Source of the DNA: Eutreptiella sp. 'Long Island Sound 2002'
Lineage: Eukaryota > Protista > Euglenida
NCBI GenBank assembly: GCA_964036045.1
Contig: OZ038378.1
Coordinates: 156,612,001-156,676,000 of the forward strand
Direction of reading: 5' to 3'
DNA length: 64,000 bases
Shown here: piece by piece, positions 1 to 64,000 of the stretch
Position numbering within the stretch: the first letter of the stretch is position 1
Layout of the letters: every line of letters starts with the position of its first letter
Notes under the pieces: generated by a model
What the model was told of the DNA's origin: nothing
The model's database searches: none
The model's input: only the letters and a program-made list of their open reading frames with translations
Translations under genes and position numbers: made by a program

Positions 1-1
1 A

Positions 2-680
2 GCATACCACTAGCCCAACCCCATCCAACATCTCGCCCGCGTGCTCGGCGACACAGACAGCCGGGCACACATCCAGGAGCTCCAGGAGAAACTGCAAATC
101 CCCCTCTACCACTCAGCACTGCGCCCGGCAAACGTCCCAGCCCACCTCCAAAAACGACGCATCCGGCTCCTCAGAGAGCAACTACCATTCCTCACCAGGG
201 TCGCCAGATAGCTCGCCCGCAAGCACATCCACGTCCAAGAAGAACACACCCGTTGCCCGTGCGACCACACCACCCCGGAGGACTGGGAACACTTCAAGAA
301 ATGCCCCCTCCATGCAGGCAGGGACACGCTAGTGGGTTGGTCCCCGGCAGAAACCCTACGACAACACGAAGGCTGGCCAACCCACAGCCACGCACACCAG
401 GCCACCGAACACCTCTTCCGGGATCCCCTGGTCAAGGAAGCCACCATGAGAGGGGCGGTGACATAGGCCCTACACCGACACCTCACCAAACACACGGAAA
501 GCCCCATGGAGGCAGCACCGCACCTCCAGCTAGAAGCAGTCCGCAGAGCGGCGGCCCAAATGGTACACCGCAAACACCTTCTGTTAACACACGCGGAACA
601 ACTCACCGACCCCACCGCCAGAGAACACATGCAGCGTCTCATCCATTACCATGCCGTGCATGACCCAGACGTCCACTAAC
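2..680 (+). pseudogene. C-terminal part of a non-LTR retrotransposon ORF2 (CCHC zinc finger region), disrupted
   Basis: The frame starting at nt 2 reads ...HTRCPCDHTTPEDWEHFKKCPLH..., a C-x-C-x8-H-x3-C motif like the post-RT zinc finger of LINEs. In-frame TAG at 11-13, 209-211 and 464-466; terminal TAA at 678-680. The RT core would lie upstream of the window. Confidence 0.7.
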
Positions 681-3184
681 CCACTCCGCGCCCCGCACAC
701 GCCCCCCATCTCCATCCGCAGGCCTCCAAGACACCACCACAACGCCCCAAAGCCCACCTCTCACCCAAGAAGCCACCCGGCACCGCCCAACCCGGTCGAG
801 CCCAACCAGGGCCAACCATACGTCGACGTGGACGCGCAAAACCCCGGCAACCCACCCAGCCCACCCCCCCCGGACCCGGGGCACCCCCCCCTCACACCGG
901 CCACCATCCGCGACCCCGACCTCCTCCGAGCGACCCTCCAAGGCAGGGCCCCGACCACTCCCCTGGGCTGGTACCGCCTACAAGAGGACTTGACCAAGCT
1001 CACCGTCAAAGCCCTCCGGGACCTGACCACCCAAGGCAACGGCCTCCACGAGGCCATCGTAGACCTCGTACTCTGGCGAGCCCAGAAACACACCCAGGGC
1101 TAGCACGTCTGGATTCCCCCCATCGAGTGGGGCCAGGCCCACACGACACCGACATCAACGTCACACGTCGAGGGACCATACGCCTACGACGGGCCCCAGC
1201 GGAGAAGGACCACCCAGCGGACCCGAACCACCCGGAGCAGTGGGAACAGGCCACCGCACCAAGCCGCGACACCGCCCTCCACGCCGCCGGCCTCCGCACC
1301 CCAGACGACGACCTCCCTCCCCCACCTACAGACAGTGACCACCCCCCGCCGGAGATCTGTTGTACAGTCCTCGAGCGCGGGCACTACTACGTGGTAGCCG
1401 CTACAGCTACGTCCCCCGGCCCACAATGGCTCAACAAAGGGACAGACACCATGCTCGCCCCAGGGGCCGCCCCACCAGGGGCAGTAGGGGACCCCACCAC
1501 CCCGCACAGGGTCCTCAGGGGCGTCCTCCAGCCGGGGGACAAGCCCCCAGCCCGCGCCCCGGCCCAAGTCACCTCAGGGAAGGCGGGCTACCACCTAGGA
1601 CTAGCCATGCTCTGCCTGACCCACTGGATCCAGCGCCGCTGGCCATCCACGGGGACCGTTCCCTGGATTTGGGCCATCCCCACCGCCCACACACAAATCG
1701 AGGCGGGCCCGGACACGCGGCCAAACCCCCCCCCCAGACCACAGCACTCCCTCACCTGCGGGTACCACGCCATCCACAGGGTCCTCAGCCGCGTGGGTCT
1801 TAGCCCAGAGCTAGCATACCCCCTTCCCACCACTGACCAAGAGGTCCACCAGATACGCAAGCTCATCTGCGAAATCCTTGCCGCGGCAGCAGAAGACGGC
1901 AAGCTTCTCCTCCAAACCGCCCGGCCTACAACTGACCACGCAAGCGCGCCGCTGCGAGCGGACACATACACCGACACAGCACACCCCACCGCGCAATCCC
2001 CGCCCATGCCCCTCCCCCCTCGCTGCTCACCCGGAGACCCACACTCGCCCACCAACGCGCGCACCCCCGGGCCCCGCAACACGGGCCTCCCCCACCCGCC
2101 CGAACACCAGCACACGCCCGCCACAGACCCACCCGCCAGACACCCCTCACCACCCCCCACACTCGACAGCCCGCACACACCCACCGAGGGGAGCCCCGCG
2201 CCCCGCGGCACGCCCACCCCACCCAGTGGCCCGCACACGCCCCCCGCGCACACCCCAGAAGACCCAGGCCCACCCCCCCCCGGCCCCCGAATGCAGCCCA
2301 CGCGAACTGTTCCCCCCCGCGGACGCCAACCCACGCAACCGATTGTCGTGCAGGGCAACCGATTGTACTACACATTGCAGGACCCCGGCCCAGCCAAGCC
2401 CGGAAGGAGAAGGCCACAGCCCCGCGCCTCCCTCCCCCGCCGCTGCCGACCAGATCGGCCCGCCGGGCCGCCAGGTCACGACCGGGCCCCCCCAGCCGCC
2501 CGCCCCCAACCTACAGCCCGAGGACATGCCCTCCATCCTCCCCGCCGTGGCCGCAGCAGAAGCCGCCACCCACAAGCCCGCGACCGCCCGCATCACAGCC
2601 CAACCCGCGTCCACCACCTCCTCCTCATCCTCAGCCTCATCAACCTCCTCCACCTCATCCTCCGACCCCCCCCTCCCCGCCGCCCTCATCCACAAGGCGA
2701 CGGCAAAAGCCAAAGCCGCGGCCGCACGCACCGACCCCCCGACCCCCACACAAGCGACCCCTCCCCCCCCCCGGGCCCCCGCCCACCTCGCCTGGTGGTC
2801 TGCCCCCGCGTTGCAGGAGCTCCGCCGCTGGGTGAAGTGGGCCGGGGGAGCGGGAAGGCGAGAAGGGGTGCACATGGTGCACACCTCCGAGGAGGTGCGC
2901 ACCCGCACCTCCGCCGACCCCAACGAGGCCGCCCCGGAGGCCATCATGCCGCAAGCGGCATGGGAGGCCCTCCTCCGCGACGCGGTCTAGGGCCTCCGCC
3001 CCCCCTACACCCCCCAAACCCTCCGCCAATGGCTCCACGCCACCCACCCCCAGGCCTGGGCCATCGGCGCCCCCCCCCCCCACCCCACCACCACCACACC
3101 GGGAAGGGGAAGGGCACGGGCAAGGGGAGGGCAAGGGACGGCAAGGGACACTCAGGCAAGGGGGCACCGAGGGGCCCCAAGTGA
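651..3184 (+). pseudogene. Ulp1/SENP-like (clan CE, C48) cysteine protease ORF of the same element, with Pro-rich C-terminal extension; disrupted
   Basis: Motifs in Ulp1 order: GLHEAIVDLVL (cf. WLNDxII); ICCTVLERGHYYVV (His at 1382-1384); GTDTML (Asp at 1445-1447); PQHSLTCGYH (Gln at 1743-1745, Cys at 1757-1759). TAG at 1101-1103 and 2988-2990, frameshifts near 1135 and in the 2.3-2.5 kb region. Confidence 0.65.
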
Positions 3185-5400
3185 GGGGCAGGCGCCCATA
3201 GGGACAGGGCACCGAAAGCGACACAACGTGGGGGCAGGAAACCACCCAAGGACCAGGAAGGGACAGGAGCGGGGACCGAGGCACAGAGGAAGAGGACACC
3301 ACGGCAGGCGCCACGACCCACACCCAGGAAGGACATACCACGGCGGAGGGACCAGCGCCGCCCCACCCCCAACGAACGCCGCACGACTCCCGGGGACGCA
3401 CACCCCCAACAACGCCGAAGCAAGAGTCGGACGCCGTACGGATCACACCAGCGCACACCAACCAGCCACCCGAAACCACACGGGGGATGGAGGGCACACC
3501 TACACGGGGGGAACAGGCTACACCCACAGAGGAAGCCACAGGGAACACCGCCGCGCGGCGCAACACCACGCCCTCACCGCCAGACGACGACCCCGGCCGC
3601 CACAAGGGCCACCACACAGGCACCGGAAGAGGACGACGGCACGGCCACAGCACCCAGGGCTAGGGACCGGGACCCCCAGGGGACACGGGACCAAGGCACA
3701 GGCCCCCAGGGAGGGCAACCCCACGGACACCTACCCGACCCACCAGCCCGAGCGGCACGCCCAGGCCCCCGCAGCACGGACCCAGCGAGCCACCCACACC
3801 TAACCGCACCCCCCAGCCACCAGCCAGCCACACACCGACCCGCACTCCACACCACGACACAGGCCAGGCTAACCTCCACCGACCCACCAAGGCACAACAC
3901 GAGACAGCACGGCACACCGCACCGCAGCGCGCCACAGTGCAACGCACCACGACAATGCACCCCAAAGCGCAACACGCCACAGCACGACGCGGCGCGACGC
4001 GGCACAGAGCGGCACAACACGGCACGGCAGACCCTAACCTGAAGGACTAACCAAGACAAGCCACCGCACACCCCGGAAGGCGCCGCACCAGCACGCCACA
4101 CACCGGCACCGCTGGCCACACACGGGGCCACCGCGTGCCCAGCAACAAAGGTGGCGGTCCACCCAGAAGGTTAAAACCGGCACCGCGGAGGAGAAAGGAC
4201 ACGGACAACCCCAGCCCCCTAACCCAGAGCCACACGAAGCCCCCTGGCGCAGCTGCCCAGCCGGCAGAGCCAGGACCTAACCCGGCAGGAAGGGGCGCCG
4301 AGCCCAACGTGTACATAACCCACCTGACCCATGGGCCCGGGACACGGCCAAGCAGAACGCAACCGCCAACAGCAACCCGGAAGACCACACAGAATGCGGG
4401 CCAGTGCGTGCGCCAGCCCAGGGAAGGCGGAGGGAGGAACAGGCAGACCCCCCCCCAAAAAAAAACAGGGGGGGAGGGGGGGGGGCGAGAGGAAGGCCCA
4501 CAGCCACCAAACCGCCCGCCAACACCACAAGGGGCGGCCAAACCCCCCACCCGGAAGGCACCGAAGACAGGACCCCCAAAGGGGCACAGGGGGACCACCC
4601 AGCCAAAGCCGGCAACACCAAACCAGGAGCAGCGGCCCACCGGGGGAAGGGACACCCAAAACGCGCAGACACACACCACGCTGGGACGAAAAAAAAAAAG
4701 AGCCAGCAACCCAGCCCGAAAGAGAGGGGATGGGGGGACAGGGACCACAAGGCCCGGGACAGGCACAACCAGCGACCAACACCACAAAGCCAAAGCAGAA
4801 CACGCAAAAAAAAAAACACACACAACCCGACAACCCAACCAAGAAGAGCGGGGCACAACCGAGACCCAGGCCCAGCACGCACGCCCACACAGCACACCCC
4901 AACCAGAAAAGGCGGGGAACAAGCAGGGCGCGCGCACAAACACGCACCCCCGCACAGCACCCCCAACCAGGAGGTGCACGAAACCACGCGGGACGGGCGC
5001 ACGAGCACACACACACCCCGACGCCCCCCCAAGGAGTGGCGGGGCGCAGCCGAAACCTAGACCCCAGCACGCACGCCCACACCGCACACCGGAACCGGAA
5101 ACGGCGGGGTGTAGGCGGAGCGCGCACGCAACCACGCGCGTCCCATATCCGCAACCACGACAGGTGGGGTGCAGTCCGAAACCCAAGCCCAACCACGAAC
5201 GCCACAAACCCCAGCCGGCAAAAGAGGGACGACACCACAAACCGCACCAAAACACACCCGCCCAAGACCCCAGCCAGGACTGGCAGGGTTACCGAAACCC
5301 ACAGCCAACCGCAACCCAGACCCAAACACAAGCACCACACAACAGTAGGAAACCCAGTGTCCAAAGCCCGGGCACTGAGGCAGCCCGTGCCATGCAGCTG
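3185..5400 (+). repeat. C/A-rich low-complexity tract with short internal repeats
   Basis: Extreme C/A skew. CCCAGCACGCACGCCCACAC recurs at about 4870 and about 5062. The long ORFs called on both strands here are compositional artefacts. Confidence 0.6.
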
Positions 5401-5911
5401 ACCCGGCCAAACGAGATCCGGAGCCCGGGGGTAAGGCTGCATCCTAAGGCCTGCGCTGCTTTGGGACTCGAGGCGGAGCGTGCGACACCCAAGCGCCTCG
5501 GAACCCTAGTACCAAGAACTTGCATGCATGCCTTGGGAACGGGATACGCCAGGAAGTCCGGTGAACCTCTAGGGTTCCGCCCAAAGGAGGGGACTTGCGC
5601 AAGCACGGGGGCACACCCTCCCGGCGAGACAAGCACGTCACGCCGGCGGCGATCAGCCCTCCCGGTGTTGCCCGGGGCCGCTTTGTTGGGGTGCAGTACG
5701 ACGCTTGATACTTGGCGCATCGCATGTACCTGTCAGCAGGCTAGCACAAAACACAGGCAGCACCCGTCAAGCAAGAAGAAGAACCTAACCCGTCCACGGC
5801 CATCCACCCCGGGTACCTGTCGAGTCTAGAACAAAAAAGAAAGAGCAGTAGGGAGAAAAGTGGCCAACGGGAGGGAGATATCTATGGACGATGTCGCCAC
5901 ACCCACCTGTT

Positions 5912-5985
5912 ATGAGCCCCAGGATTCGAACCTACCCACAGGAACCAAGACCGGGGTGACTGTCCACTATAGTGCCACGACGATG
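5912..5985 (-). other. Degenerate tRNA-derived (SINE head-like) sequence
   Basis: The minus strand has an A-box-like TGGCACTATAGTGG (5963-5976) and a B-box GGTTCGAATCC (5922-5932). No complete cloverleaf. Confidence 0.45.
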
Positions 5986-6587
5986 GCTTACAAGCGTGCC
6001 CCTCTGTATCCCCCACAAATGACCTGTTGAAGGAAACTGTCACGACCAAGAAATAAGAGCGGGGCCGTTGGCGCCGTCACCTCCACGGTGGGCATCGAAC
6101 GTACGCCCTCCGGGACGAAGCCCCCGTGCACTTCCATTAAGCTACGCTACCGATGTGGTATAAAAACCCGCAACCAAGACCACCAGCTGTTAATGAAGCA
6201 AAACACTACCGGTGCCAAATGTGTACCCTCTACCTCTACACCAAGAGCAACAACTGTGCATGGGGCGGCCGGCACCGTCGCCTCCACGGTTCGCGACGGG
6301 CCGCGAGGACGGAGCGCACTGCGGGGCTGGGCCCCCGTGCACTTTCAGGTATGCTTGTACCGGCGTGTAAACATGGATAAACACATTGCCTAGATACTTA
6401 GCCTGTGCAAAAAGACGATTCGGGAATGGACCGTTCGGTGGATCTATATCCTCACCGGGGTTGGAACCACCCCATGTGGGATTGGGGACGAGTGTGCTAC
6501 CAACTACACCAAGTATTCTACGTCTCCCTATGGTCGGTTTTGGACGCCAGAAAAAGCCTGCTGACAATCTTGAGATAGTATAGCGGT

Positions 6588-7330
6588 CTAGGAAAAATCT
6601 CTTTCACTACAAGAGGTCGAAGGGCTTCGGTTCCAACCCCTGCCGAGGGCCTCCTCTGGGGCAGGAGAAGCAGTCTGGGCCCCTAAAAATTCGCGCTCGC
6701 TGCAGGACGTCGAGGGACTTCGCCTGCCATCCCCTGTGTATGCTGTGGACATACCAAAGGCAGCCGCAGGGGCTTCCGACATATCAGAAAAGACAGTGAC
6801 AGTGGATGCGCTCGAGTGCTGGCTGTGTGTTGACTCCACGCTCCTTGGGATTTCTGGCATCTCAGTAAGACCCAGGTCCTGCCACACATCACTCACAGGA
6901 TCATCACCGGGAACAATATCGGGAGCGCCCTCTCTGGCCCTCTCGGAATCGACACACTGCTCAAAATTAAGCACGGTTGGTCGTGGTGGGGACACCTCCC
7001 GCGATGGGGAGCGCCGGGCGGCCACTTAGCATGTTCTTTTGACTCTCTGTCTCGCTGGGTGAACCTTGGGGGTCTTGCGGGCTAGGTATAGGGGGTTGCT
7101 AAGTCTACCATTGTTGGCCAATGTGTCGGCCTGTTCGTTGCCTTCTACATTCACATGGGAGGGGACTTTTACCCACAGGATGTCTTGGAAGGTGGAATCA
7201 AGATGCTGTAACAGTTCTTTCCGGAGTTGGACGTTAGACACCGGTCCTGCCGACCCCACCCAACCTCTCGCCTGCCACCTCAAAGCTGCCCCTTGTGCCC
7301 CTTTACGGACATATTCGGAATCGTGCAAGT
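6588..7330 (-). pseudogene. LINE 3' remnant: RNase H C-terminal half plus acidic tail
   Basis: Reads DSEYVRKG...RWQARGW...VSNVQLRKELL...ILWVKVPSHVNVEGNEQADTLA (RNase HI motifs), then VWQDLGLTEMPE, matching WEELGLEEM of the LINE at 35.9-40.5 kb. Confidence 0.75.
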
Positions 7331-8025
7331 TGCAGCCCCCCCACCCCCCAGCCCCCCCCCAGCCCACCCACTGCCGCCGCCTTGCACACGCCAGTGCCCC
7401 ACTTCACCCCAACCCAAGGAAAAAACACCCGAAGTATCGCATGATGGCCAAGAAAGCTTGGTGCTCCCCCGGTAACCCAACTTGAAGGTTCCACACGGTG
7501 ACATGCAGACCACAACGCAATTAGCGATGGCAAAACGGAACTCAACTGTTCATAGGTGCGCCAAAACGGGTTACCCCAATTGTTGACTGTCCAGTGTGCA
7601 AGTGTTCGGCTGTGGGGATCTCAGGGCGCAGGAACACAGAGATCTCAGGTCTCTCCTAACTCTGAGTACAAACCAAAATCGCACATCGCAGGCGAGCGAC
7701 GCATGGCATCGAGTGTACATCATGCAGCTTGAATGCATTCATTCGCCTTTGAAGATGCTGAGACGCACCGCACACCGCACCGCACGCACCGCGCGGGTGA
7801 GAGGACGCAACCCTTTCGTGCAATGCACCCCCTTTCAGAAGGTAGGCAGGGGCGCGGTAGCCCAAGGGGTTTGCATGCGACAACGGTCTCCTCCTCTCCA
7901 AAGACCTCATCCCGACGGTGTTGATGGTTGCAGCTGCCCACACCCCCTGCCAAGGAGGCCGTTTTGCTTGAGATACAAATGGGGCCATGGCTCTCACAAC
8001 CAATAAAAAAGAGATGTAATGTGTA

Positions 8026-8600
8026 CCCCCCCCCCCTTGCGCAAGCACGGCCAAGGTCAGAAAAATAACGGTCACACGGGGTCCCCGTGCTTGGACAAGC
8101 CCGTGCTTGCGCGCGACGCGCAACACAAAGAGACACTGCACACAGAAACCTGCCCGTACCCCACACCAAGCACATCACTCACAAACATGGCACTGGAACA
8201 CAACGTGCAGGCAAAATTCAGCATGGTCCTCGTGTCCTTACTGCCCATCAACGGGTACGGAATAGAAACCCTTTCCAACCTTGCACTTCATCTTAAATAG
8301 TTTCACATGTTTCCCCTTCGGGACAGGCTTTGGAGCAGGCTTGGCTGCAGGTTTGGGAATAGGTTTAGGCTTCCTATTCTTGGGGACAAAACTGTCATCA
8401 ACAATATCTTTGGTGAAGTAAAGCTTGTCCTCGAAAACATGGCCGAGGCCCCAAATCCCACGGGCTGCAATCAGCGTACAATCACGAAACAATGAATTTC
8501 TGACCATAAAAACCGTGGTCAGAAAATCCCATCAAAACAGCGGCCACACGGGGTCTTCGTGCTTAGACAAGGCCGTGCTTGCGCAGGGGGGGGGGGGGGG
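8026..8600. mobile_element. MITE-like element with C-run + TTGCGCAAGCACGGCC terminal inverted repeats
   Basis: Left end is a C-run followed by TTGCGCAAGCACGGCC (to 8052); right end is GGCCGTGCTTGCGCA followed by G15. TA on the left flank only. Confidence 0.6.
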
Positions 8601-9157
8601 CGGAAGCATAGAAATAGACTTGTCCAGGTTTGGTTTCAGGAGACATAACCATGTGTAGAAATACACATGGACTCATATTGGATTGCCACACAATCCGCCT
8701 TTGACGATGAGCCCACAATGGTGGCGGGCACACGCTCGTTGGTACTGCGTCAAAGATAGAAGACACCAGTGCCTAGTGCCAACAGTTTGGAATTCATGGA
8801 CATGTGATTTGTCCAGAAAAAATACATTGAAATGGGAAATGGGAAAATTCTATTGCCTTCGGCAAGGCACCTCGAAGAGGGGAGAAGGACAACCTTTTTT
8901 GAGCTGCTGAGGCGGGAAAGCTGCATAAGCAGGTTGTGCTCTAGACCCCTTGGGAGCCCCCCCCCCCCCCCCCCAAACACCCAAATAGGGTGAAAAACAC
9001 ATAAAGAGGGGCTAAAACATGCTTTACATAGGATATTTGATCATTTTGGATGGTCAAAGTATCAAAAAAATCAGTTTCGGAAATTTCCATTTTCGAGCTG
9101 CCAAGGCTGGAAAACTGCATCAGCAGGTTGTGCCCTAGACCCCTTGGGAGCCCCCCC

Positions 9158-9493
9158 GTGCGGTGACACGTGGGTGTGTCAAGTGGTGATTGCGCTCTGG
9201 GAGATCACGCAAGCAACAGCATGCACAGCCAAAAAGAGATCAAGGCTGATCACGAACCGGAATGTCCGGTCCTAGGCGCCTTTCGCCAATGTCTGTGGAG
9301 AACAGCGACACCGCGGACCTGTAGCATATGCACAGTGGATGCCCGCTCAGACTGGGCCAGCCATGCCATGAACACGCTGGAGTAGTGTCGCTTACAAGAA
9401 AAAAATCAGACATTGGCGTCTCTTTTAAAAGAACGAAACCAGCACAACATCTCAGTCCTGACCCCCTCCCCCGCCCCCCTTTGGTGTGGGGGG
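9158..9493 (-). ncRNA. Putative structured 3' RNA segment of the RT element (present in all four units)
   Basis: Perfect inverted repeats 9284-9295/9407-9418 (12 bp) and 9304-9311/9385-9392 (8 bp) enclose further hairpins. Additional hairpins at 9164-9181, 9186-9210, 9226-9248 and 9256-9270. Expression and functional strand are not shown. Confidence 0.45.
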
Positions 9494-10828
9494 CTACTCC
9501 GCCCAAATGGACCAGTCAGCACACCAATCAGTGTGGCCGTCCTCATGTGGTATATGCCAAGAGGCATACTGGTGCCCGTGCCACACTGCATATTTCTGAA
9601 GCCACTGGCGCAGACAATACCGGACATGACTGTCCGAACAGGGCATGTGGTGTGCAATACATGTGACCCACCGCTTGCTAAGAGAAACGTCATGTGGTGT
9701 GTGACTCAGTAAACGATGTAAAGCATGCTGGCAAGCCCGGACAGCCACACCCTTGGGGTGTTCACACAGCAGGCTGACTTGTAGCCATGCTGAAGCAGAC
9801 AGGAGGTAATCGCCCCAAGAGGACAAGAACCGACGGTAGTTCATTAACACACCTGTAAACAGGTTGGTCAGGCTGGTCTCATTAACAGCCGATGCAGACT
9901 GTAAAGGGGCACCATGTTTCAAATTCCAGCTTGCATCAAGGGCAGAGGGGTGCACGCACACAGTGCCACAGGACCCATGTCGGCTAGCCGCAAGCCCCAG
10001 CGCATACATGCACTGGCGCAAGCAGTCTTGGTTGGTGTCAGTAATGCAAGGACACAGCACCCGCAGCGACCAAGCAGTCGCCAACAACCTACAGACATCC
10101 GCCATGGCCCATGTTGCACCGACCCCTACAGCGGCTACCAATATGTTATCTCTGAACTGTGCCAAAGACACAATGCGCCCATTTTGATTCTTCCATATGG
10201 GGAATCCCCTGGCAGTGAATGATAACTCACCCAGCTCGTAAAAACGTTGCTTATTCAAATGAAATTTCCAAATGCTATGTAGGTCCGCTGCTTGAGCGCT
10301 GAACGGGCCTCCCATCGGTAAAGCAAAGGCACGGGACCAACATTGTCCGACAGCGACACAAAATCTGTCTTCCTGCAGGCAAAAACGGATCATGCTGGTC
10401 AATTCTTCATGGCTGATCACGTCAAAATTATACGCATTCGCTTTCCCGCATCTATCCAAGCATTTATCATACTTATGTATCGACCAAAACATCTGGGTGG
10501 CTCGCCACTGACGTTCATTCCGCAGCCACTGGGTAGCATCGTCTAGATGCTGTAGTACATCCCTGGGCAAGATGCGGTTAAACTGATCTTTGCAGTCAGC
10601 TTCACCGATCACAGTGCAGCCCCAACTGTTCAAGTCATCAAGCCACCCCGCAACATCTTGAATGGACAGGTGTAAGAAGCAGCCAGTAACCTCTTTGCTG
10701 AGGAACCGCAAAAAACAGGTGAAAGCTCGCGCCGCAATGCGCAAGCGCCAACGAGGTACGACTGGGGCACAGCTAGCACATATAGGACGCCACGTAATTG
10801 CAGGCAGCCCCCCCCCCCCCCCAAACAC
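9494..10828 (-). CDS. Penelope-like reverse transcriptase, 5'-truncated, no endonuclease (unit 1; 12-nt in-frame deletion)
   Basis: Motifs: WRPICAS (region 2), EADCKDQFNRI (A), ALPMGGPFSAQAADL (B, PLE-type GxPMGxPxS), QFRDNILV (C), then a PLE-like thumb. No ATG start: the ORF runs out of the satellite G-tract. Confidence 0.8.
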   Translation of the reverse strand: MFGGGGGLPAITWRPICASCAPVVPRWRLRIAARAFTCFLRFLSKEVTGCFLHLSIQDVAGWLDDLNSWGCTVIGEADCKDQFNRILPRDVLQHLDDATQWLRNERQWRATQMFWSIHKYDKCLDRCGKANAYNFDVISHEELTSMIRFCLQEDRFCVAVGQCWSRAFALPMGGPFSAQAADLHSIWKFHLNKQRFYELGELSFTARGFPIWKNQNGRIVSLAQFRDNILVAAVGVGATWAMADVCRLLATAWSLRVLCPCITDTNQDCLRQCMYALGLAASRHGSCGTVCVHPSALDASWNLKHGAPLQSASAVNETSLTNLFTGVLMNYRRFLSSWGDYLLSASAWLQVSLLCEHPKGVAVRACQHALHRLLSHTPHDVSLSKRWVTCIAHHMPCSDSHVRYCLRQWLQKYAVWHGHQYASWHIPHEDGHTDWCADWSIWAE

Positions 10829-11342
10829 CCAAATAGGGTGAAAAACACATAAAGAGGGGCTAAAACATGCTTTACATAGGATATTTGATCATTTTGGATG
10901 GTCAAAGTATCAAAAAAATCAGTTTCGGAAATTTCCATTTTCGAGCTGCCAAGGCTGGAAAACTGCATCAGCAGGTTGTGCCCTAGACCCCTTGGGAGCC
11001 CCCCCGTGCGGTGACACGTGGGTGTGTCAAGTGGTGATTGGGCTCTGGGAGATCACGCAAGCAACAGCATGCACAGCCAAAAAGAGATCAAGGCTGATCA
11101 CGAACCGGAATGTCCGGTCCTAGGCGCCTTTCGCCAATGTCTGTGGAGAACAGCGACACCGCGGACCTGTAGCATATGCACAGTGGATGCCCGCTCAGAC
11201 TGGGCCAGCCATGCCATGAACACGCTGGAGTAGTGTCGCTTACAAGAAAAAAATTCAGACATTGGCGTCTCTTTTAAAAGAACGAAACCAGCACAACATC
11301 TCAGTCCTGACCCCCTCCCCCGCCCCCCTTTGGTGTGGGGGG

Positions 11343-12692
11343 CTACTCCGCCCAAATGGACCAGTCAGCACACCAATCAGTGTGGCCGTCCTCATGTGGT
11401 ATATGCCAAGAGGCATACTGGTGCCTGTGCCACACTGCATATTTCTGAAGCCACTGGCGCAGACAATACCGGACATGACTGTCCGAACAGGGCATGTGGT
11501 GTGCAATACATGTGACCCACCGCTTGCTAAGAGAAACGTCATGTGGTGTGTGACTCAGTAAACGATGTAAAGCATGCTGGCAAGCCCGGACAGCCACACC
11601 CTTGGGGTGTTCACACGGCAGGCTGACTTGTAGCCATGCTGAAGCAGACAGGAGGTAATCGCCCCAAGAGGACAAGAACCGACGGTAGTTCATTAACACA
11701 CCTGTAAACAGGTTGGTCAGGCTGGTCTCATTAACAGCCGATGCAGACTGTAAAGGGGCACCATGTTTCAAATTCCAGCTTGCATCAAGGGCAGAGGGGT
11801 GCACGCACACAGTGCCACAGGACCCATGTCGGCTAGCCGCAAGCCCCAGCGCATACAAGGTACTGCCCATGCACTGGCGCAAGCAGTCTTGGTTGGTGTC
11901 AGTAATGCAAGGACACAGCACCCGCAGCGACCAAGCAGTCGCCAACAACCTACAGACATCCGCCATGGCCCATGTTGCACCGACCCCTACAGCGGCTACC
12001 AATATGTTATCTCTGAACTGTGCCAAAGACACAATGCGCCCATTTTGATTCTTCCATATGGGGAATCCCCTGGCAGTGAATGATAACTCACCCAGCTCGT
12101 AAAAACGTTGCTTATTCAAATGAAATTTCCAAATGCTATGTAGGTCCGCTGCTTGAGCGCTGAACGGGCCTCCCATCGGTAAAGCAAAGGCACGGGACCA
12201 ACATTGTCCGACAGCGACACAAAATCTGTCTTCCTGCAGGCAAAAACGGATCATGCTGGTCAATTCTTCATGGCTGATCACGTCAAAATTATACGCATTC
12301 GCTTTCCCGCATCTATCCAAGCATTTATCATACTTATGTATCGACCAAAACATCTGGGTGGCTCGCCACTGACGTTCATTCCGCAGCCACTGGGTAGCAT
12401 CGTCTAGATGCTGTAGTACATCCCTGGGCAAGATGCGGTTAAACTGATCTTTGCAGTCAGCTTCACCGATCACAGTGCAGCCCCAACTGTTCAAGTCATC
12501 AAGCCACCCCGCAACATCTTGAATGGACAGGTGTAAGAAGCAGCCAGTAACCTCTTTGCTGAGGAACCGCAAAAAACAGGTGAAAGCTCGCGCCGCAATG
12601 CGCAAGCGCCAACGAGGTACGACTGGGGCACAGCTAGCACATATAGGACGCCACGTAATTGCAGGCAGCCCCCCCCCCCCCCCCCCAAACAC
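11343..12692 (-). CDS. Penelope-like reverse transcriptase, 5'-truncated (unit 2)
   Basis: 449-aa uninterrupted ORF with the same motifs as unit 1. Confidence 0.8.
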   Translation of the reverse strand: MFGGGGGGLPAITWRPICASCAPVVPRWRLRIAARAFTCFLRFLSKEVTGCFLHLSIQDVAGWLDDLNSWGCTVIGEADCKDQFNRILPRDVLQHLDDATQWLRNERQWRATQMFWSIHKYDKCLDRCGKANAYNFDVISHEELTSMIRFCLQEDRFCVAVGQCWSRAFALPMGGPFSAQAADLHSIWKFHLNKQRFYELGELSFTARGFPIWKNQNGRIVSLAQFRDNILVAAVGVGATWAMADVCRLLATAWSLRVLCPCITDTNQDCLRQCMGSTLYALGLAASRHGSCGTVCVHPSALDASWNLKHGAPLQSASAVNETSLTNLFTGVLMNYRRFLSSWGDYLLSASAWLQVSLPCEHPKGVAVRACQHALHRLLSHTPHDVSLSKRWVTCIAHHMPCSDSHVRYCLRQWLQKYAVWHRHQYASWHIPHEDGHTDWCADWSIWAE

Positions 12693-13206
12693 CCAAATAG
12701 GGTGAAAAACACATAAAGAGGGGCTAAAACATGCTTTACATAGGATATTTGATCATTTTGGATGGTCAAAGTATCAAAAAAATCAGTTTCGGAAATTTCC
12801 ATTTTCGAGCTGCCAAGGCTGGAAAACTGCATCAGCAGGTTGTGCCCTAGACCCCTTGGGAGCCCCCCCGTGCGGTGACACGTGGGTGTGTCAAGTGGTG
12901 ATTGCGCTCTGGGAGATCACGCAAGCAACAGCATGCACAGCCAAAAAGAGATCAAGGCTGATCACGAACCGGAATGTCCGGTCCTAGGCGCCTTTCGCCA
13001 ATGTCTGTGGAGAACAGCGACACCGCGGACCTGTAGCATATGCACAGTGGATGCCCGCTCAGACTGGGCCAGCCATGCCATGAACACGCTGGAGTAGTGT
13101 CGCTTACAAGAAAAAAATTCAGACATTGGCGTCTCTTTTAAAAGAACGAAACCAGCACAACATCTCAGTCCTGACCCCCTCCCCCGCCCCCCTTTGGTGT
13201 GGGGGG

Positions 13207-14550
13207 CTACTCCGCCCAAATGGACCAGTCAGCACACCAATCAGTGTGGCCGTCCTCATGTGGTATATGCCAAGAGGCATACTGGTGCCTGTGCCACACT
13301 GCATATTTCTGAAGCCACTGGCGCAGACAATACCGGACATGACTGTCCGAACAGGGCATGTGGTGTGCAATACATGTGACCCACCGCTTGCTAAGAGAAA
13401 CGTCATGTGGTGTGTGACTCAGTAAACGATGTAAAGCATGCTGGCAAGCCCGGACAGCCACACCCTTGGGGTGTTCACACGGCAGGCTGACTTGTAGCCA
13501 TGCTGAAGCAGACAGGAGGTAATCGCCCCAAGAGGACAAGAACCGACGGTAGTTCATTAACACACCTGTAAACAGGTTGGTCAGGCTGGTCTCATTAACA
13601 GCCGATGCAGACTGTAAAGGGGCACCATGTTTCAAATTCCAGCTTGCATCAAGGGCAGAGGGGTGCACGCACACAGTGCCACAGGACCCATGTCGGCTAG
13701 CCGCAAGCCCCAGCGCATACAAGGTACTGCCCATGCACTGGCGCAAGCAGTCTTGGTTGGTGTCAGTAATGCAAGGACACAGCACCCGCAGCGACCAAGC
13801 AGTCGCCAACAACCTACAGACATCCGCCATGGCCCATGTTGCACCGACCCCTACAGCGGCTACCAATATGTTATCTCTGAACTGTGCCAAAGACACAATG
13901 CGCCCATTTTGATTCTTCCATATGGGGAATCCCCTGGCAGTGAATGATAACTCACCCAGCTCGTAAAAACGTTGCTTATTCAAATGAAATTTCCAAATGC
14001 TATGTAGGTCCGCTGCTTGAGCGCTGAACGGGCCTCCCATCGGTAAAGCAAAGGCACGGGACCAACATTGTCCGACAGCGACACAAAATCTGTCTTCCTG
14101 CAGGCAAAAACGGATCATGCTGGTCAATTCTTCATGGCTGATCACGTCAAAATTATACGCATTCGCTTTCCCGCATCTATCCAAGCATTTATCATACTTA
14201 TGTATCGACCAAAACATCTGGGTGGCTCGCCACTGACGTTCATTCCGCAGCCACTGGGTAGCATCGTCTAGATGCTGTAGTACATCCCTGGGCAAGATGC
14301 GGTTAAACTGATCTTTGCAGTCAGCTTCACCGATCACAGTGCAGCCCCAACTGTTCAAGTCATCAAGCCACCCCGCAACATCTTGAATGGACAGGTGTAA
14401 GAAGCAGCCAGTAACCTCTTTGCTGAGGAACCGCAAAAAACAGGTGAAAGCTCGCGCCGCAATGCGCAAGCGCCAACGAGGTACGACTGGGGCACAGCTA
14501 GCACATATAGGACGCCACGTAATTGCAGGCAGCCCCCCCCCCCCAAACAC
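13207..14550 (-). CDS. Penelope-like reverse transcriptase, 5'-truncated (unit 3)
   Basis: 447-aa uninterrupted ORF with the same motifs. Confidence 0.8.
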   Translation of the reverse strand: MFGGGGLPAITWRPICASCAPVVPRWRLRIAARAFTCFLRFLSKEVTGCFLHLSIQDVAGWLDDLNSWGCTVIGEADCKDQFNRILPRDVLQHLDDATQWLRNERQWRATQMFWSIHKYDKCLDRCGKANAYNFDVISHEELTSMIRFCLQEDRFCVAVGQCWSRAFALPMGGPFSAQAADLHSIWKFHLNKQRFYELGELSFTARGFPIWKNQNGRIVSLAQFRDNILVAAVGVGATWAMADVCRLLATAWSLRVLCPCITDTNQDCLRQCMGSTLYALGLAASRHGSCGTVCVHPSALDASWNLKHGAPLQSASAVNETSLTNLFTGVLMNYRRFLSSWGDYLLSASAWLQVSLPCEHPKGVAVRACQHALHRLLSHTPHDVSLSKRWVTCIAHHMPCSDSHVRYCLRQWLQKYAVWHRHQYASWHIPHEDGHTDWCADWSIWAE

Positions 14551-15063
14551 CCAAATAGGGTGAAAAACACATAAAGAGGGGCTAAAACATGCTTTACATA
14601 GGATATTTGATCATTTTGGATGGTCAAAGTATCAAAAAAATCAGTTTCGGAAATTTCCATTTTCGAGCTGCCAAGGCTGGAAAACTGCATCAGCAGGTTG
14701 TGCCCTAGACCCCTTGGGAGCCCCCCCGTGCGGTGACACGTGGGTGTGTCAAGTGGTGATTGGGCTCTGGGAGATCACGCAAGCAACAGCATGCACAGCC
14801 AAAAAGAGATCAAGGCTGATCACGAACCGGAATGTCCGGTCCTAGGCGCCTTTCGCCAATGTCTGTGGAGAACAGCGACACCGCGGACCTGTAGCATATG
14901 CACAGTGGATGCCCGCTCAGACTGGGCCAGCCATGCCATGAACACGCTGGAGTAGTGTCGCTTACAAGAAAAAAATCAGACGTTGGCGTCTCTTTTAAAA
15001 GAACGAAACCAGCACAACATCTCAGTCCTGACCCCCTCCCCCGCCCCCCTTTGGTGTGGGGGG

Positions 15064-16406
15064 CTACTCCGCCCAAATGGACCAGTCAGCACACCAATCA
15101 GTGTGGCCGTCCTCATGTGGTATATGCCAAGAGGCATACTGGTGCCCGTGCCACACTGCATATTTCTGAAGCCACTGGCGCAGACAATACCGGACATGAC
15201 TGTCCGAACAGGGCATGTGGTGTGCAATACATGTGACCCACCGCTTGCTAAGAGAAACGTCATGTGGTGTGTGACTCAGTAAACGATGTAAAGCATGCTG
15301 GCAAGCCCGGACAGCCACACCCTTGGGGTGTTCACACAGCAGGCTGACTTGTAGCCATGCTGAAGCAGACAGGAGGTAATCGCCCCAAGAGGACAAGAAC
15401 CGACGGTAGTTCATTAACACACCTGTAAACAGGTTGGTCAGGCTGGTCTCATTAACAGCCGATGCAGACTGTAAAGGGGCACCATGTTTCAAATTCCAGC
15501 TTGCATCAAGGGCAGAGGGGTGCACGCACACAGTGCCACAGGACCCATGTCGGCTAGCCGCAAGCCCCAGCGCATACAAGGTACTGCCCATGCACTGGCG
15601 CAAGCAGTCTTGGTTGGTGTCAGTAATGCAAGGACACAGCACCCGCAGCGACCAAGCAGTCGCCAACAACCTACAGACATCCGCCATGGCCCATGTTGCA
15701 CCGACCCCTACAGCGGCTACCAATATGTTATCTCTGAACTGTGCCAAAGACACAATGCGCCCATTTTGATTCTTCCATATGGGGAATCCCCTGGCAGTGA
15801 ATGATAACTCACCCAGCTCGTAAAAACGTTGCTTATTCAAATGAAATTTCCAAATGCTATGTAGGTTGCTGCTTGAGCGCTGAACGGGCCTCCCATCGGT
15901 AAAGCAAAGGCACGGGACCAACATTGTCCGACAGCGACACAAAATCTGTCTTCCTGCAGGCAAAAACGGATCATGCTGGTCAATTCTTCATGGCTGATCA
16001 CGTCAAAATTATACGCATTCGCTTTCCCGCATCTATCCAAGCATTTATCATACTTATGTATCGACCAAAACATCTGGGTGGCTCGCCACTGACGTTCATT
16101 CCGCAGCCACTGGGTAGCATCGTCTAGATGCTGTAGTACATCCCTGGGCAAGATGCGGTTAAACTGATCTTTGCAGTCAGCTTCACCGATCACAGTGCAG
16201 CCCCAACTGTTCAAGTCATCAAGCCACCCCGCAACATCTTGAATGGACAGGTGTAAGAAGCAGCCAGTAACCTCTTTGCTGAGGAACCGCAAAAAACAGG
16301 TGAAAGCTCGCGCCGCAATGCGCAAGCGCCAACGAGGTACGGCTGGGGCACAGCTAGCACATATAGGACGCCACGTAATTGCAGGCAGCCCCCCCCCCCC
16401 AAACAC
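15064..16406 (-). pseudogene. Penelope-like reverse transcriptase (unit 4), frameshifted after motif B
   Basis: GGTCCGCTGCT of units 1-3 is GGTTGCTGCT at about 15865 (net 1-nt loss), splitting the ORF. Could be a real mutation or a read error. Confidence 0.75.
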
Positions 16407-16790
16407 CCAAATAGGGTGAAAAACACATAAAGAGGGGCTAAAACATGCTTTACATAGGATATTTGATCATTTTGGATGGTCAAAGTATCAAAAAAACCAG
16501 TTTCGGAAAATTTCCATTTTTGAGCTGCCAAGGCTGGAAAACTGCATAAGCAGGTTGTGCCCTAGACCCCTTGGGAGAACCCCCCCGCAACACCCAAATA
16601 GGGTGGAAATAGGGTGGAAAACACATAAAAGGGGGCTAAAGCATGCTTTACATAGCATATTTCATCATTGTAAGTGGTCACAATATCAAAAAAAAATTTT
16701 GCAAAGTTTTCCATTTTTGACCTGTAGAGGGTGGAAAACTGCTTAAGCAGTTTGTGCACACACCAAAGGCCATTGAACCACCTACAAGCA

Positions 16791-17185
16791 GCAATTTCGA
16801 AGCTTTTGGGGGGCCCATGGCTCGGACTATATGGGCTTGGCGGCCACTACGTGGGTCCCCATGGGTGCTCAAGTATCCGTATTGTCACTAAATCATCACC
16901 CAAATCCATCCCAGGGGCGACAGAAGGGTTTCGGAAAAAGGCGAATTTCGGAAATCTTGCAGGTGTCACGAAACAGCCTACACAACGGCAATTTCGGGGC
17001 TTTTGGGGGGGCCATGGCTCGGGCTATATAGGCTTGGCGGCCACTACGTGGGTCCCCATGGGTGCTCAAGTACCCGTCTTGTCACTAAATCATCACCCAA
17101 ACCCATCCCAAGGGCGACAGAAGAGTTTCCGAAAAAGTCGAATTTCGGAAATCTTGCGGGTGTCACTAAACAGCCTTATCCAGCG
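16791..17185. repeat. Two tandem copies of a 197-bp repeat
   Basis: GCAATTTCG starts at 16791 and 16988. The copies align along their length with scattered substitutions. Confidence 0.85.
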
Positions 17186-17429
17186 TGAAAACGGCTAAGT
17201 CCTCACTAGCAAGGGCCCATAGAGGGGGTCGACCAGGGGTACCCGGAGTTCAGACCCGGGACCCCCGCCATGGGTTAGGGGGTCCATGTACAAGAAAAAA
17301 ATTGCCCGGGACCTGGGTCCAAATCCACACACAGCACCTAGAATACGCAAAGAAGTTTCGACCCCCCCCCCACACCCCCCCCCCCACCCCCACCCCCCCA
17401 AAAAGGGGTACCCGGGTATGGGGGGGTAA

Positions 17430-17600
17430 AGGGGTCAGAAACAAAAAATTCATTGGGGGATCATTTTCTCTCCTAAAATGATGATTTTACAAGGGGTTGG
17501 ACATCCGGTACCATACCTTGGGGTATTGTACGCGAATGACCCCCAAAAAGGGGGGTATATGGCGTACGCACCTGCGCTTGATCTAACAACCCTCTTCGAG
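17430..17600 (+). repeat. Dispersed repeat; second copy at about 62680-62850
   Basis: Shared ATGATTTTACAAGGGGTTGGACATC...ATGACCCCCAAAAAGGGGGGTAT...GCACCTGCGCTTGATCT...CTCTTCGAGGTGATTTT. Confidence 0.8.
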
Positions 17601-18173
17601 GTGATTTTGTGCATGCATCATCACCACTTCTCCCCAGATAATGCCCCCAAAGCGTGTTTTACCCATACACCCAAATAGCATCACCCAACCATTGCATACA
17701 GTGCACACTGGCCACGTTTCAGCAACTTTTAGTGTGGGCATGTATTGTGTGTGCGCCGGGCTGACGTCGCACCGCCCGCACCGCATGCACTGCGCGGTCA
17801 GCACCCTCCTTGTCCCTCGCAATCAAAGAATAAGCAATCTGCGGCAAGTTTAGCATCTGCAGTAATTCACAGCTTTTGCGGCTTAGGTTCCCTTTGAGAC
17901 GGGAATTCGCGATTGTGCGATTCGGAATCGGTTTGCCAATGGCATCGTGGAGTAGTCACCAAGTCCATCACGAGGGCACCGTCCACTGTGCAGGCGCGGG
18001 CCCCCTATTCGTGAGTGACCTTTAACCGCGTCAGGGCATCTGGTGTCAGACACGTGCAACAGCATTCAGTTGCGTGTTACGCTTAAGGACAACGTGTCAG
18101 TGCAAGGATTCAGCACTGAGAAATGAGATGACCACACCCTGTCGTGACATGTCTTATATGGACAGTTGTGGAG

Positions 18174-18208
<35 letters not shown>

Positions 18209-18303
18209 TCATCTTTTTTTTTTGGCTCAGACCAAGATGAGCTGGCGTAGCCTGCTCACTCCACAGTACTCGAGGTGACCCCTCGGGATCAAGGTTCAGA
18301 GCT

Positions 18304-18609
18304 GGGGGGCGTTTTCGCACAGCGCGCGCACAGCGCGGGCACAGCGCCAATTATTACGGTGATTATCCAGGTAACAACCCTGAAAACCACGCACCTGCGG
18401 AATCATGCACAATTAATTCAAAACTCAAAAATTCAAACATCTGATGCTTGTCATGGGTCCCAGGGACCTAAATTCTGCCCCCTATAGCCCCGTCCACTGC
18501 AGCAGCCATTCAATGACGTCCTTTCAATCTTCTGAACTTACCAAACTCCCGGTGGTGGAGAACAGCCAACTTTTCGCACAGCGCGCGCACAGCGCACGGT
18601 ACACCCCCC
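18304..18609 (+). repeat. Dispersed ~300-bp repeat; second copy at 34010-34301
   Basis: Both copies start GGGGGCGTTTTCGCACAGCGC and end AACAGCCRACTTTTCGCACAGCGCGCGCACAGCGCACGGT-x3-CCCCC. Confidence 0.7.
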
Positions 18610-19171
18610 TGTGCAGTGCTACGATGATCCCACAAATGACTGTGGTAGCGGATCTGACACGTCGTGAGGATTAGCTGGGTCTGAAACCAGGTTATGCAGT
18701 GGGAGACTGCCACGCCCGTAGGCTTCCCAGTGTGCGTGAGGCACAATGACTGTAGGCTGAAGAAGACACACACACACACACACGTCATCATCTTATTCAG
18801 TAGTTGTGACAAAAGCCGCGGTTCCAGAAATGACCATTGCAAGTGTCGCGTCCTGACACGGGTGCGTTTTTGCGGAAGCAGCGAGGGGCAGCTGCAACAG
18901 CGACGGTACGATGCAAGTTTATCAGGTCGAACCAACTCATCCATTGTCTTACCTGCAGCCTCCACTGCAAGCGCGCGTGCAACCAAAAGCAAAGCCTAAA
19001 ATCTTGACTTGCTATCAAAACCCATGCCTATCCACCAATCCCACCAAGCCTGCTGCCAGGCAGACAGAGGCATTGGGGCACTGCAAACACACAAAACCAC
19101 TCAGGGTGTGCAAGCACAGACACATTAAGCGGCCATGCTACAGACACATATGCTCAACGTCACTGCACATA

Positions 19172-19614
19172 CCCCCCGCCCCCCTTGCAAACTCCCGGGT
19201 TAGCGCGCGACGGTCTCCCGGGTGGGGGGGGAGACGGTCGCCAAGTGACGGTCTCCCGGGGGGGGGGGGGATTGCAAGGGTATTTCAAGGCAAACTGTGG
19301 TACCCTCCACTAATGCAAGCAAAGAGAACACGTGTGAAGCGACTTTCGCGTTGATGCCAATGTGCTTTATCCAACACAAATGTTATTGGGGATCCAAAGG
19401 AACGGTAAAGAACTTCTGGGTACGAGAATAACACACTTTGAACTGTTGCACATGCTCAGTTTGCATGACAGGCACGTGGTGTGTTGCTAAGCAGGTGTAA
19501 AGCAGATGGGCAACACAAACCAGCACAATACATGTTAACTAGAAAAACATGGAAGTGACGGTCTCCTGGGTGGGGGGGGGGGATTGCAAGGGGGGGGTTT
19601 GCAAGGGGGGGGGG
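19172..19614 (+). mobile_element. MITE, Cn-TTGCAA TIR family, TA-flanked
   Basis: TA at 19170-71 and 19615-16. Terminal C-run-TTGCAA inverted repeats. Internal sequence matches 30371-30790. Confidence 0.8.
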
Positions 19615-20280
19615 TAACCGTTCTAGGTGAACGGAGTGATGGATCGCCAAGGGACAGGGTATGACAACGGGCAGCCGAGGAGAAAGGACCGAGGCTACGT
19701 AGCGCCCCGGGAAGGCTCAATACCTTTGTGTGAGCCCATGGGGTCGCTCAAATGACACTTAGCAGCTGCGGCCAAGAGGCATCACGGATGAAATGCTTGT
19801 CACAGGGGCCCACGATCCCAAATGCAAAATGGCCGCGTAACCCCCCCAGCATTCCATTGCGCAAGCACAGGCGCGGCTTTACGCGCTGCATCCCAGAGTC
19901 TTGCTGGAGCCAAAGGCTGAACACCGCGCAAAACCATCGAACTTAACAGTCATTTGGACACTCAACAATGGGAGCCATACCGGCGGTCCCTTCACTCATG
20001 ACATTGGGCGGACGTGGTGGGCGGAGCGGTCCTGGGGCATACTATTAGAGAGCCATGGGCAGACACCTGTTGTTCTGAGGTAGTGGATCTGTGTTGTCCT
20101 TGCGGCGTTCCCCTGCAAAGGCAGTCTTGTGCACCGAGAGTTCAGTGCTATACACACATTGGACCATTGACAGCAACGTGGTCGACTACCTCACACCCCA
20201 TCTCCTCTGCGTCGGCCACTTTCATCCCGCGGCCCCTTGCCATTCTATAGTCCAGTGGTCCGCACTGCCATCAAATCACG

Positions 20281-21066
20281 ACTTCTGAGGGGGAATGTTT
20301 GCCCGGCGCGCGCCCGGCGCGCTACTTTTAGACTATGTTCCCCCCGAAGAGCCCCCAAGCACACCCCTTGGAAACGCCCTTAGAATTAGGTGACCCAAAC
20401 TGCCCCAGCTCAAGAAAGTTGCAAACTGGGGTACACAGTACCACTCTCGCTCCTTTAAGGGCGGTCTTGGTCAACACCTTAGCAAGTTGGGAGAATGGGG
20501 GGTTAGGATAGCACAACCACATCGATCTCCGGTAGAAGCGATAGGCGTCATTGAGGTATCGCGAACAGTAGAGCTGCATCATAACATTGGTCCCACAAGT
20601 GTGGGTGTCAATACATTCAGTACAATCGTGCTCCTTACACTCATCCCAAACTACAACGGTGGAGCGTTATGGCAACACAACACACACACTTCTGCCTCAT
20701 CCTCTGCCTCATCTTGTGTGCCACAACCGAGCAAACAGCTGCTCAATGCGTGCCCTATACCACCCGTGCACGTCATTGTAACATTGTTGGCGGGCTGTCA
20801 AAGTGCCATTCTTTCTTCCAATTAATGGCACAATGACATGAATCCGGCCCTTATAAGCACCATCCTGGCCCCCAACTTCGAAATCAAAGAAATCACCTCG
20901 GGTACGAGAAGGTCCATACCCATCCCAAATCTGCTGATGTCCCGGGGGCCAAGGGGCAAATCCATATAATGTTGCCCAACATATCAACGGCAAAAGTCCA
21001 CCGGTAGGGCACGGGTCAAAAAAGATGCCCGGTGCGCGCCCGGCGCGCTAACGTTCCCCCTGAAGT
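20281..21066. mobile_element. TIR-bounded ~790-bp element containing a methyltransferase remnant
   Basis: Left ACTTCTGAGGGGGAATGTT versus reverse complement of the right end ACTTCAGGGGGAACGTT. GCCCGGYGCGCGCCCGGCGCGCTA occurs just inside both ends, in direct orientation. Confidence 0.5.
20420..20600 (-). pseudogene. DIRS-type N6-adenine DNA methyltransferase fragment
   Basis: Reads QLYCSRYLNDAYRFYRRSMWLCYPNPPFSQLAKVLTKTALKGARVVLCTP, with NPPF (motif IV) at 20504-20493. Resembles the NPPFxLIxxVLxK...ARVxLxxP pattern of DIRS MT domains. Confidence 0.65.
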
Positions 21067-22786
21067 GGCTTATCCCTGCAACACCCCCCCCCGCTGCCCT
21101 TCCCCGTGCGAACATACACCCCAGACGTAGTCGTAGAAAACGACAGTAGTTCACGCAGGCAGACCTGTGTGAAGACGCGGGAGACCGGGCTGGTTCTCAG
21201 GCACTGTGGCAGCGGCGGCTGGGGACAGTTCGCCGAGCGGTTATCAAACCGCTTGGATGCGGTTGGGGCCAGACGGAAGCGGTTGGGGCGGGAAAGACCC
21301 GCAGTTCCGGGGACGAGGGTGCCTAATCCCCTTGAAGCACAAGGCTGAGCGCAGGGATCAGCCCACAGGACCACATTCGCTTGTGCCACGTATGATGACG
21401 CGCTCGCCAGCACCACAGAGGCCGAACATCGCCGCCTGAAACGGAGGGAACGGGATAGCGCATGGAGCGAGCGGGTCTCAGCACCGGAACAACTCGGGTT
21501 GCTCCAGGTGTGCACCGCGTCCACCGTCACAAAGCAATGCGATCGCGGTGCCCACCATCGGCAGCTACAGTCCCCCTCTCTTGGTATTGAGTGACTCGGA
21601 CCCATCAATTGGTCCCCTGCAAAAGCACTTGCACGGGCTGTCATTCAACCCGCAGCAATTGGGGGCCCTCTTACATCTGCGAGCGACGAGGTTACCAGAA
21701 GATGCTCCGGTGGGTGAATGCGTATAAACAGAGCGTCTGCTACAACTCGAGGCTTGCAAAAGGCACTGGCGGTATGAAGGAGAGCTCGCATATTGACCGG
21801 GCCGTATGACTTTCAAAGGAGGGCGAAGAAAACGCACACCAGTCATCTCATCACAAGAAACCAACACCCGGGGGGGCTGTGCAGGGGGGGGGGGGGGGCT
21901 GTGCAGAGGGGGGGGGGCTGCACAGGGGGGGGGGGTGCGCAGGGGGGGGGGGGGGGGCTGCGGAATCGAAACCGGACGGTCTGCCCGGAAAAGCGTTCTG
22001 ACGCCGAAGAAACGGGTGCTCTCAGTCCAGGACCAGGACAGAAGAGCTCCCCCAAGCAAATGATAAGTCGTGACTGCCCCCTCCCCCCCCCCCCCCCGCA
22101 CTACCAGCAAGTCACACATTGGTGAGCCAGCACCCATGGCCTTGTGTGACATTCACGTTGCGGGTTGTGGTGAGCACCTCCCGGCCTGGGGTCTTTGTGA
22201 TGACCGCATCCCGGGCACTGATCAGGCCGTCAGGGGAGGACGCCATGGGCAGAAGTTGCATTCTGGATTCCCCCCCACCCCCAGGCAGGTGGATGCCTGC
22301 GGCAGTGCGGATGCCCGCAGTAGTACGGAGGCCTGCTTGTCATAGCAGAAGGTTCAAAGGCGAGAGGCCAATAGGCGCCGTCACAGGCTAACAGAGCCAA
22401 CCACCAAGGCCTTGTGCCAACCCCCCCCCTCCCACACACACGGGCTTCCACTCGCCTCTCCTCCTCCTCCTCCCGCTCCTCCCCAGGGGGAGGGGGTCCC
22501 AGTGCTCCCGGGGCAGGCGCACGATCAGCGGCCGGGGTCTGCGGCCCTGACAGACTGGGGGAGACAGAAAGGCCCCAGTTTCCGAAGGGAAGAGACATAC
22601 GCGATTGCACCCGCCAACAATCGTTTCAGGAAATGCTCCATCCGCCCCACGGGGGATGCGCATGCGTGCAACGTGATCCGTGCCAGGCCCTACTGGGGGA
22701 CGGACCAGTTGCGAACTCATCCCCTTTATGGCCTTCTTAATCTCTCAATTCTTTACAGCATCGTGCAGCCCCTGTGGCCATGTGGC

Positions 22787-22969
22787 CAGGGATGCATTGG
22801 AAGGGAAGGGGCCTCAGAGGCGGCCCCAGAGGCGGTTAGACAGGCGGTTGGAGGAGGTTGCCGAAGCGGTTGAGGGCGGTTACTGTCGGTTGGAAATGCC
22901 ATTGAAGCTGGCACTAGCCATCAGGGGGACCCTGGAGGGGGGGAGGGGCTACCTCCCCCCCCCTTCCAA
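22787..22969 (+). mobile_element. ~200-bp MITE-like family with GGGATGCATTRGAAGGG ends; other copies at 25885-26099 (+) and 60314-60523 (-)
   Basis: Three alignable copies. The 25885 copy ends CCCCCTTCCAACGCATCCCTG, an inverted match to the family start. Confidence 0.75.
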
Positions 22970-23727
22970 AGCAGCCGGTGGCCGCTGCTGTGCACTGAGT
23001 TGCCCTGCAGGACTGTTGCTGGGATGCTCCAGTTCCGACAAACACTCGATGCACTGGGGCGGTGTTGGAAATACGCAGCGCGGTCGTCCCTATGGCCGTG
23101 CGTGTGCCGGTGCTCCCCAATCGCTCATGCCGCGGCGTGCACCCATGCATGTGAGGGTGGGGTTGGGTACCCCCACAGGGTCTGCAAGATGCCGGAGATG
23201 GGGCCTCGGCCAGACGTGCCACTAGTGTCCGGCAGGGGAACTGGCTGTCGTTTGGAGTCTGCCCCGAACCATGTGTCACTCAGTAATATGGGCTCCTGTC
23301 GCACCCGGAGCTCAGTAGGAACAAGCCGCGTCCAGCGTCGGAATCAGTAGGACCCGGCTCCATCTGATCACGCGTGACCTGGCGGACGCTAGTGGCAAGT
23401 CTGGCCTCGGCCCTGATTCCCAGATGTTGTGACAAAAGGGGAGGGGCACTGCATTTGCAGGTCTCCACTTGTACCGGAGCGAAATGTTGCTTTGAGCAAC
23501 CAAACGCAACGTGTCAAGAATGAGGGCGGGGGGGGGGGGGGGGAGGGACCGGAGGGGGAGGGGTCAGCATTTGGTGAAGGCGAAACGAGCACAGGAACAT
23601 GTCATCGGAGCAATGCATGCAGAGGTTTGTGAGTGAGGCCCTGGAATGCACCCGTATTAAACCTGCAAAGCGTGCAGGAGGGCAGCTTCTCGACCCACGG
23701 GGAAGTGCAAACGAGACGAGAAGAGTA

Positions 23728-24717
23728 CCCCCCCCCCCCTTGTCCAAGCACCGCCAAAGGCACAGAAAACGATGGTTTGACTGGTTCCCCGTATCCCGCT
23801 GCCCTTTTGACACGGGCACAGTATAAGTCGAACAACCATCTGACGGGCGGGACGGGCACACTGTGGAGAAGGGATGCAGTGAGGCCAAACTGGGGTTTCT
23901 GGGGAAACCTGGATTTCACTGGGCAGTGGTGCTTGGATAAGGCCGGTGACTGCGTGCGGCACCCCTGATCGAAAATCCTTTTCAACTCGTAACGTGTCCC
24001 CTAGACCCCAGGGTGTGTCTGGCACAAAAGCAAGGACACATTCAGCACAGCACTGCAGAACTCTGGACTCTGTCAATCTGCATCACAGTTTCTCATGTCA
24101 TGGGCTGATTCAGTGAGAGGGCATTACAACCCAGTGCCCCGCTTGTATCGCATGCGGAACAATTGCACATGCTCTACGGCAGGTTTGGCTGCAGCTTTGC
24201 TGGTGTTGTGTATGGTCTTGTTCCACAGCTGGCGACCTTGGAGAGTCCAGGGGGAAGGGACAGCGATAGGGAACGTTATGTTGACCAGCGGCGCACAGTC
24301 ACGGTGCACCACTGAACCACTCCGCTCATATTTGATGCCGATGACCCTGGCGCCAAGGGGCGAGGGGCCCACAACAACACCATCTGCCATGACCCCAGCG
24401 GACCGCCTGCACTTCAGGGGGTACCCGGGTGGAAGAAGAGACATTCAGGACTGCAGGACAGGGAATGGGAATCTATCCTGAGCAAACAGGTACACAATTG
24501 GGCACTCAAACTGGCACAGCACTGCACAGAACAAACTAAAAACCCATTTTGCACCGTAAAATTGATGGTTCAAAAAAAAAACGACGGTGTCACCGGGTAG
24601 TGGTGCTTGGACTAGGGCGGTGCTTGGCCATAGAACGGTGGAAAGTCCCGCGATAGGTCCCCACCGACAGACCCACGCCCAAGGGGAGTGCTTGGACAAG
24701 GGAGGGCGGGGGGGGGG
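23728..24717. mobile_element. MITE-like element with Cn-TTGTCCAAGCAC TIRs; related to the element hosting the LINE at 35661-42325
   Basis: Left end TA|C-run-TTGTCCAAGCAC; right end GTGCTTGGACAAGGG..Gn|TTA. 24606-24672 is a diverged single copy of the sequence duplicated around the LINE. Confidence 0.55.
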
Positions 24718-25079
24718 TTAGCAATTTGCACCGCCCGGGTAGACGAATGTGGTCTTGCAGGTGATGCCGTGTGTGGGGAACACGCGCTTTGTTCCGCATT
24801 GCTTGGCATGACGCAGCATCGCTGTCATCATTGGTGGTCGTTGTCAAAGGGCCAAGAGCCGTGTGTGCGGTTCGAGATTGGTGCATCCAGGAGCCTGGAA
24901 CAGGGCAGGGAGATGCTGGTAAATCACCGCCTCTGGACAGAAAGTGACCCCCAAAACACCCGGCAACACCGCTGATGGGCGCCGCCTGGTGGTGCATACC
25001 CTCGTGGGTCTGGCTTGCATGAGGGCGAGAAGAAAATTGCTCCAGGGGGTGGGGAGAGCACGGGGGCCCATTTCCCAAC

Positions 25080-25500
25080 CTCCCCCCCTCCTTGTCCGCC
25101 GTGCAGGGAGGGGGGGTTCGGCGCGGGGGGTGCCCTACCTGCCGTGCCAAGGAGGATCAATGGTCGGCTCTGATAGACTGAATGTCCCCGCCATGGACAC
25201 TTTCAGCCATGAGTTCGGTTGTGCAAGGTGCTCAACACAAACAAGGTGTCCCCTTCTTGGTTGGGGTGCTCCACTACCAATAGGGGGGGGTTGGGGGGGG
25301 GGGTCAACCCCAACATGTATGGCTCAAAATGATCCCCACGTCGCGCTGATCATTTTGACTACACATATGTGGGGGAAAATGTGTTGGTGAAAAAAATTAT
25401 CGGGCCAAAATTTGTGTCCCAGCGCCTTCAGCACCAACATCCATTGTTACACAAAACAAAGGGCCCGGCATAGAAGCCCATTTCTCCAACCCCCCCCCCC
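25080..25500 (+). repeat. Dispersed repeat; second, interrupted copy at about 31790-32230
   Basis: Shared GGCTCAAAATGATCCCCACGTCGCGCTGATCATTTTGACTACAC and CACAAAACAAAGGGCCCGGCA..GAAGCCCATTTCT. Confidence 0.75.
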
Positions 25501-27339
25501 ATTCCGCGGGCGCCCCCTGGGAGCACCCTCCCAAGTTCACGGTCCTGGCAACGGCCGCAGGCAAAGCCCATTGACGCAGGGTGGGGAGTGGACACCACGG
25601 GCAGAGGCTGCATACAGCTGCATGGATAAGGCTGCATCCCTGGCCAGTGGTACAAAATCCCGGTATTGCCCACCCACCCCCTTCACGGCAATACTACATT
25701 CTGCAAAGAGCGCCATTGACTTCGCAACACGGGGGAGCATTTGCGCCGCGCGGGCGCCGAGCGCATACCCCGCGCTACTTTTGCGGCGAGTACACCCGGA
25801 CCGGCCTGATTTACCCCCTCCCAAAATGGCCTCAGAAGAGCAAACCAATTGGCCACAGCAATTGATAAGCACCCCCCCACACACGGATGCATTAGAAGGG
25901 AAGGGACCTCAGAGGAGGCCCCAGAAGCGGTTAGACAAGCGGTTGGAGGAGGTTGCCAAAGCGGTTGGGGGCGGTTACTGCCAGTTACAAATGCCATTGA
26001 AGCTGGCACTTGGCGTCAGGGAGACAGTGGCTGGGCGTAGGCTGGGCGCCCTGGATGAGGGGGGTGGGGGGGTACCTCCCCCCTTCCAACGCATCCCTGG
26101 CCGGCCCCTCCTGCACCCAGACATTGCACGATCAAGCAGGGAGCGCATGTCGAGACGTCTGAAAGAGAGCACCATATCTGTGCAAACCGCAACAAACCCC
26201 TCGGTAGCACCGGAAGATTCAACAAATGCAATCAGAAGTGGCTGCGGGCGAAAGCACGGGCGCTTGGTCACGCCGGGCGGCCGAACCTCCGCACCGCGCG
26301 CGCGCCGCGTCAGGTCCCCCCCCCCCCCCCGGAAACATGGCGCTTACAATGCATGTTTGGACGCGCCACGTGTCTGACACGTCTTTTGGCCTGCGGCCTG
26401 TCAATGGTACGCCCCCTCACATCGCAGAAAGAGCCCGGCCTGTGGAGCAGACATGAAGCAGGGCAGAGAAAGAATGGAGCCGCGCAATCAAAGGCCTCCG
26501 TGTTTACTCTCGGAATGCTTTGCCTACAGCGCGCTGCCACCCCTTTCCCCCATTCCCCCTGCCCACTTGACCCGCGGCCATCCCCCGCCATCCGCGCAGG
26601 CACGATGCAGCACCAAGACCACGAGAGCATCGCACGTGGGATTCTTCTTCGGGTAAAGAACCCTCGACAATGCGCCGTGCCGCTCGACCGTCTTTGGGCA
26701 CCCGGGCCTTGTCACGGGGGTCGCGGGGGCAGGGGGGGGGGGGGCGAGGTCCTGCGGGACTGGCAGCCGTTCTGGCACGGCTTTGCGGTCCATGTCCCAG
26801 AACCCGCCGGCCCATGTGCCTCCATCTTGGCTCAGAGAAAGGGGGAGTTGTGTGATGCCCCCCTGCGTATTAGCCTCTGCGAGACACTTAGACTCAGCAA
26901 ATGTGCGTCCAATGTGAGTTTCCCCTTCAGCCCGCTGTCCTGTATCCAGGGGAGGACCCCTTGATCCACAAGGCCAAACTGAGATATGTACACTGGCTGT
27001 CCTGTTCCAGTATTTCGTTTGGCGGCCCATGCGCGTGCGCAACTTCCATTGGGATGAGAAGCTGCTGGTTAGTGTTCCGCGTTCCGCGTACAATTTGCTC
27101 ATTTGGGGACAAACGCATGGACACGCACGGGACTGCAACGAATGTGGCCGTTTCTCGCCTACGTGCCGCGTGACTTTCAAGTGTAGGACAACTGGTGGAG
27201 GGGATATCGCAGGCTAAACAATGCCATCAACATTTACCAGACGTGCAGGATCCTCCTTTTGACGCACATGGATAAAGCCATCACACTCGGCGGTGCGTGA
27301 GCCACTCAAAAGACACCCTTTCACAATACATTCATATAA

Positions 27340-27340
<1 letters not shown>

Positions 27341-27382
<42 letters not shown>
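27341..27382. repeat. (TA)n microsatellite
   Basis: Directly visible imperfect TA run. Confidence 0.9.
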
Positions 27383-29015
27383 ATATTATTATATACGGAT
27401 GTATACAACTATATTTGGGTACTCCACCAGTCGGATGGGCGAGCGATTTGTACTCAGAATTGTGATAAAGAACAACGAAAGTGCCCACCACTGTGGTCGA
27501 AGTTGTGTAAGGAATATCGAAGAACGCTATCGCAGAAAGGGGATCTTGCAGGGAGAATTTGGGAAAAAGTTCGCCATGCACGGGCACTGTTGCGATAGAG
27601 CCGTGCCCATGTGCTTGTCCCGTCAAGCCATCACCTCCCCACAAAAGAACGCGCCAAAAAACGATGAGATGAAGGTCGCGTCTTAGGTCATCGCCAATTC
27701 AGGTCCGTGGGCCAGTATCACAGGGCACAGCTATGGCCTCCCATGACAAAATGAAAAGAACATCCAAGATCCATGACACCTTTGCACTCTTGCACTGCGC
27801 CAGGATCGAGGAATGCCTGTATCATTCGCTCAGAGAGGATCATGGTTGCGCACTACAAAGGGATGGCCACGGAGGCGCGTGAAAACGGGACATGTTTGGT
27901 CCAAAGAGGAACAACAGCGACTTGCGCTGGACCATGCGTCCAGATCCATGTTCATGAGAAAATGCCGCAGACACCGGGCACACGGGGAGGAACACCTCAA
28001 CAATCATCAAAGCACCCGGTTCACAACACCACACGGCCCAGTTCCTGTCACGTGTGCGACAACACTCGGTACCCTTTCAGCCCCCGCAATCCCTTACTTT
28101 GCGGACAGTGCGCAATCCTCGGGTGCGGATATGAGCCGCAATACCATAGGCACGCACTGTGCACGCAGCACGTGGACTGCAGGGCAACAGCACACGCTTT
28201 TGCAATGGAAGAATAATCATTTCTGCACACACTTGGCTGCAGTGAATCTGCTCCGAGGCCCGGTCACAGAATGAGAAGCTGTTCATCCTGCACTTGTTTG
28301 CGTTGCATTCGCGGGCAGCTTGCATGCACAACGCGAGACGGTAGGAGGCTGTGGGAGGGGAGCACCCGCAGCTTACCCCTACGGGGACGAAAGGGAAGGA
28401 GGCCACCAACACTTTTCCATTGAAAAGCGACGGCAGCAGGGCCAAAATGAAAACATCGCCGACGCAAGGGGAGCGATGCTCGACTCCGCCACAGAAAATG
28501 CTCAGCACACGGCGGAACACAGAGTGCAGCCGTTTCAAATTGGTGGTCTGGGGTTTCTTTTCTTTGATGGCGCTTTCGGCCAAAGTCTTTGTGGTGAATC
28601 CTACCCAGCGGCATCCAACACTGATACACGATACGCACGGATGCATTCTGAGAGGGCTGGGGCAGATTCTGCCGAGGCCATCAAATCAGTCACTGGCCCT
28701 TTAAACTGTTGTCCTTTCTTTTCCACTCTTTGTTTCCATTTCTACTTCCTATGGACCACCCTAACGCACTAGTAGGGACTCAGGGCGGCGTTTGTTAGTG
28801 GCCTGTGCATTGGTTGAGTGGTATGGAAGCCTTGGTACTGGCGTTATGGGTCACCGGTCCTGCCCTCCACATGGCCACGTGGCCATAAGCATGTTGGTAA
28901 TTCTGCGTGTGTCGTTGCAAGGGTTTAAATACTGCAGCCTCATTGAGATTTTGTGGCGGCACCCGAGTGTCACTGCAACAGGCGTGGCATATCGGTACCG
29001 GTGGATGCCCTCGGG

Positions 29016-29921
29016 TCAGGGCATCCACAAACCCGCGGCAAACCCATCACCGAGTCCGTCATCAAGACACTGCCGTGCGGCGCCCGCGACGCCGCGCATC
29101 TCCGCGGCCGGCACACCGTCGGGCACCCCGGGGGCTGTGTCGCGCAGGCTCCCGGCCACCGGGTCCGGCAGGGCGTCCGCCGACGTCGGGGTCAAGACCA
29201 GACAGTCGAGCAGCAGCGACGAGTACCACGGGTCCTCGAACGCCGCGGACGACGACGTGAGGCGGGCGTCGCACTCGGCCCCCCCGGGGGGCACCTCCGC
29301 GACCCCGACCACCAAATGGCGCCACTCGTGCGGCGGCAGCGCGCGCCGGACGTCCACCGTCCGCGTCGCGGCGGTCCGGCCGTCCACCGCGAAGGACAGC
29401 TCCAGCACGACCCCCGGGGGCAGGCAGGCCCCCGTGGCCTTCACGTGGAACGCCGCCATCCACCGCCCGCCGGGGACCCGCCCCCGGGCGAACGCCTGGC
29501 ACCCGCCCACGAGGCTCTGCCACATGACGGCCTCCGTCAAGACCCCGTTGTCCCGCAGGTGGAGGGGCCCCGGGAGGTCCGTGTGGACGTCCACGAAGAG
29601 CACCGCGGGCGCCCCCGGCGGGGCCCAGGGGCCGTACTGGGCGTCCGGCACCGGGTCCAGGGCGCGCTGCCGGCCCATCTCGGCGACGAGGAGGGCGCCG
29701 TGCCGCGCGGTGCGGAGGGCCGTGAGCTGCAGGGGGGCCCGGCACAGGGGGCACGGCCCCGCCTTCTCGGCCGCGCTGCGCAGCACCGCGGTGATGCAGG
29801 CGCTGCAGAAGGCGTGGCCGCAGGGCGCCATGACCCGGTCCTTGAACGCCTCCAGGCAGATGCAGCAGTCGCTGCCGTCGTGCAGGCGGGCCAGGGCGGC
29901 GGAGTCGGCGGTCCGGAGCAT
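29016..29921 (-). CDS. RING-finger (C3HC4) protein with putative C-terminal PP2/Nictaba-like beta-sandwich domain
   Basis: GC3-rich ORF with CCIC...APCGHAFCSAC...CPLC. A pyrimidine-rich AG acceptor (29928-29927) lies 5 nt upstream of the ATG at 29921, so this is either the first coding exon or an internal one. The C-terminal W..L.VG...WYSSLLLDCLVLTP resembles the PP2 end motif. Confidence 0.8.
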   Translation of the reverse strand: MLRTADSAALARLHDGSDCCICLEAFKDRVMAPCGHAFCSACITAVLRSAAEKAGPCPLCRAPLQLTALRTARHGALLVAEMGRQRALDPVPDAQYGPWAPPGAPAVLFVDVHTDLPGPLHLRDNGVLTEAVMWQSLVGGCQAFARGRVPGGRWMAAFHVKATGACLPPGVVLELSFAVDGRTAATRTVDVRRALPPHEWRHLVVGVAEVPPGGAECDARLTSSSAAFEDPWYSSLLLDCLVLTPTSADALPDPVAGSLRDTAPGVPDGVPAAEMRGVAGAARQCLDDGLGDGFAAGLWMP

Positions 29922-29998
29922 GTGCTCTGCGAAGGGGAATGGCGGCCAAAAGTTGTGGAACACTTGCTGTTGCCCTGACAGGGGCGCTGCTCTCGCAA

Positions 29999-30330
29999 GA
30001 GGGGGGGGGGGGGGCTGGCACAAGGCCTCGGTATCTGATTGTTTGCCTTTGGCGGCGCCTATTCGCCCTTACACATTCGGACCCTCTGTGGGGCCAAACG
30101 TGTTTTGGTCGTGTCAACGGAGCCCCCGGATGACTTGTTCTGTTTGACTACTCCGGGGGTCGGCCGTCCCGGAGACGGGCTGTGGCCCGTGCCGTTGACC
30201 AGGTGACCCGGGAGGGGGGGGGGGTTGGCACAAGGCCTTGGTAATCGGTTGTTTGCCTTTGGCGGCGCCTATTGGCCTCTCGCCACCGCACATCCTGACC
30301 ATTCTGACGGTATGGGCCTTGCGCTGCATC
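29999..30330 (+). repeat. Gn-TTGGCACAAGGCC...GGCGGCGCCTATT dispersed repeat (two adjacent copies); others at about 31940-32040, 60855-60925 and 22360-22430 (-)
   Basis: Recurrent, alignable motif at five places in the window. Confidence 0.75.
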
Positions 30331-30370
30331 CATCAAACGTAGCATTGTGATGAAACACCAGTGGAACGTA

Positions 30371-30790
30371 CCCTCCCCCCCCCTTGCAAACTCCCGGGTT
30401 AGCGCGCGACGGTCTCCCGGGTGGGGGGGGTGGAGACGGTCGCCAAGTGACGGTCTCCCGGGGGGGGGGGGGATTGCAAGGATATTTCAAGGCAAACTGC
30501 GGTACCCTCCACTGATGCAAGCAAAGAGAACATAAGGAAAAGTAATACCTAAATCCGCCTTTGTGGAGAGAGAATATCACAGAACACACACAGGTGCTTG
30601 ATTTGAAGTAATGGGAAAGCAATGCAAGGCCATGCGTAAAGCAGATGGGCAACACAAACCAGCACAATACATGTTAACCAGCAAAACATGGAAGTGACGG
30701 TCTCCGGGGGGGGGGATTGCAAGGGGGGGGGGGGGATTGCAAGGGGTGGGAGTTTGCAGGGGGGGGGGGATTGCAAGGGGGGGGGGAGGG
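30371..30790 (+). mobile_element. MITE, Cn-TTGCAA TIR family, TA-flanked (second copy)
   Basis: TA|CCCTCCCCCCCCCTTGCAA ... TTGCAA-Gn-AGGG|TA. Confidence 0.85.
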
Positions 30791-32259
30791 TAGTCCTAAC
30801 ACCAGACGTGCCACTGATGTCCACCACTTGAGACACGCGCGTATGGGGCCGGGTCTTACAGGGCTGTCTGACACACACGGTGGGTTCCGAAGGGGGTGTG
30901 AACAAATGTCATGGGGGGACGGGTCTTGTTGAGGGCCATACAGGAAAGGGGGAAATTGTCGCGCCAAGTCAAAGTCGCGGTGGTAAATTTCGCTGTGGGA
31001 AATTTCGCGGAACCCCCGGTTGAGTGTATCACCACCCGCTAGAGTCCACAGTGTGTACTGCTGGTGTGCGAGAAATTCGCAGAGAACCCGGAATTTCGCG
31101 TGGGAAATTCCGCGGTCAATTTGAAACGCGAAATTGAAGTGCCACGAAAATCCCCCCCCCCGTATGGCACAGGGTGAATTCTCATACCCCCCCCCCTATG
31201 GCACAGGGTGAATTCTCGTACCCCCCACCCCCCCCCTGCGGATGGTGTGGATGGGCCGGAGCAGGAGGCGGGTCGGGCACCAGCGGAGGGCACATGTGCA
31301 GGGGCATGGGGGGCACCGCTGCCGACGTCGCCCCGTCCGATCAAAGGCGGACCCCCCCCTCCAACGGACGCACGTGCGGCCCTGTGCATCGGCGCACGGG
31401 CACGGGCTGCGGCAATGCAGCGCTGTGACCGGGAGGCGCTGGCAGGCGACACGCTGCGCTGTGCACTGGGGCATGGGCGCCGGCAGGCGGGCTACGCCCG
31501 TGCTCTGGCGCACAGGGTGACTCGCCTGACCGTACTTGTCGCTACCTTCGACCACGCTGGCACCCGTTGCACAAGAGGGGGAAGGGGGGAGCATTGAAAT
31601 GCAACCATCATTTATGCCTTGGGCCTAGTGCAGTCTTGAGATTCTGTACAAACTGCACCGCCAACAATTCGGTGGGGCGGGGGGGGGCGGGGCCGCTAAT
31701 ACCCCTTGGGAAGGTTTGCATTGAGGTGACACGTGCGCCGCCCCGCGTGCTGGGTCCCCCTGGGTCCCCCTGGGCCCAACACCCCCCCCCCTCCTTGGTC
31801 GCCGTGCCGGGAGGGGGGGTTTGGGCCGGGGCTGCCCTACCTGCCGCGCCGGGGGGGGGGGGGGGGGCGTCGAACCCCAACATCTGCGGCTCAAAATGAT
31901 CCCCACGTCGCGCTGATCATTTTGACTACACGTTTGTGGGGGGGGGGGGGTGTTGGCACAAGGCCTTGGTCTTGGTGGTTGGCTCTGTTAGCCTATGCCG
32001 GCGCCTATTGGCCTCTCGCCCTTGAACCTTCTGCTATGACAAGCACAGGATTTTCGGTGGAAGAAGCTTTTCGGTCCAAAATTTGTGTTCCGGCGCCTTT
32101 AGCGGCAACATCCGTCCTCACACAAAACAAAGGGCCCGGCACGGAAGCCCATTTCTGGAATACCCCCCCCCCTCCATCAGCGGGTGCCCATGCCATCCCC
32201 CCCCCCCCCCCGGCAAAGCAATGTTCGAGTCGCCAAGAAAATGTTGGACCTGAAGTTTC

Positions 32260-32795
32260 ACTCGGCGGCGATCGATGAATCGTGGAGCTCGTGCCCGAGG
32301 CCGAGGAACGGCGGGAGCCGTCCCCAAAGGGCCCAACCGCAGTCATGGGGGGCTCGAACGACGGGCGGGCGCTTTCGGGGGGACTGGGCAACTCCACGTG
32401 CCTTGCGCCGGAGCCCATGTGCAGACTGTTCCGGGCGGCCCCCCGTCGCAGGCAGAGCCCGCGGAGGCAAAGGCTGGCGATGTAGAGACACGCGTGGACG
32501 AGGCCCAAGCGGTAGCCGCCCACGACGAGCGGCGGGACCACCGTACACAACTGCGCGAGGGCCACAAGGCATTGGGTGCCGACGGTCGAGTCCGATGTGC
32601 TGCTGACGAAGCATGCGCCCCATCGGAGGGCCAGCAGCGTGCTGAAGCAGAGGCAGAACAGCCCGGCCACGATGTACACGAGCAACACGGTGGCGGTGGA
32701 GGCCCGCGTGAACGTCACCAGGCCCCCGAACTCCTTCTGAAGGAACTGCGCCGTCGCGTCGGCGAATCCGAGCGGCCTTGCGTGGTCGCTCTGGC
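32260..32795 (-). CDS. Exon of a multi-pass membrane protein of unknown function (3' boundary uncertain)
   Basis: Acceptor ...GTCGCCCAG| with exon start at 32795. GC3-rich frame with hydrophobic segments TVLLVYIVAGLFCLCFSTLLAL and CLVALAQLCTVVPPLVVG. Confidence 0.6.
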
Positions 32796-34879
32796 CTGGG
32801 CGACACAAGGGGAGCACAGTCTACACTTGGCACAAGGCCGTGAAACCAAATGGAGGGTTGGGGCATCTATACTGAACAGCGGGAGTGCACCCAGGCCGGA
32901 CCCAGCATTGGCACCACCATATCATCACTTGGCCCTCCAACACCAGTGGCGAGCTCGAGGGCCTTCAAGGAGGGGCAAGCACATTGACGCTGATGGCTAT
33001 GCAGTGGGATACCTGGTGTTTCGGCTTGCACATTGTGGAACAACAAGTAGGAGAGGGCGATCAGGGATGCCCACATGAATGACCCTGCCGCGAGGAGGGA
33101 AATCGAAACGTCACGCATCGGAAGGAGAAAAATATGCGCAGGCACACGACACGTTCCAAGGCACAACCAATAAAGATAGGGTTATACAACAGGAACACTT
33201 GCGACTTGCAACACGGCGTGATCAAAGATGACGAGAAACCATCTAAACGCATTCACAGCACGGGCACCATGCACCCATCATGTCAACACGGCCCTCATCT
33301 TTAGCTTCATCTCTGGTGAGCCTAACCGGGCACATTAAGACGGCAACCAAACAGTGTGTCGCGGCGGGCATGGCCACTGCTTCCTGATTAGTGAAGGCGG
33401 ACCGTAAGCGACGAACTACCGGGGACATGCTGATTGCCATTACCACAGCTGTGCCCGCATGGATGGCAGGAAAAACACGGTGGTGGTGGTGTTCGGCACG
33501 TTTACATGCGCCTTTGCTAACGGTCGTAAAGAAGGACCAGGAAGTGCTCTTCGGAACAGAAAGCGCCTCACACAGCCGCGAGCTTGCCACTTGGTACAAA
33601 ATCCCAGGCTATGGCAGTGATGAGTATTGGTAGCCTCCACTGGGGGTTGTGACATGGGTGCGAGCCATTTCATGTGTCTCCGTGGGTGCCTTCGTGACTT
33701 CGTGCCTTTGTGACTGCGAAGAGGAAGCATGAAAGGGTGTGACGATACACGGAACGATTGGTAATCCCCAACACATAAGTGCACCCAACTAACGAAAAAC
33801 CGAAGGCATAGGTAGTCCTGATGCCTCCATCGAGTTACTTCACCAGCACACGTGCTCCTTGAGCCGAATGTAAATTACACTTCGCCATTTCTGCACCTGC
33901 TGCGAAGCATCCCCTTCAAGGCCCACGTGATGCAGATAGGAGACCCCTGATGAGCGCACCCCTGGGACCTGCAACCTGCGTAAGGGTCTCGAGGCGAGGA
34001 GAGTACTATGGGGGCGTTTTCGCACAGCGCAAGCCACAGCGCCAATATTACGTTGTTTACCCCGGGAACACCCCTCAAAACCACCCCCCTGCAGAAGGAT
34101 GCATGATCAATTCAAAACAGCATCAGGTGCAGAATTCAGGACCCTGGGACCCATGGCAAGCAGTAGCCTAAAAAAAAAAACCCCCTGTGTACCAGCAGGG
34201 GCTGTGGGGTGCAGAATTCAGGACCCTGGGATCCGTGGCTACCGGCGGTGGAAAACAGCCGACTTTTCGCACAGCGCGCGCACAGCGCACGGTGCGCCCC
34301 CTATAATGCACCTCAACTCCCAGAGTGCCACATAAATTGCTGCTCGTGCTCGCCGTTTGCAACTGCATGAAAGCTTCTCAAGACCGTCTTCCTAAGGGCC
34401 ACCGTGGCAGGCGCCTAATTTATTGACGCAACACAATACAAAACCCACCACCAACAGACGCAGGGTGGTCGGGGTAACCATAACATTTTGTGCTTTGCAC
34501 ATGTCCATCACTTCCATAATTGACACAATCGCTATACGTGGTGCACCCCTTTGTACTTGCATCGAGCGGTGGTGGAACAGACCCGGGAGTGTGAGTGCTT
34601 CGGAGTTTGGGAATCTCCCACAACATAAAGTTTGGTAGACAAGCCTGGCACCGCATGATCCTGTCATTGACAAGACACCGTTGTGTGCAATGGCCATGGC
34701 CATACCCATGGCCGTAGCCATGGGCAAAGGCTATGGTCATGTACACAGGCACTATCTCACCAACCTTGTGTTCAGAAGGGCATAAAAACCCTTTTGCAGG
34801 AGCAAGGTCTCACGGCTTTGGGACCCCGCAAAGACACCAAAACTCTTTTTCCTACATAAGCTCTAGGTTTGGATGCTTT

Positions 34880-35330
34880 CTTTAGGTGGTTTTTGGCGGT
34901 TGCGGTGTGGGGCTTTGTTAGAAAAAACGGGGCCCACATGGGAAACCGCGTTTGACGACATTATGTCAAACTTCCACCACCATAGGACACCTTGAGCAAT
35001 GTGAAAGCAAGGCAGGACACAGAAACTAGACTGCATACACAATACACCAGCATTGCACCACAACTCAAAGACATCTTGAAAGGATGGGAATATTGGGAAA
35101 ATCTAACTCAAAACAATTGAGGCAGCTGAGGCAAAAAGAAGTGTAGTATTTTTCTAAGTACACAAACAGATTTGGATCGCCGTGAAAAGGTCCTTTTTTA
35201 GGTTGCTTTTGTTAATTTGAGTGAAGAAGGAATGCACCTTCACATCCTCCACCAACTTCAAGGATTTTTTCAAGTCGAACAACACAATTCCGCAAGCAAT
35301 ACCTCGTCAATGGGGCATCACATGTGTTTC
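34880..35330 (+). pseudogene. Possible highly decayed Harbinger/ISL2EU-type DDE transposase remnant
   Basis: Fragments across frames (GAL..G.TWETA; LEQC..GH; KDFFKSNNTIPQAIPRQWGI) in the expected order. Many stops and frameshifts; weak call. Confidence 0.25.
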
Positions 35331-35717
35331 AAATGGTGTTTGCCGTAAATCTAAACAATCACTCGTGTGGCATGCAGCCTCGCCTTGTTTCGCCCAGGCT
35401 TTACATTTTCACTCGTTTTAGTCAGCAAATACAATTTCTCACGTGGCCACAGAGGTGGCCTCAATCGCCATGCCAGTGCATGTGGCTGTGTTAAAGAATT
35501 ACACCCCTTGTGAGGAGGATCTTTCATTTTGGTGGCTGTGCTGCCGGTGGTCGTGCTAGTTTCATGCTCATGGTGCTGTGCGTGTGTGGCCCTGTTTTCG
35601 TGTGTGTCATGTTCTGTGATCCGTGTGTAGGTGCCTCCCCTAGACCATACTATGGAGATACCCCCCCCCCTTGTATAAGCTACGCCAATGTACACCTACG
35701 CCTACTGTAGCTTGGAC

Positions 35718-35812
35718 AAGGGCGTAGCTTATCTGCAGAGCGGTGGAGAGTCCAGCAATACGTCCCCACCGACAGACGTATGCCCTCATCAAGTATCGTG
35801 CGGCGCAGCCGC
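35718..35812 (+). repeat. ~95-bp direct repeat flanking the LINE; partner at 42197-42291
   Basis: AAGGGCGTAGCTTATCTGCAGAGCGG...GCCGC with 4 mismatches between copies, three of them in the last ~15 bp. Confidence 0.9.
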
Positions 35813-35857
35813 TGGCCAATATCGGAGATGGCGCCGTCAGGCGCCAACACAATGTGC

Positions 35858-38800
35858 TCAGAGTTCCAGAAAGGCGCCGCCAGGCGCCAGCACAGATGGC
35901 TCGGACCTCCTGCCCCTCTTCCTGGGATTATCACTGACATCCGTACTGTAATCCTCGCTGTCCACCCACCGCTGTGAGTCCAAACTCGCAGACGTCCCTG
36001 CCGAATCCCCCTCCCCAAGCAGGCTCCCCGTGCTAAACGAATAGCCGCTGTCGCTGGCTTCCCCCTCCCCTGAAGACATCTCCTCGAGCCCCAACTCCTC
36101 CCACTGCTGCTCCAGGCGACGTCGTTTCGGGGGGGACTCTTCATTATAGGGATGCAGCGGCCTCCCTTGCTCTGCCAGCTGATCGGCCTCTTCATTCCCC
36201 GCCACCCCCAAGTGGGACGGCACCCACCGCACCTGGAGTCGATCCCCTGCGAGCTCCCGCTCTGCCAGGACCGCCATCCAGAGTTCCTTGTGCTCTACCT
36301 CCCTCCCTGAGACCCTCCACTGGTGGCGCTGCCATTTGCTGGACCACTGCGTGATCCCTTTGAAAACATACTCTGAATCCAATACCACTACCATGCGCTC
36401 CTCCCACTGTCGATTGCGGACAGCGTGCAGAACTCCCCTGAGTTCTGCCCTGCTCACACTTTGCTTCTCCCCCAGGGGGACGAAATCTGAGGCGTTTCGC
36501 AGCGAATTTGGTCCGTACCAGGCCCCAAACCCTGCCTGCGCCCAGCCCCTGACCACTTTCGCTGACCCGTCTGTGTACACTACCGTCCACCCCTCCCCTG
36601 CCATAGTCTCCAGCTCTGCCACCACCTTGGTTTTGTACGCACCCCACTTCGCCTCTTTCGCCTGTAGCTTATCCACCTGAGGCCTCCCTCCAACTGTGGT
36701 TGGCTGCTGGGGTGGCCCCTGAAAGATCCCCGGCATTGCCGGGTTGTCAAACCATCCATCCAGGACTTTGATGAATAAAAACAGATCACGCCGAGGCACA
36801 GACATGTTGGATTCGGCGCGCCAGCGCCGCAGAACCCCTGCCCACCCTGCAATAAACTCGTCCAGCGTCGCTGGCTGGTGCTGGTATTTCGCCCTGCACC
36901 GAAGGTTCCATTGAGCCTTTAATCCCGCCCACAGCAACAAACCCTGGGTGGAGGTTAAAGAGAGCAGCGGGAAATCCCTCAGCAATCGACTGGGCTCCAC
37001 CTTCACCCCTCCCGATTCCACCAGCCCAAACGCCTTTCGCACTGTACTCTGCATAAAGGCGCCGAACATACAATGGCGGAAAACGTGTTCGTGGTCTTCC
37101 ACCCTCCCATCCAGCGGGCACAGCTTGCCCCCCAGCCTTTCCATGCGCGTTCCCAGCGGTAACTTTCGCCATAGGGCGCGGCATACAAAATCCCGGTCCC
37201 ATTTTGGCAAAAACAGTTGCCCAAACGTCTGCCACACTTCCGGTGGCTGTCGCGGCTCATGCCGCCGCTTGTGCTGCATATACAGCAGCATTTTTCGCGT
37301 AACCCAATTGTGCACCCATCGCCCCAACTCTGGACCCACGTACTGCGGCTGGGCCGCCGGAGGCGGCGACAACAGTCGGTGTACTCCCTCAAGGTACACC
37401 CCCTGCCATGTGGGCGCAATGCAGTCATACAAGCTCAGGGGTATGCCCCCCCCCTCCACCAGATCCACCCACCGCAGCACTCCTTTTTTCAGCAGAGCCG
37501 GACAATGGTAAGTCAGATGGAAGGAGTTTGCAAACAGGGAATTATGCCAAACCGGCATCAGGGGCAGCCTCGCCGTGGGGGGGGCGGGGGGGGGCAGCTC
37601 CCCCCCACCTTCGTACCGCCGATTAACTCTTCAGCGAACCCTGCAAGAAGGAGGGCACCGACAGCGGCAGCGGGCTCATCTGAAAAAACGGCAGGAATTC
37701 CTCATCAAACAGCATCCCCTGCGCCCCCGCCCACCTGCGGAAAGGCCCCACGTGTCGCTCTGGAAAACGCGACGGTCTCTGCACATACTGAGCGAAAGTG
37801 TGGCTGTGGGTCCACTGCGCGTACGAGGACAGGCTCGCCTGCCCCAAACCCCCCTCCCGGGGGGGCCGCACCAAAATCGACATCGTTAAGTCCCACGTGC
37901 TGATTCCCAGCGGCGTCCGATGCACCATGTCCATCTGTGAGCACACATGCTGGGATGGTTGGTACGCCCTGGCTGTTAAATAGCACACTGGTGCCACCCA
38001 GGACGCAAACAAAAAGGCTTTTTCTTCTAGTCCCGGCGGCAATGCCGCCATTGCCCTGGCACGCAGGAGCATCCGCGCAATGACTCTCGCGTATGCCGCG
38101 TCGGACGTGATGTTGCCTAGCTGCACCCCTAAGTATCTTATGTTCTTTTTCACGATCACCCCCGCCACTGTCTCCGGTTGGGGGTCCAGCCCCGGACTCT
38201 TCAGAATTGCATATGTTTTTTGAGTGTTCACCTGGAGCCCGGAAAAAATTCCAAATACCCTCAGTCTGTACATCACCACCCGCAGGTCTCTTCGGTGCTG
38301 CAAACCACATCCTGGTACGCAGAACAGAATGTCATCCGCATAAAGCAGGATCTGCACATCCACGTGCAGGGATTTGATGTCATAAATGAGAAAAACAGTA
38401 ATCACATCAAACAGCAGCGGGGACAGTGGGTCCCCCTGCCGAATCCCTGACCTAGGGTGCAAAAACACTGACGGCTCAAACGTGCGACCCACGCAGAAAA
38501 GTACTGGCGCCGCCATCACAGACAATAGCAGTTTCACGTACTGTTCCTGCAGCCCCAAAAACCGCACTGACGCTTCCATCATTGTAAACGTCACCGAGTC
38601 ATACGCCTTACGAAAATCTACTGCCACCATAATTTGCTTGGGGAGCCGCTCCCACTCTGACCGTGCATACACAATGTGGTCTACCATGTGCCGTCCCGGT
38701 AAAAAACCCTTCTGCTCTGGGGGAATCAGCTGCTGCAATGCATCAATTGTTTGGAGCATAATTATTGTGGACATCCACTTCAGGCACGCATTTTGTAGTG

Positions 38801-40469
38801 CCAGGGGGCGCAGATCTTCTGGCTTCTCTGCCCCTGCAAACTTCGGCAAGCACTTTAAAAGCGACGTGCCCCAACTGTCCGGGACCCCCCCCCTAGCCAA
38901 GAAAACGCGCATGACGTCATGCAGCTTAGGTGCAAAGACATCCGGCATCGACTGGTACACCTCCGCTGGGATGCCGTCCATCCCCGGGGCCGAACCCCTT
39001 TTCATCCGTTCGAGCCCTGCCATCACTATTTCCTCATTTAACTCCCTAAACAACAGAGGCATCGCCTGCCGCACTCTCTGGGGTATAGGCAAAGACTCAA
39101 TATATCGCTGGCACTCTTCAATCCCACGTCCCCCCCCTCCCATCACCCCCCCCCCCAGAACTCTTGTAGGCAACATGCTACTGCTGCGGGGGCCTCGTGA
39201 AGCACTCCCGCCCGGTCCCGTACTTTCGTTAAATACTGCCGCTCGCGCAGCTGTCGTACCAGCTCAAAGATGTGTGTGCGGCGCTCCGACTGTCGCCGGC
39301 TCCTCTCTTCCCTAGGCAGCAGTTGCGACCGCAACTTTGACACCATTCTCTCTTGGAATTCCTCGTGTTTCTCCTGCGACTGCAGTCGCACCAGCCGTTG
39401 GTATGCCGCAGACACTGTGGGCTCTTCATAGCCCAGGTCTTGCAAAAACTCACCCGCACCCGGCGCAAGTCGCACCGGTGTGCTCTCCCGCACAAGAGCC
39501 TGCAGCTGTGTGAAACCCACTGCTAGGTGCTCCCGTCTCCAGCTCACTGCCTCATCCCGCAACAGCACCCGCACGTTGTCCCACCAGGCCTCTGAGTCTG
39601 GGCATGCAACCGCCTGCAGCTTCTCGTGTAGCGCCGCAAGCGCTTCCGGATCCTCCAGCAACTCCAACGGGAACCGAAAGCGAGGGCGATCCCCGTGATC
39701 TTCCACAGGTCCGAGCTGCGCCACTACCGCCTTGTGGTCAGCCGGGGTGGCCACTGTATACACCGACCGCAAATGATGCAGTGCTTGTGTGGGCAAATGT
39801 ACTCGATCTATCGGTCGTTCCTCTCTAGTGAACCCCCGCACATCCTCGCGCCGTTCCCCATGTAAATGCACACACGCATCCTGCAACGCCCAAGCACCTA
39901 GGACTGATCCTTCCACTTTCCTTGCTGACACCACTGTCGATATTTCTTTGCCCGGAGTCCACTCCCGGGACCATAATACTGTTATGATCCGCCAGGACCA
40001 CCATCGGGAGTGGCGGCATCGCCTGCAGCTTGCTCTCCAGGCGCTCCCACTGTTGTCGACGCTGACTGGGGTCGCACGAGAAATGTCCTGTCAGGACCCG
40101 CAGGTCCCCTCCCGCCTTTGCCCGCATATGTGAGATCAGAAACCGCTGGCCCATGGCCACGGACGAGACATGCTCCCACTTGGACTCCCGCCAAACAAGG
40201 CCTGAAGAGCCTTTATCCGACTGGTCCAACTGTCGATTGAAATTCGCCGCAAATCCATTTTTGCGCAGCCACCAAGTCTGCGCATCAAGCACCCCTTGGT
40301 CATGCAGGTGTGTTTCCTGCAGTCCCAGCAGGTCAATGTTATGCTTTTTGACGAGTCTCATCACCGAGGCTCGCCGAGGCTCGCTGCGACGCGATTCCCG
40401 CGGTCGTCGGAGCCATCCGTTGACATTCAGCGACCCAAATGCCGTCCTCAGGGACGGCCAGTGGCTCAT
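35858..40469 (-). CDS. LINE ORF2: APE endonuclease - reverse transcriptase - zinc finger - RNase H (3 frameshifts, 1 internal stop)
   Basis: APE: SLNVNG, GLQETH, VLADHNS, IDRVH, DHKAV. RT: GSAPGMDG, LRPLALQN, VDFRKAYDSV, GIRQGDPLSP, LYADD, RYLG. Zinc finger: LCPLDGRVEDHEHVFRHC. RNase H: YTDGS, RAEL, DSEYV, WVPSH..NEEAD. Frameshifts near 39945, 39150 and 37590 (in or next to A/G runs); TAA at 37623-37625. Confidence 0.9.
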
Positions 40470-40486
40470 TACGCTCGCGATTGCTA

Positions 40487-42164
40487 CTAGTCGCCGCGTT
40501 TACGTTTGAATACCTTGAGCGCACCCACATCGCTGTCGTTGAAATCCATCGGGTCGGACGCCCTGTCCGCAGGCGGAGCCCCTTTTCCACCTCCCTTGCC
40601 GCCTTTGCCCCCGCGTCCCTGAATCGAGGCCTTCCGCGACATGTACTCTTGCCGTGAAATGGGCACTATGAGCGTTGAAGACTGCGCCGCCTGCAATACC
40701 TTACCAACCAGCTGTCCAGCCTTCGGTCCAGTCAGCATCCAAGTTTTTGAGCGTATGTCCCCCACATGAAAGCGACAGCGGTCCAGCACAAAATTATCCT
40801 GGTCTGTGCCTTGCGTCAGGAGCACTTGTCGAAGGACTGTGTCCCGCCAGTACGGCGGCACATTCGTCAGAAAGACGCTTTCGCACGGCCCCCATGCCTC
40901 TGGGGTCCCGCTGGCCACCGTGACTGACGATGCTGCCACGCCGGTCATTTGCTGACCTGACTGCTCGTCCCGCAGCTCCAGCCCCAAGTCCTGGAGCCAG
41001 TCTGCCATTTTCTGTCGCGTGAACGTATAGCCTTTCTTAGATAGACCAACTCGAATGCGCTTGGCATGCATGATTTGGGCAGCAAAGTGTTTGCCTGACA
41101 TGATGTCTCCTAAATCCCAGAACGCCGCCATTACGTATGAGAAAAAATACTTCAGATGTTTGGGCTGGAAATCCTTGGACATCGTTATCTCCACGCGGTG
41201 TTCGGCCGTGCCGACGGCCTCTCCCGTGTACCACTTAAGGGGCAGCAGCGCAAATCGCGGATAGCGACCAAACGTCTCCACCACTCCTTTAGCCTGAGCG
41301 AGGCCTGTCTCCAGGTAGAGATACCGATTGCTCGCGGTATCCACCCCCGGACATATGACTGCTATATTCTTGTCTATGTCCATATATGTCATCAGCTCAT
41401 CCTCCCAGGCAAACCCATACTGTATAATCAGCATTGGGTAATCAATTTCAGGGTCAGGGAACAACAGACCATCAGCATTTTCCCCCGGGAGCCGCAGACT
41501 TACCATTTTGTAGTATACCAAGGCCGACTCCATTCGTGAACGGTGTGTGGATGTTGCAACCCACACGTCGTAGGACTGAGCTTTCGCCACAAAGCCCACC
41601 AGGCTGTCGCACTGCCCCACACGCACCGGGACGAACGGCAGCTTGTCTTTCAACTTTATAGCCGCCATCAAGAACTCCGAGCTCTCCACTTTGGTTGATT
41701 TTTTTGTACAGGACTAGGTCAAGCCGCCCAAGAGTCGTCAAAAGTTTCATCAGCTTATGTACGTATTCCAAGAAAACCGGCATGTCCTCGCCATCAGCCT
41801 CACCCACCAGTAGTAGATTAGGGCTGGCGCCATGAAACAGCGTACGCATACGCTCAACAGTGTTCACGTCATCCAAGACAGAAAACTTGACTGAACCATT
41901 ATCGACATCAGGGATGCCCCCATGCAGCCAGAACTCGTTCTGCAGGACGAAATCCGGCGGCTGTAGCGGCGTCATAGAAACAAGCTGCTGAGACTCAGCA
42001 GCGGGAAGCACCGGCTCTCCGGTGGTGCAATGCGTAGCCATATGATCCTTGGCACTGCCGCGGCCTTTGGATCGCTGGCTCATCCTATTCTCCCGCAAGA
42101 CGACACAGGGAGGAGGGGAAAGAGAGGGTACAGACAAAGCAGGTGGGTGCGTTTGCTCACTCAC
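40487..42164 (-). CDS. LINE ORF1 (~560 aa once one extra A in the run near 41700 is removed)
   Basis: Track ORFs 41472-42164 and 40487-41689 join as ...LVLYKKSTKVESSEFLM.... Ends 17 nt before the ORF2 ATG. C-terminal SVFLTNVP (RRM-like) and GRGGKGGKGGGKG; no CCHC knuckle seen. Confidence 0.7.
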
Positions 42165-43327
42165 AGAGAGCGATGGACATCATATTAGCACCCACGAAGG
42201 GCGTAGCTTATCTGCAGAGCGGTGGAAAGTCCAGCAATACGTCCCCACCGACAGACGTATGCCCTCATCAAGTATCACGCGGCGGAGCCGCGACACAAGG
42301 GCGTAGCTTATACAAGGGGGGGGGGTACACCGGTACGGGTCAGTGTGTCAGTAGCATAGACAAGATCTCGGCCCTACTGTGCCCAGCAGTTAGGCTGCCA
42401 GCAGGCCCACATCTCTAGGCCCAGCCCCTCACCTTGCCCAAGGGCAGCAGTGCCAGACTCCACACCCCGGCGTTGCACACCCCACGCACTGCGGCCGGGC
42501 GTGAGCCTCACGCGTCCATGTACTTCTAAGCCACTTTCTGTGTTTTGGCCGACGTGTTGGGGGGGAGACCACGTTGCTGTCCATGGGCCCTACGGAGGCT
42601 GGTCTTCCCGAGCAGAAGCGGTCTGCTCTGATCCTGCAAAGAATCCACGACAAAATACTGTGTTCTTCCCCTTACCCCTGTTTTTCCGCAGGCACTTCCT
42701 CCCTCCTTCGCCCATTTGCTTCCCCTGTCTGCCTGTCTTGGTTCTTTCGACCCACTGTCGCCTGCTCTGCCACCGCATCGCCTTGACAGGGGAGGCATAC
42801 ACACGGGCCACACAACATGGCACAAACAAAGAGAGGAGCACACGCACAAGCGCCACACCAGCACAACCACCGGCAGCACCGCCGGCGCCACCCCTGTACA
42901 CTGCCTACCCCCTGCCGCCTTGGGGCCACAGCCAAAGAGAAAGTGGGTTGTGTCTGCATATACTATGGGGACAGGCTTGAGGCGCTCAATCATAGTGTGC
43001 TCTCGGGTAAAGAACGTTTTTGGCATTTTGGGTGGCTGTTGTGGTCCACTGTGGGCCCGGGAGTGAAGGGGTGACATTCGGTTTAGATACCAGCCTTGTG
43101 AGCGCTTGCAGGCCAGGGACCATTGCCGTCTCAGAAAACGAGTGCGTTGGGCTGCATATCCCATGCTGTCTTGAGGGCACACTCAAAAGGGGTGATAAAG
43201 GGGGTTTTCACACACACACACACCCAAAGGGAAGGAAAAACCCCCCCAGAGCACCAAAATGGCCAAAAAAAGGCCTGGGGTGGGGTGGGAGGGCCAGGGT
43301 ATCACCTCGACCACCCTGAAACCGTCA

Positions 43328-43467
43328 GTGGCATACCCCAGCCTCAAGCCCCTCGGTGCATGGGTGCAGGACCTGGAGGCCAGGTGTGCGGGATTCCCGC
43401 ACTTTGCACGCTGCGGTCTGCGGGGCACTGGGCTGAGGGGGGCAGCAGAAAGCAGCGATCGCCGTGC
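43328..43467 (+). repeat. 140-bp direct repeat (3' half of the dynein exon plus intron); partner at 44747-44886
   Basis: One mismatch between the copies. Confidence 0.9.
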
Positions 43468-44677
43468 GAAACCACCCCTGGGCATGCAACAACAGTATTC
43501 CCAAACCACAACATCCACAAGCAGCAAACCACAAAGACATCAAGCTCCGGCAATGCTTTGGCCACCAGAAAGGTGCAGCAAGTTAGCGTGCGGCAAACAT
43601 CCAACGATGTGCGGGAGACCCAAAAGATTGTCATGCATTTGTTGGAAAGACGTTTCGAATTGACACGATGATCAGCAAAACGTCAGGGCACCTGGCGTCA
43701 GAATTTGTGGCGCTCTGCCAAACAAGAGGCCACAGCTTGCCAGACACCAGCTGTGACAGCACCATTGCCCCTGTTACCAAGAGCTGGTGGTAGTATTTTG
43801 CACTGGGTTGACCAAACGTCACCATGCGCGTCTTTTCGGACTACTTCCCCGGGAAACACCTGACTTCCTCCTCCGTGGAACGCCTGCGGGTGACATGCAT
43901 TCCCGCAAAATCCAAAAATCTCAATCCTCAGTGATCCACCGATGCCAGTGTTCTGCCCAACGGTCCTTACTCTTCAGCCCCCCTCCCCAGCCATGTCATG
44001 CAGCCGTGCCCTCTGGTCCATGGCCCTTGAATCCCCCTCCTCTGGACCACGCTCTTTCCGGAATGACAGGCAGGGCGTTGCAGATTCCGGCAACATTCCT
44101 TTGAAGGGGTGCCAGACACAATGCACCAAAGGCCAGATCTAATCGGTGACCAGTGAAAGGGGCTGGTCGAAGTGGCGGTGCGGTTCGGGTCATTCAAGGA
44201 TCGGGCCCATCGGTGGGAAAGGGCAAAGAAACGGCCGTGGGTCAGGTCCAGTCGGTTGCTCTGTGGAAAAGCGGCCCGAGAACAAAGGGCAGCAAGTGTG
44301 GCACGCCGCAGATGCTTCCGCATGCAGGCGGTCTGCCCACACCCCGACGGACGGGTGGAGGCATGTGGTGCCCTGCAGCTGCTGAAGAAGTCCTGAATAT
44401 AAAGCCCCGTTGTACAGGAGTCGTCCACCGTTTGGGTCTGGGTCACGCGCTGCGGCGGGCGATGGCGGTTAATGGCAACGGAGCACCAGAAGGGGACAAG
44501 AACTACACTTGTCCTGCTTCCACTGCACAAGGGGTCACATAGCGTACACACCAACGGATGCGGCTGCGGGGCAATGCCCAAACTGCACCCCATCCCCCAA
44601 CGCTGCGGAAGAATGCCCCAAGACGTGAGATCAGAACGATTGGGCTCTGCTGGCGACAACACGAACCCCTTCCCTAG

Positions 44678-44802
44678 GCCTGACGGTGTCGTCCGAGACG
44701 CTGGGCGCCATGTTTCAGGACGTCCTGCATAACCGCGTGCCGGACGGTGGCATACCCCAGCCTCAAGCCCCTCGGTGCATGGGTGCAGGACCTGGAGGCC
44801 AG
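44678..44802 (+). pseudogene. Isolated axonemal dynein heavy-chain exon (C-terminal region), frameshifted
   Basis: CCCTAG| GLTVSSETLGAMFQDVLHNRVPD / VAYPSLKPLGAWVQDLEAR |GTGTGC matches the dynein pattern GLVVMSxxLxxxxxxLxxNxVPxxWxxxAYPSLKPLxxWVxDL. The xWxx residues are missing and the frame shifts at 44746. Confidence 0.75.
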
Positions 44803-46038
44803 GTGTGCGGGATTCCCGCACTTTGCACGCTGCGGTCTGCGGGGCACTGGGCTGAGGGGGGCAGTAGAAAGCAGCGATCGCCGTGCCTCACCGGCGCCTG
44901 GCGACTCTTCCGGCAGGAAGACCTGGGCACACGTGACTGCTGTCTCGGTACTGCCCCCCTTCCTCTCGCGATACAACGCCCGCGCGTGCACAGCTGATCG
45001 TAGCGAAACGCTCCGGCGCCTCGTAGCACTGTGCCTCAGCAACGCGACGTGGCGTTGCTGAGGCACGGACAGCCCGGTCGATGCCAGAAAGCACCGCGGC
45101 CACGCCTCGGGTGGAAGGGCGTTCTCCCACAACGCACGTCCGTGCCCCCGCACGCGCCTCATGCGACGAGGCGCACACCCACCCCCAGCGCGCGGCTCGT
45201 GGGCGCCAACACGCCCCCCCCCCTTGCGCCCCGGCCAGACCACAACTCAGCGGTGCCGGGGGCGATGTGGGCCCTGGCTCCTCCACCGGTCCCCCCTACC
45301 CACCCTACGGACCCCCCCGCCCCCTTTGGTGCTTTGGTGGGCATTTCCCAAGTGAAGACGGTCCTGCGGTGACTCGTCCAGGGCAATGCCATCGCCACGT
45401 CACGAAAAATCAGAAGAATCGGAGTCCGGATGCCGCCGAGTCAACCGTTTGGCCCGTGACCGCGACCCCCAAACGGGTCTCCTCCGTCGCGGGGGGTCCA
45501 GCAACTGCTCCCAGGCGGGGCCTGACGCGGTGGACGCTACCCAACGGGTCGCAGGTGCATTCCGGTACCTTCAACGGCTGTGTGCCAAGCCCACGGGCCT
45601 GTGGAGCGGGTGGCCAGTCACGCCCCCGGGTCAGTCACGTGCCAGCGCCGCGCCTTGTGCGCCCTCCCTTCCCCCCCCCCCCTGCGCCGCGGTGGCATCG
45701 ACGCCCCCTCCCATGTGGCAAACCCCCTCCGTGCTCCCACACCGCCTCGTCATGAACCCGCGCGGCGCTGGCGAAGCGATGAAGGGCACGGACTTCCCCC
45801 GCGGTCCCTCGGAGGACCACGACGCCTCGTCCACCCCAAAACCCGCCCGGCACCGCCCCCTCGAAGGAGGGCCTGGGCTGGGGCAAGGCAGAGTGCAGGC
45901 AAAACGGTAACCCCCCCCCCTAATGAACGGAGAAGTGAGAGGCGCGCTATATATCCCTTTGCATCGGTCACCGAAAAGACCACCACCTGTGTTTAACCTT
46001 ATTCAGGCCCATGGTGCAACTCATGCAGTGTTTTTCAC

Positions 46039-46996
46039 CCTGATTAGGTTTGTAAATACCCGCGGCTGTCCTTCGGAGAACTTCGGCTCGCCATGAACGT
46101 ATACATTGCCCATGGTTAGGCCGCCTTGATGCAATGCTTTGGGCGGGGGACAGCCATGCTTAAAAAAAAAAAAGTGAGAGGCGAGCGATGGGAGAGCAGG
46201 GGCCGACGGTGCTGGCGGAGGCGAGGGTGAGGCATGTGGCATGCGGAGGTCCAAAAACGGGCGTTGGGGCATTGGGTGCGCATGCCGCCAGACGCAGCAC
46301 GTCGCCTCCCACGCAGCACCCCCCTCCCGAGGGTTAGGGGCCAATGTACGGGTCACGGGGGCGGGGCCGAATGTGTCATTGATGACCCCCCAAGGGGACC
46401 ATTGGCTTGGCGGCTCCTGTCAGAAGGGGAAGAGGGGGGGAGAGCAGGTCACCCCCCGTCACCGTGAAGAACACCCCCAATCAAAGCCCCACATCATTGC
46501 CCACGCACACACAAACACACAATGAGAACCGCAAACAAGAACAAAGCAAGAAAAGCGGTGAAAGAAAACTCCTCAAGAACAGCAGAGCTGTCCGAGACGT
46601 GTTTTGGTCTGTCGATAAATGCGGCAATGTGCAGCGGCGATTTTCAGTGGAGTTCTCTCCATCTCCCTGACCTGCCCTGATATACGTGCCGCATTGACGA
46701 CGGACCATAAATTCACCTGAGGAGGAGGTCGTGCCTTGATTGTCCACTAATTGCAACCTTTGCTTGGTGCTGCCCCCTAACCGCACACACACACACACAC
46801 CATTTGCGAAAGCACAGCACAAAGCGTTGTTGGCTGAGTAAAAATCCTCGTCAGTTGGTCATCAGACAAGACAAACAGAGCACGTCCGACGCCAACAGGC
46901 GCCTTTCTGAAGTACAGGGAGCGGAGGATGCCCAGACCCCAGGCGATGACCAGCAAATCTAATACAGCCTCTGGCGTCTCGGACGCAGCCAGAGGC
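46039..46996 (-). CDS. Three consecutive exons of a putative host gene: 46996-46801, 46716-46672, 46158-46039
   Basis: All GT-AG with compatible phases (196, 45 and 120 nt). Spliced: PLAASETPEAVLDLLVIAWGLGILRSLYF...LSQM|VNLWSVVNAARISGQ|HGCPPPK...TNLIR. Strong T-tract acceptor at 46159. No family recognised. Confidence 0.5.
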
Positions 46997-47640
46997 CTGC
47001 AGCAAAGAATGAACAGATGGCAGCGTCAGAGCTGCCTTCACGCTGTGGGGTAAGACCCGGCACCTCACCTCCCTGTGCCCTGTACCACTTCAGCCCTCCC
47101 CCCGAGGAGTGTGGCACACTGAGGATCGACCTCGTGTTTGGGTTTCAATGAGACATACATTCAGCTGAAGTACACCGTCACCGGTGCACTACACACACAC
47201 ACATTGTGCTGCTGTTGACATAAGCAGTTTTCCCCATCACAGGTCGCCCGCTTCAGGAGGTCCAGGCAAATGATGTCGTTGTTCCAAGCCCCATTAATAC
47301 CATCGATGGTGAGGTCCGGTGGAAGTACCCATGATACACACACACACACAGAGAGAGAGAGAGAACCGCGAGACAAGAACAAAGCAAGAAAAGCGGTGGA
47401 AAGAAAACTCCTCAGGAACAGCAGAGCTGTCCTAGACGTCTTTCGGTCCGGTGAAGATGACAGGGATGGAAGCATGTTCAGTGCGGGGCAAAGCAAATGA
47501 ACCTCTCCCTTCCCCAGACCACAAAAACCGCCCGCGGAGGAGCTCATGAACTACCTATGCCACAGCCTAGAATTATCGTGTGCTGGGTGCAACCACCCCG
47601 CCACACACACACAAGAAAACGGAGGGGGTTGGAAGGGTGG

Positions 47641-47678
<38 letters not shown>

Positions 47679-48195
47679 AGTGATAGTGAAGGGAACAAGA
47701 ACCAATAGATAACCAATGTGGATACAAATGCACCGGGAGGCACTGTGGGTACAAGTCTCCAGCATCCTCATCAGAGGAGCAAAAAATGCTGGCCCTCAGA
47801 CGAGCAGGCGACTGGCAGCAGTGGTGCTGTAAGTCGGAATCACAGACACACGTTCACACATACACAAGAGAGTAGCAGGAACAGACAACAACATTGCAGA
47901 TGACCGGTGCTCGGGACTCACTTCCACTCAGGTTTGCCCGAGTCATCCCTCTCCAATGGCGAGCACCTTGGTGTGACGTCTCACTGACATCGCCATCATC
48001 ACGGAGGGGTAAGTCGCTGCACCAAGGGTCCGGTCGCAAAACAGCAGAACACGCATGCACGCACCGCCGGCCCTCACCTTCGCTGGCCATGGGTGTAACC
48101 ACCCAGGCACACACACACACCCACAGTTCGTTTTGCTGGAGTGTCCTATATCGTGCCTGTGTTGGTGTGCGTGCACGCACGTGTATGCGGCTGTG

Positions 48196-48268
48196 GTGTG
48201 TGCTACCCCAGCGGTTGAATCACTGGGCTCGTGCCGTGAAGGCGCCGGTTCGATTCCCGCCGTGCGCG
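48196..48268 (+). other. Degenerate tRNA-derived sequence
   Basis: A-box-like TACCCCAGCGG and B-box GGTTCGATTCC (48247-48257). Confidence 0.45.
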
Positions 48269-48503
48269 TGGCTGCACTGCCGAAGAAAAGACTGCAGGTG
48301 CCCGGCTGCAGTAAATGCGCCCCCCTCCCCACGCTGCCGGGCTTCAAGACCCGTAAGCCGCGCGCGCTGCCGGAGGGGGCGGTGGTGCGTTTTTTGCGGC
48401 TTGTGTCGGGGGTTGGGGGCGAATGAAAAAATAGCGAGGCGCACCTCCCGCTGCCGGGACCCGGTTGCCGCGTGTGCTGTTGTAGGGGGCGGTGGTGCGT
48501 TTA

Positions 48504-48577
48504 TGACGACAGGAGGGATCGAACCTCCGCTATAGGCTCACGAGTCTATGTTTCTGACCACTGGACCACTCCAGGCC
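48504..48577 (-). other. Degenerate tRNA-derived sequence
   Basis: A-box-like TGGTCCAGTGG and a perfect T-arm GGAGG-TTCGATC-CCTCC (48512-48528). The acceptor stem does not pair. Confidence 0.55.
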
Positions 48578-50090
48578 TCTTACCCTGCATTGCGTGCACA
48601 CACACACACACACACACTCAAGCACACTGCCACCTCCGTGTTGAGCCTGAAAGACACGTCCTCGGTGGTTACAGTAAGTAAGGCTCTATAAGGTTGAAAA
48701 AAATGGAAAAACAGGACATGAGCTCGCTGAGTACAGTACTCCCTGCGATGCACCTGGATGGGCGACTCGAGCCCCCCACCTGTAAAGCCGCGGGCGAGTG
48801 CACAAAGCCCCATGCCCCCTTACACGGCCTAGTGCACCGCATGGTGTAGTGTACGCATGGACTGCAGTCAGAGCAGCGTGCATAACAGCACTGAACGCAC
48901 GCCGTAGCACATAAAACCAGTGTCTGCCCAAACGTTCCGGCACTAGGGGAACTGTGGAGGGGTCTACAAATCCGGGCTCTGAGGAAGAGTAGAAAGCCAT
49001 GAAGGTACAAATTAAACACCGACGGCAGGTAGCAGTTGGTGCCAGCAATCCTTACTTTCACTCCCCGGGCACTCCCTGGGGGGTCCCACCCGGCCGACAC
49101 GTAGCCGTGTCAACACACCCGGGATATAACCTCAGTACAGTACAGGTGGTGTCCAGAGCGGCAGATAGCAGTTGGTGCCAGCAAACACACACACACACGC
49201 ACACACACACACACACACACACCCAACCGCACACACACGTACAGACCGCCCTAGCCCCTGCCGGTGAGGCCCCCTTCCGGAGGTGGTGTACATCCGCTCA
49301 ACGTTGCGCTTTCTGCCGCGGGGGGTCCCCCACAGGGTATCTGCCGGGGTGGCACCCTCCCACTCCGGAGATGGTGCGCACGAGAGCGATATGCCAGGAC
49401 TCGTTACGGCCCCACGCCCGCATGGCTCTGCGGGCTACTTCACAGTAGTACCAAATGTGGTGCCCCAGGGCATAGCCTTGTTGGGCGGCATTTTGCAGGG
49501 CATCGGGTCTGACTTCTCAAAAAACGCTGAAAGGGGCTTCGGTTGGGAAACGGTCGAAGATCACGCCCCCCCCCCCCCCCGCCCCCTGCGCATTGGGACA
49601 CTCACAGACACTCAACATCAAACATCAGATCCGGTGGTCGATGTGGGCCTCAGGTGATCACCTGCTGTTCTGCATCAGTATTGCACAGAAGTTAGAATGG
49701 CAGGAGACTTGATTGCTTCATCGCCGCTTCCAGACTTGCCACTGACGTCCACCAAGACGCACATGATCAGAAGGGGCTGGATCCTACCCAGTCTGACGTA
49801 GCTGGTCCCCACCCAATGCCGCGTGCGACAGCGGCGGATGTCACTCAGTGGCAAATGGCACGGGGGCGATTCCTACCGAAACACCCTGCCGGACAGTGGC
49901 GGCGTGTCTGGCCGCTACCCATGGGGCCAACTCTGCTGTTCTGTGCGTCGTGTTGCGCTGTTTGACGTTCCGGGGGGCGGAGGTAAGGGGCAGCGGCCGC
50001 GCACATGTCCCTGCGTCGCACTTTGCAACCCACGCCACCCCCCCCTCCCCCCCCCTCCCCTCGCTGCTCGAGGGCTCTGAGCGCCGCGTG

Positions 50091-50570
50091 CTACTCAGCC
50101 CCGGCCAACACCCGCACCGCGCGCTTGGCCTTGCACGCGAGCTTCCGCCAATGCGGCGGGCGGAAGTGGCCGTCCCACTGGTCGATGGAGGCCCAGATGT
50201 CGTCGGCGAGGTCGCCGTCGAGGGGGAACATGAACTTCTGGGCCTCCTTCTTGAGCCTCTGGGTCAGGGCCTCCTTGCCCTCCAGCCCCTTGAAGCACGT
50301 CCGGAACAGCTGCGTGCGGTAGTCCACGGCCCGCGTGAGCTCTTGGATGGCGGCCTTGGCCCGCCACGCGCAGAGCCGCGTGTCGTTCACGTGCATCCAC
50401 GAGTCGTAGGTCCGCACGAGGGCCATGGACGGCTCCGCGACCTCCGCCGGCATCGGGAACGTCCGGGCCGTCGCGTGGTCCTGGGCCTTGGCGCGCAGGG
50501 CGGCGTCGGACTGCGTCACGAGGAAGTTCATGAGGCACTTGTACGCGTTGGACAGCCAATGCCTCTCGAA
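50091..50570 (-). CDS. Gene A, terminal exon (FERHWLSNAYK...VLAGAE*)
   Basis: Acceptor CCGCAG, phase 0, GC3-rich, TAG stop at 50093-50091. Confidence 0.8.
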   Translation of the reverse strand, partial: FERHWLSNAYKCLMNFLVTQSDAALRAKAQDHATARTFPMPAEVAEPSMALVRTYDSWMHVNDTRLCAWRAKAAIQELTRAVDYRTQLFRTCFKGLEGKEALTQRLKKEAQKFMFPLDGDLADDIWASIDQWDGHFRPPHWRKLACKAKRAVRVLAGAE

Positions 50571-50789
50571 CTGCGGCACGGCAACGGGGGACGGGGGTGC
50601 AGAGCGGTGACGGCAGGGGGCCCGCGGGCCCCGGTGGACTGGCTTGAGTTTGGCGAGGCCCGCCCTCCGCAAGGCCGGCAGCATCCGTGGCAGGAAAACC
50701 AAAAACTTGAGGGACCAGGTTGTGATAGTGTCCCATCAAAACACAACGGTCGGCTTTGTTTGTCATAATGTCATAGCACAGATGCTGCG

Positions 50790-51530
50790 GTAAACCCCCC
50801 CCCAAATTATATACCCCCCCCCAAATATCATACTCCCCCAAATACTAAACCCCCTTCGGCTTATTGGGCGTTTTGCCAGATTCTGTACCCCCTTTTTGGC
50901 ACATACAAGCAAACGAAACACGAACAAATTCAGGGTACGTCTTCAACACTACTGCAAAGTCACTCCCTTGAAGAAAGCAGTGATTGTGGTTTGCTTCTTG
51001 ACATTGGAAACACTGATGGAGGCATGGGCCACCGCTGCAGAAGGTGCTGCCCCAGCTCCATCAGCCCCTGTGACACACACATCCACACTGAAGGCAAAAG
51101 GAACATGATGGACCCCAGCACCAAATACTATCCCCCCCAAATACTATACCCCCCTGGCCCTTTTGAACCAAGGTCTCGTAGTTCAGCGGTCATGCACGTG
51201 ACGCCTGAACTAAAGGTGCTCGGTTCGAATCCCGGTGGAGGCCAAACGCACTGTCCTAGGCGCTAGGGTGTCGGTGACCCCGCAAGCCGGAAGGGATGCA
51301 GCGTCGGTTCGAACCCCGGTGGGGGAGGAACGCAGTGTCCTAGGCGCTAGGGTGTCGGTGACCCCGCGAGCCGGAAGGGATGCTGCGAGGGACAGGTAGG
51401 GATCACTGATACGCTGGAGTTCGGAGATCGCCCGAGCAACTTACCTTACCTTACCTTACCCTGGCCCTTTTGAGCGTCCGGCCACCATCTATACCCCGAG
51501 GTATATATTTTGGGGGGGGGGGGGGGTTAC
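50790..51530. mobile_element. MITE-like element with ~30-bp imperfect TIRs, hosting a SINE
   Basis: Left GTAAA-C9-AAATTATATACC versus reverse complement of the right end GTAA-Cn-AAAATATATACC. No clear TSD. Confidence 0.55.
51167..51458 (+). mobile_element. tRNA-derived SINE with internal ~83-bp duplication, (TTACC)4 tail and 15-bp TSD
   Basis: A-box TAGTTCAGCGG (51179-51189), B-box GGTTCGAATCC (51222-51232). TSD CCCTGGCCCTTTTGA at 51152-51166 and 51459-51473. Confidence 0.85.
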
Positions 51531-51639
51531 TCACAGAATTGGGTCCTTACCGCTTCTGATGAAATCCAGAAATGTTCTACTGCGGGGCTTCATTAGAGAG
51601 TTCTAATTAGAATGAATTTATTTGTTCCAACAGGTACCA

Positions 51640-51770
51640 AGAGCCCAAGCACAGAGACCTAACACAATACTACCGCCGTGTGGCACTCATGGAAGGCTGA
51701 TGCCTCTGCACAGTATCGCTGTGACATGCAGTCATGGCGAGAAGGTGGCACTTCTATGGGCCCCGAGTTG
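51640..51770 (+). repeat. Dispersed repeat; second copy at about 56600-56730
   Basis: Shared CCCAAGCACAGAGACC...GGAAGGCTGATGCCTCTGCAC...CTATGGGCCCCG. Confidence 0.75.
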
Positions 51771-51899
51771 CCTGAGGATGGGGCACCTTTCAAGGACAGG
51801 ATTGCTGTCCGCAGCCATTGGGTTGTGGATTGCCCAGAGATTCCTGGCTTCATGACCTCCGGTACTCAACCCTCTAGACTTGCTGCATCGGGGGAAGGG

Positions 51900-52500
51900 G
51901 GGGTTAATGGCAATCTTGGACAGGCATGGGGCAGGCCTTAGGTCAAATCTAGGGTGGCTGAAGGTGGGTTTGGATGGTGGACTGGCTGCGAGGCAAGTAG
52001 GGTGACTGGCAACCAGATGGCTCCAAGAAATGGTTTGGCCTGAATATGGTGGAGTTGACAGAGCTCAAGGCGTATATGTGGGTGGAGAGGAGACAAAGAT
52101 CACTAAGCATTAGAACCCAAAAATGTCGTGGTGGCGGCTGGACGAGTAGCGGTAGCTACAGGATGGCAATATTAGGACCAAGCAGATTGAATATTGAGGG
52201 CAGGATGGTGAGCGAAAGAGGAGGTACAGAACTATTGTTTGTAAAAGTGCAAGCGAGTGTGACGCCCAAATAGAGCATGGCCACGAAAAAGGTGTGCGAA
52301 GGCGGAGGAATGGGAGACATCTTCCCCTTTGCTCTCTTCCAGAAAAAAGATGGCCACTGAGAGTTATTCAGTCGACGGAAGCCTCCTCTTTGCAAGGCAT
52401 AAGGCGCTCAACACACTCCATTTCATCATCAGTTATGGTCCCAGAGGCAAAGCGCAATGGATTGCTGGGTCCATTTTTCAGGTTCTGGGTGGCTATCCAT
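51900..52500 (-). pseudogene. Possible decayed LINE EN-RT linker remnant
   Basis: Cross-frame fragments SFFWKRAKG, TITDDEMECV and YRYSSSRHHDIF resemble the pre-RT linker. Heavily degenerate. Confidence 0.3.
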
Positions 52501-53299
52501 GACCCAACCACTCCAAAGGGGGCTGGTTTCTTCCGTTTCCCCAGGCGTCTGAGCATGCACTACAGCACAGCACAGCAGAGCACCAGCCGTGCCACATGGA
52601 CACTGGTGCCCACCCCTCAACCCACCAATTTCCGCATCTCAGACCACTCCATCCTGAGTAGTCACCTGCAAAAAAAAGATATGGCAAATCAATGGATCGT
52701 AGTGTAATGCAGTCGTCCATTCACCGATCCTTCTTGATGCCCATTATCAGAGAACACCAGAGGAGCGGTCAGCAGGGCACTGCTAGACGGTGGCACTCCC
52801 GGCATCCAGCTCTTAAAGATTTGTGTACAACAATAGGGCTCAGTCGAATGCCGCCCCCTCCTTCAACGACGGTCACTTCCGAGGCGGGAAGACAAGCAGT
52901 AGACACTTCTCTGTGCTCCAGCAGACAAGATGAGTTTGATTGCAGCTGTTGTCCCACATGGGCATTGGCAACCAATACACTCCTACTGCCAGCAGGCAAC
53001 AGGGGCAGCGGTTGGCAACATTGCCGGTCAAAGGTGCCTGCCACCTGCAGTAGAGTAGCAGCGACCGAAATTTCTGGCGTTGCTGCTGCTGCCAAGTGTT
53101 GCAGCTGCTACTGCTGCTGCCAATCTGTTGCTGTTGGGGGCTTTTGCACAGGTGTTTGGTAACTGCAAAACATTGACATCCTTCTGGTCACTATTTCATA
53201 CTTTGAACTGCAGCATCAGTCTTATTAGGATTAGGTTCTCATTGGCCATCACAGGCACTTGACTGGAAGACATGCAGTGGAAAACGCAGTATGCAACCG

Positions 53300-53790
53300 C
53301 TCAGGGCCGCAGCTCTTGCCTCAGAAACGCAGGCAGTAGTACCGTGTTTGTCTTCGGTTTAGGAGAAGGATCCGTTCGGGGTTGCCAACCAAAGGTTCGA
53401 AACACTGGTATCCAGCGCCTTCACGGACGCTGGGTGGGGCTCATCCTCAAACACTATATCACATTGTGCCTCCGACAGCCAAAATCCCCCAACGTCAGTT
53501 GCTGTTGCCCATGGCAGACCGCATCAAAGGACAAAATGCAAAGTGTCAAAAGCCTCATAGAGCCCTCCAAAAAGCGGATACTCGGCGACATGGACAGGGA
53601 ACAGCTTGAGCTGGGACGGAGCATCGCCTCTTTCCAGCCTGTGTCTACTCTACATTCACCCGACACGACAAACAAGAGGTAGACCTTTTCTTGGATTCTA
53701 TTAAGCCCTACGACATACTTATGGGAGATTACAACGGCGACATGTGGTCTCCCAATCCCACACGCCCCTGGCAGCGCACTTTTTCTGGCT
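53300..53790 (+). pseudogene. Decayed LINE APE endonuclease remnant
   Basis: HSPDTTNKR / DLFLDSIKPYDILMGDYNGD (APE GD[FY]N motif), with a stop and a frameshift. Confidence 0.5.
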
Positions 53791-54856
53791 GTAAAAACCT
53801 GCACAGTGACAAATGTGCAGAACAGGGACGGTACAGGTCACGTGATGGGTACTGCTTTGCAGTACCCCAATCACAGGCCCCGAGCCATTGCTCATTAAAA
53901 CTTTTCTTTGGCACTACAACGAAGAGCCCAAGTGGGAATGGCCCACAGTTTTGCTTCCTTTTTTCAATGCCACGTCCCTGTCAAGATTTGGTGACAGCTA
54001 AACTTTCCAAACGCTCTGAAAGAGCAATGAGCACACCGACGCTCTGTGCCTTTGTAAATTGTCCCACTTTGTGTGACACCGATTGCGATTTCCCCTGCAC
54101 GACGCTCGCCATCACATCTGGTGCCTTGAGTCAATCCTGTCGCTGGCGCCATTCTGGCTTTCCTTCCTTGCGTTGTCTGCTACCGGCGCCCGGTAGGGGC
54201 TGTCTGCTGCCCTGGACGTCCAGCTGCCGTCAGGCTAGACTTGCAGATGGGGTTTCAGGGCGTCCTCATCAGTGAAAACCTGAATCCCCCTGGACAGAGC
54301 GGAAGGTGCAAGGGCCGCTCCAGTGGCTGGCGTTGCGTGTGAGAGGGCCCTGTGGGCGGAACCGACATTGCGCAGCTCGGCTCATCACTTGTGCCTTGGC
54401 ATTCTTCCGCTCGCTGGCACGGCCCTGCCCAGTCGCTGGTTCCCTGTTTTCTGTTGGGGTGGGGCCAAGGACACTCTGTTCGTGATCACGGGGGGGCGGT
54501 CTCCTCGCTTTTGTACGCGACTCCCCCCCCCCCCAGTAGAAGTGGGCCGAAGGCCCCTTGGGGGGGGGGGGATTGGAAAGGGGGGGTTCAGGGAGGGGCG
54601 ATGGGGGGGGGGGGGGGCGGTTGTGAGGGTCGGTTGGGGGGGGGGTCCAGGTGGGGCAATTTGGGCTGGTTGGGGGGGGGGGGGGGGGCAGGCTCCCCTT
54701 ACCTCCCCTAAGTGGGCCCGGAGGGCAGGAAGGGGGGGGGGAGGGGGGGGGGGGTCGCGTACCAGAACCGAGGAGACGCCCCCCCCCCCCCGTGTTCGTG
54801 ATCTGGTTTCTGGGGCCGCCCGGGGCTCTGTGCAGTGAGGCGGCGGCACGGCTCAC

Positions 54857-55126
54857 CTTTTTTGCGGGACCCTCGTCGCCACCTTCGGTGATCAAAGCTG
54901 GCGACAAGTCCGTCATAGTCATCACTCGGGGCCTATGCGGGTCGGTAAGGCCATGGTGCTCCAGGCGCGCCAGCAGTTCCATGCTGCTCCCCACGAAGTC
55001 ATTCCACTTGGCCTTGCTCTCGTTCACAATATTCGTGGCCTGCTTCGACGTGGCCAAGATGTCATCCGAGGCTGACACACAGTCGTCCAGCTTTGCGCGC
55101 AGGTCATGCCGGATCTTGCGGCACAC
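54857..55126 (-). CDS. Gene A, exon 7 (VCRKIRHDL...EGPAKK)
   Basis: TTCAG| ... AAG|GTGAGC; 270 nt, phase 0-0. Confidence 0.85.
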
Positions 55127-56329
55127 CTGAACAGTAGAGCAGGGCAGAGGCAGGAATCAAAATACTGCAGGAACGTCCACGACCAAAAAAAAAAAGTTAT
55201 CAAATCGTTCTCCACAAAAGCATTTCAGAGGTACCCTGAGCAACGTCACAAGTTGAGGAACTGGGTTCAGTTTCGCTGGGCCCTGGCCGCTGGCACCCCC
55301 CGCCGCACCGATCGGGGCCTGTAAGCTCAGACAACGAACTGTCATTGGAGCCCCAAGCCCCCCCCCACCCACCCCGAACCCCAATTCGGCGCAGTAAAAG
55401 TGAATGGGCATCCGTCATGGGTGTGCCGCAGGTGGCGCAGTGAACATCCCTCCGCCTGGAGTGGGTGGCGTAGGGCCTCAACAACGCCAGAAAAGCGCAT
55501 CCAAGCGATGGTGCTACGCCTGAGCCGCAAACTGGGCGCATCCATACATCATCCCAAACATCAGCGGAAAACGGTGTGTCTAGAATGTACCCAAAATGTT
55601 GAATAGCACTTGGACGCCACGACAAGTTGGGTACTGCCACGTCTGTGCATCAGAAAAGAGGGGTACTGCAACACCAATTCAGAGGTCCAAGGCCGGGGCG
55701 CCGCTTCACTCCAAGTCTCGGAACTGGAGTTGTTTCGGCAGTCCCCTTCCCCGTCATCCTGAGAACTGGGGTCATTTCGGTGGTGCCATCCGCCCTGGCT
55801 GTCGCGGATGCCCTGGCGGTGCCTTGTGTCTGGATTCTCAGACTGATTGTTCTCGCGGTGCCCTCTCTTCTCATTCTCGGAACTGATGTTGTTTTGGGGT
55901 TCCCGTCCCCGATCCTGGCAACCAGAGTCTTGTCTTGGCGGCTCCCTTTTCCTTGTGCTGTGCGAGTGTGTGGACATGTGCGACCGGGTCCTGTCCCATA
56001 CCCACAGAACGTCTGCACAAGGCACGTTGTATGAAAAAAAGAAAAACAAGACCTCAGAGTCAAATCAGGAGATCAGAACAAAGAGAGTCGATTGTGAAGG
56101 GTTGTGGCGGGTTGTGGGGGGTTTTGAGGGATTGTGGCGGGTTGTTGATGGGTATTGTAGAGGGTTCTGGACGGTTGTGGGGCATTACAGAGGGTTGCGG
56201 AGGGATTTTGACAGTTGTCGAATGTCGCTGCGGGTTGTTGCCACTTGCCGAAGGCGTCTCTGGTCGCCATCAAAATAGAGCCACGGCAGCCGCCGTGATG
56301 ACCGGTGACGGCGGTGAACAGAGACACAC

Positions 56330-56504
56330 CTGCACATTGGCGCGGAACACGCGGTCACAGTCCTGCTGCAGGGCGGCCATGTACTGCTTGTCGGAGTACT
56401 GCGTGATCTCGTCCATCGAGGCCTTAATGTCGCGCACGAGGTTGGAGAAGGCGGGGCACAGCTCGTGTACGTACTGCAGCCCGGGGCCGTAGATCATGAA
56501 ATCT
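56330..56504 (-). CDS. Gene A, exon 6 (DFMIYGPG...FRANVQ)
   Basis: GTGCAG| ... CAG|GTGTGT; 175 nt. Confidence 0.85.
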
Positions 56505-57480
56505 CTGCACCGCGAACATAACAATGGAATGTCAGGCGTGCGCGCGAGGGGCACCACTGCAGACGATGTGCGGTTATCCCCCGCCCCCACTGTTCCAGCA
56601 CCGCCCCAAGCACAGAGACCCACTATACCACCGCCGCGTGGCTCTCACGGAAGGCTGATGCCTCTGCACGGGATCACTGTGACCTCCAGCCATGGGAATC
56701 AAGAAGGGGGCACGTCTATGGGCCCCGTGGCTGCGCAGCGTTTGGGTCGACTGTTGTTGCGCTGCCGGCCGATTGTCCAGCCTTGTCCCAGTTCAAAGGG
56801 CACATTCCAAATTCAATCCCGAGTCTCAAAGAGTTTGACATCTTTGCAGCACCGGACCTTGCCACCGCCCAGACCACTTCTGCCCCCGGTCGGTTGCACT
56901 TCATCCAACTCCAGACCCCTCTCACCAGACCCCCCCCCCCACCCCTCTCCAGGCCCCTCCGTACGGCATTTGTTGCCCGTAGCCCGTGACGTCTGTTGCC
57001 CCCAGTCGATCCTTTCGTGGGGGCCCCTCTTCCATTCCCTCATTCGTACGTCTGTGTTCACAGCGCCAGTGCTTCTCCTGCAGGGCTGTGCATTGCCCTG
57101 GACTCTCGGCTGCGGGGGTTCATGCTTTCCTCTTTTGGTGGTTAGAGCATGCGACTCCCTCCGGTTTGGGATGCCCACGGGAGTTGGGGGGCTCGTAGGA
57201 CACGGGCCCCTTGGCCGTTGGTGACACGAGATTGATGGTTCTAAAATGTCTGCGTCGTCGTCTCCGGTGGTGCTTTGCCTTCTGGGCCGCGTTTGGGGGA
57301 GGGGCATTGGAAGGGCGTGGGGCCTCCTGGAGAGAGACCGGGGGGGGGGGGCACACAGCGCCCCCCTCCCCCCCGGCGTTCATTAATGGTCAGACGCACG
57401 TAAACTGCTCGTCTTTGGCACTGCCCATCCTCCAACGCACCGCCACGAATCTAGCGAGGGGCAGAGGGGATCAACCATAC

Positions 57481-57698
57481 CCACCACTGCCCGCCAGATC
57501 TTTTGCGATGCGCCAAACTTCTGTAAATGCAGCAAACTCCTGTGCGTATCCGAGAAATATGAAGAGATGGCGCAGTGCCACTTCCGTCTGCAGCTTCGGA
57601 TGAATGCCAGAGTCTCGCTGCTTGCGCAGCGCTTTCCAGTACTCCTGGGCAGTGGGCTTGCGCCCTGGGAACACCTCATCAGTCAATGCCACACACCC
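57481..57698 (-). CDS. Gene A, exon 5 (GCVALTDEVF...KDLAGSG)
   Basis: (CT)n tract, then ATCAG| ... GG|GTATGG; 218 nt. Confidence 0.8.
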
Positions 57699-57717
57699 CT
57701 GATACACAGAGGGAGAG

Positions 57718-57719
57718 GC

Positions 57720-57770
<51 letters not shown>
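57718..57770. repeat. (GA)n microsatellite forming the polypyrimidine tract of gene A exon 5; (CA)n runs also at about 18175-18205, 47642-47675 and 49184-49222
   Basis: Directly visible. Confidence 0.9.
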
Positions 57771-57773
<3 letters not shown>

Positions 57774-59777
57774 AGGCACGCCTTACCTTTGAGGCCTATT
57801 GTCCCCTGTTTTCCCCAGTCATGATTGTGTCCGACGCCCTCCACAAATGGACGTGGCTACTGCGGTTGATGCGGTCGCGTGCACCCACCCCCAAGAATCC
57901 CGGTATCCAGTATCCACGGGTCTATCTCAACCTCGCACCACTTCTACCTCAGCGGGCCACTCGGAGAAAAGCGGAATTTCGAGACGGAACGCAGTCTTTG
58001 AGCCACACGTCAAGAACCTTCCGGCAAGTCCGGTGCACTGGGAAAACACAGGTGCGGCAAATCGATGCCACATGAACGTGACCTCAATGCGTTTCGGGCA
58101 AACTTGAGTTTCGATGTGACGCTGGTGTTGCACCGCTGTGAGCCGCAGGTGGAGACAGGGGGGAAGAGGGAGAGGGAGAAACAGAGGCACACGCACAGGC
58201 ACACGTCGAGGCAGGAACAGATGTACAGTCACAGGCAGAGGCAGGGGCAGAGGCGTCGTATTTCCGTGAATCTGGGAAAAGGTGTCGCCCACAATTTTTA
58301 TCTGCGGTGTGACTGTCGCGAGTAAACACAAGATCCAAATCAAAAACTAAGCGTCGCAGAAATAAAATCCTTTATCAGAACGCTCATTTGGTGTTGCACG
58401 ATCAAACAGCATATCATCATGACGCATGCGTTTTGTGAAATGAGATTGTTCGATTGTCTGGTTGCGAACATTGGCAAATGGCTGATGGAATCGTTTTCGG
58501 TTCGCACGCCGCTCTTGGCCATGCACTGCCGTCAGTGTGAAACTCGATTTGTCGTATTGTCGACTATATTTCGGACGCTCTCAACCTTCCAATTGAAGAA
58601 AACCCCAATCTTCGACTGAAACATTTCGTTGGTCACTCTTCAGAGCGGCCACCAAGCGCAAAGTGTGCAAAGGGTTCGCATGGTTTTCATGAATCTACAC
58701 AGTCCTTTGCTCTACACCTGCTGCCTCTGGTGCACTTTGGGTTACAATTTTGAATTCTTTGGCAAAATTTGGCCTGCTTCGCTGGTTGACATGAGGAAAG
58801 TGTTTAGGTCCCCTCTGATTGGAATGGGGTTTTTCAGTCAAATAGGCTGTCAAGGCTTCTGATCAGAAAATTGAAATCTAAAAATATTTCAGAAATCGGG
58901 TTCCCTCACAACATCCACAAATCATCCCCGACCAAAAAATCCCCATCCAACCCTCTCACTTTGTTAGACAAGTCTGCTTTGAGAAAACATGGATTTATCA
59001 TATCTCGAAAATTGTAGAACGTTCATCGCTGGGCAAATCGTTCGGTAACAATCGTTTAAATCAATTTCTTGCCGTGGCCCTCTTTGTTGCCACCAAGAAT
59101 AGAATGAAAACCTGAAAGAATGAAAGGTCACATTCATAAGCCTCTCATCTCCAGCCCCGTTGCGTAAGTGGCTCTTGTTTGGACTTTTCTGTATCAAGGA
59201 GTCAAACCTCATTGTTTTCGTGACACAGCACCGTTCAATCTTCACCACCAATCTCCTTCTGAAGCGAAGATTGCGCTTTGCCACCATAGGAGCATGGGAC
59301 GAAGAAGGAGAGTCATGAAGGCGAAGGAGGAAAATTGGTGGAATGACCCTGAAAATGATGCCAAAGCATTCCCGGTCGGAATTCATGCCCTCCAATAATT
59401 GATTGGGGTCAGAATTTGCAATGTCGTCGTTCATACTTCAATGACACCTCACGGCTGCCTGAGTGGCAGCCTCAATTCTGCACAAACCGCTACATACCTA
59501 CATTACATTCCGTGTTGCACTGCTTCCAATGTGCCGCCATCGGGCTTGCATTTGTTGCCACAAGATGGCTGCTGAGTGTGTATCTACTACAGATTTTAGG
59601 CACTGTTCCTGAGATTTCGTACTCGTGAATCTAGGGAAATAGTCTTTTATGTTTCTTGTCATTCTATAGTACATACAGCATCGCCGTTGTACATATTGCT
59701 ATCAAGGCAGCGGTGTACATCATGTTAGATGCATGTGCGGAGGCTTGGGCGGATGGAGCAGATGTGCTGGCAACAAC

Positions 59778-60018
59778 CTGATTCCCAATGAAAAGATTGC
59801 CCCCCGCTTCGCCATTCATGATGGCCTCCACCTGCAACCCATGATCCTCAGGGGTCCGCATGATCGCATCGAAGCCGGCTTGCACTTCTGGGGTGCGGCA
59901 CAGCGCTGAACATGTGCGGGCAATGTATGTGCTGTTGTACGGGGCCTTGCCCTCAGCAAGGGAGCCGTAGTGAAACTCACGGCCGAAATCGTTGTCACAG
60001 TAGACGTAGAGACCGTAC
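59778..60018 (-). CDS. Gene A, exon 4 (YGLYVYCDNDFG...LFIGNQ)
   Basis: ATCAG| ... CAG|GTTGTT; 241 nt. Missed as a whole by the ORF track. Confidence 0.8.
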
Positions 60019-62916
60019 CTGATGGATACCGCAGGGTTTCCTTAGAGCAGGGGAGGAGGGGGTCAATCACCGCATTCAATTCCTAATGAAGGTGAGCTAA
60101 GCGAGAGGGGGGGGGTGGGGGCGAAAGGCCGGCCTGTGCTTGAAGAAGGGGCCGTCCGAAGGGGGTCTCTGGCGCGGTCACAAAAGCAGTTGTTAAAGCG
60201 GTTGCGGAAAAATACGGGTGGCTGCGAAACGGTTGGAGAGCGGTTGGAGACAGACGGAAATTGGGGCGGAACGGACCATCGTTGCCGAATGAGGGGGGAG
60301 GGCGTCACCACCAAGGGTGCGTTGGAAGGGGGCGAGGTACACCCCCCCTTCCAGGGCGCCCAGCCTACGCCCAGCCACTGTCTCCCTGGCGGCAAGTGCC
60401 AGGCTCAACAGCATTTGTAACCGACAGTAACCGCCCCCAACCACTTTGGCAACCCCCTCCAACCGCCTGTTGAACCACCTCTGGGGCCGCCTCTGAGGCC
60501 CTTTCCCTTCTAGTGCATCCCTGGTCACCACCCTCTGCAAGCACAGGCCAAGGGAGTGGGATGGGCTTTGGTAGAAGGAGGTGGGGGAGTGGGGCTCTGG
60601 GCAAAAAGACCCTTCTCCAATGGCCCCCAACACGGAGTCTGTGCACCTGGAACACATCACTGTGCCGATCAAACCACGACGGGGATGCGTGCACCGCTAC
60701 ACCCAACCCTCTGTCGCCATACCCCCTCGATGCCAGGGAAGAAAGTACCATATCACAGACCCCAATGGGCACAATACCCGCAACACCTGAAGCAAAAAGT
60801 TGTATCTGAGGCTTTGGACACTCTTCACAACTCAACCACCCCCTCGAACAGGAAGAGGGGGGGGGGGGGTTGGCACAAAGCCTTGGTGGTTGGCTCTGTT
60901 AGCCTGTGGCGGCGCCTATTGGCGGAACGGGAGGGGGGGGGGGGGGCAGGGGTGCATTAGAAGGGAAAGGACCGCAGAGGCGGCTTTCTGAACTGCCCCC
61001 CGCGCTCAATCGTTTTGCGGGTTTCTTGAGTCCTTCCCGAGACCCAAACGCGTTAATGCCGCATGAAGGGAAATCGCACGAAAGAAGACAACCGCTTGTC
61101 GCTGTGCATTTGGGACGCATTAGTGTGGGGGCGCATCGGTGTGGAATGTAAGCCCCGTGCACACGAACAGGGGATCTGGAGACATGATCCTTGGAGCAGT
61201 GAAAAAGGTGGTTTTGGGGCGCAGAGGCCCCCTGCAGAGGGGCGGTGGGGGGCGGGAAAGGAAAGGGGGTTTCCGGGGACCTCCGCCAACATGCAGGTCT
61301 GCCGCGGCTGATGGTCAACACCTTGACCCCGTTGTTGAGGGGAAAGAGACCAAATGGGGCGTACTGCACACGGTGCATGTGGTGTGGGACGATCCGTACG
61401 GGGACCCACCGCCGCAGGGCGATGAAATGCCGCGCAGGCGTAATTTTGGACACTGAAAGGATTGTTGACCGTCCGTTTGGCTGGCCACCACTGATTACAG
61501 TTCTTTGGGGGCGCAAACCCCCGTTGCCCTTGTTTTGGCAGCCAACAAAGCTACTCAACAAAGAGAACGCTGCTGATGCATTGCGCACGCAATGCCGACT
61601 TTTGAGGGCCACAGTGGCGACCGGGACCCTCGACCCTCAACCCCCAAGACCGCCTGCACACGGGGCTGCAAGGGTAATGGCGGGACCTCAACCCATACTC
61701 CCACACGTACAGGCCAGTGGTTCGGCTTGGGGGCCTCGCTATTTGGACTGTTGCGCCTCCCACACCGCATCTGCTGTACATCTGTATGCGCTGGTAGTCG
61801 CACCACTAACGAACTCCATACGCCTGCCGGCGGCTCCTTGGGTTGGGGCGAGGCAAGGGGTGTTGGTTGCAAAATGGGGCGAGGCTCGGCTGAGATGCAC
61901 CTTGTCCCAGAACAACGCGTGCACATGCTCGCATGAGTGAAGCAAGCGCGCCGCGAGCACCGCGCATAGCACCGCGCGTGCACCACCCGCTCTCCCATTG
62001 GTGCCATGCCATGTACCTTTTAACAGATTTCAGAGTGGGAGGGACGCGGTGGCCTACGGGGTTGGCATACAATACAGAGGCCTTCACTCTACCTCCTCAC
62101 CAATGCCGTGGTGGTGATACACACCCCCTGCCAGGGGAGGGCCGTTGACCGCGGAGATACCTCTTCGGCATGACCCGTCACACCAAAAGAGGATGCCCCA
62201 CAGGATGCCCAAGCCTGTGAGGCTCAGGCTGAGTGGTTCGCATCACCGTCTCATGGGGTGCCTAATCCTGCAACGCAGTAGTTTCACATTGTTTTACGTT
62301 CAGATACTTCCACATCACTTACTGAAGAGTCCTCCTCTCTCGGCTCCGAATAGTGGGGAGGACAGCTGCTATCAGAACAAGCAGCGGTCAGATGGTAATG
62401 CAGCCGACCGCCCGCGGACTTGTGGGGCGGCGGTTTGAATCCCGGTCGGCCGACCATAGCGGCGGCGCCACCTACGACAGTCGGCTGGCCAGAATTCGAA
62501 CTGCCAACCAACAAGTCTGAAGTCGGCTGCATTACCATTCGACCGCTGTCCCTTCTGACAGAATCTCTTCTCCCTATTGCTTGAACCCTTCTGAGCACAA
62601 ACTTTTGACCCCCCCCACCCCCCACCCCCCCCCTCAAAAAAGTGATATCCAGTTTTAGGGGATAGAGGCCTCAGAATCAAAAAATCCATTGGGGGGTTGT
62701 CTTATTGGGCAAAATAATGATTTTACAAGGGGTTGGACATCAAATATCATGCCTTGGGGTATGCTACGCAAATGACCCCCAAAAAGGGGGGGTATACGAC
62801 GCCCGCACCTGCGCTTGATCTGACAACCGCTCTTCGAGGTGATTTTAGGGAAATCTAGGGCTTTTTTGTCATCATTCTTGCCCCACCACAGAGCAGTGCA
62901 CCGGGTCTGAACACAC

Positions 62917-63018
62917 TTGATCATGGCCGCAATAATCGTTTTGCAATTGTTAATGAGGTGCTCCAATTTGTTCCGGACACAGCCCGTGTTGTACTCCCGT
63001 TGCAGCACCGGCAAGACC
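62917..63018 (-). CDS. Gene A, exon 3 (VLPVLQREYNTG...AAMI)
   Basis: CTGCAG| ... AA|GTGTGT; 102 nt. The split codons give W and K at the two junctions. Confidence 0.75.
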
Positions 63019-63633
63019 CTGCAGCATGCGTCACAGTGGCACGATGAGGGCACGGCACTGTACAGACCCATGCGTAACACAAAGGGCGAAGCAGCGGACG
63101 CGCATTTCGATGCCTACGCTCCCGGAGGTCGCTCTGACGATGAGCCCCAGCGAAAGCTCCAAAATCGGACGGTGGACTTTACGTGGCAACGGACACCATT
63201 TGTCCTGGTGCAACACTTGATGGGCACACTGGGGTTCAAAGAAGAAGAGTGAGAAAGAAAGCGGGTGACCGTACACGCAGTCATATTCGGGTGGTCACTG
63301 ACGGCGGTCGGGCAGTGGCCAATGGCAAGAGTAACCAAAGGCAGTTGGGGGGCAACCGACCGCAGTTGGACAGTAACTGACGGCGGTTGGGCGGTAACTG
63401 ACGGTGGTTGACCAGTCGTCTTGGGCGCACCCTAAGGGCGCTCATTAGCGAAAAAAACAAAAAGAGGAAAGGGCGGGGCCATAAATGAGCACCCTGAATT
63501 CAAGGGCTGCAATTACGCCCCTCCTCCCTTGCACTTTTGCATCATCTGACGGAGTCCTTGGTATCTGTTGTTGCCCTTCTCCTGCGTACCGTCAAAAAGC
63601 CCGAAGCAGGGCAGCATGACCATATGTTAGTAC

Positions 63634-63848
63634 CACACGCGAACCTCGCCCATGACGTCAAACCTTGTCGTTAGGTCCAGCCGCACGCGCTCCATCGTGA
63701 GCAACGAATTGTTCTTCGCGGTGTCGGTGCCGAATGCGGATTTCGAGTCGAAATACTTCTCGTCGCCCAGCATTTCGATGTAATGCACCCGCTGCTCGAC
63801 GCTGCGGATCGTCGTTTGGGACACGTGTGTGACGCAGGCCAGCACAAC
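63634..63848 (-). CDS. Gene A, exon 2 (VVLACVTH...GEVRV)
   Basis: ACGCAG| ... TG|GTACTA; 215 nt, GC3-rich. Confidence 0.8.
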
Positions 63849-63931
63849 CTGCGTGAGGACGCGGACGGTGCACCGGGCCGGGGCTGCACCTCTGCCTCAG
63901 CCTCAGCCTCAGCTTTCACCAAAACCTTTAC

Positions 63932-63980
63932 CTGTTGCCTCTGCCCGGGGTCTTTCTCTGTCCCTGCCAGGGGGAAGGCG
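63932..63980 (-). CDS. Gene A, first visible exon (AFPLAGTEKDPGQRQQ); the gene continues beyond the window
   Basis: CTACAG| ... CAG|GTAAAG; 49 nt, with an 83-nt intron to the next exon. Confidence 0.6.
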
Positions 63981-64000
63981 CTGTAGCACAGGGGAAGGGG

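What the first reader, a model, noticed from the sequence alone, without database searches (positions are those of the whole stretch)
2..3184. LINE-like element with a separate Ulp1/SENP-type protease ORF downstream of the RT zinc finger
Seen: the retroelement zinc-finger ORF ends at 680. A second same-strand ORF overlaps its last codons and has His/Asp/Gln/Cys motifs in clan-CE order. Established: Ulp1-like domains occur N-terminal of the RT in NeSL and in some DNA transposons (Mutator-like), and SUMOylation acts in transposon silencing in animals. Inference: a 3' ORF encoding a deSUMOylase/deubiquitinase on a LINE is an arrangement I do not recognise and could be an anti-silencing cargo. This copy is dead (stops, frameshifts).
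Basis: partly seen in the sequence, partly recalled or inferred. Interest (0 to 1): 0.75.

Follow-up and report, generated by a model that had tools for sequence, protein, structure and literature searches.

The report
Euglena LINE with protease-like third gene
This stretch is a broken copy of a very abundant jumping gene (a LINE) of a Euglena-type alga; it carries a real, conserved extra gene after its reverse-transcriptase gene that probably encodes a very unusual SUMO/ubiquitin-type cysteine protease, though no statistical test yet proves that identity.

Summary
Window 1-5691 is the 3' part of a 5'-truncated, decayed copy of an L1-like LINE with more than 3000 candidate copies in this 2.28-Gb genome. 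ORF2 (APE-like, RT, RNase-H-like motifs, CCHC knuckle) stops at 677-679. A third ORF starts at ATG 651, overlaps it by 29 nt, and is one open frame of about 1350 aa in intact copies.

The ORF belongs to the LINE: the junction is contiguous in all 40 scored copies, and copies with different 5' ends share one 3' end.

Its N-terminal domain (window 888-1933) is under purifying selection. It recurs at 25-31% identity in two other huge families of this genome. His, Asp, Gln and Cys are invariant across families, in clan-CE order.

Clan-CE identity is not proven. Pfam, PDB profile searches and hhalign against ElaD find nothing. Both AlphaFold models are poor (pLDDT about 42). SENP8, Ulp1 and SENP1 appear only among weak fold matches (Z 3.7-4.2). 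A language-model search points to Peptidase_C48 for two families.

The anti-silencing role is speculation. The scan had already noted this family on other DNA (s1-199748, s1-228076) and left the protease identity open.

The parts
1..679 (+). C-terminal remnant of LINE ORF2, downstream of the RNase-H-like region. It carries in-frame stops at 11-13, 209-211 and 464-466; the natural stop is TAA 677-679. The copy itself begins about 900 nt before the window.
   Evidence: 93% identical to ORF2 aa 456-680 of intact copy B
254..313 (+). CCHC-type zinc knuckle (C-x-C-x10-H-x3-C, followed by another His) at the end of ORF2
   Evidence: read from the sequence; conserved in copies A and B
651..3184 (+). 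ORF3. In intact copies it is one frame of about 1350 aa from this ATG. Here it is broken by TAG 1101-1103, a 4-nt deletion near 1140, a 1-nt insertion at 2273, a deletion of about 1.53 kb near 2757, TAG 2988-2990 and a 2-nt insertion at 3070. The family stop is TGA 3182-3184.
888..1933 (+). Conserved protease-like domain of ORF3 (350 aa in intact copies). Cross-family invariant residues: His 1382-1384, Asp 1445-1447, Cys 1613-1615, Gln 1694-1696 and Cys 1757-1759.
   Evidence: selection; conservation; C48 neighbours; weak C48 fold matches
1934..2757 (+). Pro/Thr/His-rich low-complexity part of ORF3. No sign of selection in the tested part.
   Evidence: 23/71 shared changes synonymous, expected 29%
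2757..2757 (+). Deletion junction. About 1.53 kb of the family sequence (copy B 14696-16229) is missing here. In intact copies that stretch includes Arg/Ser-rich tandem repeats of ORF3.
2784..3065 (+). Conserved C-terminal segment of ORF3 (AHLAWWSAPALQELRRW...), 91% identical to copy B
3185..5691 (+). T-poor 3' region of the LINE with no recognisable coding features. Homology to the family stops at 5691, 136 nt short of the family's ...GAGTGCACC(TACC)n 3' end.

Best explanation
Window 1-5691 is the 3' part of a dead, 5'-truncated copy of a giant (at least 15 kb), very abundant L1-like LINE of a Euglena-type alga. The element has three ORFs. ORF1 is at least 1231 aa. ORF2 holds an APE-like region, RT, RNase-H-like motifs and a CCHC knuckle. 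ORF3 overlaps the ORF2 stop by 29 nt, one base forward in frame.

The N-terminal 350-aa domain of ORF3 is a real, selected protein domain. Most likely it is a very divergent clan-CE (Ulp1/SENP-like) cysteine isopeptidase. Its proposed active site is His167, Asp188 and Cys292, with Gln271 as the oxyanion residue. Its core runs strand (His), strand (Asp), helix, strand, Gln loop, helix starting at Cys. An unusual insertion of about 15 residues, Pro-rich in the window's family, separates Gln from Cys.

Shown: the ORF exists, is linked to the LINE, is selected and is conserved across families. Inferred: the fold, the catalytic role of the residues, and the function. The function could be removal of SUMO/ubiquitin-like modifiers to protect the element's RNP or escape silencing, or cleavage of the element's own large proteins. 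How ORF3 is translated (reinitiation at ATG 651, a frameshift of one base forward, or internal spliced-leader addition) is unknown.
For: LINE identity:
- RVT_1 at E 2e-14.
- Human L1 ORF2p at E 5e-11.
- Exo_endo_phos at E 0.04 at the ORF2 N-terminus.
- Different 5' truncation points with one shared 3' end that finishes in (TACC)n.

Linkage to the LINE:
- Of the 40 scored copies, 37 match window 1-2000 in full and the other three from base 1 to at least 1583, so all span the ORF2/ORF3 junction.
- ORF3 is one open frame in copies A, B and C.
- The ATG is kept in 18 of 19 copies.
- 7 of 18 distinct copies are intact from the ATG to the end of the domain.

Selection:
- Substitutions shared by two or more copies are 44/99 synonymous in the domain. 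The expectation is 28%, and the other two frames give 26% and 21%.
- The ORF2 control gives 60/116.
- Singleton changes are neutral, at 28%.

Conservation:
- HMMER against 1.84 billion representatives finds two further families, each with more than 10,000 candidate copies in this genome, at 25-31% identity.
- 44 columns are invariant across the families. They include H167, D188, C244, Q271 and C292.

Clan-CE leads:
- The language-model search puts Peptidase_C48 clusters first (0.93) for the window family, and at ranks 2 and 3 (0.89) for family 3.
- Both AlphaFold models give the Ulp1 order of elements, with His at a strand start and Cys at a helix start.
- In a Foldseek-independent search of 48,161 chains, SENP8 (Z 4.2), a Ulp1-like protease (Z 3.7) and SENP1 (Z 3.7) rank 2, 5 and 8.
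- Ulp1, SENP5, SnCE1, RickCE and RavZ recur among Foldseek's weak hits.
- The ends of the aligned ranges place Gln259 of family 3 at or near the oxyanion Gln of Ulp1 and SENP5. This uses those enzymes' residue numbers from my memory and assumes no gaps near the ends of the ranges.
Against: - No Pfam hit (E up to 10) for any of the 21 members tested.
- No PDB hit by phmmer or by profile.
- PF02902 scanned over the whole genome finds 55 candidates. No listed match lies at any place listed for these families or in the DNA I hold.
- hhalign against E. coli ElaD gives 0.1% probability.
- Both AlphaFold models are low-confidence (pLDDT 42.7 and 41.8). All fold matches have Z below 5 or E above 0.2, and GNAT folds score as well as C48.
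- The conserved Gln is 21 residues before the Cys, not about 6 as in C48.
- A second invariant Cys (C244) is unexplained.
- No expression or activity data exist.

In mitigation, Pfam also misses the RNase-H-like region and barely sees the APE of this same element. HMM blindness is therefore general for this T-poor element.
Confidence: 0.55

Rival explanations
1. ORF3 is a genuine, selected LINE gene, but its conserved domain is not a clan-CE protease. It would be another alpha/beta fold, such as a GNAT-like acyltransferase, or a new fold. The invariant His, Asp, Gln and Cys residues would serve another chemistry, metal binding or structure.
For: All sequence-profile tests for C48 are negative. 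The best weak fold matches are mostly GNAT domains: Elp3 at Z 4.7 plus many at Z 3.3-3.8. The conserved G-x-A motif before the long helix (YQGLGRA in family 3) resembles GNAT motif A. That comparison comes from my reading and my memory of the motif. The Gln-to-Cys spacing does not fit C48.
Against: The language-model search returns Peptidase_C48 clusters, and no listed hit carries an acetyltransferase family, for two families only 29% identical. GNATs are far more numerous in the PDB than C48 enzymes, so three C48 chains in the top eight of 48,161 is more surprising. GNATs have no invariant His/Asp/Cys set. The motif-A-like Q/R is not kept in families 1 and 2.
Confidence: 0.3
2. The domain is a clan-CE protease, but its job is maturation of the element's own giant proteins, like adenain, poxvirus I7 or ASFV pS273R, rather than removal of host SUMO or ubiquitin marks.
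For: The element encodes unusually large products: ORF1 of at least 1231 aa, ORF2 of about 1780 aa and ORF3 of about 1350 aa. Established knowledge of clan CE is that its viral members process polyproteins at Gly-Gly-X sites.
Against: No cleavage sites were sought or found. LINE proteins are not known to need processing. The other cysteine proteases carried by LINEs (Ulp1 in NeSL/Utopia, Josephin in Dualen) belong to families whose cellular members remove ubiquitin-like modifiers (PMC4640811, PMC9977147).
Confidence: 0.15
3. The protease-like ORF belongs to a different mobile element that merely abuts, or is inserted next to, this LINE.
For: Nothing positive.
Against: All 40 scored copies span the ORF2/ORF3 junction without a break. 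The ORF3 start overlaps the ORF2 stop. Copies truncated at four different 5' positions all continue through ORF3 to the same (TACC)n 3' end, about 6.5 kb downstream of ORF2.
Confidence: 0.02
4. The ORF is a by-product of composition (T-poor strand, few stop codons) and codes for nothing.
For: Long ORFs occur in all six frames of this element. The Pro-rich middle of ORF3 shows no selection.
Against: There is an excess of synonymous shared changes only in the ORF3 frame of the domain. Protein-level homology at 25-31% identity exists with two other families, with E down to 1e-8 and conserved motifs.
Confidence: 0.03

Closest known systems
NeSL and Utopia non-LTR retrotransposons (Ulp1-like protease domain)
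   Same: A LINE that carries a Ulp1/C48-type cysteine protease as an accessory domain (PMC4640811).
   Different: In NeSL and Utopia the domain is recognisably Ulp1-like, N-terminal, and fused in the single ORF of an RLE-type element. Here it is downstream, in a separate overlapping third ORF of an APE-type L1-like element, and it is too divergent for any HMM.
Dualen/RandI LINEs of Chlamydomonas (Josephin-related cysteine protease)
   Same: A LINE with APE, RT and RNase H whose coding capacity includes a cysteine protease of the deubiquitinase type (PMC9977147). From memory, Kojima and Fujiwara 2005 is the original description.
   Different: A different protease clan (Josephin, with Cys before His). 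Dualen also has an RLE. I did not check the protease's position or ORF arrangement in Dualen.
Cellular and effector clan-CE peptidases (Ulp1, SENP1/5/8, ElaD, RickCE, SnCE1)
   Same: The His-Asp-Gln-Cys order, a His-to-Asp spacing of about 20 residues, the predicted strand/strand/helix/strand/helix core, and recurrence among the weak fold matches.
   Different: No significant sequence or profile similarity. The Gln lies 21 residues before the Cys rather than about 6, and about 40 extra residues sit between Asp and the following helix. There is an additional invariant Cys.
Human LINE-1 ORF2p
   Same: ORF2 of this family aligns with the L1 ORF2p RT region at E 5e-11. It has an APE-like N-terminus and a C-terminal Cys/His knuckle.
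   Different: The Euglena element adds RNase-H-like motifs, a giant ORF1, a third ORF and a 3' region of about 2.5 kb ending in (TACC)n rather than poly(A).

Membership tests
Non-LTR retrotransposon (LINE), APE-type, L1-like | Reverse transcriptase domain of the LINE type | tested here: met
   RVT_1 at E 2e-14 and 54 bits, above the cut-off. Human L1 ORF2p at E 5e-11.
Non-LTR retrotransposon (LINE), APE-type, L1-like | N-terminal apurinic-endonuclease-like domain | tested here: inconclusive
   Exo_endo_phos at E 0.041 and 14 bits, below the cut-off, but at the expected place.
Non-LTR retrotransposon (LINE), APE-type, L1-like | Variable 5' truncation with a common 3' end and a simple-repeat tail | tested here: met
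   Four copies start at different points and end at the same ...GAGTGCACC(TACC)n.
Non-LTR retrotransposon (LINE), APE-type, L1-like | Target-site duplications | not tested
   Flanks were printed but not analysed. No obvious duplication was seen by eye.
Peptidase family C48 (Ulp1/SENP), clan CE | Match to the family profile (Pfam PF02902) at or above its threshold | tested here: not met
   No hit at E up to 10 for 21 members of three families. The genome-wide PF02902 scan does not pick these families. PDB profile searches are empty. hhalign against ElaD gives 0.1% probability.
Peptidase family C48 (Ulp1/SENP), clan CE | Catalytic residues in the order His, Asp (or Glu/Asn), Gln, Cys | tested here: met
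   H167, D188, Q271 and C292 are each the majority residue in all three families, at 83-100% within each family.
Peptidase family C48 (Ulp1/SENP), clan CE | Oxyanion Gln a few (about 6) residues before the nucleophile Cys | tested here: not met
   The conserved Gln is 21 residues before the Cys, with an insertion between them that is Pro-rich in the window's family. The Gln 5 residues before the Cys in the window family is not conserved.
Peptidase family C48 (Ulp1/SENP), clan CE | Papain-like clan-CE fold with His on a strand and Cys at the start of a helix | tested here: inconclusive
   The order of secondary-structure elements fits. The models have pLDDT of about 42. The C48 matches are only Z 2.5-4.2 or Foldseek E about 0.8.
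Peptidase family C48 (Ulp1/SENP), clan CE | Cysteine-dependent cleavage of SUMO/ubiquitin-like conjugates | not testable with these tools
   Needs a biochemical assay.

The most novel reading that the evidence does not exclude
At least three hugely abundant repeat lineages of Euglena, together tens of thousands of copies, carry a previously unrecognised and extremely divergent branch of clan-CE isopeptidases. Only the window's lineage is shown here to be a LINE, where the domain sits in a separate third ORF. In this branch a loop of about 15 residues is inserted between the oxyanion Gln and the catalytic Cys. The enzyme would strip SUMO/ubiquitin-type marks to keep the elements active in a heavily methylated 2.3-Gb genome that is largely made of them.
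Probability: 0.3. Interest if true: 0.75.

Novelty: new variant of a known kind. Interest (0 to 1): 0.5.

Why it matters
LINEs rarely carry enzymes beyond the endonuclease, RT and RNase H. The few that carry ubiquitin/SUMO-pathway proteases (NeSL, Utopia, Dualen) suggest that retroelements tamper with host protein-modification systems, but none has been tested.

Here a protease-like gene is kept under selection as a separate third ORF in the window's LINE, and the same domain recurs in two other families. Together these families make up a visible share of a 2.3-Gb genome. That gives an abundant natural system with many intact copies to clone from, in which the question can be asked directly: does a LINE-encoded isopeptidase counter silencing?

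It is also a caution for annotation. On this T-poor element, standard HMMs miss even its RNase H and nearly miss its endonuclease. 'No Pfam hit' therefore means little here.

Tried and rejected
Searches that found nothing:
- Pfam on the window pieces and on intact copies.
- PDB sequence and profile searches. The only outputs were chance hits to BOP1 and to P-II.
- hhalign of the 125-sequence alignment against E. coli ElaD, at 0.1% probability.

Structure work that was not usable:
- Two AlphaFold runs, on family 1 with 21 sequences and on family 3 with 125 sequences. Both were low-confidence.
- Foldseek against the PDB and the viral library, and VIA-align searches. Nothing was significant.

Searches for divergent relatives:
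- The word-based protein search returned only decayed copies from assemblies of the same species.
- No relative outside this organism was found.

Limits on tools and data:
- I fetched loci at places named in earlier notes (s1-195417, s1-210115, s1-203109). They turned out not to be this family. Only a diverged relative lacking its post-RT region was in reach.
I therefore could not fetch a full-length copy, the flanks of families 2 and 3, or the multi-copy true-C48 ORFs.

Ideas rejected:
- Hypermutation of this one copy as the cause of the A+C richness: every copy shares it.
- ORF length as evidence of coding.
- An independent abutting element.

Method note: a majority-rule reference of 3.6 kb was computed inside a script, only to polarise substitutions. 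It was not printed.
Full report
**What the window holds.** The first 6 kb of the window are strongly strand-skewed. GC is 64-72%, and T makes up only a few per cent of the + strand. This is a property of the whole repeat family, not of this copy. Its consequence is that stop codons are rare in all six frames, so long ORFs appear on both strands. ORF length is therefore no evidence of coding here.

**Family size and genome.** A DNA search of the window's own genome (2.28 Gb, called Euglena or a euglenid alga in earlier notes of this scan) with window 1-2000 gave 3010 first-look candidates. Forty of them were scored, at 93-96% identity. Thirty-seven cover the query end to end, and the other three cover it from base 1 to at least 1583.

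**It is a LINE.**
- Four copies with 20 kb of context start at different points and end at the same place...GAGTGCACC followed by a short (TACC)n tract. These are A on C20, B on C20, C on C6, and W, the window's own copy.
- The window copy begins about 900 nt before the window. It loses homology at 5691, 136 nt short of that 3' end.
- A longer copy lying in reverse next to copy C gave the upstream part of the element. It has an ORF of at least 1231 aa with no Pfam match. After it comes an ORF2 whose first 1134 aa contain a weak Exo_endo_phos match (E 0.04), RVT_1 (E 2e-14) and similarity to human LINE-1 ORF2p (E 5e-11).
- The C-terminal 680 aa of ORF2 show RNase-H-like Asp/Glu/Asp/His..Asp motifs by eye, which Pfam does not detect.
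- ORF2 ends at TAA 677-679.

**The downstream ORF.** ATG 651 opens a frame one base forward of ORF2 and overlaps it by 29 nt.
- In copies A, B and C this frame stays open for 1024-1358 codons.
- In the window it is broken by TAG 1101-1103, a 4-nt deletion near 1140, a 1-nt insertion at 2273, a deletion of about 1.53 kb near 2757, TAG 2988-2990 and a 2-nt insertion at 3070. The 1.53-kb deletion removes Arg/Ser-rich tandem repeats.
- Among 18 distinct copies, 7 are intact from the ATG to the end of the conserved domain. The ATG is kept in 18 of 19 copies.
- All scored copies span the ORF2/ORF3 junction, and ORF3 lies about 2.5 kb inside the shared 3' end. ORF3 is therefore part of the LINE, not a neighbour.

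**Is it coding?** I aligned 20 copies over 3.6 kb and separated substitutions private to one copy from those shared by two or more. Private changes reflect decay after insertion. Shared changes arose partly in active lineages.
- Private changes are 28% synonymous everywhere, which is the neutral expectation.
- Shared changes are 60/116 synonymous in the ORF2 control.
- Shared changes are 44/99 synonymous in the ORF3 domain. The expectation is 28%, and the two other frames give 26% and 21%.
- The Pro-rich linker and the low-complexity stretch after the domain show no excess (9/34 and 23/71).
- So the domain at window 888-1933 is a selected protein. The low-complexity parts are not shown to be.

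**Relatives.**
- The word-based protein search found only decayed copies from assemblies of the same organism.
- An exhaustive HMMER search of 1.84 billion representatives found 129 proteins with no annotation. Every one I looked up (six) comes from ENA assemblies, and two of them recur at 100% identity in this genome.
- Among these hits are two clearly different families that are each enormously abundant here. Family 2 has 427-aa ORFs and 26,382 first-look candidates. Family 3 has a 341-aa ORF, one 90%-identity cluster of 484 members, and 10,658 candidates.
- They are 25-31% identical to the window's family.
- Across the three families 44 columns share the same majority residue. They include His167-Tyr168, Trp182, Asp188, Cys244, Trp248, Arg251, Trp263, Gln271 and Cys292, numbered on the 350-aa domain of copy B.
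- I had picked the His, Asp and last Cys from one sequence, by analogy with Ulp1, before seeing the other families. All three proved invariant.
- The Gln I would have picked, 5 residues before the Cys, is not conserved. The conserved Gln is 21 residues before it.

**Is it a clan-CE protease? Formal tests are negative or inconclusive.**
- Pfam gives no hit at E up to 10 for 21 members.
- PDB sequence and profile searches give nothing.
- PF02902 scanned over the whole genome finds 55 candidates, including bona fide C48 genes. No listed match lies at any place listed for these families or in the DNA I hold.
- hhalign against E. coli ElaD gives 0.1% probability. Its only aligned piece pairs the family's HY motif with ElaD's GGHW.
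- Two AlphaFold runs gave mean pLDDT of 42.7 and 41.8, so fold searches cannot decide. Foldseek finds nothing below E 0.2, and VIA-align finds nothing above Z 4.7.

**Indirect evidence for clan CE.**
- The language-model feature search puts a Peptidase_C48-bearing cluster first (0.93) for the window's family, with ElaD further down. For family 3 it puts C48-bearing clusters at ranks 2 and 3 (0.89).
- Both models predict the same order of elements: strand, strand starting at His, strand ending at Asp, long helix, strand, loop with Gln, helix starting at Cys, helix. As I recall it, that is the order in the Ulp1 core.
- In the Foldseek-independent search of 48,161 representative chains with the family-3 model, SENP8 (Z 4.2, rmsd 3.1, 71 residues), a Chaetomium Ulp1-like protease (Z 3.7) and SENP1 (Z 3.7) rank 2, 5 and 8. 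GNAT domains fill most of the rest of the list.
- Ulp1, SENP5, SnCE1, RickCE and RavZ also turn up among Foldseek's weak candidates.
- C48 chains are a very small fraction of the PDB (my estimate), so this recurrence is unlikely to be pure chance. However, the matches are not independent of each other, and none is significant.
- The same element's RNase-H-like region is invisible to Pfam and its APE reaches only 14 bits. HMM failure is therefore expected for these compositionally odd proteins.

**Weighing it.**
- I put 0.55 on a very divergent clan-CE-like cysteine protease domain.
- I put 0.3 on a real domain of some other fold. A GNAT-like fold is the concrete alternative, given the structural hits and a G-x-A motif before the long helix.
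- An independent abutting element and a non-coding artefact get a few per cent each.
- If it is a protease, its target is open.
- How ORF3 is translated is also open: reinitiation, a frameshift of one base forward within 588-679, or internal spliced-leader addition. Earlier notes of this scan report other Euglena LINEs that begin with the spliced leader, which I did not test.

**Comparison with what is known.**
- Ulp1-like domains are known at the N-terminus of the single ORF of NeSL and Utopia elements (PMC4640811).
- Dualen LINEs of Chlamydomonas carry a Josephin-related cysteine protease together with APE, RT, RNase H and RLE (PMC9977147).
- Full-text searches found no report of a C48-like protease as a separate 3' ORF of an L1-like LINE, and none for Euglena.
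- A 2026 preprint describes other enzymatic cargo (adenine and cytosine methyltransferases) on Euglena retroelements but does not mention a protease.
- I therefore rate this a new variant of a known kind.
- This scan had already met the same family on other DNA (s1-199748, s1-228076 and four unchecked notes) and left the protease identity unproven. The identity remains unproven.

Noticed in passing
window 1-5691; L025, L026 and L027 throughout: The whole LINE (at least 15 kb) has only 3-12% T on its coding strand. Stop codons are therefore rare in all six frames, and ORFs of 400-1400 aa appear on both strands by composition alone. The cause of this family-wide skew is unexplained.
   Followed up: partly
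L026:5680-6187 (missing from the window at about 2757): ORF3 of intact copies contains Arg/Ser/Pro-rich tandem repeats (periods 51, 114 and 138 nt) that read like an SR/RS domain (RSRSPRRHR...). The window copy has lost them in a 1.53-kb deletion.
   Followed up: partly
G000:C1:84247907, C1:84303907, C1:197535377, C11:30342262, C598:20412; and C13:6.85-7.65 Mb: True Peptidase_C48 (PF02902) matches of about 31 bits lie inside a multi-copy ORF of 1182 aa, and in a tandem cluster on C13. These may be other mobile elements carrying a canonical Ulp1 domain. They could not be fetched.
   Followed up: no
L029:3000-5620 (C20:20094399-20097020): Copy A is truncated against a tandem satellite with a period of about 1045 bp. 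The satellite forms arrays at many places in the genome (C3:127.25 Mb, C4:13.1 Mb, C22:33.36 Mb and others).
   Followed up: no
L031:581-8536, minus strand (C1:84212581-84220536): A diverged relative of this LINE: ORF2 is 35-49% identical and ORF1 28%. A heavily truncated 3' fragment of the window's family is inserted in it at 6144-6951. Its post-RT region lies outside the fetched DNA.
   Followed up: partly
window 5900-5990: A tRNA-like stretch on the minus strand (GGTTCGAATCC T-arm motif) lies just after the LINE homology ends. ARAGORN calls no tRNA there, so it may be a decayed tRNA-derived SINE.
   Followed up: partly
L024:1510-2929 (C1:156601510-156602929), about 9-10.5 kb before the window: A second copy of the same LINE family lies just upstream of the window's copy. 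Another lies in reverse upstream of copy A.
   Followed up: no
protein P0107 (ENA assembly): A called ORF joins the RT (YIDD motif) of a different LINE to a frameshifted piece of this family's ORF3. It is probably a nested insertion, not a real fusion.
   Followed up: partly

Follow-up and report, generated by a model that had tools for sequence, protein, structure and literature searches.

The two 95-nt direct repeats that flank a full-length LINE in the window (the whole stretch of 64,000 nucleotides that was analysed) most probably consist, once per LINE, of the LINE's own 80-nt 3' terminal module together with a 15-nt copy of its target. We give this reading of the sequence a probability of about 0.85. 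The two occurrences of the repeat would reflect a tandem of two LINEs, from different subfamilies, at a shared target.

As first described, perfect 26-nt inverted repeats and TA flanks enclose a repeat–LINE–repeat arrangement. The inverted repeats, at 35661-35686 and 42300-42325, match at 26/26 positions (33 nt at 94% complementarity when extended), and TA is found outside both of their ends. The direct repeats at 35718-35812 and 42197-42291 differ by four mismatches, and between them lies a LINE of 6,384 nt on the minus strand, with its 5' end at 42196 and its 3' end at 35813. Read along the LINE strand, the window presents a TIR, a stub of subfamily B, a 15-mer, the subfamily A LINE with its tail, a 16-mer and the remaining MITE. 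The composite includes the following features:

35659..35660, unstranded: left TA flank of the host MITE, directly before the poly-C terminus
35661..35686, plus strand: left TIR of the 88-bp mini-MITE, C10 followed by TTGTATAAGCTACGCC; this is the non-target end, which continues AATGT...
35687..35716, unstranded: rest of the mini-MITE body, reading TCCAAGCTACAGTAGGCGTAGG and then TGTACATT on the minus strand
35717..35732, minus strand: target 16-mer ATAAGCTACGCCCTTG, the downstream TSD copy of the full-length LINE
35733..35812, minus strand: 80-nt 3' terminal module of the full-length LINE, subfamily A type, without poly(A)
35813..42196, minus strand: full-length but degraded LINE, subfamily A
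42197..42211, minus strand: middle copy of the target motif, the 15-mer ATAAGCTACGCCCTT, without the usual G, joining the B stub to the 5' end of the full-length LINE
42212..42295, minus strand: 84-nt stub of a second LINE, subfamily B, made up of the last 4 nt of the 3' UTR (TGTC) and the 80-nt module
42296..42311, minus strand: upstream copy of the target 16-mer, part of the right TIR
42300..42327, minus strand: right TIR (42300-42325) and TA flank (42326-42327), the target end of the MITE

The 80 nt belong to the LINE. Comparison of LINE loci revealed that the tail haplotype follows the type of the upstream 3' UTR (16/0 versus 0/24, Fisher p = 1.6e-11; the B loci were chosen by similarity to a B-type query, and the unbiased subset gives 16/0 versus 0/3), and that it shows no association with the MITE variant downstream (p = 0.49). 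In more than 20 loci with differing adjacent MITE sequence, the B tails are 100% identical. The B 3' UTR end, ...GACAAT[G/T]TGTGTC, precedes a tail with the B marker set in 24/24 non-duplicate copies, and two further B-UTR tails, L010 and L055, are each one marker position off that set. The upstream copy in the window is an exact B tail, preceded by the B-specific TGTC, and at least 20 B tails elsewhere match it at 100% identity over 101-102 nt. In the downstream copy, positions 7, 14 and 15 show the A markers, and position 65 has a C as in its nearest kin, L020 and L021. The upstream copy is of subfamily B and the downstream copy of subfamily A, and all four mismatches between them are subfamily markers that are also seen at independent loci. 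Rather than coming from one pre-existing target, the two flanking copies come from different LINE subfamilies. That the repeat is "not a simple TSD", and that one copy travels with the LINE RNA, had been suspected earlier, and the tail indeed follows the LINE subfamily; the argument then given, four mismatches against a single nonsense change, rested on a wrong tally of ORF defects.

Both LINEs sit in a MITE of 88 bp, from a very abundant family whose members have TA flanks, end in poly-C and carry a TIR of 26 nt. Members of the family range from 88 to about 1,100 bp, the longer copies holding 0.3-1 kb more inside the body. The host element has TIRs, is non-coding and is present in many dispersed copies, as expected of a MITE. 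TA directly precedes the poly-C terminus in 55/82 TIR ends, the rest being mostly poly-C tracts interrupted after the TA; the TA flanks, present at nearly all ends, are indistinguishable from a terminal TA of the element itself. Stowaway-like and Tc1-mariner-type MITEs are short non-coding elements with TIRs, TA at both ends and thousands of copies. The host family shares with them the TIRs, the TA at both ends and the high copy number, whereas its poly-C terminus is unusual and its TA may belong to the terminus and not to a duplication.

The LINE is target-specific: more than 30 independent copies, with differing 5' truncation points and outside flanks, have their insertion point at one and the same position in one end of this MITE, bearing out the original inference that it targets a TIR element as Tx1L targets Tx1D. 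Among 30 LINE loci, all of the 3'-complete copies (about 24) run into the same MITE sequence, or into a further LINE of the same array, and the same TCCAAGCTACAGTAGGCGTAGG/TGTACATT mini-MITE body sequence was found after every LINE tail. Truncation of the LINE 5' ends occurs at more than 15 different positions; most of these ends lie directly against the same TIR, and the outside flank differs from copy to copy. The target is kept exactly through CCCTTG in 24/34 occupied ends, and none of 39 opposite (non-target, AATGT...) TIR ends carries a LINE. At unoccupied MITE ends, for example in L030, L056 and L057, the TIR runs straight into GTCCAAGCTACAG and the 95 nt are absent (1,364 exact copies, versus 0 for the control). 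At least 1,364 exact copies of the target end are spread over all large contigs.

At plain sites, full-length copies are flanked on each side by the 16-mer alone (15 exact junctions across the genome), and this is a 16-bp target duplication at sites of the unoccupied type. In L011 both flanking 16-mers carry the same rare G-to-A variant, so the duplication derives from the target; truncated copies retain variable lengths of the upstream 16-mer. The true target duplication would be one of 15-16 bp, inside the normal LINE range. The flanks of the LINE copies share the MITE site, as had been proposed, with a duplication length of 16 bp and not of ~95 bp. Of the ~95-bp flanking duplication initially described, 80 nt are the 3' end of the LINE and are missing from unoccupied MITE ends. 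Seemingly "empty" MITEs with one copy of the repeat (L032-L040) all hold a 2-19 nt remnant of LINE 3' UTR between TIR and tail, which rules out the 95 nt as native MITE sequence.

A variant of this reading moves the border between LINE and target. The LINE RNA would end in ...CUGCAG-AUAAGCUACGCCCUU, repeating the sequence that lies upstream of the cut. Both nicks would fall at CCCTT(G), the duplication would be of 0-1 bp and all 95 nt would be LINE-borne. It fits the perfect coupling, in both directions, of tail type to the next six bases (ATAAGC versus CCAAGC), and the fact that the MITE end used is always the one continuing CTTG. However, the rare variant shared by both 16-mers of L011, the D-type tails, which differ by target after CCAAGC, and the variable upstream 16-mer lengths of truncated copies, as a variable second nick predicts, all argue for a target-derived 16-mer, and we consider the variant fairly unlikely. 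The boundary between the LINE-carried and the target-derived part is placed only to within about 10 nt. When junction variants were excluded, the last 15 nt of B tails gave no firm signal of excess variation.

Under the preferred reading, with an 80-nt LINE tail and a 15-nt target copy, the LINE family would insert by target-primed reverse transcription at one site in one MITE end. The first nick would be made opposite TTGT^ATAAGC inside the TIR, and the second after CCCTTG, 16 nt further in, giving the 16-bp duplication ATAAGCTACGCCCTTG; we infer these exact nick positions from the junctions. Each insertion would regenerate the target motif behind its own tail, so that a later LINE could land there and arrays could build up. 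In the window, the first to arrive was probably a subfamily-B copy reduced by truncation to its final 84 nt, and a full-length subfamily-A copy would then have entered the regenerated motif.

Stacking of this kind was also found at other loci. L005 includes a C-family LINE, its tail, the 15-mer and then a full-length A copy; further stacks are present in L014, L052, L053, L055 and L060, and tail ends also occur in pairs 110-560 bp apart, among them C4:30488985/30489095, C2:187652296/187652415 and C3:167731975/167732138. The G-less junction (15-mer) of the window recurs in L005 and at C9:33038699.

The usual G is kept at 15/18 plain junctions and is missing at both stacked full-length junctions (window and L005), a loss that the two-insertion model does not predict.

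The two tails might instead stem from one event, in which a read-through or chimeric RNA from a master copy (B tail, 15-mer, LINE A), truncated in the B 3' UTR, was inserted once. The outer junction, CCCTTG/TGTC, does resemble an ordinary 5' junction, and the recurrence of the G-less inner junction in L005 and at C9:33038699 hints at an inherited or systematic cause. Yet B tail, 15-mer and LINE A 5' end are joined in exactly this way at a single place in 2.28 Gb, the window itself, and the upstream tail of L005 is C-type and not B-type, which calls for a different master, making a single event improbable. Ectopic recombination or gene conversion between two LINE-bearing MITEs could draw on hundreds of similar copies in the genome, and rearranged copies are known here (an inversion in L011, internal deletions in L019 and L023). 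The stub, however, has a canonical insertion junction at either end and no breakpoint within homology there, and stacks with canonical junctions are seen again in L005, L052, L053, L055 and L060, so that we regard such an origin of the second tail as very improbable. A true 95-bp TSD, left when a single LINE entered a MITE natively holding the 95 nt through nicks 95 bp apart, agrees with direct repeats that flank the LINE exactly and with a private LINE divergence of about 1.3%, which alone permits about 2-3 differences per 95 nt, but it is contradicted by the subfamily markers that make up all four differences, the B 3' UTR remnant on the upstream copy and the unoccupied ends without the 95 nt, and full-length copies elsewhere show a 16-bp duplication.

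The composite had further been proposed to be a unit that a transposase could move as a whole, of which we found no sign. When the composite was sought at loci with different flanks, only the same-truncation sets L008/L009, L014/L015 and L045-L047 were found, and since their members share both truncation and outside flanks they are segmental duplicates.

The window LINE is a non-LTR retrotransposon of the APE type. It encodes an APE-type endonuclease (PF03372, E = 7e-08), a reverse transcriptase (RT; PF00078, E = 6e-22) and an RNase H (PF00075, E = 2e-25), arranged as follows:

about 42179-40490, minus strand: ORF1
about 40499-35861, minus strand: ORF2
about 40433-40032, minus strand: APE domain
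about 38822-38118, minus strand: RT domain
about 37260-37064, minus strand: weak zf-RVT-like motif after the RT (E = 0.11, short of the cut-off)
about 36586-36164, minus strand: RNase H domain
near 41705, 39953, 39200 and 37630, minus strand: frame breaks

The coding region consists of six stop-free pieces in alternating frames. One of the frame switches is the natural ORF1/ORF2 junction, because copy L002 shows the same arrangement, a 563-aa ORF1 followed by ORF2 in another frame. Breaks private to the window LINE are a +1 shift near 41705 and a -8 shift near 39953, and the frame switches again near 39200 and near 37630. With at least four frame breaks, and not the "only one nonsense change in ~6 kb of ORF" counted before, the LINE is degraded. 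Its full-length 5' end, CGTGGGTGCTAATATG, is common to L002, L004 and L006, and the 5' end CGTGGGTGCTATTATG is found in L003, L007, L019 and L030. The private divergence of the window LINE is 1.27%; an age argument based on this value was dropped, as alone it cannot separate a TSD from a non-TSD origin of the repeat.

The nearest named relatives of the RT are plant L1-type, Mucorales and rotifer sequences, at 24-32% identity. A word-based protein search with the RT returned distant, generic L1-like relatives only, and a Protein Atlas look-up of the RT gave no information on clade. Elements of the Tx1 clade typically have an APE-RT-Cys/His motif architecture without RNase H. The window LINE has a clear RNase H domain, which is atypical for Tx1, and its zf-RVT-like motif is weak (E = 0.11).

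Every LINE RNA of the family would end in a conserved, structured 80-nt module (...CCACCGCUCUGCAG). The module is conserved across subfamilies, and the neighbouring 3' UTRs are unrelated. Its predicted fold includes three hairpins with two compensatory pairs, a covariation drawn from few, related sequences, and the tail fold showed no gain in stability over shuffled sequence (z = 0.28). In stringent-type LINEs, such as the eel UnaL2 and R2 with its 3' UTR, a 3' stem-loop is recognised. The 80-nt module resembles these in being a conserved structured 3' end, with no poly(A) dependence, that is kept in extremely truncated copies, and it is probably the handle recognised by the LINE reverse transcriptase; unlike in UnaL2 and R2, it is conservation and weak covariation only that point to such recognition here.

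A comparable system is known from Xenopus laevis, in which the APE-type LINE Tx1L has a highly specific endonuclease and a unique site inside an apparent DNA transposon, Tx1D (PMC1950540, PMC6719617). The window system shares with it the LINE-in-TIR-element composites. Its differences are that it lives in a euglenid protist, that insertion is into the very TIR end of a poly-C MITE flanked by TA, that the LINE encodes RNase H and has a conserved tail of 80 nt without poly(A), and that several sister lineages are present, each tied to its own TIR variant. The Tx1 and R1 clades are listed as the target-specific groups of APE-type LINEs (PMC4640811). Like LINEs of these clades, with their snRNA, 5S and microsatellite targets, the LINE described here is inserted precisely and repeatedly into a multicopy sequence, with 5'-truncated copies and a fixed 3' junction. 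Unlike those listed, its target is a mobile element and not a host RNA gene or simple repeat, and its arrays would form through regeneration of the target by insertion. The striking ~95-bp LINE target duplication is removed and the structure is explained simply; the system left is a clean protist case of a LINE within another transposon, for which the cut site is exact, the duplication measures 16 bp and the 3' module, without poly(A), is defined. Hundreds of truncated or stacked copies, and sister lineages with another target word, make endonuclease specificity and 3'-end recognition testable. In repeat libraries of this kind of alga, stubs of LINE tails can be expected to be mis-annotated as part of the MITE or as SINEs.

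One such sister lineage is represented in the window by a second element:

23728..24717, unstranded: element of a sister MITE family, TIR motif TTGTCCAAGCACCGCC
24628-24682, inside the 23728-24717 element: 55-nt stub of a diverged (D-type) LINE tail

The stub sits between two copies of the element's own CCAAGCAC.C.CC motif, a 13-nt duplication of the TIR motif. The element has a variant TIR and, as described earlier, one diverged copy of the repeat, which is partial; it is not LINE-free, as the repeat is itself the 55-nt stub of a LINE tail. Across the genome, CCAAGC comes after the D tail end 501 times and ATAAGC 0 times, and ATAAGC comes after the A/B tail end at least 148 times and CCAAGC 0 times (the D-tail counts come from pattern searches admitting ATAAGCTACGCC). 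Lineages A, B and C go with TTGT^ATAAGC and lineage D with TTGT^CCAAGC, with no cross-use among hundreds of junctions. Tentatively, these couplings may reflect a radiation in which site-specific LINE lineages (A to D) diversified along with the MITE families, each with its own TIR variant, although we hold this at somewhat below even odds. If true, the shared 80-nt handle would let very short stubs, possibly SINE-like derivatives, be copied, and target-regenerating insertion would lead to arrays of LINEs within the ends of transposons. Three different target contexts occur after D-type tails, with CCAAGC alone in common; since these contexts vary with the target beyond CCAAGC, the duplication comes from the target.

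The window holds a real site-specific LINE-in-MITE system, of a kind already known. As the original prediction described, a perfect 26-nt inverted repeat (window 35661-35686 and 42300-42325; 33 nt at 94%) has TA outside each end, and within it two 95-nt direct repeats with four mismatches (35718-35812 and 42197-42291) enclose a minus-strand LINE of 6,384 nt with APE (apurinic-type endonuclease), reverse transcriptase and RNase H. This LINE belongs to subfamily A; its sisters are lineages B, C and D.

Layout of the element in LINE-strand order, right to left; 16-mer and 15-mer are copies of the target motif.
42327-42296, minus: TA and right TIR, including the first 16-mer
42295-42212, minus: subfamily-B stub, 84 nt
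42211-42197, minus: 15-mer
42196-35813, minus: subfamily-A LINE, full-length
35812-35733, minus: 80-nt tail (3' terminal module) of LINE A
35732-35717, minus: 16-mer
35716-35659, minus-strand order: remainder of the 88-bp mini-MITE, left TIR, TA

The window spans C1:156612001-156676000 of a 2.28-Gb eukaryotic assembly, G000. A search of this genome with the composite as query returned 30 loci. After the 3' end, the approximately 24 copies that retain it all continue into one MITE sequence, GTCCAAGCTACAGTAGGCGTAGG..., or into a further LINE of the array. Across the 30 loci, full-length copies occur beside copies shortened at the 5' side, with more than 15 distinct truncation points; the 5' end abuts the same TIR in most of the copies, and the outside flank is different for each. 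The target is exact through CCCTTG in 24 of 34 occupied ends, the others ending a few bases sooner. The two MITE ends diverge just inside their common 26 nt (CTTGTCCAAGC vs AAAGTCCC or AATGTACAC), and none of 39 ends of the second kind holds a LINE. The LINE copies are independent, target-specific retrotransposition events. The proposed analogy with the Xenopus LINE Tx1L and its TIR-element target Tx1D (PMC1950540, PMC6719617) is thus borne out functionally, as independent insertions into one MITE end.

The direct repeats had been taken for a flanking duplication of about 95 bp, but four lines of result demonstrate that the 95 nt come from neither the MITE nor a duplication of the target. At unoccupied MITE ends (e.g. 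L030, L056 and L057) the TIR directly joins GTCCAAGCTACAG; a 32-mer across this junction occurs 1,364 times, compared to 0 for a control. Full-length LINEs at plain ends have solely ATAAGCTACGCCCTTG on each side; across the genome, the exact full-length 5' junctions number 18, and 15 have this form. The first 80 nt of the repeat track the LINE, not the MITE. Tails behind the subfamily-A 3' UTR have G, T or A at position 7 and C at position 15 (16/18 copies), positions 14-15 usually being AC, while those behind the subfamily-B 3' UTR, which is approximately 500 nt long, unrelated to that of A and ends in ...GACAAT[G/T]TGTGTC, have C at position 7 and GT at 14-15. Tail type matched upstream UTR type (16/0 vs 0/24, p = 1.6e-11; many B loci were picked by similarity to a B-type query, and the unbiased subset gives 16/0 vs 0/3) and had no association with the downstream MITE variant (p = 0.49). 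At more than 20 loci with differing MITE sequences alongside, B tails match one another at 100% identity across 101-102 nt. In the window, the upstream repeat copy is an exact B tail with the B-specific TGTC just before it; the downstream copy has all three A-type markers, and L020 and L021, the copies most closely related to it, share its fourth difference, C at position 65. Each of the four mismatches thus marks a lineage and does not reflect decay of a duplication, and the 95-bp "duplication" is what ordinarily results when two LINEs stack at the same target.

At locus L005 a 5'-truncated C-family LINE is followed by its tail, a 15-mer and a full-length A copy, and the junction, CCCTT directly joined to CGTGGG, is identical to that of the window. 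Further stacked loci are L014, L052, L053, L055 and L060, and exact tail ends were found as pairs 110-560 bp apart. Such LINE arrays would form because insertion recreates the target motif behind the tail. Insertion upstream of an existing A copy would leave the last G of CCCTTG; the inner junction is without it, which argues that LINE A entered the site recreated by the B stub, and it is from this that we infer the order of the two insertions. That the G is missing from both stacked full-length junctions, in the window and in L005, is not predicted by the stacking model. A third full-length junction without the G, ATAAGCTACGCCCTT followed by CGTGGG, is located at G000:C9:33038699, 19 kb from L005.

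In the simplest model, one nick in the bottom strand, opposite TTGT^ATAAGC, and another in the top strand, after CCCTTG, would produce a 16-bp duplication. Both flanking 16-mers of L011 include the same G-to-A variant, truncated copies retain the upstream 16-mer to variable length, and D-type tails are followed by CCAAGC and then by whatever the given target continues with. In a less probable variant of this model the LINE RNA itself would terminate in AUAAGCUACGCCCUU, which would also fit the perfect coupling between the type of tail and the six bases after it: A and B tails are followed by ATAAGC at least 148 times and by CCAAGC 0 times, D tails by CCAAGC 501 times and by ATAAGC 0 times. The word CCCTTGT is present at both cut sites of the two-nick model, 16 nt apart (window 42296-42315 and 35713-35732, minus strand). 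The cut-site contexts are C10-TTGT^ATAAGC and GCCCTTGT^CCAAGC; the latter is exactly where D-type LINEs insert, so that two LINE lineages have adjacent targets in a single MITE end.

The 80-nt module is kept across lineages whose adjoining 3' UTRs are unrelated. It has no poly(A) and its predicted fold includes three hairpins, the first with a stem that does not vary and a loop that varies freely, the second with two compensatory pairs; the z-score for fold stability was not significant. We infer that the module is a putative recognition handle for the reverse transcriptase. In two MITEs (L037 and L038, about 1500-1560) the tail starts with TAAGCT... and not GCGGCT..., so that TTGTATAAGCT, the TIR word, occurs a second time. 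Hairpin 1 of the tail is similar to this word, a likeness which hints that the tail may have been captured from a MITE in the past.

The element at 23728-24717, considered a LINE-free relative, is a member of a sister MITE family (TIR motif TTGTCCAAGCACCGCC), and its "repeat" turned out to be a 55-nt D-type LINE tail stub between two TIR-motif copies. MITEs L032-L040, empty in appearance, hold tails with 2-19 nt of LINE 3' UTR just before them.

The LINE had also been credited with only one nonsense change in about 6 kb of ORF; its coding region is in fact split into six stop-free pieces in alternating frames. Comparison of the window copy with five other full-length copies gave a plan in which an ORF1 of approximately 563 aa precedes ORF2. 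Frameshifts private to the window copy are a +1 near 41705 and a -8 near 39953; its frame also switches near 39200 and 37630. Degradation was found in all six full-length copies examined. The closest non-self reverse transcriptase relatives are generic L1-like proteins from plants, Mucorales and rotifers (24-32% identity). In the LINE, the reverse transcriptase domain is followed by a sub-threshold zf-RVT motif and then by RNase H, a domain atypical for the Tx1 clade.

Excision of the composite by a transposase is structurally conceivable, since the TIRs are intact, but among the loci compared no composite recurred with different flanks. A single 1.2-Mb stretch (G000:C1:186.05-187.20 Mb) contains eight of the genome's 18 exact full-length 5' junctions, all in one orientation, a pattern suggesting that a block carrying LINEs was amplified segmentally; two copies of this region, L019 and L023, have an internal deletion joining LINE positions of about 39260 and 38461. 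In L011 (5591-6754) the 5' portion (window-equivalent 39777-40928) has the opposite orientation to the remainder of the copy, with 14 nt of overlap, which looks like the twin priming of mammalian L1. Subfamily B differs from A in the 3' UTR segment of approximately 500 nt between window-equivalent 35906 and the tail (L010, L017, L018 and L024). L004 (657-1500) has an A-type tail, yet carries an extra insertion of approximately 845 bp at the point of the B/A difference, with a 25-nt overlap (35906-35931).

The euglenid spliced-leader motif, TTTCTGAGTGTCTATTTTTTTTCG, occurs 5,458 times genome-wide (≤1 mismatch) compared to 0 for a control, in keeping with a Euglena-type genome. Its matches are strewn along contigs and not solely in tandem arrays, suggesting massive dispersal of spliced-leader-bearing sequence.
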